NCBI GenBank assembly: GCA_038496445.1
Contig: JALMLS010000064.1
Location: forward strand, 372,001 to 436,000
Source: Trichosphaerium sp. ATCC 40318
Taxonomy: Eukaryota; Protista; Tubulinea
Length of the DNA: 64,000 nucleotides
Reading direction: 5' to 3'
The notes below the pieces were generated by a model that saw only the letters and a list, made by a program, of their open reading frames with translations, was not told the DNA's origin and ran no database searches. Shown here in pieces: positions 1 to 64,000 of the stretch. The stretch's first letter is position 1, and every line of letters starts with the position of its first letter. Position numbers and translations under genes: made by a program.

Positions 1-378
1 ATTTAATTCATTAGAATGTTGACGTTAAATGTGCGTAGTTTGTGTACTCTTTTCGCTTTAGGTGGCATGGTATGATGTATACTGGTTTGTAGATAATTAC
101 GAAGGGTGACTGCTGATATCTGGAAGGTTGTAGAAATGTTTTGTTTATCGCTCTTTTCAATACTTGATTGATTTTTCAATCCGGAAGAAATTCCGTGTAA
201 AAATTGTTTGACGTTGGTTATGAATTCATTTGGTGTAGGTAATGGCGTATTACAAAGAATGCAAATTAAGTCTCAATTGAGTTCTTGTGTTAAGGACGAA
301 ATGTCTCTTTAAGTGGGGAGTTTAATGACTTGTGATGACACGTTTATTAAATCAACGGATGCACAGACAAAAATGGAA

Positions 379-3300
379 TCACTTCAATAGATCGTCCAGA
401 AGATCATTTTTAGCCCATGTTGGAATAGTAACACGAAGCTTTGGGTTGCTTTCCATTGCCCTAAAGCAAGTATTACAAAAAATAACTTCACCAAAAAACC
501 AACTTACTTTTTGCATGCAAATTCAGCGTTGTCGTTACCAGACCAAGCACGTCTTGCTACTCCATTGTTTACATCCCAGAACAACATCTGAGTGGCTCTA
601 TCTAGTGCGCTATCAGACCCATCGAGAACAAGTCCAAAACCGCCATTCATAGCTAGTCCCCATCCAGTACCACCTCCCTTTAAAAAAAAGACATTAACAA
701 TAATGGTGTTGGGAAAACGCAACAATTAACGTACATTGTGAAGTGCGACCCAATCTGCACCTCTCATAGCGTCTCCAATACAATTCTGAACAGCCTAAAT
801 AGGTTTTAGTACAATGAAGCGAAATCGAACTATTGAGTTGATTTACCATATCAGCACAAAACTTGGAGCCATCTGTAATATTTGACGTCTCTCTGAACGG
901 ACTATCCGGATAATGTAAGAAGAAAGTTGTAGAAGCACATCCAAGTAATGTTAGAAAGTACCTATCAGTGCCGCTGACATCATGGTGATCTCTGCTAATA
1001 ACCACAGGCGCTTTTAATTTGCCTAACATAGAAAGATTACTAATGGTAGCTTGTTTAAAAGAAGTGCGAAGTGTACCGTCTCTGACAGCCTTATTAAAGC
1101 GTTTAGCTATTTCTACTCTTCCCTTACAGTCTGAGTATAGAATACGAGCTTGAGAACCAACAACAATATTATGCCTAAAAGCATTGTCAGTAACAATAAA
1201 AACTCACTTAAGTTTTTCGCAGTGAGTACTTTTCTGCTTCTGTAACCCATAATAGGTTATCCTTGTACTGCTGTTGTTGTCTCGGATCACTTTTATCTAC
1301 ATACATAATTAAGCCACGTACAAAGGTAATGTATCAAGAACATACCATGAAGCTCTCTGCACACTTCAGCAGCGATTTTATCAGTAAGTCTCAAATCATC
1401 AGGATCACCACTAGTACAGATCCCTACCGAATTTAAATACTCCAAAATATCATTAAAGATCTGACTTACATCTGAAAGGACCAAATCCAAGTGAGAAAAT
1501 ATCACCTGCGCGCAATTAAAACCATCAATCAAAAAGAAAAAAATTCCAAAAATGGGCTTTTCTTGGTACCCATGATATCTTCAACGTATGATGGGTATTT
1601 AAATTTCGCATCTTCTCCATGTTGCATGATATCAGCACCTGCAAGGCTCGCTTGGTACAAGCTAAATAAATATAAGCATTTGCAAAAATACGTAAACAAA
1701 ATATTACATACAAGGAGTTTCCGTAATCCCAGAACTTCATTCCGTCTTTGCATAGTGTATTCACAGCATTAACATGTCTCTTAAGTGAAGCTTTCACAGC
1801 TTCTCTATATTGTATTTTAGCCAATTGTGAAAGAAAGTAGAGTACAATCACATACTTGAATCCATTAGGGTTTTCAGCCATCATTTTATTGGCTTCATCA
1901 AAGGACATGCCCGCAGGGTAGTAGCCGCCATTGAAAGGGTTGTGTAGACTTGTTTGATCTGATCCTAACTCAATCTTTGTACCTTCTTTAACAAACTTCT
2001 CAAGCAAGTCCACGACGTTTCCCTTGTTGAAAACTTCAGAAAAAAAAAAAACAGAACGAGAAAAAAAAAAGAATGAGTACACAGTAGGCTATGCTTGTTG
2101 CTTTCTTCGCCTTCCTCGCATTTTCTATCATCTTCATACACGTATCAAGGTCATCAGTATGTTGTTGTACCCATCCTTGTTCATAACGCTTCTTTACAGC
2201 TCTAGGATCTACTTCTGCAATGACAGCAACACAACCAGCAATAACACCAGCCTAAGCACATTTAGATAATTTTCACCAGTTGGACTTCACCTTTGCTTGA
2301 GCACCAGACATGCCTCCTAACCCAGCAGATACAAACACTTTACCAGAAAGATCAGGGCTACCCAAATATTTTCTGGCAGCGTTCAAGATTGTAATAGTTG
2401 TACCATGAACAATACCTTGAGGACCGATATCTAGGAGAAAGCTATCAGCATGTTGAAAAAGATATGTGTTGTTGCTACGATTATTGAACGTACAGCAATA
2501 GCTTCCAGCAGTCATTTGACCGAACATTGATACTCCCATAGCGTACATACGATCATAGTCGAGTTGTGTTGAGAAATTTGGAATGACCATACCGTTGGTG
2601 ATTACAACGCTGAAACAATCTTAGAAATTGACATATTTTGTTCGTTCCAAAATAAAAAATCAGAAAAAAAGTTGGTACTGACCGTGGTGAGTGTCTGTTA
2701 CTCGGAAACAATCCTACAGGATGTCCAGAGTACCTTTGAGTGTTAATGAACCGTGTTCGACCACAAGGACGTACATTACAAGTGTCTGATCTTCAGTGAG
2801 ATCAGATAAGTACTTCATCAAAAGATGGTATTGAGCCCTTTATATCAAAATTAAAAAACAACAAAATAACATGTTTCCACGTACCAATTGGAGAGTACTG
2901 ATCCATTACCACCATAAGTGATGAGTTCTTGTGGGAATTGGGCTACACTATCATCCAAATTGTTCATAATCATGAGTTGAATAGCTCGGCCTAGTTTTGG
3001 GTTTTGAAAAACAATTTTCTTTCTTTTTACATTTTGAAGGATTTCTTTCTTTAAAAGTACCTATCGTTGTTTTCGCCGGATAGGCGGAGATTGGGTATGC
3101 TTTTAGCTTGTATTTAGGCATGAACCGATACATATAAACGTGTCCATAGTTTGTTAGCTCGGCCAAGAATTCAGGAGCAAGTGTAGCGTGTAGGTGTTCT
3201 GGAAAGTATCTCAATGCGTTTTTAAGGAGTTGCTAAGGCTACATGAGCGGTAATAGCCAAACTTGTAACGTCACCTTTGTTTCTTCCTTTGTCAACTTTA

Positions 3301-3488
3301 CAGTACGTTTTGGCGCGTGGGGAACAGTTGTAGACCTTGTTTGTGCAGGTGGCAATGGATCTAATTGAATTCCATGTTTTAAACTCTCTAGAAACTTAGT
3401 AGAGGAAGCTAGAAATCGTAAGCGCTTTGCTGAGTTTAATCTACAAAAAAACAAACTAACTTTCTGTTATAACACACGTAGCGCTCAT
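379..3488 (-). CDS. UROC1: Urocanate hydratase (eukaryotic long type), multi-exon
   Basis: Spliced exons give NALRYFP, YGHVYMYRF, GQMTAGSYC, IGPQGIVHGT, GLGGMSGAQAK, SDQTSLHNP, RDHHDVSGTDSPFRETSNI, GGGTGWG, WDVNNGVARR; stop TGA at 381-379. Confidence 0.96.
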
Positions 3489-3724
3489 TCTGGTATTTCT
3501 TTCTATGCGTTGTATTCACGGGTAAGTGTGACGTCACACGTTAACGGGATTTATAATAAAATTAACGGCAGGTAAGTGTTTTTGATGATTTTATGACTTA
3601 TACAGCAGTTAACGTTGTTATTGAAATGTCTCTACGCGCACAAGCCCTTTTTGGTAGGTGTAGGTGTGTTTGAACGGCTTAAAACGAGATACACTCATTT
3701 TGGCTTTTGAATTCATTTGTCAGT

Positions 3725-4204
3725 TTAGCGCCATGTCTTCTTACCAGAGCGAGGATCAACAGTGAAGCCCTTTTTTCTGGCACCTATCCCGTGTTACGTT
3801 AATCGCTTACCAAATTATTTTGTACCGCCTGGTTTTGTTACTCGCACTACTGCTTCAAGACCAGCGTTGTCCCTTTGTTGGAATACACCGAATTGGTTTC
3901 CAGGTCCCCTTCCTTTAAGTATGTTAGTTTTGCGTAAAATGGTATTCTACTGCGCGCCTATGATGATATAAGACCCATTAGCAACGTTATAGTCCCGTTC
4001 TACCGATAACTGTTTTGATGGAATTTTAACGCACAACTTTATACTTCTGAGCGATCCAATACCAACTTTAACAGTAACAGTAAGAGTACCATCATTATTA
4101 TTAGCTGCGCCCTTGGATAAAATTGTCTGGCCATTCATTGTTGCTGTGAGAGGCTGACTTCCACTCACTGGTACTTGGCGAATAACGAGAATGAGTGTCG
4201 TCAT
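3725..4204 (-). CDS. Small hypothetical protein (3 exons, beta-rich, basic C-terminus)
   Basis: ATG 4204; open exon MTTLILVIRQ...SYII; GC-AG intron 3957-3913; GT-AG intron; ends ...DPRSGKKTWR*. Confidence 0.6.
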
Positions 4205-4843
4205 CTTTGAAAGTTGTGAGTGCGTGCTTTTGCACAAACCTTTCTTGACTTTTAAATTGCTTTTATCCAGTCAGTCAACTCCGTTGCCAGCATTTTCAAG
4301 TATGCCTTCACTAATCAGTGACGTATCTTGGTTAAATATTGACGGACTTACAGTTAATTGCACGTGATTTTAATGTCAATATTTGGTAGTATAAAAATAA
4401 AAGACTTTCGTGCTAGCGGACATTGTTTCCACTTTATGCGGAATACTAGTCGGTTTCGGGTGACTTTGGCGCTGTTACGATAAGTATTCACTTCGAATAC
4501 GATCACACCACTCCATAATGCACGTGCTGTATGTCCGTTTTAAACAAATTTGATAAAACAATCTCAAACCTTATTAATCTTGGTGACACATGTCCGAGGA
4601 GTAGGGATCATTTTCGCTAGGAAGTTCTTTAGACACAAACCCGATAACGTTGCCAACATGTATTTTTTTGCCTACACTAAACGTACACCATTTACCTTTT
4701 TCTAGTAACATAAATAAAGTGAAATATCACCTCGTTTTTTTTAAATGGAAATAATCAATGTGGACTGAAAGCTGACTAACTAAATATGATAACCGTTCTA
4801 ATAAAAAGCAAATAGAAACATAACCTATCTGAATATACACGAA

Positions 4844-6781
4844 ATGCACCTCATCTTCTTTTTTGCTCTTATAGGTAACCTCCAACAACTTGTCATTGTC
4901 TCCTGGTATTTATTTTACACCTAGGCTCGTTTATTGCTTCCTCAAGTGCAGGTATTGTGTTTAAATCTGGGCCATTACAAGCACGTGGAGAAATATCTGC
5001 GGCATCTCTTTGGTTCAAAGACCAAGCGGTACCAGCAGAAGTATCAGGTCCTTTTATGTTCTTTGACGTACAAGAAATGAAAAGTATGTATGGAGAAACG
5101 AAATATTTTGAAAAGGTTTTTTTATCACTCACCATATCTTGTTTTAGATCACGTGGTTGCCGTTTCGACTAGCGATATAGAGTTTATTTCTCATGCTAAT
5201 ACAGCGTGCAGTAGAGGAGCTATAGCTATTGTTATTGTAAACGACGCGCGTATTGTTGGAGACGGTTGTATTCAATATCTGGCAGAAGGTGCGCAGAGTT
5301 TTTCCTCTTTTGAGAAGTTGGGCATAAAAATATTTTGTTTCAGTCCGCATCGTTTACCTCTTCGCAGTTACATGCGATACACCAATAGTTCAACTTGAAG
5401 ATATTACTTCGTCGTTATTGAAAAACTCCGAAGGTCACAACGTAACTCTGATTAACGGTACGGTAGCAAACATGCTACAAACACGTGTGTACATTAAATC
5501 GCTTCGTATATTTAGGTTCTAATTCTTGCCACAATTTGTATAATAGCTTGGCTTATCATATTCTATGTGCTTTAATGGCTATATCTACATTGATTCTATG
5601 CGCTTATTGTTGTATAGTGTACGTCAATGTGTTTTCCTGTGGGTAAAAGTCTTACGATTTTTCAGTTTAGTAAAAGTAATGGTGTTCAAAAGTGATCGTT
5701 TTTTGAAGGCTGTTGTTGTTATAACAACTTGTATAATAGCTAACATCGGTGCGTATTTTAAAGCTACAACAATCAAGATATTCTTGCTAACCCAAGGTTA
5801 GTTCGTTTTGTATACTCTTTGGATATTGAAGGAGGTCATGCGTTCTATGGATATAAAATTGCACATTCTTTGTTTATAGCAAGCATTCCAATAGACGCTG
5901 CTGCGAACGTCTTGATTATTATGTTTTGGTACGATTGCATTATCCGTTTTATTCAAGTAATAGGATCTAACTTATTGATATAGGCATGAGGTATGGGCAA
6001 ATAAAAAGGTATCGGGTAAAGGATCCAACTTTCTTTCACGGAATTTTGGTGTACGTTTTTTGTGGTGCTTTGTGTGCTTTTGAAGGTTATTAATATCTAT
6101 TTAAGATGGTCTGGGGTATGTTCCTTGGATTCCAGTTGGCAATACTAGTTTTGACAATACTCGCTCTGAGTTGTACGGCTTTATTTTTATGCTTCAGTTT
6201 CATCATTTTTTCATGCTAAGTTTTTCCTTCTGCAGTTCATATTAGTTTCCAAATAGTTCAAGTGTCGTTATACACTCTTCTTGTCATCGGATATCTTATT
6301 ATTGTAGCTTATAATATAATGGTAGCTACACTTGTACGTATACATGTAGTCAGCGGAACAAAACTCTAAAACTCAATAGATTCATAAAAAAATAAGAAAG
6401 CAGGATTTACCAGAAAACTTGCGCATGGATAGAAAGGTACCTTAGGGTTTTTGATCGTTTTCTTCTAACTTTTTTTATAGCTTACAGTGAGAGTTATACT
6501 ATTAACTATTTTCTACGTTTCTATGATCGCAATGTTCGGAGTTTTGATTGTACCAACATCTTCTCCATCTTTCAGATTTGGTAGAATTTACTTTTTCAGC
6601 TGCATTTCATTGATCATAAGCGCCTCTCAGGTAGGTTCTTAAATCTTTTGTAATGTTGTATTAACTCACGTAGGTATACTGGTTTGGAAGTCCAATAACA
6701 GATGAACTGATAGAGAAGCCAGAGCTGGATATGGACAGAACAGACCGATCAATGCGAGGAAGTATTGTATCCCGTGTTTAA
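4844..6781 (+). CDS. Signal peptide + PA-like ectodomain + 7TM (THH1/TOM1-like) receptor-like membrane protein
   Basis: Hydrophobic N-terminus MHLIFFFALIG; PA-like ACSRGAIAIVIVND and PIVQL; then about 7 hydrophobic segments including RFVYSLDIEGG and SIP...LIIMFWHE; ends VSRV*. Confidence 0.7.
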
Positions 6782-7238
6782 ACTAACAAAAACAATAAAC
6801 ACAACTGTATTTTCATAGTATCGCTTTTAATGATGTACTTCCGAGAGTTTTACGAAGTCTGTTCAATCACGAAAAGCAGAAACGCAAAAAAAGAAGAAAG
6901 TCAAGCATTTCACATAACATGTCGTACAAGAACAAGCGTAAGGCAAATTCACGCCCTCGAGGCAGGCGTAAAATACCTCCACGCATGGAGAAATGTGTCA
7001 AGTATGTCTTTGTATTGAAATTACTTTGTAACGCGTTATAAGGGACTTTATTAAGCATTTCGAAGGCTCTGTACTACATACATCAGATATATTGCATAGA
7101 TTAGGCCATAGAAACGAATTTAACTCTATAAACGATAAAGTGATGCAAGGAATGATTGACACGAGTACGATAGCGTATTAAACGCCTTATAACATGTCTT
7201 CAGTTGTTGAGCGGGAAAAAAACAGTCCAGCATCCGTC

Positions 7239-9950
<2,712 letters not shown>

Positions 9951-10108
9951 AACTACAAATCTACTTAACTTAACGTAACTTCTAATCAGCTGAACTTAAA
10001 GTTGTTTTTTCCTCGTATTTTTTTTCCAAGTATCAAAAATCACTTGTAAAAGTTTAAGTCGCGAACACGGCATTAAGTGGAATGTCATAAAAAAGTATTG
10101 AACCAAAG

Positions 10109-13100
10109 ATGACAACTACTACAGACCCTAAACAACAACGGGCTGTCTGTGAGGGTTTATTGAACTTTGGTACGCGGAAAAACACAATAAACGGTTTTTA
10201 AAACTGTTTAACGTTTTTTAATAGCTCTTGATCACACTAAGGATGTTGAGAGCAGCTACAACCTTGCTAAAGTCCTTTTAAACCGCACAGAATATGCACG
10301 TCTTTTCTAATCTAAATTTATACCGAGAAATACAATCAAACGTCGCTCTAGCGCTTTGTATGTTGTTTTTAACGCCGAACGTAGGATCTTGTATTCAAAA
10401 TACTTTGCTCAGCGCAAGATAGACTTGTCACACTTGCAAACGCCAGAAAAGCTCGTAAAACGCGTGACATTGCGCTTAAAACGCCATTGGCAGAACTAGA
10501 GGAGGAGAAACAAGAGCTAGAAAAAAAAGGCGACTCGCTCACTCCAGAAAAGGAAGAATACCTTAGGCTTGTTCACCTTGAGAAGGTACATACGATGCAT
10601 GTTGTTTTTAAAGTTGCTTTCTTAGTTGTCATTTTCCACTAACGCTTTTTGTGTTTTTCAAATAGGAGCTTCAACGTCAACTACCAGAGACAGCTACTCT
10701 AGACGATGAGACAAATTCACAATGGAGATTAAAATTGGCTAAATTAGTTGTTCAAGCTGCATTTAATCAAAAGTTGAAAAAAGTTAGCGATTTTGAGAAG
10801 GAAAAGAAACCAGTCAATGAGGACGAACTTGACGCAGCTGTAGTAGACGTGAGTATTCAGTACATTGAAAAAAAAAACATCGTTATTTGTTTCAAGTTTT
10901 GTTTTTTTCTTTTATTCTTCACACGTGCCGTACACGTTTTTCTCACTTGTTTTTAATTCTAATGTTTTTTTAGGTTCTCAAGCATATTATTCCAAAGATC
11001 GATTCTCCATCAGATCTCCTGCGTGTATGCCAAAAGTACGTTATAATAATCACCTCTTTTTTCATACCATTCAAAAATTTAACGAAGTAATAAGGGTGAA
11101 CAAGTACTCTCCACAAATAGCTGTAGAGATTGTAAAAGAGGCGCACTCTCGTTTACAAAAATTCGTTGAGTCTCTTCGTGATCGCAACGGTAAACGTATT
11201 CGTCGTACTCTCTTAAAAGAAGAACAAGATCGTTTGCAAACAATCAAAAAGGAGCTAAGTCCAAAAGAAAAGAAAGAACTTGAAGACTTGGAACGTCAAG
11301 TGAAATTCTTTGTAAAGCCTTACGCTGGTAAACTACGCAAAGCCAAAGCAGAAGAGAGCTTAATAGTCGAGGCACCTCAATTACCTGTCATAAACAAACA
11401 ACAAGGCGGTGATGTGACTATGACGAATGCACCTCCAGCTCCTGCAGCTGGTATCTTCTCCAACATGCAACAACAAGCAGGTCAACAGCAGGCCGCGTTC
11501 GGCTTTAACGCTCCTCCACCTACTGCTGCAACAGGATTTGGACTAGGCACTGGCTTTACGCCTAACCCTTTACAGCAACAAGCCCAACAACAGGCTGCGT
11601 TCGGCTTTAACACTCCTACACCTACTGCTGGTGTTACAGGATTTGGAACAGCAACGGGATTTGGACTAGGCAATGGATTTACACCAAACCCTTTACAGCA
11701 ACAACAACAACAGCAGCAACATCTAAACGTACCTCAGCCTATGGTAGTGGAAGAGGATGATGAGAAAGAAGATGAAGAGTTAAATGGCGCTATGATTGAT
11801 ACTGACGATATTAATGTATGTCAAACACTCTCTATTTGTATTTCTGTTTCTAACTTTTTTTCCCTTAGGCACTTGAAAAACAAGCGCTAGAGATTGCCAG
11901 ACAAAAGATTCAAACCGCTATTTACTATCAGAAGAGATTAAACAATAGAAAGTATCTTAGTGAACGTGGTAAAGCAATTTTAACTCAAGTAAGTGTTTTT
12001 TTCTATATTCAACGATGTTGGTCTAACATTGATTACTAAGAAAGAAAAAAATGCTTTATCCAATGGAGATGTTGCAACAGCCGTTGAGGTAGCACTCAAG
12101 TCATGTCTCAATCCAGAATATATCTCTAATCCAGATCACATGATGCTCTTATCTGACACGCTCAATGAAAAGTAAGTTTGTGTACTTTTTTGTTTTTGGG
12201 TCGTTAATTTCTTCTTGTAGAAAAGCTTATGACTTGATTTTGCTTGTCGGCGATGCCATACTCAATCAGATCGCATTGCTTCATGCTGAATTTAAAGAAA
12301 GATCGAAGAAAAAAGCTAACTTGGCAGCATTGAGAACCGTACAAACTTTTCTTTTTTCCATTTTTTTTTTCGTTTCTCAAGCTAAAAACTTGTTTAGGAA
12401 CGTGATGAAGCACTTAAAAAATGGAAAGTTCTTGATAACACAAAAAACAAGAACTATTCGAAGCAGAGTATAACTCTCGCTTAGAACCAAAGACACTACC
12501 TAGCTTCCATTTCTATGGCACTAAACGTCTTGAAACGCTAAAACTTCGTGCTTTTAAACTCATGTTGGAAGCTGTTTTTAACAACAAAGCCGACTTTGAA
12601 AAAATGCTTCTAGATGAAACTACACCTAACCCATCAGCTGCAACCATCACCGCTAAACGCGAAGAGTTCAGTACGAATATAAGTAAGGTTGTAGGACTCG
12701 TTCAAAACCCTACAAACCTTTACGAAATCGCGAACTTCATTTTGCCAAGACAGGACAGCAACACTGTTTTGGAGTTGGGTGAGCGTTGCCAAAAGATCAT
12801 TCAACAAGTCGATGAGATGCGCGCAGAGCGTGCTCCACTTCAGAAAGAGCTTAATGATCTCACTGCAAAGCACAAGGACTTGACAAATCGTAAACGAGAC
12901 GTTCCTGCTGAACTGGAAGAACGTATCGATGAACTAAACGAACAGGTGAAGATTACTTTTTTTTGTTGATATCACTTACGATATGTTTTAGATTGCTAAA
13001 CTGCCTGAATGGCCAGAGTATGGTAAACTATTCGAAGTCTATCAATACGACTCTTTGAATCTCGATATTGTTCGTGTCATGTCATCGGCTATTCTCGACA

Positions 13101-16100
13101 AGAAAAAGATGGTCGAAGACAACATTGCTAAAATGGTAACGTTTGTTTTTGTGAACTTAGCTTTTGTTTGGTCTCTTTGCTTTGTTTATTGCTTACTCAC
13201 TCTTTCTTTAGTTCAAAGAGATGCCACCTGAAGATATCCCTCACGATCAAATCGCAAAAGATCGCGCTGAAATCCAGAAACACATTAAACGTCTCACGAA
13301 AATGTGTCTTGAAAAATTCAACAATCCAAGCTACCTTCTTCGCTTCAACCAAGATATGGCTGCTCGTGGTGAAGTAGGTATTGTTCTAGAAGTATCTGAT
13401 AAGTGTATGGAACGTATAAAGAAGATTGAAGCAAAGAGGAAGGTCAGGTTACCTATCTTCAACGAACTCAAAGAAGCACAAGCAGAAAGTGCTAATCTCG
13501 TTGCGCTAAAGAAACCAGTACCAGATGAGGTTACACAAAAAATCAAGTCATGCAAACAGAGCCTTAAAATGCTTCCAACGTGGCCTCATTTTGCGAACTT
13601 AACAGATAAGTATCAATACGATAATGTTAAGCTTCAAACTGCTCAAACAGCTTTTGAGAGTGCATGGAAAGATAGAGATTCACTAGAGAAAGAAATCTCA
13701 AGAAAAGTACGATAAATTATTTTCTGAGAAAGAATTTCTTTAAACTGTTTTTTGAATCTTTGTGAAGCGCATACCTTACTCACTTTCTGTTTGTAGTTAT
13801 ACCAAGATAGAGACTCTGTTGATACTAAAAAAGCGGCCGCAGATCTTGAAGAGAAGGGAGATATTGTACAATCTACGATAACTCTTTGTCTTGATAATGT
13901 TACAAATCCACAAGATATTCTTTCTTTTGCTGGAACTCTAAAATCACGTGCCGAAGCAAACCATATGTTGGTTGTTTCAAAATGCTGTTTCTGTGCCATC
14001 ACTGATTTAGAAGACTTAAGAAAAGAGAAGAATAGATACGAAGAGAAAAGAAATGTTCTCCTTGATGAGAAGAAATGGTTAGTAGATAGAAAGAAACCTG
14101 TACCAGAAGATCTCACTGCAATGATTGAAGAGATCGAAGAAACTTTGAAAACAAGTGAATACAGCAAGGTGAGTGAGAACGTTTTATAAATCTCAGTTTT
14201 TTCCTTCTTTTTTGACATTGACCTTTGTTTTTAGCATGTTAAGTCTCTTTCTGACTTGGACAATCTACGTTCACAAGTTGCTACTTCTATGCTACAATGT
14301 GTAGATGCAAGAGTCAAAAACCTCAAAGCAAAATTGAACGATACAACAACAGAGTACACTAAAGAGCAAATCAAACAATTTGAAGCTGAACTCGAGGTAA
14401 CTTACACTTAACTGTCTGAATACTCATAATTACATAGAAACTACCTGGAGCTAGTCTTTCATTGTTATCAAAGTCTATTACAAACCCACACCACTTGAAA
14501 ACAGCAGCTTCAATTTTCGAAAACAGCGGAGATTTTGACTCCACTTTGAAGATCTATGAAGCTTGCTTTGTGCAATTGGAACAACTCAAGGCATACCGTA
14601 AGATCAGAGAAGAGCCTGATGCCAAAATCAAAGAACTCCAAGAAGTACGGCGATCATTTTTATGAATTGAATATTAGTGCTCATTTTTTTAAAGCAAATC
14701 AGAAAACTTGATCGTCAGCGTAAACAGTTGCCTGAAGAAGAACGTATTGAACTTCGTGCTCTACTTCTAGACCAAAGATTATTCCATTTGATGCCTTCAA
14801 TATATGCTATGCATAATGACTATGACAAGGAGTGCTTAGAGTTGACTAAAAAGACTGTACTACTTTTTCTTATTTTTTTCTGGAGGAAAGACGTACTTAT
14901 TTCTTTTTGCCTTGTAGTTGAATACACATAATGCTAAGGTCAAAGACTATGAAAACAAGGCAGCTATGAATGAAGATCTCACTCATGAGATTATCGAAGC
15001 TACAAAGAAAGAACTCGCTAAAGAGATGGCTGAACTTTGCGGAAAATGTCTTCACGCAATAGACAAAGTTTCAAATCTTATTGCACTCACATCTTGGCTT
15101 TCTTCTCAGAAACACTACATGCTTGTGATCGATGCTGGTAATAGATGTGAAGCTTTTATTAATGAGCAATTTGAAGAACTTACACGACAAGAACAGATCA
15201 AGGCTGAATTCGAAAAGTACAAAAATACCTTTGTTTGACCGACATTGTTCTCACTTTCTTCTCTTAGACTTGATCAAATGCGTATTCAAGAACTAGCTAG
15301 AAATGAAGATGGAACTGTAGATCCTGACATAACTGCAAAAGTACAGAAAGCGCGCATGGAGAAAAACGTATGTGTCATCAAACTTCTTTATGTTTTAATG
15401 TACGACTTAACTAATGTATTTTAAGGCATTGCCAGTGCTTGACTATACTTCTGAATCTTTGAATCAACAACTTCTTGATATTGCCGGTTTGATCATCGCT
15501 GCAGCAAAAATAGAAGACTTGGACGATGTACTCCGCTCACAGACTATCCTTGCTTTCAAGGCAGATACTACAATTGCGAGATGGGATGAAGTCAGAAACT
15601 TGACTTCTGAGGCTGATTGGGATGGCGTAAAACAAGATTTGATTGTATTTTTACTTGAACGTAATGATGTCAACGCAGATGACAAAATGCAACTTCTTCT
15701 GAAAGAAGGGTAAGTCAAAGAAAAACAAAACCAATCCACTCACTTTTTTTTTTTAGATTATACGAACAAGTCTTACAGATCTTCCCAAAGCCAGAGGGTA
15801 CAGGAGAGGAAGAAATCGAGAGATTATATGATCTGTACCGTAAGGTAGAAGATGATAAACCTGAGTATCTCGAACATATCACTCAACACGTGACACGTTA
15901 CATGAAAGTAAGTCAACTTAACCATGTTTGCGTCATTTGACAAATAGTGTTTTTTTCTAATCTATGCCAATAGCGCTACTTCTTGATGTATGATTTCAAT
16001 GCAATGGATAAGGTTTTGGATAGATACCAAAGAAGATTCCCAAGTGCTATTGTAATCATGTACGCAAAAGCACTTGACATGGTACTCATCAACATTGTTC

Positions 16101-16391
16101 CTTCACAATATGGCGCTCTATGTAGGTGCTTAGGCACACTAAAGAAGCGATTGAACGATGTAAACAGGCCAGAAGAGGTAAGGAATTGCTTTTAAAGACC
16201 TGTGAACGTAAACTGACTTGTGTTTGTTTTAGTGGAATGACTTCTTTAAGCAATTCAAGCAAAAGTACAAAACTAAGAAGAAGCTCATACAACGTGTCAA
16301 CCTTATCGGTGACTCAATGTTCGATTTGGATACGGCTCCTCCACCAGCTAAACGCCGTAAAACGAAAAAAGGTAAAAAAGGTGTAAGGTAG
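10109..16391 (+). CDS. Very large helical/coiled-coil repeat protein with an FG/Q-rich insert and a C-terminus resembling bacterial SWIM-finger-associated helical proteins
   Basis: Exons join in frame from MTTTTDPKQQ to ...KKGKKGVR*; about 170-aa internal repeats (NP..L...VL...C...K.VP.E); C-terminal Y..LC..L..LK.....W..F...FK.KY..K.KL. Confidence 0.8.
11484..11718 (+). repeat. Imperfect tandem duplication (~100-120 nt) encoding QQQAAFGFN.P.PTA.TGFGLG.GFTPNPLQQQ
   Basis: gcgttcggctttaac, ggatttggactaggc and aaccctttacagcaaca each occur twice, followed by CAA/CAG runs. Confidence 0.9.
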
Positions 16392-16777
16392 AAACAATAA
16401 AAATAGATAGTTAAAAAACAAGCTGTGCAGTTTCCCTACAAACTTCTCTTTTACATGTATTCGATGAGCCATGTACCTTGTTTTTTCAGCTTAACCTAAT
16501 TAATCATCTTCCGTTTACCAGTGAGTCGAGATGTTCTTCCTGCATGAATAGTGTATTGCGAACTGTTGAAGCAAAGAACAATAAAAAATCTGTTGGTTTT
16601 TTGGTAAATGCTACCTATTTTCGCTCAAGAGTTATGAAGTCGATACCCTTTCTGGAGTTCGCAAAGATCGCTGTAGGACAAGTTTGACTATTCAAGAACT
16701 CAAGCGTGCATTGCTTGGTAACAGTACTGGAATACACGCTCGCTATGATAAATGAAAATGAGGTAAAGGAATATGCT

Positions 16778-18599
16778 TTATTTCTTGTTCATCTTTTGCT
16801 CTTTGGGTGTGTCGAATATGCACTGATCCAAGGTAGCTAAGTATCCTTCATAAGACACTTTCAAATCTTCCTCTTTTACAGGAATTTTAAAGTAGTGCTT
16901 GAACGCTTGAGCAAAGAATGCTGGTGGAATACATTTGAAATCATAGGTGAATTTTGTCAAATCGGTAACATCCGTGAACAACTCTTTTACAAAGAATGGT
17001 TGATCTCCAATTACTGATAATTTAAATGCTGATATACTCAAAGGTATTTTTTCTTTTTCAGGCATAACATCAAGTCCTTTCTTAATCCTTAAAAAAACAT
17101 ATAAATAAGAAAGCAAGAAGAAAGATATTTGCTTGAAAAAAAAAACTGAAAAAAAAATATATCACGTGCTTTTCAGTGTCTTCTACGATTGTCTCGGTAG
17201 TTGTTTCGATAATAATCTCATCGTTATTTATACACACTACATTGTCGAAGTCACAAAGCTTAAAAATTTTATTAGCAATCACGTGACGTTGACATGTTTT
17301 CTTTTCAAAAAAATAAAAGTACGCACTTTATTATCGAGAAGGTACTCATACACTTTAGATGTCAAATGCTTCACAATGATATTACCTTTTGTTGTTTTAG
17401 ATTAATTAACCAAAAATACAATTTAAGTATAGTAGAACGTACAGCGCTTGTTATTGAGACTTCCAATGATTATTTGACGAAGGTACTTACTTTTTCTCAA
17501 GTACATAAATTCAGTAAACTTTGACATTAATTCTTCCCAACTAGTACATCCAAACACAAGGTTTGGAGAATAGTATCTCAATGCAGTAAAATTTGCGCTT
17601 TTGATGTCTACTGAAATGTAGTACTTGTCTAGACAACAAAGTTAAGAAAACATAGTTTGACATTGTAAAAAAAAGCTGTAGTTCGTACCGGCATTGCCTA
17701 TTTTGTAGACTGTTTTTCCTCTTGGACGATTATGTTTAGGTTCAAGTTTATACTCTTTAAATTCATTCTTTCTTTCAGTAAAGAGTGCCCACTCTGGTTG
17801 TTTTTTTATAGCATCGCTAATCTTGTACTTAACCTTTCGAAAAAAACAGTTAGAAGTAATAACACAAAACTAAACCATAAGCTACACTGTGCTTTAAAAA
17901 TGCACGTGTATCATTAAAGTAAATTCAACAGCTATCTAACAACGTACTGAATCTTGGGTTTTATGAAACTTTGACGATCCACCAGCTTTCTAAGAGATTC
18001 ATTAGTTAAAAAAACACGTGATAAGATGGAGGTTGTGCGTACTTTGAGGAACTCCAAAAGCCATTCATACTTTTGTTTCGTATTCAAAACATTGTCGTAC
18101 AAGTTAATGTAGTATGAGAAGAAAGGTTCTTGGATAACAGCTATGGGAATCGAGAAATCCTAAAATACACTTAACAACGAACACAAACTGTTATAACGCA
18201 CTCTTGTAAATCGTTTTAATACGCCTGTAGATAGCTGTACGCCAATATCTTCCTTTATAACGTGAGTAAAAGTAAACTTGTATTGGGCGTACCTTTACGA
18301 CTACAATACGACGTAATTGGTATTCCCCTACGCTTTTGGAGAATAAACCAAGCGTTTCAGCTGTTAACAGTTAAGTTAAACTGAATTTGTTGTAAAAACG
18401 TTTCTATTTTGTACCAATTTCATGTATGACTCTCCTGTCTTCACCGCTAAACTCAGGGCTAAATTTGTACTCAGTTTGATCTGGGTCTTCTTTAAACTTC
18501 TTTAATATAGCGATAAACGCTTCCTTATCCTGTGTTGGACCTAAAACAAGTTAGAATTATAACTAAAAATAGGGTAGACGGACGTAGTGCTGTTGTCAT
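16778..18599 (-). CDS. R3H domain fused to an uncharacterised domain with polymerase-palm-like motifs (multi-exon)
   Basis: Spliced product includes FSGEDRRVIHEIAETLGLFSKSVGEYQLRRIVVVK (R3H, RxxxH), YISVDIKSANFTALR, TSWEELMSKFT, KSKYLRQIIIGSL and VVCINNDEIIIE; all junctions are GT-AG and in phase. Confidence 0.8.
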
Positions 18600-18886
18600 G
18601 TTTAAACACAAAACTATGATATAATGTTTATCGAAAAAAAAGAAAGCGTTAACCATTCTTGTAAAATTCTCGACATCAACCGGGGTTACATACAGTGACA
18701 TGCTTTACGTTTACCTTGTTTTCGTTGTGTACACAGTTTTCCATTTTACAGTAAAATAGTTTCATCGAATCGTACATTTTTAACAGTAGTTTGTGCTTTT
18801 ATTATTGTGGAGTTGTGTTTTGTTATTATGTGAGTTATATTACAGGAAGCAGGATGCAATACTACGAGCTAATGTTGTGTGGATAT

Positions 18887-20055
18887 TCAGAATTTCTTTA
18901 GAGGCTCACTATTCTCGTAGAGACCTTCAAAAATTACTTTGTTTTGTTCTTTATTGTATATTCTTGCCAGACCATGTCTCTTGCCGTGGTGCCTATGACA
19001 ATCTTAATAGATGTTTATCAACTAGTATATCTTACCATTCACCAACATGCTTTATTTCGTGGTTTTCCCAATAGCCAATCCCATGAGGTTCTCCAGATTG
19101 CCATTGACCAACATACGAAACGTTTTCAGGAAAATCATAAATACCCCAACCATCCTAAGTATGTTGACTCTCGTATTTTGGTTTAAATCAATCACGTGTA
19201 CCTGCTCATCGGCTACCCATTCACCCCAGTAACTATGGTCATCTCCAGAAGAATAATGACCCAAACCACTAACACACGTTAGCGAAAAAAAATTATGAAA
19301 AAAAAGTGTACTGTTGTCTGTCATAACGCCACTCTCCTTCATATGTTTCCGTGACTATTTCGCCATTAACCTTGTATAATAATCAATACATACCTTTAGT
19401 GAGAGATATACCAGCACTGAGAATGCCAAGGCCATGACGCTTTCAATAATATTAATTGGTATAAAAAAAAAAACTAAAGCTTACAACATCACGCTTCCAG
19501 TCCCCAACAAACCAGTCTCCATTCGCTTTTGTGATACCTCCAAAACCCTAGAAATCTTTTAAATGTCTTGCACGAAAATCTTCAGTATACCTCACGTTCG
19601 TTCGCCTCATTTTTCGCGCCAGTGTAGTAGTTATCGTCCATCTGTTATCAAATTACAGAAAATACCTTTAAAAAAAACACTGTACGGTAGTCTCCTTTGT
19701 TGTTATGTCATTGAACGTATCTTGTAGCATGTTAGATGATGTCAACACGTTGATTAGTCGTACCATACATGTCTTGTAATTTTGACTCCATTGCCTGTAT
19801 CTTTGGTATGAAGCTGTTACGTACTTTAATGAGTAAGCCAAGAGCGATTTCGTAACGTTTTAGTACCAACTAGCTCCGCTCTCTTTAAATTGCGTTCTAT
19901 CGCGTCAAGTTTCTCAGAGCCAGTCATACGTGCGCATGCTGCGCATTGTAAGTATTAGTGGCATTTAACCAAAAAAATAAGGTGTACTAACCAATAAAAT
20001 GTACGCCAATACATACTACAAGGAGTGAGGATAACAGAGAACGAGTTGTGGCCAT
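18887..20055 (-). CDS. MORN-repeat protein with N-terminal signal/TM segment
   Basis: MATTRSLLSSLLVVCIGVHFI, then repeats FVGDWKRDVRHGLG, YEGEWRYD, YWGEWVADEQDGWG, YVGQWQSGEPHGIG, HVGEWHHGKRHGLA; ends EPLKKF*. Confidence 0.85.
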
Positions 20056-20145
20056 CTTGACTCCAGTTAAATAACAGCATTCCACGGTAGTCAAATGTAC
20101 ACTTTGTACAAGTACATTGTATTATAAGCAACTACTCCCACTGGG
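20056..20145. promoter_or_regulatory. Putative bidirectional promoter between the MORN and F-box genes
   Basis: Only about 90 bp separate the divergent ATGs; contains tattataa. Confidence 0.45.
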
Positions 20146-21245
20146 ATGGAGTATCTAACAGTTAAAACGAAGCGACCACGAAGACATACAATTGATGCGT
20201 TTCCAGACCGCAAAAGGGAACGTAGATCGTCTAGTCTGAAGCTACCGTAAGTCTACAAAGAGTTACAAAAGAATTCTTTCTAAAGGTGGTTATTACCACT
20301 GTATCCGGCGTCATCACGCTTGTGCGTTGTAACAAGGCTCATTCTTCTGTTTTTAGTGAGTCTCTACACAAGTGGCACTTTCGAAACTATCACTTTATTG
20401 ACCTACCTGGCGAACGTGGTGACGCGTCTGGATTACCCCCTGAGGTATCAACGGCTAGAAAACTGCTTATAAATAATTTTTATTTTAGCTCTGGAGTGCT
20501 ATATTCGAAGAGGTGGGCAAACCGGGACTGCTAGCTGTGACCGCTGTATGTGCCATTTTGTACTATTGCACTAAAATGGCACTAGGTGAGCAAGTACTGG
20601 CGAAAGCTCGCTGTCCCTGTTATAGAATCCATCTTAAAGTACGTACAAGCAATGTCACCATTTTATTCCAACGTTTTTTGCAAGACCGTTTCGTCTCTCA
20701 GTTGACCAACAACCACCATCTTTTGGTCTGATATTCAAGACATTCTCACCAACACCTATTGTGCGCGTAAGAGGTGCGGTTTAGAGCATTTTAAAACGTT
20801 TTAACTCTTTTTTTTGATATTTTTTTAAACGTAGTGCAAAATAAGGAAACAGCAGCTATTAAGATTAAAGCTGTCTTGGTTTCTACCATTGGTCGTGGTG
20901 AGCTCCTTGAGCATAAGTACGGTCTTTTGGGGTACATAGCCGAGCTTACATGGGTTGCAAACAACGAGTGCATTGCGGAATTCGATAAGCTCATGCTCAG
21001 CCCGTACCTCAAGCCAAATGGAGGCGTCATGGCCAACACCTTCTTTCTTAAATTCACCATAGTTGAAGTACGCATTCATCTACTTCATCACTTATATATG
21101 TCCTTCCTCTCACCTCTTTGCGCTTTAGGCGTTAACACATGAGACTATCGAGAATGCCTCTGTTGTTTCTAATCCTATCCAAGTCATTTGGAAGAATGAT
21201 GCGGCTCCTGTAGCTGAAATGGAGCAACTGAACATTTCAGCTTAG
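20146..21245 (+). CDS. F-box protein
   Basis: Spliced SGLPPELWSAIFEEVGKPGLLAVTAVSKYWRKLA matches the F-box consensus (LP.E....IF.......L.....V.K.W..L); ends EQLNISA*. Confidence 0.75.
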
Positions 21246-21507
21246 ATTTAGTTTTTTTTTCTCACGTTCCAGAGGAAAAAATCTTCTCGAAGAGTTTGTT
21301 TGTATTTGTAATATGAGTAGTGTAGCACGCAATGTAATTTTTTTCACGTCTTTGTTTGTAAGCTTGATTTTTATGATTCGGGTAAAAAAGAAACCGTTGA
21401 GGATTGCGATAAACATAACGGCCAAAAAAAAAATTGACTCATTTTGACTTTCAGTTCTTACCTTTTCCGTTTCTTTATTCTTGAATTGCTGTTTGGGTGT
21501 GGATGCG

Positions 21508-24500
21508 ATGCGAGGCTATGTATTACTGATTCTCCTAGCATTTTTCAGTTGTATTGCAGACTCAAAGGTACATTTCGTCATGTTTTCATGGTCTAATTGC
21601 CAAAGTTGCTCATAACATCTCCCACGCAATACGCAAGCGAGCGTGATGCACCGTTAATGGTTTTGGGAAGAAATAATAAATGCACAGCATGTAACGTCCC
21701 TCTTATCAATGTAACGGCTGTTGCATGGACAAACACTGTAAAAACAGGTACGGAAACTCATTTAAAGATATTCTAATAAACCACCAGGCTTTGTAATTTT
21801 TGCTCCATTCAATAAATTTCGTTCTGAATACAAATTATGGGCTAGTCAAGGCGCTATAGGCATTATTGAGGTACATTCAATTTCAGTACAAATTTTTTTG
21901 ACACTCAACTTCTAATTCAGACATACGATGACACTCGGTACCCTCTATCATTTCTTTCATTCTTGTACTTTGCAGGTACGCTAAAACAACCTCTCCCGTC
22001 TTTTTTCAAACAAAAACAAAAAGTGATGCAGAACTTTTTTCTAAAACCAAAAGGCGACTCTGAAATAGACGTACCAATGGCGAGTGCAAGAGTAGATGAT
22101 GGTGTAGACTTGTTGAATATACCTGTTCCAGTCATTATATCGTTGACACCAGGTATGGTTGATTTGTCGTTGAGGAATCTCAAGGATCCCATGACCAAGA
22201 CAAAGAGATGGCTTTTTTTTGCTGATGGTTTTTTTTTAGATGATAATGCGTGGTACAATGTCGCACGTGCTACTGGATTCACTGTGTACCAAGTAATCTA
22301 CGCTATTGTTAGTACTGGGTTTATAATTTATCTGTTGTATGCTGTTGTCAGGTACTCGTTTATTGCTTGTTAAACCTCTAGGTGTATTTTTGAGTACTTA
22401 CATCTTATTCTAGGCTTTTTGTAAAGTTGGCTGGGCAACGTCGTTATTTTTCTATTAGACATGTCGGTGTAGTATTAATACTTGCTGGTGGTATCCTTCG
22501 CATGGTATTCTATGCAATTGGTACTGAGTAGTTGGTTTAAAAAAAAAAGACATTTTCAACTAAAATTGCTCGCAGATCCCCTTGGGTTACGTAATTTCTA
22601 TATTGCTCAAGTAACTGAAGTGTTATACACCGTATCTTTTCCGTTCAGGTAACTTACAGTTCTCCTTTTTTATACTATATCTTTGTTGTTTTATCTAAGC
22701 CGTTCTCCTTAGTATAGCAGCGTCTCAGATCCTCGTACTGCACTGGTAATCATTCTCTTCCTATTTTTTCGTTCCATGCCAGTGATGATAGCTGTATTCC
22801 ACCCTGTCATGTGATATACGTGGTCACAGTTATCTGAACTTGAAAAGAAAAAGCCAATAAGCGAAAAACTTTACAAACGCCTGATATTTTTTTTTGACTG
22901 TGTGTTTAGGCAGTACCTTCTTCGAAGTGCGAGTATTTATTTGAACTCGTTGATTATCAGGTTGAGGATTGTCGTTTACATAATAGTGGGTGTTATATTT
23001 GCAGTAGAGATTATAACGGTGTCCGTACGCGTTGCTACATTTGATAAGGGTAAGTTTAGGAAGTTCACTATTCAAGACCTTTATTCATTGAATCCAAACT
23101 GACTTTTGTTCCCTCGTTTTGTAGACCTTTCCTTTGCACCATATTTCGTGAGCGGTATAGTATATGCGTTTGCTTTATGTTCACTTATCATATACTGCTG
23201 TTATACTGCTTGGTTTGTATTAACTGGGCCTAAATTTCATCACAAAAGCGCTAACGCAGTTTTACGAAAGGTACCTGCTCTTTTCTTACATTATTCCGGG
23301 TTCTCAACACTTTTGTCGATAGGTTGGCATCTATATGCTTGTAATTGCTTTTCTATCTTCTCTTATATTAGTATGTGCTGTGGCCTTTTTACTTGGTATG
23401 TGTGTTATGAGGGTAGTTGGTACTAAGTGCTTTTTTTCGAACTAGATGTTTCAAAAACGCCCCAAGGTGCACTACCATTTTGGTCTGTTCTCTACTTTAT
23501 TTTCGATGTTTTTGGCGTGTTCGTTGTACTATCGTACGTATATACAGTCTATTTAAGTAAGGTGGTTAATGTATTCATTAGATTTACGTTACAACTGCGT
23601 GATGTTATGTCTCAGAACAAGAGCAATGGAGCTTCGAATAATAAAGAAAAAAATATTAATTTATTTGGACCACGTGTTGCTTCACATAGAATTGACAGTG
23701 TCGCTCTATCAGGTAAATTTCAGTTTCTAAAACCTCAATCTATATGTTGAACAAATAATTAGATATGGGGTCACCCCGAAGACCATCCTTTGAAGTAGCA
23801 GGTTTGCCAGCAATAATTCTTTGAAAAAATAACATTTTACTTCTTGAAGGTCCAAAGACTGCCTATGTTGGTCGTTCTGTAATGTTGGAGATTGGTATTA
23901 CTGAGAATCCATCAGAATCACCTAGAGGTGATATAATGAATGACATTCATGTCAGCTTAAAAGGAAGACATGGAAACGTGCCAATCCGTTATACATATGA
24001 TCCAAGTTCGCATAGCATTTCAGTACTTTTTACACCACCAACTGAAGGAGAATTCATTTTGTCAGTTTTGTATACTCCTGCAAGAATTCATAGTAGTCAT
24101 GCTATAACAGTAAGGCTTTTTCTATTAAATATAGGAGACTGAGATCTTTGTAGGTTGTGGATGTTCCAGCACAGACACAGCTTTCTCATACTTTAGATGT
24201 TACAGCAACTAATGATAGAAGTGCTTGGCCTTCCTCTACTGTACGCTGCATCTTTATCTAATTACTGTCTTATATTGATACTTTCATCAGCATACGTCTC
24301 TAGTCAAGTATGGATCTATAGACCCAAATCGTGCTTCTAAAATTACATCAGAATCTAGAGGCACGTTTATCATTTCCTTAGTTTTTTTTGTCAGATTCGT
24401 CGTTCTTTTATGCATATATATATAAACTACACGTTTGTCTTTTATATATTGCAGAGTATTACCTACGGGGTCTTACATTGTTTGCATTATTTGTAATACC

Positions 24501-25249
24501 TCTTGTAGATCTTTATGCTTCGGTACTTTGGAATAAGTATAGCGAAGGTCCTGTCTCGCTTGGTATCCAGTTAATGGGTATCAATGGTCCTTATAGTATT
24601 CCTTCTATATCTTCGGTTGATGTAAATATAGTACCATCGCCTTTAACAACGCCGAGTGTTGCTACTAAGAAGTCTAATCAATCGTATGCGTTCACGTTTT
24701 TGAAAAACTGTTTTACCAACTTTTCTCTTCTTTGGTATCTAATACACTTGTAGTATTTTGTGTGTGGATTATATTCCACCTAAACACTTACAAACGTGTC
24801 AAGTTACTATTCAGTACAATGAACAGATCCTCTTAGTTGTTCAAGAAATTCGTACGCTTAATCATTTCATTAGAACTTAAGTGTCAGTTACAAATGTTGA
24901 CATCGTTCAATAGCACGGCATGCCAATAGCACGTCGTTACCCCCAGTACCTATGGGAACTCCACGGTTACCAGAAAGGAAGAAAAAGCGTAGTTTACCAC
25001 CGTTACCTGAAGCAGACCTTTCAAGACAACTGCCCGTTCCACAAGCTTTTAAACCTCGACCACCAATATTCCCACCAACTCACGCTTCACAACCAAACCT
25101 AGCAACTAATGTACAATTAACACACAACAAAGAGAGCGCAGGAGATCTGACTGATTTTGTATCAAAGTTTAAACAAGCATGTGAACCAGGTATGAAGCCC
25201 AAAACATCAGATTATTGAGACTAATTTTTTCTTAGAATCTGATTTTTAA
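21508..25249 (+). CDS. Signal peptide + PA-like ectodomain + 7TM + cytoplasmic filamin/Ig-like repeat + Pro-rich tail
   Basis: MRGYVLLILLAFFSC; WASQGAIGIIE and LNIPVPV; 7TM with LRMVFYAIDPLG and SFPFSIAASQILVLHW; then GPKTAYVG and SISVLFTPPTEGEFILSVLY; PPLP and PRPP tail. Confidence 0.72.
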
Positions 25250-25342
25250 GATTGAACTTCAAGAGTTGAGTTTCTTGAATGTTTCTACTTGTATTATTTA
25301 TTCTCTATCCTAAAAAACCTTATAATTTTCACTAACTACTTA

Positions 25343-25844
25343 ATGAGTATGATTCCTAATCCGAGTTTCATGTATACTTGCAATAACAAAATACAAGTAA
25401 ACAACGACTGCCAAACAATAAAAAAAACTTGTAAATTAAAAAAGGATAATTTGTAGAAACTATGCTCTCTTGCTTGTTGACAATATGAATACACGTAGGA
25501 CCCAATAAAACTCATTATTGGTGAAACAATCACCCACCGATTCAAAAACATGAGAATGCGTGACCCTGTATTTGCTACAATTGATTTTTACCTCACTCAT
25601 TTTTTTTGAATACATCCGTGAGGATGAACCTTTTGCACTAGAACAAGCATATGTTGAATTAATAGATTGCAATCGGGCAACAAGAACTCAATTAAATTTG
25701 TATAGTGAAGTTGACAAATGTGAACTATTGGAGTTCATATATTCAGTTCCCGATTTGGCAAACAATTCCCGTTTTAACAATGCAAAACGGAAGGTCTATT
25801 ACTCTTTTAAGACTATACCCAGAGTGTTAATACAGACGACATAG
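25343..25844 (+). pseudogene. Small orphan gene with an apparent +1 frameshift in a T-run (or an assembly indel)
   Basis: MSMIPNPSF...|DPIKLIIGETITHRFKNMRMRDPVFATIDFYLTHFF stops at the T-run 25600-25607; removing one T joins it to EYIREDEPFALEQAY... Confidence 0.3.
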
Positions 25845-25983
25845 ACCTGTAAAAGTAGGGAGAAAGTTCTAAAAGTTATTTCCCGCGATTTTATGCCGAA
25901 TAACGGCAACGACTTCTTTTGACATTCTATTTTTGCTTAGCTTGTAAATACAAGAACTACGTTCGAATTGCATCACACAAAAA

Positions 25984-27038
25984 ATGCACTCTATTCTCCT
26001 ACTTATTAGTCTCATTTGTGCAGTTTCTGCGCAAACATACCCGTTTCCTCCAACAATCAAAGCGATCGCTTTTGAATTCAGTAGCACCTCTGCAAGTGAT
26101 TCAGACCCAAACATTACAACGGCTACAGGGCAAATATTCTTCATGCGCACCGAAGACACCGAAATGTTTAAGGTTCGTACTTGGCAATTTCAGTGGAACA
26201 ATATTGTAGAGGTTGGCTGTTTAATGGCTAACGGCGGTTAAACCGTTTCAACCTGCTTAACGGCGGATAACGTCAAAAAATATAAAGGTTGACAAATAAG
26301 TGTCAAATGATATAACTTTGCAATTTCAAAATAACATTACACGTGTCCGTTTTCCTTAGGCGATATTTTTTTATAATATCACCTCTACAGCATTTTGAAC
26401 GTAGTTTAACTAATATTTAAAAAACAGGCAGCCATAGAACTCAATGTCAATGGAAGAATCGCAACAGAAAAAACTATTTCTATTAAAAATGATACAACTG
26501 TGGTACGCTTTAGTTAAGGAATACAAGTTTAAGTATCTTAGATTGCAGCTATTGGAACACGTGCTGGATGCCAAGTACAAACTTTACCTGCAAAGAAGAT
26601 CGATTGCTATCCATGGGCAAAAGTACTTTTTTTTCTTCTTAAGGCTTTTCTCGACTTGCTCTTGTTTACCAATTATCAAGCGCTCCAACGGTAACTGGGA
26701 TCGCCAGTGCCAGTTTGCAAGTAGCAAAATTGTGACTATGGTTGAAGTAAAAGACGGTGAGATTGAGTCTTTTATCATCACTACAATAACAGATACAACA
26801 TTTCAAACAACAGAAACATCAATCACTAAAATGTTATCGCCTCCTACCGCTAGTGAATTCAAGGAAAGTTTTCTTTATAATCGTAAAAAACAAGTCTAAA
26901 AAACGACTAACTATAGAAAACTCATTGTAAAAGGCTGCGGCCATATACCTTTCTGTGAACTGGTAATTGATTAATATCCTTTAGATACCAAAGAACTGCA
27001 AGCCGATTTTACCTCCACAACAAACTAAAGGATATTAA
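25984..27038 (+). CDS. Secreted protein, possibly ependymin-related/LolA-like beta fold
   Basis: Signal peptide MHSILLLISLICAVSAQ; beta-strand-like pattern, spaced Cys, probable F.IP..C near the end; the last junction is ambiguous. Confidence 0.6.
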
Positions 27039-27381
27039 TTTCATCTGCAGTGCAACTGAATGATAGTAGGTTACCTCCTTTGTACAAGTGTTCTGTTCTC
27101 GAAATAAAATCAGGTGTTCATTTAAGAAAGAAATAAGAATGCATGCACCTCCCAATGTCAACATTGAAGCTATCGAGTAATCCTCGATTGGCCACCTCTA
27201 GAGCTGTCATACTTTAAGGACAGTCTGCTCAATTTAAGTTTTGCAAGTAAATTCTTGATTGGATGTGTTGCTAAAGGCTGACAACGATGATCTGCACTAA
27301 GTGAAGCCAGTTTTTTTCTCTTGAACATTTACAGTTTTACATAAACTAAAAGTACAAATACAATATTTTTATATAATCCAA

Positions 27382-28964
27382 CTAATTGTCATGTTTCTTC
27401 ATGAATGATAACAAAACTACGCCACCCAAGGCTATTAACGCTGAGCAGACCCAAAAAACAATCTGAAAACCTAACAAAACAAGTCAAAAAAAAACTGAAA
27501 CTGTGGTTAACTCTAGCTCACCTTTTAGTTCTCTATAGAAAATAATACCCCATAATCCAGCGACTATTAAGCTTGTTTGAACTGAAGGGTAACCAACAGA
27601 CTCACCAAGGTAAAGTACTGCATAAATACTAAAGAAATTTCCTGAAAGGCAATGTCAGATTTTTTTTAATGGAGTTAAAAATCATCAAATTCCACTCTTA
27701 CCCAAAGCCCATAAAATCCCAGCTATACTTCCTGGTATAACCTAAAGATACAGATAAATACTTATAGTCTACAATGAATCAAAGGGCTTCATACCATTAC
27801 ACGGAATTGAGGTTTTGGTAGTGGCAACCGTAGGGCCAAACGGATACAGCAGTAAACAAATAAAATCACTAGAGTAACAATAGCAGCACCAATTGAAAAC
27901 GATACAACGAATCTAGGATATCAACTGTTACCTATAACACTCTCTCTATTGAAAGAAGACTAAATCTCGTACGTTATGCCCTTTGCTTTATCACCTGCAA
28001 ACTTAAGAGGCGCCATCACAGAGCCTCCATAAATCCCATTGAAGACTTAAAAAAAAAGTTAAATTATATCACGTGTTGGATGGGGGAATCCATCTTTCTC
28101 TTTTTCAATAGAGAGAACGTACTTGCAGCTCCATAACCAAGTACGTTTTTATGAATCTTACAAATCTTGAGGTCTACTTTATTCCTGTCTTTAGGCAGCA
28201 AAGACGCACCTAGTTTGTATTATAAATCCTGTTCTTAACAAAAAGACGTACTCTCATGGATATCTTGTATTGAATTGATACTTCCTGTACCATTCTGAGC
28301 ATTTTTAAGTTTATACCGATTAGCAAGAATCAGACGGGAAGCTGCCATGCCTACTACGCCTAAAGCTAATAGAAGGGCAGCTAAGCAAGCCAACCATATG
28401 TTTTTAAAAGGCTACAATGTAATTTAATGCGAAATCAGAGGTTTAAACGGTTTTGCGCTCGAATTCGTTTTTTTGATTACCTCTTTGAATACAACTACAC
28501 CCCAGAAAAATGATACAAGGATTATCAATCCAGACCATACACCTCGTTTTAGCGTTAACGGACAAAGAAAAATTCAGTACATACCTTGTGCTACACCTAA
28601 CCCAATATGTGTCACTGATATAACCGCCGCTATACCAGCAGGTACCCAGAATACGCTATAACGGCGTTTTAGAATAGTAGTACGAAAAAGGTACTATTGT
28701 GTACCCTGATAGTATGCCCCATGGCGTAAAACTCCACTCATTGTACGTCAATACCAGAAAACAAGTGATAAAAACCCATAGTGACTTGTATGACTACAAA
28801 ATGATAAATAACCGCTGGTATTCGCGTAGTTACCGTACCTGAAATATGAAGGGGTCCACTCTAGCGGCTATAACTGATTTGGTTTTGATTGGCACTCCAA
28901 ATGTTCCAAAACAGAGTACAGACGCTACAACAGCCGCCCAACCAAAAATTATATCGTTTACCAT
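27382..28964 (-). CDS. TMEM144: TMEM144-like DMT-superfamily transporter
   Basis: MVNDIIFGWAAVVASVLCFGTFGVPIKT, DPFIFQ, GLGVAQG, GIYGGSVMAPL, PGSIAGILWALG, LGESVGYPSVQTSLIVAGLWGIIFYRE. Confidence 0.85.
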
Positions 28965-29134
28965 GCCAGGCGTTAACAAAAAACAATGTCAACTTACAAC
29001 TTGGCCTACTCTTTATAAATACGAGCTGTCGTGGCTGTATATGGGTTGTTTGTGCGATTTAGGTTAAGTACACGTTTTTCTATTTTAGACCTTTCTTGTT
29101 GCCTTATACATTACCAAATCAAACGAAGGAAGCC
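28965..29134. promoter_or_regulatory. Putative bidirectional promoter between TMEM144 and TauD
   Basis: 170 bp between divergent ATGs, with a TATAAA element near 29014. Confidence 0.4.
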
Positions 29135-30462
29135 ATGGATATCGAGGTAGTCACAATACCAGAACAGAAGGAATATGAAGGCGTTGCATTTCCCGTTGGT
29201 GTAAAACCAAACAAGGCAACAACAAAGGAAGAAGTGTTCAAATGGATCCCAGAAAATAGAGAGAAGGTAGAGAAGCTTCTGGTGAAGCATGGAGCAATTA
29301 TGTTTCGAGGCTTTCCTTTAGAGTCGGCAAGCGATTTTTCTACGTTTGTACAGTCGTTTGGATACCAGTTCGCTGGCCCTAACTGGAATGGTGGAGGTAC
29401 GAATTTCTTAGTTTTCGATGTTTCTCAACATTGCTGTCTTACGCTTCAAATAGGCGGCCCGCGCAAGATGGTTGGTGCGGAAAACTTTTAAACGTTTTCA
29501 CAACTAACATTGTAGTCCCACCGGCATTTACCTCCACCGAATCTCCCCCTCACTTTACTATACCATTTCACCACGAACTAGCGTACTTATCCAAGTATCC
29601 TTCGAAATTATTCTTCTTCTGCGTACAACCGGCTAAAGAAGGTACTAAACATCACACCATCATAATGTTATAACGCAACCAAAGGTGGAGAAACACCAAT
29701 TGTCTTATCTAACCAAGTGGTACAACAAATGGAGAAAAACGATGCTGAGTTCCTTGCTACAATCAGAAGCAAGAAAATCCGCTACCACCGTACACTTGCT
29801 GATTTTAATTCTAACAAAAATGGAGACTACCAAAAAAGTTGGCAAGAAGTCTTCAATGCTGAATCTAAGGAAGAAGCAGAAAAGAGGTACTTTAAAAATT
29901 CCCAAAACAAACTTAAACACAATGTCTAAGAGCAAAAGAAACTGGTCATGAAATCATACAGTGGCTTGAAGTACGTGATAACATCTGCACTGTTTGTACG
30001 TCTAGTATGCTTATACTGTTGCGTAGGATAACACAATGATTGTCATTTCTGAAGCATTTGACCCTGTTCATGTTGAGCCACGTACTGGACTTAAAACTTG
30101 GTATGTGTCTTCGTTTCTCCAAATCTGAGATTTTTTTTAACTTGGTTTTTTTTCAGGTTCAATTCTGCTCTCTTGCTCCATCCTGGCGTATATGATCGCA
30201 AAAATTTTAGCCCTGGTTGGAAGACAACATACGGTGATAACTCTCCAATTGATCCTGAAGACTTGAAGGTGAGTCTCAGGCGATCTTTTTTTTGGTTTAT
30301 TCATGTTTTTTTTAGCGTGTGTGGGGTTACATGAAGGCAGCAAGTGTTGCTGCTAAATGGCAGAAAGGAGACGTGATGATGGTAGATAATATGATAACCA
30401 TGCATAGTAGAAACTGCTTCACTCCACCACGTAGATTACTAGCAGCAATGACTGCAGAGTAA
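29135..30462 (+). CDS. TauD/clavaminate-synthase-like Fe(II)/2-oxoglutarate dioxygenase
   Basis: KHGAIMFRGFP, TSTESPP..IPFHHELAY..KYPSKLFFFC..PAKEGGETP (HxE), WFNS, WQKGDVMMVDN..TMHSR. Confidence 0.92.
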
Positions 30463-30582
30463 CTTACTAATAAACTTTTATATCAAACCATGTTTTTTTA
30501 TTCTCAAATGCCGAGAATTTTGTAAAAGTCAAATACATTCAAATATTCGTTTGGTTTAGGCGTAAAGCCGTTAGTATTATTC

Positions 30583-31663
30583 ATGGCGCTAAGTCCAAAC
30601 GTTCTCAAACATTGTAGAAGGAGATCAAGCTTTGATCCAAATGGCGTTCTGCGCAAAGCAGCATCAAATGTATTTTTTAATGACGAAGCAGCTGTAGAAG
30701 AGTTAAAAGAGCAAAATCCAGCGTTAAAGCGCCTTAAACGGTATTGTTTAAAGTTTTTGGCGCGTTTACTAAACTGCCATTCAGCACACAGTCCGGAAAG
30801 TTTGTTTACAAGCGTACACCACCTTCCAAGCGTAACAACAAGTAAACAATTCGATATTGATGCCCTCACTAACGAAACTGTAGAAATGCCAGTCGTGTGA
30901 TGACAAAGTTGCATAGACTCGTTGGTCAAGGTGTAATAGACGATAAAGAGGAGCCGGAGGTTAAACCATTGGACTTTTTAAGCAAAATGGAGACAGAAGA
31001 CTTTGACGACTTTGAACTCAAGGAAGAAGAGGTTGAGGACTCGGTACTATTGCAAATGATGCTTGCAACACGCATTAACGCGTTTTTTAAAGACAACAAC
31101 AGAACCTACAGAAAATATCTACGAAGGGAGCGTATCGGTAAGATATTTTTATCTCCGATGCGCGATAACGCGCCCATATATTTTCTAACAACTTTAGAAT
31201 CACGTGCGCATCAATAATCAAAAAACAAGAAAACCAAAGCCAAAACGAACAAAATCGGGACTTAAACGTGGTCAGTCTGATGTATCAAGTACTGAAGGAC
31301 AAGAATCAACTTCAGAAAGTGAAAATGTTGTAGTGGTTTCGGTGTCAAAACCAAAAACTTTTGAACCTGAAAAAACTCAACCTATGAAGGAGAATACGCC
31401 TGTAAATATAAATAATGGTACGTGTCACCCTTTTTTTTATCATTATCCAAAACAACAGAGTTGTACTAATTAGACGTCTTTGTACAGCTATAAAAACGAA
31501 GAACACTGTAAAGAAACCACTGCAAAATAGAAAAACAAATTCTTCGACTCGACCTACAAAGCAAAGAACACTAAACTCGTTTTTTGCACCTCTCAAGCGT
31601 AAGAGATCTTCTATTGATACTAGTGTCGTATCTAAAAAACAAAAACTTGAGACATCAGAATGA
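30583..31663 (+). CDS. Hypothetical, largely disordered nuclear protein with C-terminal PIP box and basic NLS
   Basis: Acidic and basic low-complexity exons; C-terminal QRTLNSFFAPLKRKR...SKKQK. Confidence 0.65.
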
Positions 31664-31795
31664 AATCTTGTACATGAATGGAAACATCACAAAAAAAAAA
31701 ATATGCAAATACAAAGTACTTTTAGTTCATGTCAATGACTTATTTGGATTATAATTAAATTACATAATTCCACTCGTACCTCCTTTTACTCTAGT

Positions 31796-33519
31796 ATGCA
31801 AGTGGAAGAAGACGAAAGGCTAATAGGCAAACCTCGAAAGCGTAAAGCAAGCATTTGGGTATGGCTTAGCGTATTTCTGGCTGCTGTACTGGTTATGGTG
31901 GGTCTTGTTACTACTGTAATGATTATGGCTCGTAGTAATGATACACCACATCACGGAGACTCGAGAGAAGCTGTATTCTTGAGTAACTTACATGTTAATG
32001 ATGGCTTTAAGATTTCTTTCTTTTATTCTCCTCGGGATGTCGATAAAGCGGAAGTTAATCCGGATTTGGTTTATAGAGATTTAACAGAAGGTCCTCAAGG
32101 AATGATTTTTGCTGGTATGCACGTGGGAATATTATTGCTACATTTCTCATTTTTCTTACATGTTTAGGAACTAGAGGTGGATCGGTGTACGCGTTTGTCG
32201 ATAAGAAGCGTATTTTATTGTCTTCTGGTAAGCACGTGTTTTTACGGTTTTTTTTTTAACCTCATGTCTTGTACAGAATTTGACGATTCGTGTGGCGTTG
32301 CATACTTGGATACGAGGTTATACGTCGTTGATTCATTTGGGATGCATGTTTTTGACAATATTGACGCACAAGTGGACGAGTACCTCGACAATAATACCTA
32401 CTCATTCGTGCACTCAAACATCAAAGAAAAGTCCGGTTGTCAAAGGTACTGTTTTAAAAAAAATTCTTTTTATGGTAATAGTCACGTGCAAAGTGTAGTT
32501 GTTTATTGAGCCTTGGACCGGATGATGCTTTATACTGGCATTCTCAACAGGATATGCAAATAAATCGTATTCCTCCACCATACAACTTTGAAATTGCCTA
32601 TGCAAAAGGTGTCAGAGAGGTAAACTTTAGCACTTCACTACGAATAACAATTTTAATAAGGTTTATGGTATTGCCTTTGATTCTACTGGTACAATGTGGT
32701 TTTCAGATATTGCTGGCGATTTATATGATAGTCAATCCGTACGTCATAGCAACTTTTAAAAAAGAAATTGACTTATTGAAATCTCAAGAAAACTCCTGAG
32801 CCTGACCTTCCTTTGGAAAAACTTAACCGTGCCACTGAAGGAGGAGAACATTATGGGTACATGTGACTTGGTTATTACTCCTAATATCTCTGCTCAGATA
32901 CCCTCAGTGTTGGTATACAAGTGTTCCTTGGGATGGAACATGTACAAATGGAAACCACATACCTCCAGTGACATACCTTGGTGCTCATTCCTCTCCTACA
33001 GTACGTCTATGTAACGTTTGATTTTTTTGTATTTCTGTGCTATCTACATTACATTTTAATAATGGCAATCAAGGGCATTGTGTATTCTATGAATAGCAAA
33101 TTGCCTTCAGAGTACAGCGATAATTTGTTTATTACGAGGAGTGGAGGTGATTCTACGAAATATCCTTCACTTCCAGGACACGACATTGTAACTGTAGCCC
33201 TTCGTAGTGCTACACGCGTTGTTAATGGAACAACAGTTGTTATTGGGCCAACAGCAACAACTATGAAGGTGCCTGTTGACAGTTTTGTTGACAATACTAA
33301 CTATCAAAAAAAGACTTTTGCAACTGGTTGGAAAAATGAAGATGGCACTGTAGCTGGTAAACCTTTTGCTATCATACAGCTTTCTAGAGGTTCTTTCTTA
33401 ATTTCAGGCACGTTAATTAAGCTATTTATAATCGCGTTGGCATGCTCTTGCGCCACTTGTATTTTGACTTTAAAGTAGACGATCATATTGGTGGTTTATA
33501 CGAGATAAGTCTTGAATGA
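31796..33519 (+). CDS. Type II membrane glucose/sorbosone-dehydrogenase-like beta-propeller
   Basis: Single N-terminal TM; LHVNDGFKISFF, EGPQGMIFAGTRGG, LGPDDALY, YAKGVR, LNRATEGGEHYGYPQC, GHDIV, FATGW..GKP, GSFLISDD. Confidence 0.8.
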
Positions 33520-34106
33520 CGAGTCTTCGCGTGTAGTAAATATACCCTGTCGCATATTGAAACAACAGAATAACACGCGAAAGTGATGTTAAGTCGTTCA
33601 ATTAAGTTGTAACAAAACCCTAATCGAGAATGTTGGTGTTTTGAATTCAGGTGAACTTTTTTTGATGCTTTAGAAAAAGCCAGTATTTATCTTTGCGCCA
33701 GTGATATCCGTTTTTTTGTTCTGTACTTTGACTTCGTCTTTCGTTGTTTTTTAATTGCGTTCAAATTTTTTCAAACAACAGTAAAACAAGCTATACACAC
33801 TTTACTTGGTACTGTTTTTCAGTTGCACTCACTACAAGGTACAAAAACACAATTAGCAGTATTTTAGTTTTACGATCGGCTTTTATGTCAAAAACGCTTT
33901 AATTACCTGTGTAGTTTTGTTTTACGGCGACACAGTTTTTTTGTGTTTTGTTTCTTTTTATTCTTCTTGTTGTACTGCATAATATACTGTAACATACTCT
34001 ATGCAGTTGCTTTGCGTATATACGCGCCTAATTTCCCTCATGACTAATTAATTCCCGTCACGTCATGAGTTGTTTATTTTTTTGACGCGTGTTTAGTTTA
34101 CCTGCC

Positions 34107-36851
34107 ATGAATTTGACGGTTCAAATAGCGTTGTTGTTTGGTACGCTTGTTTTTAAAAGTAAAATAATTTGCTAACCATAAAAATAGTGGTACACCTTCT
34201 TGCGATCACTGCAGAACCATTGTACACTACAACGCGAGGTATTATTTTATAATAATTTGAAATAAAACCTTCTCACATCACCTTAGGTTGTACTGTAAAT
34301 AATGTGAACCTCACAGCAGCTGCAAGCCGAGACTTTGAAACGATATTATCACCAAGTCCTGATTGTTTCGACAACGGCTATTGTATGAACTTTTATTGTG
34401 TCTGCTTTTCTGGTACAGGTGGTCCAGATTGCAGCAACAACAACACTGGTACGTAAAAAAGAAAACAAAGTTTCTCCATGTTATTTTCATACAATCCCAA
34501 AAAACTTTCTAAAGCTAGCTTTAATCTTACGTTTTCTTCCAGCAAACGCTACCTGCGCTCAGCTACCTGTTGCAAGTACTTTCAATATAGATGGTGGTGC
34601 TTGTGAGTCAGTACAGGGACTAGTACCAGAGGTCCACTATCCTCCTGCAGCCTTTTTACCAAATGGAGACGCAGAAATATTTATTAAAGTACCAGCGCAT
34701 GGTGAAGATGTTATTAATAATGTCAAACCTCTTTGGACTACTATAGAACTTGGAGGTGGTGTTTGTGATTTTCCTAGTGCTAATTGGGATGACAAGTACT
34801 GCGGTTTATCCGAAGCTGGCGATCTAACTGATGAATATCATTTTCTCATGTCTTTCAACGATGCTCAAACTGCTGGTTGTGTTCCAGAAGCTATTTGTTA
34901 CACTAATAACGGTTCGTTTCTATCTTTCTCCGATTCTTTTTTTGCTTTTTCTCTAACTTTGCGGTTAAGATACTGTTGTATCTTGTAATGAAACTGAGCC
35001 AAATCATCCTTGCTTTGAGTACAATGAAGATGGAGAGCAATATAATGCTCCTTGTGTTAAGAAATTTTCGCCAACAATCACGATAACGAGAGCATACCAG
35101 ATAGGCACTTGTGTTAGAAAGATAGTGCATAGTGGTGTTTACTCCAAAGTTCTCCCATTTATTCCGAGGACTGATCAAGGATCTCTTGCCGTAGGCTTAC
35201 CACCTCAATTAAACGCTTCAGCCCTCATCTCAAAGCTTGTTTATACTACAAACAATGATGCTTGGACACTAGAGATTCTTGCAAGCGCTATGGAAGGCTG
35301 GGAGCTTCAGGCTAACCCTGTACTTTCTCCTGAGATTAAAGCTGTAGATACTGGCAGTTTACTTGCTATCTACACAGTTGCTAAACCTGTTAACAGCGTA
35401 CAGGTGCGTAGTTTGTTGGGTTTTTATTGTTTGATTCCGTTTCAGTACAGTTAAGTCTTATACTTTTTTTGTAGACTGTTAGCGCTCAAATCACTCGTTG
35501 TGATACGCTTTCTGTAGAACGTACTTACTCTTACAACAACTTGGAGTATTGTCGTACTGGTTCATGCACGAATGAAGGTGTTAGCTTGCAAGTCAGACTA
35601 CTAGGTTCTTCATGCAATGGAGACGCAGTATTCGTAGTTACTGCTGAAGCTCTTTTTACAACGACTCAGTCTGACTTTCAAACAAAGCAAGCCACTTTTA
35701 TCTCAGACGATGATGGCCGTATATACTTCAAATTTGAAGTATCTACAAATGCCTTCGGTCTTCCTCTCGAGAGTGTCCGTATTGTAAACTTACAAGCAAA
35801 GACAACTGGTGAATCTTTTAAACAATTCGACATGGAAGAAGCAGTTTTCGTAAACAAGTATGTCTTTTTTGGCTTGCACCTCTGCTTGTTGTGTCAGTTA
35901 GCTTATAATTTTTGTGTAGCGTAGCTGACTGTGATCTCGAAACTGTTGTTTGCTGGTCTGTACCAGCAGATGGCTTGGCTGCCCTTGTTAACAACGGAGC
36001 TCCTTTACAAGCTAATCAAATTGGTATGGTGGAAGATTTAGTTTTTTTTTGTATGAATGGTTTGCTAACAAGTTTTAATTAGGTGTGAACGTAAACGTTC
36101 GTGCTTCCGCTGAAATTTTCTTTGGTGGCTTGGGAAAACGTTCAAAACGTGATTCAATATCTCAAGTTGATTCTAATCAACGACAAGTAGAGTTCTTTAT
36201 TCAGCTACAAGGCATCTCAAATAAAGTACGTACCTTACATGCCGCGAGTTTAATTATAGATGGAATTGTCCATTTTTTTATTTAACATTTGTACCAACAC
36301 TATCACCTGACCTGGTTGTTTACATCCATAGTAGGATGTTTTAAACTTTTTTTTTGCGTATTTTTTTCACGTCGTTGACTTTTTTTTAGAAAACTGCTCT
36401 TTGGATCTATATTGTACCAGCAGCTATTATATTGATTCTGGTTTTTGTCGTACTAGTGCTTGTAATCATTTTCACATACAAGTACAGACAACAGACAGAA
36501 GAAGGAAACCAACTACGTGCACGCGTAGCACAATCCTTCATTGGAAAGCTTAATCTGGGATCATCGAAGCGAGAGAGGCGCAAACGTCGTCCAAATCGTT
36601 CCAAACCTGAGCGTAATCGCTCATCAAAGGTCTTAACTACTAAAGACAGAGAAACGGGAAGAGATATGTTTGTAGATATGGAGAACATGGTTGATGAAGA
36701 AAGGGAACGAGAGGAAGAAATTCAAAGACAAGTTGAGCTAAAACTCACCAAAAACCATCAATTTGACCGTATTAACCTTGGCACTGCTAATTCTAAGAAG
36801 AAGGCTGGCCGTTCTGCAATGTCAAAGAGTCTTTTCGAAGGTCCTAACTAA
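34107..36851 (+). CDS. Type I surface protein: signal peptide, EGF-like motif, Ig/ZP-like ectodomain, furin site, TM, basic tail
   Basis: CFDNGYCMNFYCVCFSGTGGPDC (EGF-like); GKRSKRD before IYIVPAAIIILILVFVVLVLVIIFTY (TM). Confidence 0.75.
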
Positions 36852-37557
36852 ATTAAGAATATAGTTTTCTAGAAGTACTTGATTTAGCGAGTAAAAAAAA
36901 AAAGAGAAAAAAAAACCCTTTGCATCTTGTATCTAAAATAAAAAAAACCCTTGCAACATTTGATTTTTGGAAGTAAGATTATTGTTTGACAATTTTCAAA
37001 ACTATCTCTGGACAAGATCAACAAAACACAAATATGTTTACTTCTTTGAAAGACACAATTGAGATGTTCTGATAAGATCTATGGACTAGATGTCAGATCT
37101 GTGATGTTCTGATGAAACTTGGTTGCACGTTGGCAGCATCGCTTTAGACAATTTTATTTAAAATTACGAAATGTTTTGTTTTTTTTACAGGATTTTGAGA
37201 CGCTTTTGCTCACTCCAACCATCTTAAGCTTTAATTGCTATTGTAGACATGTAGCTAGGATTATGTACTTATTGGCACAAAACCCATTTAATGATTCGTT
37301 TATGCTGTGCCGAGGAAACGTACGACAGTCAAAGCTATAATGTTGTTCAAAACACACTTTTTCCGTTAAAAATTTCAGAACTTCAGCTGCCTATTATTAA
37401 TACAAGAACTTATACGGTACCTATTTCTTTACATACACAATTATCCACTTGGAGTTTAATGAAACTTTTTCGAAAAACATTTTGCATTCGCTAAAAAATA
37501 AGTTGTCAAACCGCAGATTTTAAAACGCAACTTAAAATAGTATATTTAGAATTAAAC

Positions 37558-39462
37558 ATGGCTGAAAGCAAAAGGCTCATTGTTGGTGGTGTTAAAACAT
37601 ACAAAATAAACCTTGACGGTACGTTTCTAAAAAAAAAGTATGCTATAAACGTATTAAATGCCTCAGATCCACCTGGAACGCGATGGAATGCAGTAATAGA
37701 CGATTATGGCCATAAATTCAAACCTATTTTAAAAGACATGAAGAAAGACATGGCTGTACGTTCACTATCATATACAGACCTATTATAGCCGTTGACGATA
37801 TTTTTAAGGATGTTTTGGGTAAAATGAAGGCGTATCTACTTCAAAAGGCTGTTTCGACTGTAATGAAAGGTAAAAAGCTTGCTACAACATGAACATAATC
37901 GAATTCGACCTTCTTTTCACTTTTAGATCACTCTAAGCAAAACACAATTGCTGTGATGCACCATTTGACTTAACTAACTTTAAAACAGGTGCAGCAGGGC
38001 TAGGTATGGTTTATTACGCCCAAGAACTCAAGGGAATCGCAGCACGTGCCAATATCGATTTGGGTACTTTCAGTCCGACACAATTCTGTTTTTGTGCTTA
38101 CAAAAAAAACTACATGCAGGTTTGGGCATTCTTCTTCAATTAGTTTACGAAGCAAGTTCGTGTTGCACTAGTATTGTTGTTGAAGGTGAAGATGGAACAC
38201 CATACCATATACGTACTATGGACTGGGGTACGTACTGAGGCTTGGATGCCTGCTAATAGAGTTGCTTGTTTGAAAACGGATTTTTTCCCTTTTTTTTTCT
38301 CCTGTTTCAATCTACAAGCACGTGATTAATTTGTGTGTTAGGTATGGATTTTTTGAATTCATTGACCATACAAGTACACTTTTATAAAGGTGGAAAATTC
38401 CGTTATTCAGCAACAACGTGGTAAGTTGTGACTTATTTTAATTGTAAGATTGGTTTTTTTTTTCTTATTTTTTTACAAGGGCCGGCTATGTTGGTGTACT
38501 CACAGGTATGAGGCCAGGTAAATGCTCAGTATCTGTTAATTTCCGTGATACTGGTGGCTCTTTTTGGACAAATGTAAAAAAGGTATCAAGGCCAGAGTTC
38601 ATTTTTGTTTTAGTATGGAATTAATTTAATTTTTATCTTCAGGCTGTTACTTCTCGTTGGCCTGTAGGATTTTTAGTTCGTGAAGTTTTAGATGATGCCA
38701 AATCATTTGACCAAGCTGTTTCATGGTTAGCAACATCTGGTCTTATCGCTCCATGCTATTTTACAGTTGCAGGTACATACCCTGTTTATGAATATTCATA
38801 AATCTTAAACATTTCATTTTAGGTCCAAAAAAAGGACAAGCAGTTCTCTTGACTCGAAGACAAGAAACTGAAGGAAAGAGATGGACTTTAGAAGACGATG
38901 GTTCTATCGTTCAAACTAATATGGGTACTTGTTCTTCTTTTTTTGAAGAGTAGTTGACACATTCTCTTAATTCTTTTATTTACTCTTTTTTTCTTTCTTG
39001 CAGATTTCTGGAGCGACGATCCAAATGAAGATATTTTGGATTCTCTAGAAAGACGAGCTTTGGCACATTCTTATATCCCTAAAATAAAACAAGTAAATGA
39101 AGAAAACCTATGGAAGATGATGTCAGGTATGTTTTGTTTCAAAACCAAATCAAAAAAAAAAAAAACAGAAGAAAACAAGAAAGTTCTCGAGCTTTTGAAC
39201 AACCACGCTCAATCTTACTTTTTTAGTTGATCCGATCATGAATAGTATTACTATATACGGAACATTTATGAACCCGGCAAGCGGCATATTACATACACGT
39301 GTTCCCGTCGATAACTCTTTTGTTCCTTTTACTGATGATGGAAGTTTTAAACATGATTGGATTGATGCAAGAGAACCTGGCAAATCTGGTACTGTTATTG
39401 AGCCATGGGTTAAACCAGTTAAACCAACCAAGAAAAAGGCGGTTTCCAAAAAAAAAACATAA
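37558..39462 (+). CDS. Acid ceramidase/NAAA-like Ntn hydrolase
   Basis: INLDDPPGTRW, ELKGIA, CCTSIVV...HIRTMDW (N-terminal-nucleophile Cys), WAGYVGVLTGMRPG..SVSVN, LIAPCYFTVAG, VQTN. Confidence 0.9.
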
Positions 39463-39551
39463 GTTCAAAGGCTCACACAAGAGAAAAATGCTCATCCCGT
39501 ATCATTAACCATATAAATAAACTTAGATATCAACTTGCTTCGGTTTTATTT

Positions 39552-40388
39552 TTACAAGTCAAATTGTATCCTGTGTCTTTTCCTGATATATTCCACTACA
39601 TGAACATGGCTGTCACGAGCAGCCAAGTCTAATCCATTTAGTCCGTCATGATCCCTAATATTCAAGCTAGCTCCATTTGATAATAAAAGTTGAACACAAT
39701 CTAATCTCCCTTCTTCACAACAAAGCATAAGTGCTGTTTTACCATCTTCTTCATTAATATCATTAATATATACACCTTCCCTAATAGCAAGCAATGTCTT
39801 TTCTTTACACTGAAATAAACCTTCTGCTCCAAAGAGTTCTTTAGAGAACAACAAGTATAAAAAAACTCTTGGATTGTTTATATCACATCCATGATCTAAA
39901 AGAAGTTTCATTCCTTCAACAGTACCATGTAATGCTGCTTTTAAAATAAGGCTATCAGTTAAGTGAGGTAACACGTGTTTTCTAGATATTATAGCTCTTG
40001 TTTTTGATAAGTCTTTCTTTTCAGCATAATTAATAAGAAAAGTTAATAGAGGGATATCATCACAACCACAAGGTATGCTGTGCCATACACCTGGTTTATC
40101 TTCACTAATACTCCAAAATATATCAGCCCCATCGTCCAGAAACGTTTTTATTAGCGAGAAACCTCTTTTTTTCATTTCTTTGTCTGTTGAAGTAGCTGTA
40201 GCGTGTATAAGGCATACAAGGATAGAGCCTTGACCGAAAAGGTAGTTTGGATCTTTTACGTTCTCGTAAAATGTTTCATAGTGATCTATGCGGTGTAAAA
40301 GCATTGGCGTGAATTGTTTGCCATTCTTGAGGTTTAATTTAAACTCTGAGTCTTTAAATTCTTCTTTCCCGCTGTCTTCACTTGTCAT
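39552..40388 (-). CDS. Intronless ankyrin-repeat protein (278 aa)
   Basis: Single ORF; DGKTALMLCCEEGRLDCVQLLLSNGASLNIRDHDGLNGLDLAA and LLLDHGCDIN. Confidence 0.9.
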   Translation of the reverse strand: MTSEDSGKEEFKDSEFKLNLKNGKQFTPMLLHRIDHYETFYENVKDPNYLFGQGSILVCLIHATATSTDKEMKKRGFSLIKTFLDDGADIFWSISEDKPGVWHSIPCGCDDIPLLTFLINYAEKKDLSKTRAIISRKHVLPHLTDSLILKAALHGTVEGMKLLLDHGCDINNPRVFLYLLFSKELFGAEGLFQCKEKTLLAIREGVYINDINEEDGKTALMLCCEEGRLDCVQLLLSNGASLNIRDHDGLNGLDLAARDSHVHVVEYIRKRHRIQFDL

Positions 40389-40805
40389 TTTCTCCGCGGA
40401 ATGATGCGTCTTACTTATAGCAATTAAGCCACTTCAAAAAAAAAAGGGAAATATTAGTAATGTGGCTGAAGCTCAAGCATATCGCTTCTTCAACCACAAT
40501 GTCTAAAAACCAATGATCAATGGAGACAATACACATTGCGCTAATGACAGTGAATAGAAAATGCCCTGCCAGTTATATTTGAATGGAAGCTGGGAGTTAA
40601 TTAATTGCTTCCAATTTTGACATACTTTGGGCTTAATTCAGGAGGAAAACTGCAAGCACACAAGCCATCAATTAAAATAAATAGATAAGCCGTTGCATCG
40701 TTTTAGTAAGTCACAAAAAGGTTGATTGTTGTTTTGAAGAACATTGTTTCAAATTACTTTGTCCATTAATCCATAGGCGGTTTTCATACTATTACAGTAT
40801 TTGTG

Positions 40806-42790
40806 TCAAAGAGAGTTGTTTCTCTTTGCTTTGATAACTTTGATACGTTCACTGATAGTGAATCCAAGTTCTTCTAAAGTATGTCCTTCAACATCAGTCA
40901 CTCTAACTACCACATCGTTCATCAATGACCCAAGTTCCTGTGCTCTTTTATATTCAATACCCACTTTTACAAGTCTTCCCTTCCAATCAGTGTCTTTATT
41001 TGACTTGAGCTGTTGGTATGTTGAACTCACTGAAGGAGAACTGAAAGTCGTCTAAATGACGTTGATACTTAATAAGTAATTGAAGTTAGACTACCTTTGT
41101 TTCATTCATGGAACTATCTTTTTCTATCCATGAATTTGTGGGTAGTGCATCATCTATCATAGATGGATATAAGAACCTAGCATTGTTTACATTGTCGGCA
41201 CTATCACTTTGTCCATCAAACTACAAGCACAGATGAGATACTGTAAACTCTTTACACATACCTTATTAGCATTCTCTTCTCGGTTTGGTGGTACTTTAAT
41301 GGCTTCAAGGGCATCTTGAATGATATCTATGTGCTCAGGACAATCTCCAAACTTGGTGTATTCACGATTGGGATCAACAAGTAATTTTGACAAATACTTG
41401 TCTTTGGGGTCTTCTTTCAACTCCGTATCCATCTCATTTGCATTGTCATTATAGACTGTTGACATGTTAGAATTTAGTTTGATTGGTTCTTGAGTATTGA
41501 CAACAGCAGGTGGCCGACTGTGCTCAGTCTCAAGACAGCCTTTCATACTACCATTATTATCATTCGCAATTACTGGTGTCTTGTCAATTAACTCAATATC
41601 ATCCTAGAAAAAGGAATCAGAGCCAGTTAGCATATTTCTTTTATGCTGGTGCCTTTTTGTTCCAAAAAAAATTAGCAACAGAGGAAAGAAAGGACTTTTT
41701 GCTATTTGGTTTTGGAGTAACAACAGGCAATAGGATTTGTTCGTCTTCTTCACTTGATGTTGAAAGCAGCTCTGGGTCTTGAGCACCATTCACTTCTTTA
41801 TATTTTTTGACTACTTCTTTAGCTAGGAACAAAGTACACTCTTCTAGGCTTGGATCTTCTTTTGCTGATAATTCAAACCATGTGAGGAAGCCATGTTTTT
41901 CGCAGAACTGTTTCATCTCATCATTGTTTTTGTTAAACTGACTTGAATCTCCCCCATCAATCTAAACTTGTCAGATCTTCAAGTATTACTTTCAAAGTGA
42001 GAAACATCAAAATATTGACAAGTACTTTATTTAGAAGAAGTATAGTTGGAATAGCATCATCAGTGCCTGGGAAGAAGACGTTGTTGTTTAAATATTGTTG
42101 CCAAGTTAGCATCGCTTTAAAGCTAGAATTACTTTTAACATCACAAACTACAATAGCCCCTAAAGCAGACTTGCAGTACACCTAATAATTGTTATAAACA
42201 ACATGAAAACAACCGACTTCATTGTACTCTTTTACAGTGTGAAAAATTCTCTCCGTCTAAATGATGTTATAAGTATCAAAAAGAAATAGCTCCAAGCGAA
42301 CCTGCAATATCCTAAAATACAAGTTAAAACACGTGATTATTTCACAGTACAATACTTACCCACAGCTGTAGACGTATAGTAGTGCCATCAACTGTTACCG
42401 GTCTCCACGCAAAATCTACACCAATCTAATTCGAAGGCTAAGACAAGAAAAAAACATTGTTTTGTTGCAGTTCCGTATGGTGTTAATTAAATAATAGACT
42501 GATGGTTGTACATACTGTGGCTTTATAAGAAGAGGAGAAAATGCCACGTGCAAACTGTTTTATAATCACAGTTTTAAGTGATGATTTCCCTGTAAGAAAA
42601 ATAAACAAAAACACGTGACATTAAAAGTGGAAGTACCGACAATGAGCACTTTTACAATTTTATTTTGTTTTTCTTCTGCTGATTCTGATTCAGACTACAT
42701 TACGACAATTAGCTTTCGAACACCACCAATCGTTATAAACGGCACATTATAACATATTGCTGTTTTTGTACAACACAGGATACGTACCAT
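40806..42790 (-). CDS. Atypical Rab32/38/29-like GTPase with degenerate G1/G3, long C-terminal extension and SAM-like end
   Basis: YKATIGVDFA, IRLQLWDIA, RVY, IPTILLLNKID, WFELSAK; continues through GC-AG intron 41652-41604 to ...LEELGFTISERIKVIKAKRNNSL*. Confidence 0.8.
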
Positions 42791-42994
42791 TTGGGATGAT
42801 TAAAACGAAATTAACTATCATTCAAGTCTTGTAGAGTCAACCCAGGCCTACAAGACTCCTATGTAAAGGCCACAACTTTAAAAAAAACAAAACGTAGTAA
42901 TTTACTATTCACTTTAGTGACCTTATATACACAAGTCTTTACAAACTGTAAGAAAGTTTTTTTTTTCTTCTTCTTTTTTTTTCTTTTCCTTTAA

Positions 42995-45900
42995 TTATTG
43001 AGACGCCACTTCTTCGCTTTGCTTACTCTCAGACTGACCTTCCTCCCGCTGCTTAATCCTCGTTGATAATATATGAGCGAGATAATGATAAAACCTTGCT
43101 TCCATTGAAGGATAATACTCGAATAAAATCTCAAGGTAGTACTTCTCAATACAGTTTACCATAGTATCATCTTTTGATGCAATAATTGACGCAGATGCAT
43201 TCTTCTCACTTGGGTTCAAGTACGACTATTAGGAAAAGAAAAAATTAGCCAACAGTTTGCCATCAATCACAAAAGAGAGAAAAAATCTTTCAAAGGAAAA
43301 AAAATACAGAAAGGTTTAAGTTCACGTACAATTTCACCAAACATACTGCCTTCCTTGATTTCACCAACAGCAGTATCTTCTCCGTCCATATTCTTCCTTA
43401 CCAGACAAGATCCAGCACCAACTTGGTAAATACAAGGTACCTCAGTGCCTTAAAAAGAGAAAAATGAGTAAACAAATAAAAATGAAGAAAAAAAAAATGT
43501 ACCTTCAAGAATGACTGCCTCTCTTTCTTCTAATGTTTGGGTATAAGAACCACGAGCAATAAGCTTCCAATCTTGTTCTGATGGTAGCCCAAGCATATTT
43601 TCTGACTCAGCAGTAGCTTGTTGTCCCTTTCGCACTTCATTCTTAACAGATGGATTGCGTCGTAATTCCATGCTTGTCTCATCAGATTTGAGACTAGATG
43701 TCTGCTTATTCGTTGCCTTACGGCTCCATAAATCAGTAATGAAACTCAAGGCTTCATCTCTGTTATGGAAGGAATCAAAGCGGTACTACAAACTATATTA
43801 AGCAAACAAAGAAAACAACAAAACTCAAAACGTACTGTCTTGCTTCCACCATGAACATGACTAACATTATGTCCACGTGAACGCCCTTTCCTGACCTATA
43901 CAAAATAAATAAACAACCGAATAAACAACACAACTTCAATGTCTTCAGAACAAAGAAAAAAAAAAAAAGAAACATACCTCAATACCCTTTCTACCAAAAC
44001 CAACAATCTCGTTTATATCACTGAAAGGTATGACTTCTTTAGTACGACTTCCAAAGGCTTTAGCTAGATACGACAAATATTTTCCGGAAACAAATAACGA
44101 CCCGCTTCCAATAGTTCCTTTGAGCTGGCACCGGTAATCTATCAAACAAACTAAGTAAGATACAAAGGGAATCGTCCTCAAAAAAAGAAAAAAAAAGTTG
44201 GTGGCCGTACCCCAGATGACTACTTCTCCTGTTAAACCAAAATTAGTCCTAAACAACTCAGATCGCTCATTCTCTTCGTCAACAGGCTCAGACTAATAAT
44301 ATTAAGTATCACATAAATAAGATTCGCTTCGCGTACTGGTGTGTCTTCCTCTTTGTCTGATTTTTTGTCCTTAGAGTGCAAGGAACTAAGACGTAAGCCT
44401 AATTTACGCGCTAAAATGTGATACAACTTCTTGCCGAGATCAAGATTTTTTTGACAAAGTTTCAACACAGAATCAATTTCTATAACCTACAGGGACGCGT
44501 AAGCTTTTTTTTGGTAACAATCAGCCACAACACATACCCACAACTTTGACTGTTCATCAGCAACAATTTGCGCAGTCACAGTGCCCTACGAAGGTTAGAT
44601 TAAAGCAGTTCAAACGTATTAAAACAACGCACTCTCTGAGATCGCAGCAACATGGAGATCTCGCCGAAATATTGATCTTTGCCCATAAAAGCGACAGTTT
44701 TGAGTTTCCCTTCTATCTCCTTCTCAACACGAACCTTTCCTGACTGAATCTACAAAAAATGTTAAAGCTTGAAATAGGTTGCAGTATTGGACAGTACCTT
44801 GAATAAATGCGTGTTGACCTTACCAAACGCCAATACAACCGCATTTTTCTTAAACTCCGTGAGAGTTGCACCAGCACTAAGGAGTACATCCCAATCATGC
44901 TTGGAGAGGTTTTGCTGTACGCTAAAATAAAAGTTACGCTCTTGAAACAAAATTAGCTAACATACTGTGTCCCTGGAGTAATGCCCTTAGTCTTTGAACC
45001 ACGAGACTTACTGTTACCAAGAGTTGGTGTTCTGGAGAGTTGTTAATTTTTTTGAAAAGCAACTACGCGTGTAGAGCAATACATACAGAATAATAATATA
45101 ATACAGAGGAGTAATATTATATGGGATATATATGGTGGGAGGAAGACGTCGTGATAGGTAGAGAGTTACGATACCTTTGTTTGTCAGATAAATCATCGTG
45201 AGAATCACGTAGAGCAGCAATTGCCCAACTAACGCGATCATGACTAAATACCTGTCCAGAGCCTAGATATTCCTGAATCTTGAGTGCTGGCTTCAAATTG
45301 TAGTATCCTAAAAGCAAAACAGCGTGAGCGCTCTTAACTCCTTCTACAACAATAAAAATCACCTGTAAATCGTAGTGCAAGCCGAATTTCATGAGCTACT
45401 TTGCGTATCTTATCCCAATTCAGCCAACCTGTCTCCTTTAACGTTGTTTTGAGTACTTCCTCAATTGCTGCCAAGTTTTGACATACAGGCGCTAAAAAAA
45501 CAGCAATAAACACAAGTGAAACAATGCTATAATGAAAGCGTACAAATCAGAGGCATGCAAGCTTCACTGTTTGGCAATCCCTCGACATAATTTCTGTAAT
45601 TCTCGTATTTGCCGTTAGGACTCATAAATTCAGTCAGTTCGTCAAAGTTCTCTTTAACTCTTTGAGACTTGTAGACAATCTAAACAACAAAAATAGTTAA
45701 TATCGTTGCTGAAGAAGAGCAAAAAAAGACTCCACAAACTACGCACCTCCCACGTTTGTTTAAGTTTAGAGATAGCACTAGAGTGCAAGCAACTGAGTAC
45801 ATTCATTAACCCATTAAAGTTATTGAACTTTCTCAATTCAACAGCTATTTCTATCAACTTTGTAATAACTTGTGATGCTTCTAATTTCATTGTTTTTCTA

Positions 45901-48102
45901 AGAATGAGGGTACTAAACCAATTTGACATCTACAGTACAAAAAAGTAAGCTCTTGTAACAAAATATCACATAAATTACATACTCTGTTATTGTGATCAAT
46001 GAGACCTGTGACATTTGGCGCAAGAGTCTTATCTTTACCACCAAAGTTACCTACGCTTATGTAAGCAATGATAACATAGGTACAGCTTTTAGTTAAACTT
46101 ACCCTTTTGGAATTCTTTTGGACGTATTTTTTTGTACAATGTTTGTTCCATGAGCGTGAGTTGTCTAGCAATTTCCAAGGAATCTAACTCCTCCCAAGTG
46201 ACACCAAATTTTGGCAATACAGATCTTTGCAAAAAAATTAGTACACAGTGAAAGAGATTAAAGTATTTACAAACAATTCAACTAAAACATACTCTGGCGC
46301 ATCTCCTCCTGCTACAGGAATAGATTCAGGAATCTTAAGTACGAGATCACTAGCAACATCTGGTTGATACGTCTTCAGATCAAATTGTACAAAATGGGCA
46401 CAAGTCCTACACATCAATGAGAAAATGAAGAAAAAGTAGAGTAGGAATTTAAAACAAAAGAAAAAAAAATTACCTGGTCAAATCTGAAAACCAGTCAGGT
46501 CGTACTTCGAGCCACCTCTCAAAAAAGTCAAGTGATGGTCTTGAAGCTCCTGGCCTGTCCTCTTTACGCCTACGATTAAATTAAACAACAATACATCACT
46601 AATATAAGTAATACTTTGTATGTGACATGGCGTCTTTGTATGCGTTACGCATGTGATCGAGTAAGTCAGCTGATTCAATAGAGTATTGATACGTCAACAG
46701 AAAATCTTCACGGAAGGAAGAAAAACTGGCAGGTCCCATTAATATGCGCAAAGGGTCTATGTATACTTTAGTTAAAGCCTCAAACATGGTAAACGCACGG
46801 TGTTCATCAGAGAATAGCAAACCGAGCATATTCTCTTTTGATATAGCCTGTAATTCAACAGAGTTTGATCTAGATGTGTCTAACATCCACATTTTCGTCT
46901 CCTCAATGGCAAGTTGCTTCCACCTTAATGGTTTGTAAGAAATTGTGTAATCCAGACGAAATAGCGCACCTTTCGCTCTCTGGATCGAACAATGGTATAA
47001 GATAAGCCAATCCATGAGCATCTAACCAAAGTATGGTCTTCTCGATTGCCCATCCAGCAGGTAACTCTTCAATTTTACCTAGTTGTCACTATTAATCTAA
47101 AATATCAACAACTTCCTAGGAGTACCTTTGTATCGTCTTCCAAAGGACGTCAAAGAAGGTACAATACCAAGTGCAGTGCGCTAATAGTGTCAATAACAAC
47201 AAACTGTGGGCGAGAAATGACTTTAGCGAACCTGGCTTAGGTCTCTCGATTTTGAACGACTAGGTTTCTTTACGTTCAAGTTTCTCGTTACTTTTCTTGT
47301 TTTCTCTAATCCAGGTATTGATGGCTTTCTACCAACAGCTACAAGAACGAGTAAATACAACGTCTAAGTTTTAAGACCAAAAATGGCACCTCTCAAATTG
47401 CCGCTGCTGTTCTTGCGCTTCCCTGACGCTAAAGGCGCAGCGTCTTTGGCTTTCAATTCTTTTTTCAAGGACTTTCGTCTAGCCTTCTTTTCTCGCTTCT
47501 CAAGCTCTTTCTTGAGCGTTGCTATTTGGTCTTCCAGCTTTGAAATGGTATCACTGTCAACAGCTTCTGGCTTTGTAGCATTCTCGTCATCTGGTTCACC
47601 CGAACCGCTTTCGGTTTCCCCACGGTACTTGGCTAGCTTACTCTCTAATTCTGCACTTTTTGCCTTTTCTTCGCGCAACTGCTCTAAAACTGCATTGGTA
47701 GTCTTGCGTTCGTTCTTAAAACATGTTAGAAGCAAGCACAGCTTAAAATTGGCCATACATCAATTTGGCTGACAGTATCTTCTAACTTCTGTTTCCAGCT
47801 TTTGACAAGGTCCATTAAAGTTTTAGCTCTATTCAGTATTAATGTCACAGCATTTTATTCTGAGTGCACCTTTTTCTAAGCTCCAAAGCATTATTACGCC
47901 ACTTTGTAACCTCATTTGATAGGTCCGCCTGAAAGTAATTAGATGCTCAGAATTAATAATTCGGTATCAATCGCGATTTTTTGTCGTATAGCGCCATACG
48001 TTCTGCGTGAGAGCGCAGCGACGGTTTTTCGGTTCCATTGCGGTAGTTTTAGCGATCTTGGGTGCTTACCTTTGTCTTTCCAGACAGCTCTTCGTTCTCC
48101 AT
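42995..48102 (-). CDS. GbpD-like Ras-family GEF: coiled coil, RasGEF-N, RasGEF, cNMP-binding, GRAM, cNMP-binding
   Basis: FREDFLLTY (REM), FNNFNGLMNVLSCLHSSAISKLKQTW (CDC25), cNMP domains (FGEISML, VFGEI...ASASIIA), GRAM (GSLFVSGKYLSY..AFG). Confidence 0.88.
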
Positions 48103-48594
48103 TGAAACTTCGCTTCGTTGTTATGGTGAATTATGCTGATGTCTCCTTCCAATATAACTGCTTCTGAAAATAGCCCAATTGCCTATCAACTATACTGCGT
48201 TGTTGAGCTAGTTAAAGTCAATTGCGGGCAATATTTACGCTTTCTTTTGTATTCCAGCTAAGAAAAAAAGATTGAAGTGCAAATAAAAAAAAGTCAGCTC
48301 ATTTATTACACAATCAGGTCGATTTCCTCAAAAAGTGTACAACGCTCTTTGAAACCGCGCCACATAACTAAAAATATGCCCAATAGTGGTTTTTGACATT
48401 TTGTGAAAATAAAACTGAATTGTATTGGTGCGTTGTAATACGTTTCTTTACCTCCCTTTGAGCTTTCAGTGTCCTTCTACGACCAGTTTGACTTAATGCC
48501 GCTCGATAATTGGCATTGTTAAGCTAGTTTGTCAAGTTACAAGTCATTTTGTAAATTGTAACAAACGATGGTCAGGACAAACTGATTTTGGAGC

Positions 48595-51500
48595 ATGTTT
48601 CTTTCCTGGGTCGCCCAGCGAGGCTTGCTTGCAGCTAGTTCTGGCAAGAAAGCAAAATTTTTTGTTCACGCGTCTAAAACGGCCTAGACACAAATATATT
48701 AAAGACCTTTGACCTACAGGTCAAAAAAACAATTATTGTGGAGGTTGTAAACTATTTGAAGCGAGATCCGCTAACGACGAGGGATGTGCTCACTAGTGGC
48801 GCACACGTGCAGTGGGCTATGGAGTGCATCGGTCAGGCTTTTGCGCTTCCATTAGAAGACAATTTGGACGTGATACAAGACGCAATGGCGGTTTATAGAC
48901 AATGGATATTGAGGAGAGAAGAGCGGCCAGACACTATCAACTCGAATAAAGAGCAGTATTTCTTACAGGTTTAGAAACACCATGGATACGATTACTTACT
49001 AACTGACGGTACTGTAGACTATGTTTGCGCATTTTTCGCTGCTTTTTGAACCTCGTAAATCTCAAACCGAAAACGTACGCTTGCTCGCTTTCTCAGCCGT
49101 AGGCGGTGCTATGGAGAATATTCGTAGTTGTAACGGTTGTAGGGTTTGGAACATCAAGTTCAATTATGTGCAGAAGTACTCACTAAAATATATCGACGTG
49201 TTAGCAGAGGATCAGAAGACGTACAAATTATTTACTACTTCCATAAAAAAAACCAAAAATGGTGACATTTGCAAAATAGGATTTGCTTCTTTCAGATCAG
49301 ACGTGGTCGTATTTACTCAGACTTCTACTTGGTATAGTAGATTCGCTATTTAAAAATCAAGGAACAGAAAATACTTCTGGTCCAAGTTTATCAAGCCTCA
49401 TCCCGTTGGCTTTGAAAGTACGCAACGATTTTTATTGATAAAGAAAAAGAAGAAAAATAGAAGTTAATATTAGAGTAACTTTTTTGCAACTGTTTAGTTT
49501 TTTTTTTTGAAACATTTGGTTCTGCGTTAATATAATTGAATAGGTCCTCTTAGAGGTATGGTTGAAATCGGATACAACTAGTTCCACGTTATGGCAAGCT
49601 CTTGAGCTATTGGCTCGCGGTTGGGCGAAGGATAAGGTCCACATTTTTGTTGTGCATTTTCATGAAATAGTTGAATATTTTTTGTTAATATTATCGTTCA
49701 GACAACAATATCTCATTGGAGCGCTGTGTGTAATGGTTTAACAATGAGAGTCCTTAATTTGATTTATGGCCCTGATTATGGAACATCCCATGTCATGATA
49801 CATTTCAAACTAAACAAACAAGTTGTTGGGTACATTATTTTAAATTTTTGTTATTTTATTTTTTGGCACTGACAGTTGGTTGTAGGGAGGATCTAGGCGT
49901 TACTGTAATAGAGATGGATCCTGATCAAGTATACTATTGTTGGTATCGCATGCTTCGTATCCTAAAACCTCACTATCAAGAGATTTAAAATGCACATTCT
50001 TGTCCTTGACAAAAAAACCAGATATTTTAGGTAATCCTTGTGAGATTCAAGAAGCTGATATATTCCGTCTTGCGTTTGAGAATATATATGATCTAGTAGG
50101 ACTTTACTTAGAAGTAAGCAACCTACAACAACAAAGAAGGGTACTTATTTTTTATTACTATTATCAATGTTGCTTTTATTCGCTTATTTAAATACATTAC
50201 AGGCTGCGTATCGAAAAAATTTGACGCCTAGGGCTTTGGTTCAACTTACAAAGAAAAAAGAAATTGATTCACCACGTTCAAGGCAACCAAAGGTAATAGC
50301 GCCAAGAGGAAATACATTGCTTCATATTTTTGGAGGCTGGCTATTTGAGGCTGTACTGGCAAATTATAAAGGGTGCGATGAACAGTTTTGTTTTTTATTA
50401 TTTTGTGTTTCATTGAGTGTTGGCGTCATATTGATTTATCTTATTTATTTTAATTTTATAGGTTCGAAGAAGGCACTGCGCTCGCTTGTTCCGCATTGTG
50501 TAAAATATTTTGTAATCTAACGGACAAAGAGACTTTCCTTCCTGAGTACCTAGCGAGCTTCTATACTTGTATTAGTAGGGTAAGTGTTGAATTGGGTTTT
50601 AAAGAATTCTGTCTCTTGCTAATAAATTAAAAGGTGTTGGAAACGGGCGACGTCGATGATAAAGTCGTACAAGCTATTTTAAAAGATTGTGGAACTCTGT
50701 TTATAAAAGAGTTGCAAGGTTCGGTCACTTTGTTTCAAGGTGTATTTGTAACGCTTGTATATAGGTGGCAATGTGCTCATTCCCTTTTTTGTTTATAATT
50801 TTTCGAAAGTTTGGGTATGCGCGTAGTTGGATTTTCTTTACATGTATTTAAACTAATTAATCTTAGCGTGAATATTATCCTTCTCTATCTCAAGTTAAAT
50901 TGTCATGTTTGGATATTATTACTACATTGATTTCACTTCCAAATCATATGCAGGACGCGAAATTGTACTCTAAACTGTCGAATCAAATCTCGTATGGAGC
51001 GAACTTAAAAGCCGACATTAAGTCGTACTGTGATGTACGTTACTATGCTACTACTCATTTTGTTTTTAAATCTTATGTTTGTCGTAGTTGACCTATCATT
51101 TCAAATTTATTTTCATGAGCGCGTTGGATAATGAACGATCATCTCTTTGTGTTCAAAAGCTGTTATGGTCATTGAATCTGTTTATTCATGATTTACTGAG
51201 AGGAGGACGAGGTTAGTTGTAGTATTTTCTTTAATATGCGTTTCTAATCTGTACAGGTTCTCGTGTACCTTCATATGGAGAATGGGTGTTTAAATGCATC
51301 ACAAAGGTTGGTGTTTAGTACATTTAAACGAGTACTTATTGTAATAGCTTCTACGAAATGTTCGTGGACAATATTGGGCATCAGAGGCAACAAATACAGC
51401 ATTTGATATGCTGCAAGCTTTGACGAGCATAAGCGAGCATCTACCTGGTGATTTACGCACGCGTGTATGTGATATCATAGATTCGATTGCTTTGATAGCA

Positions 51501-54500
51501 ACTAACCTTTGCTTTGCAGGTACCTTGTCGCATTATAAACGAAGTCTCTCTTTGGGTGTTGGATTGTGCTACAAAGATTGGTACAATGCAAAGCCAAGGG
51601 CTTGATGCTCAAATAGCTGAGCTCGAAGGGATGATGATAAATGCGTATTCTGTTCTTGCAGATTGGAGTATTGTAGCAGGTCAGCTAAAGGTAGACCTAA
51701 CTGCTAGATTGGGTTGTAATGATGGCCGACCAACTGATGGGCCTGAAGAACAATCACCACTTCAAACATTATTGCAAGCTGTTACATATGGTATTCATGA
51801 ATGGTCTCCGCTTGGGCAGGAGATTTCAGCACGTAGACAGTTATCCTTACGTGTGCAGGTATGTCTATTATTTTTGCAAAATCTTGTTACTTACTTTATC
51901 CAAAGAAAGCTGCTAGTTTTGTTTTGTTGAATTTGTTGAATAATTTTGAATGTTTCCCAACTACGAGTGGTGCTCATAGGATGTCCTCTGAGCTAACTGA
52001 AGACGATGTACTACAAATCGTTAGTAGCCGGTATGGTCAACTTGTTAACGATCTAAAAAAAAGCCTAAATATTTTTTCTGTTTTAGGCTCTCATCACAAA
52101 CAAACCAAAAGATTGACACACGCCAATACGTTCGTTATTTTGTGGTAGATGAAGCCACTACTATCACGATCATTGACGTCCCAAGCGTTAAAGAAGAGCA
52201 TAGTACGTGTTTCCTTAAAGATGAAATAATATTAATTTAATGTCACTCCTAGTGCCGTTGTGTGTATTGATTATTAGAAATAAATGCGGTAAATACGTGT
52301 GGACAGCTAACTTGAAGTATTTTGATAAAGCAGGAGAAGCAGTATGTCCAAAAAAATCTGTTCTTTTTCTAAGCTTTATTTTAGACACCAGATAGTGTTG
52401 TTGTTCCTAGCGCAAAGTTATGTACAAAACCAATCAATTGCGCTACTTATGATGGGTATTTAAAGCTAGTTGCTTGGTTTATATTAATGCTTTGGTTAGG
52501 AAGCCTACTGATACTGCTGGTGGTACTTTACAGGATACATTAAAGCGGTACTGGGACAGGGACGATGAGGAAAACTCGTTCGCTGATGATGCGTTGGAAG
52601 CTTCAAATAACGAAAGCAAGCGTTTAATGGAGACCAATTATGGGTATGTGGTACACACAAGGTTAAGAAGTCTTATTTTTTTTATGTAGATTGAGTTCTG
52701 ATATTGCGTTCAAACCGCCTAAGAAACCTGATGTTTATGACTCTGAGTGTAAATTTCAATATGCTAGGATTTTGTTAACACATCTGGTAAGTGATAACTG
52801 GTCGTTCATTCGTGTTTATGTTTTACTGTTTAGGGTCTGCTTTCACCTCAAAATATTGGCCGTATAGGTATTCTAGATAGCGCCAAGAAGGATTCAAGTA
52901 CTAATGGTAACTTGCATGCTGCATTGAGGGAGCTAGATAAGATATCAGAGTATGTTTTTTTTCTTTTTTTTTTTTTGTTTATTCATAACTGGTGCACAGA
53001 CGTGAGACAATGACTATCTCTGTTGTCTATGCTAAGCGTGGTCAGAAAGCTGAATATGAAATGCTCTTAAACAAGGGCTCTTCAGATTATCAAGACTTTA
53101 TTTCAGGCTTAGGATGGGGTGTACGCATACATTGATTTGTTTTTGAGCTTGTGACAAAATTGTTTACTTTTTTTTTTCCAAATAGGTGAAATTAGCCGAA
53201 CATTCTGGTTACACTGGGTCACTTGAAAAGCGAAAGTTTGTGGGTGATGTTGCTCCTTACTATGCCGATTATCGTACAGAGGTTATATTCTTGGTTGCTA
53301 CCTTAATGCGAGAGCAATTGAAGCGAGACAAATCTGATAAGCGAAGTGAGGATGCAGATGTCAAAGTTGGTATGTTAAACAATTAACTAAAGGTTGTTTT
53401 ATCCTTATTCCTACTGCTAGATATGCGTGAGCTGTTCAAAGAAAAGAAAAAGGCGATATCACGAACACTTGTAACGTTGTTCTGGATGGAAGATGAAGAA
53501 GACTACAATACAAACTTCTTCAGAGACCGTGAGAAGGAGTTAAAGGAAGCAAAGTCTTCAGATATAGAGAAAAAGTCTCGTACGCGTAAAGGTGATCAAC
53601 TACCTGAGAAGACAGTGTCAGATCCAAATGATCTTACTGTTAATAAGAAACGTAAGACTGTGAAGAGGTTCGTTTTAGGCTTTTTTTTTTATTTGAACGC
53701 TAGTTTGCTTATAATATTACTGCAATAGACGGGAACCACTACATATTATTATTGTACCTCTTAAGAGTGCGTTGTATCGTATTATTATTCAAAATAAGGA
53801 AGGCCGAGTAAGATTGTTTTTAAACTACAGTGGTTTTGTATTATTTACTCATTTCTCAACTCTAGAGCGTTTCTGGAGGTCCTCTGAATACGAACATGGT
53901 AGTTAGTAAATCTACACTTGCTCAGATGGTACGAAGTACCGCTATAAATCTCTACCGAACTGCGCAAGCGGCGTTGGACAGAAAAGAGGCAAAATCAGGG
54001 TATGAGATGATTTAAACAAATGTATCAGTCATCTAATACGTAGTATAGATACACAACACGACAGTCCAAGATTATAGACTTAGTGCGCCGGTTCCGTCGT
54101 GATGTAGAAAGAGACAATTTTTACACCTCCCTCTTTGTAAAATACACGAGGTATCATGATATTTGCTTTATTCCAAGGTGCTAACCTGTTTAAAATGAAG
54201 AGCTGGAAAACGAGTCTCTGGTCGTCGAAGAAATATAAAGGTTGGAGAGAGTGGAACAACTGTTCGATTAAAGATTCATCTGCCTGTCGGTAGAGTAACC
54301 ACTGTTATGCTGCCAGCAACGGATACATTGAGATCTGTTCTTGACAATGTTTGTAAATCTGGTGGTAAAGGTACACTCAAGTTTTTTGTTTGTTTGAAAC
54401 GTTTTGACTTACTTGGTAAAAAGGTAATTTGAGTATAAATCGATTCATACCACGTGATATGAGCGGTAATGAACTACCTCTTTCGAAGACTGTTGGTCAA

Positions 54501-55901
54501 CTACATACAAAGGAAATAACCTTTAAGGACGAGAAGGGTACTTTAAAAGTTTTTTTTTCGTATTTGTTGTTTCTTATTTTTTTGGTTTAGCCTTCAAGAT
54601 ACATCTACCTCAAGGGTTTAAATCAGTCTTGTATGATCCAGACAAGACAGTTCGTCAAGTGCTTGGAAAAGCATTTGCTACACGACAGGATATATCACTT
54701 GATAAGTTCATTGCCAAGGATCCAAGTGGCAATGAAATCGACCTGGATATAACCTTACGGCAGTATGGTAAAAATGACATAATGTTTAGAGAGAAGAGAA
54801 AGGGTGACAAGAGTGATAAGAGTGAAAAAAGTATTGACTTTAAAGATAAAAAGGAGTCAAAGGAAAAATCTGCCAAGTCCGAAAAGAGGTTAAACAAATT
54901 TCCACTTGAGAAAGCGGGTTCTGGAAAGATCAATACAAAGGCTGATAAAGACAAACACACAAAGTCTGATAAAGACAAGTCTACAAAGGCCGACAAGGAC
55001 AAATCCGCCAAGTCTGAAAAAGACAAATCAACAAAGGCTGAAAAAGATAAATCAACAAAGGCTGAAAAGGACAAATCAACAAAGGCTGATTATAAGGATA
55101 AATCTACAAAATTGGACAAATCCACAAAATTCGAAAAGGATAAATCCACAAAGGCCGAAAAGAGATCAAAGAAGGAATTTCCGCTTGAAAGAGGTAATTC
55201 TGGAAAGGTGAACACAAAAAGTAGTCTAAAGGAAAAAGACAAAAAATACAGTAAGCAGTAGAGAAAAAAAATGAAAGAAAAAAAAAAAACAAAGAAATAT
55301 TTATCTCAACCATGACTTCCTTTTACTTTTTTTTTTTGATTCAAAGAAAACATCTCATTTACTCGCTCGTGTTTAGTTGAAGCATAATAAAGAATCTCAA
55401 TTGTTGTTGATACTTACAGTGCTTCAACTTCTCAAAAGGGTGTCTTTTTTTTTTTCTCGTGCAATTTGATTTCTTTGCTTGTATACTTCTTCTTTATTAC
55501 TATTATGTATCTATCTGTATTTTAGAACAACAGCGTCTTTCAGTTTCGGCACCAGCAACACCGCGTAAAAGAACGGAGTTAAAAATGTTTTCAATACATC
55601 TATCAAACGGTCAAATAAGGTACCTGCGTTGAACTGGTTAGTTAGCGTTTGTTTGTGGGAGATTTTTCCAACGCACTGATTTTTTAGCTCTCGGCAGTAT
55701 GAGTTACACAAGGACAAGCCCCTACGTGTTATATTGGAGAGGTTGTGTGCGTCTCGAGTAGATGTCTCAATGTCTTTTGAAGCAAGAGATTTTGAAGGTC
55801 ATCTTCTCAACATTGATATGTCAATGGCAGAACTAGGTGTTCGTAATATATCGTTTACAAAACCAACAAAAGGGAAAAGAGCAAAAGAGAAATCACAATG
55901 A
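48595..55901 (+). CDS. RalGAP-beta-like Rap/Ran-GAP-fold protein with three C-terminal Ras-binding (ubiquitin-like) domains
   Basis: N-terminal MFLSW...VQWAMECIGQAFALPL, GNTLLHIFGGWLFEA, GKYVW, YQDFISGLGW.V.LAEHSGYTGSL, PYYADYRTEVIFLVATLM, GPL; three (F/L).IHLP/S repeats; stop at 55899-55901. Confidence 0.85.
54940..55160 (+). repeat. Coding minisatellite, 24-nt unit (DKSTKAEK), about 9 degenerate copies
   Basis: Repeated gacaaatcaacaaaggctgaaaa variants, flanked by two copies of FPLE..(S)GK.NTK. Confidence 0.9.
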
Positions 55902-56190
55902 GAAAATGAAAAAAAAAAAAAAATAAACAATGTCAGCTGAAGATTATCGATGAGTAGTTGGATGTGACACTTCTTGACATCCTTTTATTCCTTTTATTTA
56001 CATCATTATCGCTTTTTGAAATAGTCTAAAGCGTCTTCCGCTCCTAGTAAGCGAGGTGACTGAGTTGTATGATAAAACTATTGTATCGGTAAAAGTAAGG
56101 CAAGCAACTTCCCTGTCACCGCGTACAACTATCCTATGTTTCTGTTGTGTTGTGTATTCAAAAGTACTCGTTTTAAAAACCGTTTCTGCT

Positions 56191-56720
56191 ATGTCTTTCA
56201 TTGGTTACATTCTTGGTGGAACCCTTCTTGTTTATTCCACTTGTATGTGTTTTTTAGGCCGTACGCTTGTGCAACACGCCAAGGAACTACTTATTATTAT
56301 AAAAGGAAGTAGTTTCTCGGATTTACAGCATTTTTACCGTTGTTCACTGTTATTTGCTCGTTTCTTGTTTTTTTAGGAACGCGTATAGTACACCTTAGAA
56401 CATTGCGAACTTTTCGAAATGATTTAGGAACACCATTAAGCTGTTTATCTACGTATGCATACAAATTTCTTGAACTATTCTTAATTGAAATTAGGGAACT
56501 TCCTGACATTTCATTCACTGTCCATAAAGTACAAGGTATACGCAAAAGCCAGAATATTGTATCTGTTCATATTACAGACGCTGCTTTCTCAGTGTCAGTT
56601 TCTTGTTATTTTACACAAGCAAAGAGAAGAAACTGCAGAGACTTGTATGATTTGGTAGAGGGCCAAGTCGGCACTCTAAATCTACCTGTCACACCACGTG
56701 CTCGTAATGTATACTGTTGA
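56191..56720 (+). CDS. Small hypothetical multi-exon protein (5' structure uncertain)
   Basis: In-phase GT-AG junctions give TRIVHLRTLRTFRNDLGTPLSCLSTELPDISFTVHKVQDAAFSVSRRNCRDLYDLVEG...*. Confidence 0.35.
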
Positions 56721-57053
56721 TTCTAACCAATAAACAAGCTTTCAAAGCCTTTTCTTTTCCTTTGCCATTTAACCTGAGTAGCAGGTACTACTGTGTTTTA
56801 GTTCCAAAAGTTAATAATAAAAACATGCGCAACTTTTCCTAGAACCAAGTTTTGATGCTAAAAAATTTGCCTTGTCAACTCTTAATGCTTTGACAGACAC
56901 GCATAGGCGAGCGTTGTCAATACAAATAACGAAGATACCTTCTAACCATACAACAATAGGATCTACAATCATGAACGAAGGTACTTTTTTATTTACGTTG
57001 GCTGCAAAAAATAACAAAGAATGTAATGTTACATTGCTGTGAGTATATGTCAT

Positions 57054-57642
57054 GTCATATATATTGTATCATTTAATCTACTTGCAGATATCTTACACAT
57101 AGAATCTAGTATTAAATGTGCTTCCTCTGTTACATGCTTACTCTGTCTTGCTATATTTTGTTTTGTTTTCATGATTATAGTTGATATATTATTATATTGA
57201 TTAATCACAATAAGCTTTGCTAGTTCCATTTTATCTGGATGATTTCCATTCTTAAATGGTTTATCATTACCACACTACAACAAGTATCAGTAAAACAATC
57301 ATTTAAGGTATACAAATGAGCACAATAGACTTTGAAGTAAAGTTTTTAGTTAAAAAAGTAACTCTTTTGAGTTTGTATTCAAATGTTGTTAAGGCACCCT
57401 CACAAAGAACAAATTGGTTAATTTTAGGCGATGCCGTTAGTATTGAGATTAAAAAAAAGACGAAACGTACTTGTGGTATCACACTTCGTAGTGAATTTGC
57501 TTCCTAAAGGATATTGACTTTTTTCATTAGGTTGCTATTTCCGTACTGCTTTAACACGTCGAACCACATCATGTGTTACACGCACGTGCGTTATTGTAAG
57601 CCAATTTGTTCTTTTGTATACTAAGTAACGTAAGTTACCCAT
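57054..57642 (-). CDS. Small hypothetical multi-exon protein
   Basis: MGNLRYLVYK...|EANSLRSVIPQ|...; last exon open for about 70 codons (CGNDKPFKNG...TIYMT*); one junction unresolved. Confidence 0.3.
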
Positions 57643-57712
57643 TACTCTATCACATAATCCATATATCTCCGATCGCAGTGTATCTAAAGCTCTAAGTCGA
57701 AAAGTGTGAGTT

Positions 57713-58496
57713 TTAATTTATCTTCATTTTCTCTGTGTACTTGTCAATGACTGGTGCGTTTGATTCCTTTATGTGTATTGGTCTCTGTAAAGTATCCATA
57801 GTTGATGGACTTGGCTTTACACTCATCTGGGATCGAGTGGTGCTAGAATTTCTACAAGAAACCGAAATGAGCTTAAATAGGAAAAAAACTACTCGTTTTG
57901 GCAATTAAACATACGCTACTTCTTCGTCCATTACTTCCAGCTCTTCTATTTCCCTCTCAAATTCATCCAGTAGTGTTGACACGTCTGATATCGACGACTC
58001 AACTGAAAAAAAAATAACATTAGATGAAAGCTCGTAATCATACTTGTGAGCTTGTTTTCTTTGCGTTGTCATCAAGTTTAATTAGGAAGTTTGGTTGAAC
58101 GACAAAAAAAGTCCTACGATTTTTGTAGATTGTACCTCTAGCTGGCTTGTGGTTGAACTTCAATTCGTGTTTCTCATACCTATATTACATGATTAAACGG
58201 TATAGTACAATTGGTGATGTAATTACCACTTTTGTCCACCTTTACTTTGGGCCATTTGCGTAGCTTCCCATTCCGCTTGCTCTCTCTAACGTTTGCGTTA
58301 AACTTATAACAAAATCTACGTAGTTGTACGTCTGCTTGTGCTCTAGTTATATCTTTAGCACCTACAAGCACAGGCGAAGGTCCTATACATCAATTACACA
58401 AAAAAACGTAGTGAGTTTTATCATACCGGCTTCTTCTACGTAGTCTGAAGAGGACATCTTCATGAGTCCCTTAACATCGTATTCTTTCTTCTTCAT
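57713..58496 (-). CDS. Hypothetical protein (charged, coiled-coil-like)
   Basis: MKKKEYDVKGLMK...REQAEWEATQMAQSKGGQKWYEKHELKF...LDEFEREIEELE...KMKIN*, joined by GT-AG introns. Confidence 0.55.
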
Positions 58497-58648
58497 TTTG
58501 CGCTAGCTTGTTGTAATTTGAAAAATGTGCTAATTTCCTAGCAAGTCATAAAAAGGTATCTAACCCACGGAGCAAAAATCAACCCCACTGTGTATTGGCT
58601 CAGCGGAAATATATTAAAGTCTACAAGCATACTTATTAAACACTTATA

Positions 58649-61184
58649 ATGAATACGTACGTTTAAATGCTTTGATGCTTATATTAAAGTATAATGGAGC
58701 GCTATTGCAATTCTGGCAGGCTATAAAAACATCCTATTTTTGATAATCGAAGATTTAATGATGCTGATTACCTTTTAGTACTCTATGGCATGAAAGAATA
58801 GATCCTACAACATCAAAAGTATTTTTTGGAAGCTCACAAACTGGAGTTTGCCAATGGACTAAACCAACCGAGGGAGTAACGTACGACGCTAAATTGACAA
58901 TAAAAATTCAAAATTTAAGCGTTTTCAAAGGACCAAAGCAGCGCCTGCTTATTTTGCGTTGTGGGAAGAAACGTACAAAATTCCCTTCTTCGTTGACAAT
59001 AAAACAAACGAGAAATCATGGCAACTCCCCGAGGTATTTTCATCCCAACGATTTTTTTGATTTCGAAAAGCTTAAAACCACTTCCTTATAGGGCATGTTT
59101 GCTATACCATTCTCATCGTGGGATGATAGCTTCATGAATAAGTACTTGGCCGAAGAGAAAAAGCCACCTCCTCAGCCAATCGCTAAAATCCCACAAAGGG
59201 ATTCACTACAGCAACAGCAGCATTCAGTAAGTGCTGCTTCGATTAACAGTAGAACAAAAAAGGATTCTGTATGTCACTCTTCTCACGTACAGTTGACGCA
59301 ATTAACACTTTGTTTAGGCATCTACTATACAAAAGAGGAGATCATTCGGTAGTTCAAGTAGTGGTAATGTACGCGCTGGTTCTATCAGCCTATCACCTGG
59401 ACAGCCCCGTGCAAACACGTCAAAGTCATCAAAACAAAATTTTCGCTCTGTACGTTGATAAGAAATCAAAAAAAAAAACCAAACAGTTGACATGTTGATT
59501 TCTTACTATTGGTATAGACAGTGGCTGTAATGACAAATGCGAATGCTCATCCTAGCCTTGCTACATCACCTCGCATAAAGAATGAGTTGAAAGAAGGTAC
59601 AGATATTATATATGAAGGAAGTTTATTTGTTGCTTATTTTTCATTCAGAGATCAACTTGTTTCAGTTGCAAGGTTATGCACAAAAGTATTTTAAAACCAA
59701 AAAACGTGGTATCCTAAGACGTAAAGTACCTGTTGACGAGATGTTAAAATGGCAGGCTGTACGTTTCCCGTTAAACAACAACACGACTGTTTTTTGTTTT
59801 GCTTATTTTTTGTTTTTTTTAGACTGCCATCTCTGCTCCTCTATTGAAGCTTAAGTCTTCTCTTGCTAAAGTTGCTGTATCTAACTTTAAGAGCTTAATG
59901 ATGTACATGGGTGATAGACCTTCTAAAATGAATGTAAATGTACTGGCACAGAGGATGATCGAAAGAGCCATAAAAACCCCTGAAATGAGGGATGAGATGT
60001 ATTGCCAGGTTTGTAAGCAACTCAATGGCAATCCGAATGAGTACGATTAAATCATTTTATTGTTCACTGCTCACTATGTCTTAGAGATAGTCTCAGCAGA
60101 GGATGGGGTCTAATGTGTATATTCACAACTACATTCCCTCCAAGTCGTAATTTGGAGTCGTTTTTAACAAAGTATTTGAGCGAGCATTTAAAAATGCCAG
60201 ATGAGCGTCTAGCTAAGTGTGCCAAGTACTGTGGACGCTGGCTCAGTAAAGTAACACTAGGAGGTACTCATTGATGGTATATTGGCTATCACTTACCTTC
60301 TTCAATAGGTGTTAAAGTAGCTCGACCATCTTCAAAGGACTTGCAAGCCATTACAGTGCGTCATCTTTTTTTTTGCAAGAAGATTTAGTTTATTTTACTC
60401 ACCAATGCTTAGGAGGCTCCTTTTAAGTATGTGTTGTTCGGTAGCAGTCTAGAGAGTACTATGCATGTACAAGGTCAAACACGACCTGAATTAGAACTTC
60501 CTCTTGTTCTTACTAGTATTTGTGATAAGATTAAAGAATGTGGTGGATTTCAAACCGAGGTATTCAAAAAAAAACTTTGACACAAGAACTTGTGTGTGGT
60601 TCTGACAAGTGATTAGGGCTTGTTTCGTGTTCCAGGAGACGCTGCTCAAATGCGTCTTTTGAAAGATCAGCTTAATGCTGGTGATTACACTTTAGATTGT
60701 GATGATACTTTCACTCTTGGATCTCTATTGAAGCTATACTTGAGGTACCTAGTCTTTTTTTGGACAGTGTCAATTTGATGAAAGGATTTACTTTATTTTT
60801 TAGAGAGCTAGAAGATCCTCTCTTTGTCGATAGTGTATACGATGAGTGTATCAATTGCGGTAAAACTGATAATGCTATTGGATGCATGGCAGTCATGAAT
60901 CAACTACCTGAAATTAACCAAAAGGTATAGTTGAGGTTTTCTGTCTAAAACCAAGTTTTTTCTGAAAGAGATTTTTTTTTTAGGTTGCTTTTTACATTCT
61001 CGACTTTTTGTACGATCTATCAAAACCTGAGCACGTTGCACGTACAAAAATGCCTGTTGAGAATCTGGCTTTGGTTCTTGCACCAAGTTTCTTACGTTGT
61101 CCTTCTGAGAAAAATTCTATGACAAACTATAAACACGAACAAACGTTTCTGCGATGTTTAATACTGGGACAGAGCATGCAGTAA
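58649..61184 (+). CDS. ARHGAP39: WW-WW-MyTH4-RhoGAP (ARHGAP39/Vilse-like)
   Basis: WHERIDPTTSKVFF...CQWTKP plus a second WW-like segment (...SWQLPE); MyTH4 YMGDR, MRDEMYCQVCKQL, RGWGLM..FPPS; RhoGAP EGLFRVPG, SLLKLYLRELEDPL, TKMPVENLALV.AP. Confidence 0.9.
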
Positions 61185-61566
61185 AGTGTAATCTACAATA
61201 TTTGTGACATAAAAATAAAAAATAAAGTAATCCCTCCAAATATTACCTCTATTCATCATCTTTCGCGTATTATTACGTTTTATCTGTAGTACTATACTTG
61301 GAAAAGCGGTTTAGGAGCATACTTGGAAAAGAGTTGCGAGTTAAAGGGAGAAAGTTGTCATTTTACTAAAATGGAAAAATTGAGTTTTCTGAGCTCTTAA
61401 TTTACTTGAGAAAATGCTCGGTTTGGGTCTATGAGCAACACTGGGGAGCGTGTCATATCGTGCACACTGTGCGGCACAGTACCTTGGTTGACTTTCTGTG
61501 AAAGCTTCGCAAAGATTGGGGAACTATAAACTCAAAGGTGACGCCGAAAACACGCTAGTATTCAAA

Positions 61567-64000
61567 ATGGCGGAACCAAAAAAGCGCAGCAGCATCTCTA
61601 TTGCTATACCAGAGACTGATAGAAAGTCTGGAGCTAATGGAAAGCCTTTTACTGTACGTGTAGAAACATTATTCGTTGTTGAATGTAGTTGTAGGTTTTT
61701 TGTATTACCTTGAAGGTAGACGACAAGAAATGGAAGGTTTGGAAGCGGTTTTCCGATTTTGCGCAACTACATAACTGGGTACACTTGTTTAACGCACTAA
61801 CAAGCTCTGACGCCAACGTAGGTTAAAGAAAATTATCCAAATAGCGTAAAAGGTCTTGGACAGTTTCCATCCAAATTCACATGGTTTAAAAGCGCTGATT
61901 CTGTTGATGAACAACGCAAAGGAATATTACCAGACTATCTACAAAAATTGGTTAAGGTCCCAGAGCTTTACAAGGCATTCGAAGTGCAACAGTTTCTCCA
62001 AATCAAACAACACGTAAGTATAAACGCATTTGGCAAGTCCATTTCCTCTTCCAAGCAAAAAAACTAAGACAATTTTACGAGAATTAAAACCTTAACGGAT
62101 GTCTTTTTTACGTTATTTAACGTTCTATTAGATATACGGTACAATAAAATTTGGAGCACAACAAGGTCAGCTTTGGATTAAATTGATAGAATGTAAAGAA
62201 CTCACTGGTGACCCAAAACAAGGTATAATTTTGTATTTCAGTGCTTTTCTTTCTTGTTTGGAATGGAGGAAAATATCTCAAAAATTCTGTTAAAAATTGA
62301 CGTGTTTTGTAGAGTCTGTTGTCCTTCTTCAGTCTTTAGTGCCTTTAAGCTCTAATACAAAAGCACGTAAAGCCCTAGAGAGTGAGAAGTTCCCTGGCGC
62401 TATTGCTCCTGTTGTACGTGCTGAGTTTTTTGACGAAACTTTTTGTTAACAAGAACTAGTTCAATGATGAGTATATTCTATCTATTACAGATCGTACACT
62501 TCCTATCTTATTTAAAGTATTCGCTTGTCGTACATTCAAGGCAAATATTCCTCTTGGACGTACAGAATTTGATTTACATGGTTTAAAAGACCATGAACTT
62601 CAAGATCTTTGGTTCAAACTATCGGTACGTGGTTAACGCTTGTAGTAAAATTCATTGAAAGCTACACGTCATTTTGAGAATCAAAGATACTGAAATTTGC
62701 TCTTAGGATGCTACAGCTGGTAGTTTAAGGGCACTATTCCGTTTTACGCCAATGCCAGTGTCAAGTCATAGAAAAGAGCAGTCATACATCAAACTACCTA
62801 AATTCCGTCTAGTTCTAGATAGAGGAACCTTCTATCCCGGTGAGGTATGTTATTGCAAACGTTTGCTTCTATTTCTTCGTTTTTTTCTACAAAGAGCTCA
62901 AATGATTAGCTCGTCACTGGTATGGTTGTATGGAACGTTGGTAAGCCTAAAAAGGCCAGAAATGTATACGTCGAGTTTAGGGGTTATCAAAAAACATGGT
63001 GGCAAGAACACTACCAAGAGAACTACAGAGATGCAAATGGTAACATGGCTACACGTACAAAAACAGTAACCTACACGGAAACATACTACTTTTATGATGT
63101 CCGCTTGGTTCTATGGAGTGGTCAAGGCGCTGTACGTTAAAAATAATCACAAACAAGTAGTTTACGTGCTTACTTTCTGTTGTAGAAACAAATAGGCAGT
63201 GGCAGCTACGTGTGGCCATTCTCCTTCCAATTACCTCTTAATCTACCACCTACATTCAGATCTCACTCTGGGTATGCTTTCGATTACTTTTTAAACTTCA
63301 TAATCACTTTTGTGTTCTTATTTCTTTTTAGATGGAATACTTATACTTGCTGTGCACATATTGATAGACCAATGGGTATCGATAAGAAAATACACTCTGA
63401 ACTTGACATCAAAGTGAACTACCAAAGGTAACTTAATTACACCGACTTAGCCTATTTTTACATTTTGTTCGCTCTTCGTCAGTTTGTTAACTTCTTTCGT
63501 CATAGTTTCTTCCCAGAACCTCTTATTACAATGAGATCAAAACATCTTCCTTTCAGAAGTGCAGGTGAAGTTATTAACATGCAAGCATACATGTCTGATA
63601 ATGTTGCTTACATTGGGCAAAATCAAACATTGTACCTTGTCATCGATAACCACTCTTCTAAGATGGTGAAATATGCTAAAGTACATCTTCATGGATACAA
63701 AAAGTGCTATGCAAGAGGAAGACACAAGCACTTTGAATTTTCTCCATTCAGAGATACTATTAAAGGTAAACAAACTTTTTTCATTTGGTTTTTTGTTGCT
63801 CACTATTATTTTGTTTCAGCCGGATTCCCTGTTCCACCTGGTTCTCAACAATCCTTCGCTATCACGTTCCCTATCCCATTCCAATCACCTCCATCATTAT
63901 CAGCCATGAACTCCCCTCTTATTCGTATACATTATGAGCTACATGTAACTTGCGGTGTATCAGGTAAATAGCTTACTAATTATCTTATCTTTTCTTTACT
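61567..64000 (+). CDS. PX + C2 + arrestin-domain protein (runs off the window end)
   Basis: PX: KPFTVFCI..WKVWKRFSDFAQLH..FPSK..EQRK..L..YLQ; C2: GQLWIKLIEC..FNDEY..LGRTE..WFKL; arrestin: FYPGE.VTG, WPFSFQLPLNLPPTF, IDRP, IRIHYEL. Confidence 0.87.

Follow-up and report, generated by a model that had tools for sequence, protein, structure and literature searches.

What does the ten-intron, minus-strand locus of Trichosphaerium sp. ATCC 40318 at 16778–18599 encode, and on which nucleic acid would its product act? The window analysed here is the whole 64-kb stretch of contig that contains this locus. A preliminary description, made from the sequence alone, had proposed an R3H domain fused to a polymerase-palm-like domain, forming a small stand-alone palm-fold enzyme without an exonuclease that would perhaps act on RNA or ssDNA ends. 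We lean slightly towards the complete explanation, in which an R3H domain is joined to a compact palm polymerase acting on RNA ends, with both substrate and activity being inferred.

The R3H-polymerase gene is real, spliced and expressed. The gene model was built by three-frame reading with choice of GT..AG borders and was then compared with transcript evidence, namely spliced contigs from public runs placed on 16600–18800. It comprises 11 exons on the minus strand (18599..16778), with 402 codons plus a stop encoding a protein of 402 aa (Table 1). All ten introns (40–114 nt) are supported by the spliced contigs, with exact joints for introns 2–5 (18360/18415, 18252/18293, 18159/18202 and 17989/18043) and introns 6–9 (17833/17948, 17628/17689, 17385/17443 and 17258/17327), while for intron 1 a loose contig end at 18540 bears the ATG exon with a 3-nt difference. 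Nine introns start with GT[AG]CG or GTCCG, unlike the GC..AG intron 10. Because one contig joins exons 1–4 and another joins exons 3–7, the R3H domain and the catalytic part lie on a single transcript. Intronless phage homologues are collinear with window residues ~78–402 without a large gap, which independently validates eight exons. This whole-protein collinearity and the 746 protein clusters found with exon 8 alone (see below) place the evidence for a real gene far beyond chance. The last exon is the only one visible as a long ORF (16778–17116), as had been stated in the preliminary description, and no second copy of the gene was found within the window. A variant transcript in one public run, with GCA missing in exon 1, G>A at 18446 and G>T at 18484, may represent a second strain or allele expressing the gene. 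Elsewhere in the window, exons matching urocanase, an AAA+ lid domain and ankyrin repeats (1528–2082, minus strand; 8307–8915, plus strand; 39555–40388, minus strand) form ordinary eukaryotic surroundings, and GC content is even (34–40%).

Table 1 Coordinates of the R3H-polymerase gene and its features within the window.
Feature	Position	Strand	Details
Exon 1	18599-18584	-	
Exon 2	18540-18415	-	
Exon 3	18360-18293	-	
Exon 4	18252-18202	-	
Exon 5	18159-18043	-	
Exon 6	17989-17948	-	
Exon 7	17833-17689	-	
Exon 8	17628-17443	-	
Exon 9	17385-17327	-	
Exon 10	17258-17170	-	
Exon 11	17087-16778	-	
Intron 10	17169-17088	-	82 nt, GC..AG; contig joint 17086/17169, one ambiguous base
R3H domain	18293..18540	-	residues ~9-70, exons 2 and 3; RRVIH (R-x-x-x-H) at 18436-18422
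N-terminal helical part of phage-like module	18043..18252	-	exons 4-5, LKRFTRDFSIP...EPFFSYY; F85 and I91 nearly invariant
Motif A-like strand YISVDIKSANF	17620-17588	-	S194, D196 (17608-17606), A200, N201 (17593-17591)
Motif B-like fingers helix KSKYLRQIIIG	17494-17462	-	K236 and R239 invariant; Q240 and G244 nearly invariant
Motif C-like hairpin VVCINNDEIII	17240-17208	-	D283 (17222-17220), E284 (17219-17217)
Last-exon C-terminal part	16781..17087	-	beta-rich, thumb-like; D374 (16867-16865) nearly invariant

The N-terminus of the protein is an R3H domain by signature, profile and fold, the last being assessed on a homologue. Pfam PF01424 matches two exon pieces with adjoining parts of the profile (9–37, 19.5 bits; 41–60, 13.7 bits), and these split scores total ~33 bits against a cut-off of 26.8, although this is a sum of pieces and not one score. 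The R3H domains of the homologues exceed the Pfam cut-off, with 28–54 bits. In a model of the Arcella homologue, the domain superposes on the R3H domain of Smubp-2 with Z 10.2 and rmsd 1.6 (60 aligned residues, 37% identity).

The catalytic part belongs to a large, unnamed and apparently undescribed polymerase-like family. An exhaustive phmmer search with exon 8 alone retrieved 746 clusters at 50% identity (E ≤1e-3) among 1.84 billion representative proteins, and a word-based search yielded 1236 proteins. By tblastn, exon 8 also matched phage ORFs, including those of the gut phage scaffold MT835533.1 (46% identity, E 3e-13), Salicola phage SCTP-2 (gp208) and a 642-kb phage. Other routes were less productive: the last exon gave only chance matches by tblastn against phages and no usable match in an ESM Atlas feature search, and single-exon searches of viral contigs found nothing, whereas an alignment-based scan did find loci. 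Scans of the exons and homologues against Pfam, PHROG and NCBIfam returned nothing apart from R3H, and the homologues are named ‘hypothetical protein’ or ‘R3H domain’ in their sources. No description of the family was found in the literature searched, though a prior mention cannot be excluded.

Conservation across 117 diverse family members, aligned with a mean column identity of only 18%, is concentrated at a few positions. D196, N201, K236, R239 and E284 are invariant (117/117), the motif C Asp (D283) is present in 116/117, and S, A, T, Q, G, the second D and the C-terminal D are each found in ≥90%. The window protein retains every conserved residue (S194, D196, A200, N201, T217, K236, R239, Q240, G244, D283, E284 and D374). 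Together, D196, the D283-E284 pair and K236/R239 form a residue set typical of two-metal nucleotidyl transfer, an activity inferred here without biochemical data.

Fold predictions were made on homologues sharing 31–35% identity with the window protein, and not on the window protein itself. AlphaFold models were obtained for P0194, the closest homologue (Arcella intermedia transcriptome; 35% identity over the whole length; pLDDT 96.5, pTM 0.88), and for the phage member P0032 (pLDDT 97.4, pTM 0.92). Both contain a palm of the order beta-alpha-(fingers)-beta-hairpin-alpha-beta, in which the fingers interrupt the fold behind strand 1 and precede the hairpin. A strand ending in the invariant Asp leads to helices bearing the conserved K, R, Q and G, then to a hairpin that turns at D-E, and finally to one more helix and a sheet. 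In the P0194 model, strand E172–178 ends at the motif A Asp, the motif B-like helix spans residues 217–225 and the motif C D-E lies at the turn between strands 253–256 and 260–265. Most matches in the fold searches are polymerases. The top 50 Foldseek rows of the phage member against the PDB consist entirely of polymerases and the PolB-like HSV UL8 (best E 1.6e-3, TM ~0.3, probabilities mostly 0.9–1.0), and the first 11 rows of an exhaustive VIA search are ten family B polymerases and UL8. This member aligns with Pol alpha over 250 residues spanning residues 1–313 (Z 9.5) and with RB69 gp43 over 267 residues, and the R3H-bearing model gives the same picture (Pol zeta, Z 8.5, 248 aligned). Family B ranks first, followed by the Y-family, GGDEF and family A. 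In the full-length alignments with family B polymerases, the last-exon part superposes on their thumb side. That the two Asp residues are neighbours in three dimensions is an inference, implied only by the ranges over which the models superpose on Pol alpha and KOD. On these models of homologues, a right-hand polymerase fold class is very likely, being well supported by the palm layout, the carboxylates and the basic fingers residues, and the catalytic part is predicted to be a whole small polymerase module with a helical N-terminal part, palm, fingers and thumb-like sheet.

Most claims of the preliminary description are upheld by these results. The peptides RRVIH, YISVDIKSANF, KSKYLRQIIIG and VVCINNDEIII and both Asp codons were correctly placed on the minus strand, the fusion of R3H to a polymerase-palm-like domain is supported by transcripts, Pfam and homologue models, and, as far as sequence comparison and homologue models reach, the proposed palm fold, the conservation of both Asp residues and the presence of the two domains on one transcript were each borne out. 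The proposal of a small stand-alone palm-fold enzyme holds only in part, the module being a full small polymerase rather than a palm alone.

Two alternatives concern whether this fold works as a polymerase at all. The protein could be a catalytically dead polymerase relic that, as with herpesvirus UL8, now serves to scaffold or to bind nucleic acid. In favour of such a relic, UL8 is among the top Foldseek rows, and relatives with two domains seem to retain the motifs in one copy only. We regard it as very unlikely, as 117 diverse members show little or no variation at the candidate catalytic residues, all of which the window protein keeps. Alternatively, the module could be a palm enzyme that does not extend primers, either a GGDEF-type cyclase or signalling-nucleotide synthase or a Thg1-like 3'-5' adder. 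GGDEF domains do match the palm (Z ~7 over ~120 residues), an Asp-Glu pair is also found in Thg1, and the solved structure of the Smubp-2 R3H domain (2lrr) contains a 5'-mononucleotide. Against this reading, family B polymerases align along the entire module, with both fingers and thumb-like part covered (250–267 residues); Thg1 is not among the top structural rows and occurs as a separate neighbour gene in one phage locus; and no Pfam match to Thg1 or GGDEF was obtained. A non-primer enzyme is thus unlikely, and an active palm polymerase remains the likely reading, in the absence of biochemical data.

Membership of the established families was evaluated directly. The family profile had no significant match among PDB sequences, the weak match to Aquifex Pol I (E 0.83) covering exactly motif C. 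With hhalign, nothing was found against the single sequence of T7 gp5, and the probability against that of phi29 gp2 was <1%; these comparisons used single sequences, without deep polymerase profiles. Family A membership was rejected, with no significant profile or sequence match and neither DYSQIELR nor RxxxKxxxFxxxYG matched. Family B membership was likewise rejected, with DxxSLYPS, KxxxNSxYG and DTDS unmatched and no Pfam PolB match, as was Thg1 membership, with no match to PF04446 or PF14413 and no Thg1 in the listed structural rows. For GGDEF, no Pfam match was found in the exons or homologues. A 3'-5' exonuclease domain is absent from the window protein and the phage forms, as the preliminary description had it: the phage forms begin at the helical part (exons 4–5), without R3H, and the window form has R3H instead. 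As a mere curiosity given the probability of <1%, the S-K-Y-x-R-Q helix motif of the family aligns locally with K-Y-L-R-Q of phi29 gp2 (L093, 1148–2863, minus strand; residues 480–495).

Phages, giant viruses and amoebae all carry conserved members of the family. The suggestion of the preliminary description that similar proteins occur in giant viruses and phages is confirmed by tblastn, IMG/VR and BFVD. At least 180 phage copies are present in IMG/VR, and the 80 retrieved copies lie on contigs mostly of 25–480 kb (few <15 kb), with none (0/80) bearing R3H. The phage ORFs are intronless and encode 302–328 aa, and R3H-bearing family proteins have 365–425 aa. Two R3H forms were found on intronless, gene-dense contigs, likely of giant-virus style, with genes for an aminoacyl-tRNA synthetase, RasGEF, DHFR-TS and PTH2 nearby. 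BFVD contains relatives in Klosneuvirus, Barrevirus, Hyperionvirus, Clandestinovirus, Pandoravirus, Moumouvirus, Tupanvirus and Medusavirus, and three amoebozoan relatives were found in transcriptomes (Arcella, Rhizamoeba and Soliformovum). The R3H fusion is therefore common to giant viruses and other amoebae and not special to the Trichosphaerium genome. In quick trees, giant-virus-like and phage rows form two clades, each with 99% SH-aLRT support, and the amoebozoan rows, including the window, fall between them, the window pairing with Arcella at 81%; the direction of transfer is not resolvable from these trees.

Several variations on the basic architecture were observed among the relatives. 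The Medusavirus relative (BFVD A0A3T1CWG1, 695 aa) is annotated as a DEDDy 3'-5' exonuclease, the polymerase module seemingly being fused to a proofreading-type nuclease. Five relatives of 649–888 aa (P0121, P0122, P0127, P0128 and P0136), some with R3H, have two exon-8 matches, and in a simple motif scan they carry only one intact set of catalytic motifs, suggesting an active and a degenerate copy. The contig of one of these, P0121 (locus L094), is giant-virus-like and also carries genes for PP2C and dynamin. The same WD40/PROPPIN-like gene follows the R3H-polymerase gene on the two giant-virus-like contigs L004 (10001–12239) and L009 (10001–12265), in apparent conserved synteny.

Phage gene neighbourhoods bear on the substrate. 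Among non-redundant phage loci, RlaP lies directly upstream of the family gene in 31/46 and a CCA-adding enzyme directly downstream in 36/54; both neighbours were also seen in one 206-kb phage. Packing is tight, with overlapping stops and starts (usually 1–4 nt upstream and 7–23 nt downstream). The remaining phage neighbours comprise T4-type and Rnl2-type RNA ligases, PTH2, a kinase, a metallophosphatase and DHH/DHHA1 phosphoesterases. No replication genes recur beside the phage gene, and tRNA genes were found near only 1/35 phage loci, which lends no support. As a side observation, a DHH/DHHA1 phosphoesterase occurs in 10/87 scanned second neighbours, following the CCA-adding enzyme where inspected (for example at ~7250–8200 in L025, L033, L035, L038 and other IMG/VR loci), and genes for ADP-ribosylglycohydrolase, Sir2 and NAD salvage also lie near IMG/VR loci. 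According to a 2025 preprint, damaged RNAs receive 1–2 NMP at their 3'-OH from RlaP, which is also required to restore heavily damaged tRNA (bioRxiv 10.64898/2025.12.29.696909). In a survey of jumbo phages, the enzymes named as restoring nucleotides during RNA repair are RlaP, the CCA-adding enzyme and Thg1, and the present family goes unmentioned (PMC7824862). From this context we infer that the family supplies one more enzyme for restoring RNA ends.

The main competing explanation, which is possible and still open, holds that the protein serves repair, gap filling, translesion synthesis or accessory replication as a small DNA polymerase, with R3H binding ssDNA. In its favour, the best structural neighbours are DNA polymerases of family B, then of the Y-family, the Medusavirus relative carries an exonuclease fusion, and an NAD-dependent DNA ligase gene lies ~6 kb from the family gene in one phage. 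Against it, the immediate, translationally coupled neighbours act on RNA in most phage loci, replication genes do not recur there, and the steric-gate site is Asn rather than Tyr, Phe or Glu. On balance, RNA seems a modestly better candidate than DNA as the substrate, and the preliminary proposal of action on RNA or ssDNA ends remains inferred on the RNA side.

In the RNA-end reading that we prefer, the R3H single-stranded nucleic-acid-binding domain would be coupled to a compact (~325 aa) right-hand polymerase without exonuclease that adds nucleotides to a 3'-OH, an activity inferred without biochemical data. The inference that the enzyme probably uses ribonucleotides rests on the invariant Asn201, which occupies the position five residues after the invariant D196 (Asp+5), the site of a bulky steric gate in three other polymerase groups. 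This position is Glu in family A and Tyr/Phe in family B and reverse transcriptases, where it forms the gate against the 2'-OH (Klenow D705/E710, RB69 D411/Y416, MMLV RT D150/F155). The probable substrate, again inferred, would be broken RNA and chiefly the ends of tRNA, given that the phage gene is packed in a tight unit between RlaP and the CCA-adding enzyme. One task could be to refill, guided by a template, the trimmed 3' strand of an acceptor stem ahead of RlaP action and CCA addition, with R3H holding the RNA end in the eukaryotic and giant-virus forms. On the giant-virus contigs, the R3H form lies near an aminoacyl-tRNA synthetase gene or PTH2. The specific role in refilling tRNA ends is an inference that we put forward tentatively, considering it rather less probable than its absence.

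Several points weigh against this main reading. Structural scores are middling (Z 8–9.5) and no sequence-profile link to any polymerase family was obtained; the closest structures are DNA polymerases, and the Medusavirus relative has a DEDDy exonuclease. A fusion of exonuclease and polymerase is the classic layout of DNA polymerases, and R3H also binds ssDNA. The operon evidence, moreover, comes from phages and not from the eukaryote. A bolder reading, to which we give distinctly less than even credence, is that these are miniature rNTP-using polymerases for the templated rebuilding of damaged tRNA and RNA 3' ends with a history of phage origin: phages would have invented or spread the RlaP / polymerase / CCA-adding repair unit against RNA-cutting defences of the host, and a later R3H fusion would have been kept by giant viruses and amoebae.

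If active, the enzymes would be among the smallest right-hand polymerases, and A, B, Y and RT would be joined by a new family. Their position between RlaP and the CCA-adding enzyme would then add a polymerase step to RNA repair, for which the adders discussed in the jumbo-phage survey are of the Pol-beta and Thg1 types only (PMC7824862). We regard the finding as an apparently new family of a known type of enzyme, newly connected with RNA repair in a way that can be tested. Although abundant, with 746 clusters at 50% identity, the family has no name. It provides a clean case of one enzyme common to phages, giant viruses and amoebae, with ten introns gained in the eukaryotic copy. A compact polymerase with Asn at the sugar-gate site may also be of practical interest.

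Comparison with known systems places the two halves of the protein differently. The ‘R3H domain protein’ of Klosneuvirus KNV1 (A0A1V0SKG9), like others of giant viruses, corresponds to the whole protein in fold and in the arrangement of its two domains (Foldseek E 5.6e-26, TM 0.74); these giant-virus forms differ from the window gene in being intronless and viral, in forming their own clade (99% SH-aLRT) and in being annotated by their R3H part only. The N-terminal 60 residues resemble the R3H domains of Smubp-2, SPAG7 and PARN in fold and signature, but in those proteins the partner of R3H is a helicase or nuclease, whereas here it is a polymerase-like module. RlaP (PF10127) and the CCA-adding enzyme, operon partners in phages and probably members of a common pathway of RNA 3'-end restoration, are nucleotidyltransferases of the Pol beta type with an unrelated fold, and hence partners rather than relatives of the window family. 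With family A, the window family shares the resemblance of its D-E hairpin to the HDE hairpin, and with reverse transcriptases the spacing of motif A (D-x-K-x-A-x-F). Both groups are present in the fold-search lists, but the scores do not reach significance, and the window family differs from them in having Asn at the steric-gate site and much shorter fingers. Family B (Pol alpha core, RB69 gp43, archaeal PolB and E. coli Pol II) provides the best structural match over the whole length, with the same order of a helical part, an Asp-bearing palm strand, Lys/Arg fingers helices, an acidic hairpin and a thumb-side part. The window family differs from it in size (~325 aa versus 570–1200 aa), in its motifs (S-x-D-x-K-x-A-N-F and D-E versus DxxSLYPS and DTD) and in a phage neighbourhood of RNA repair rather than replication.
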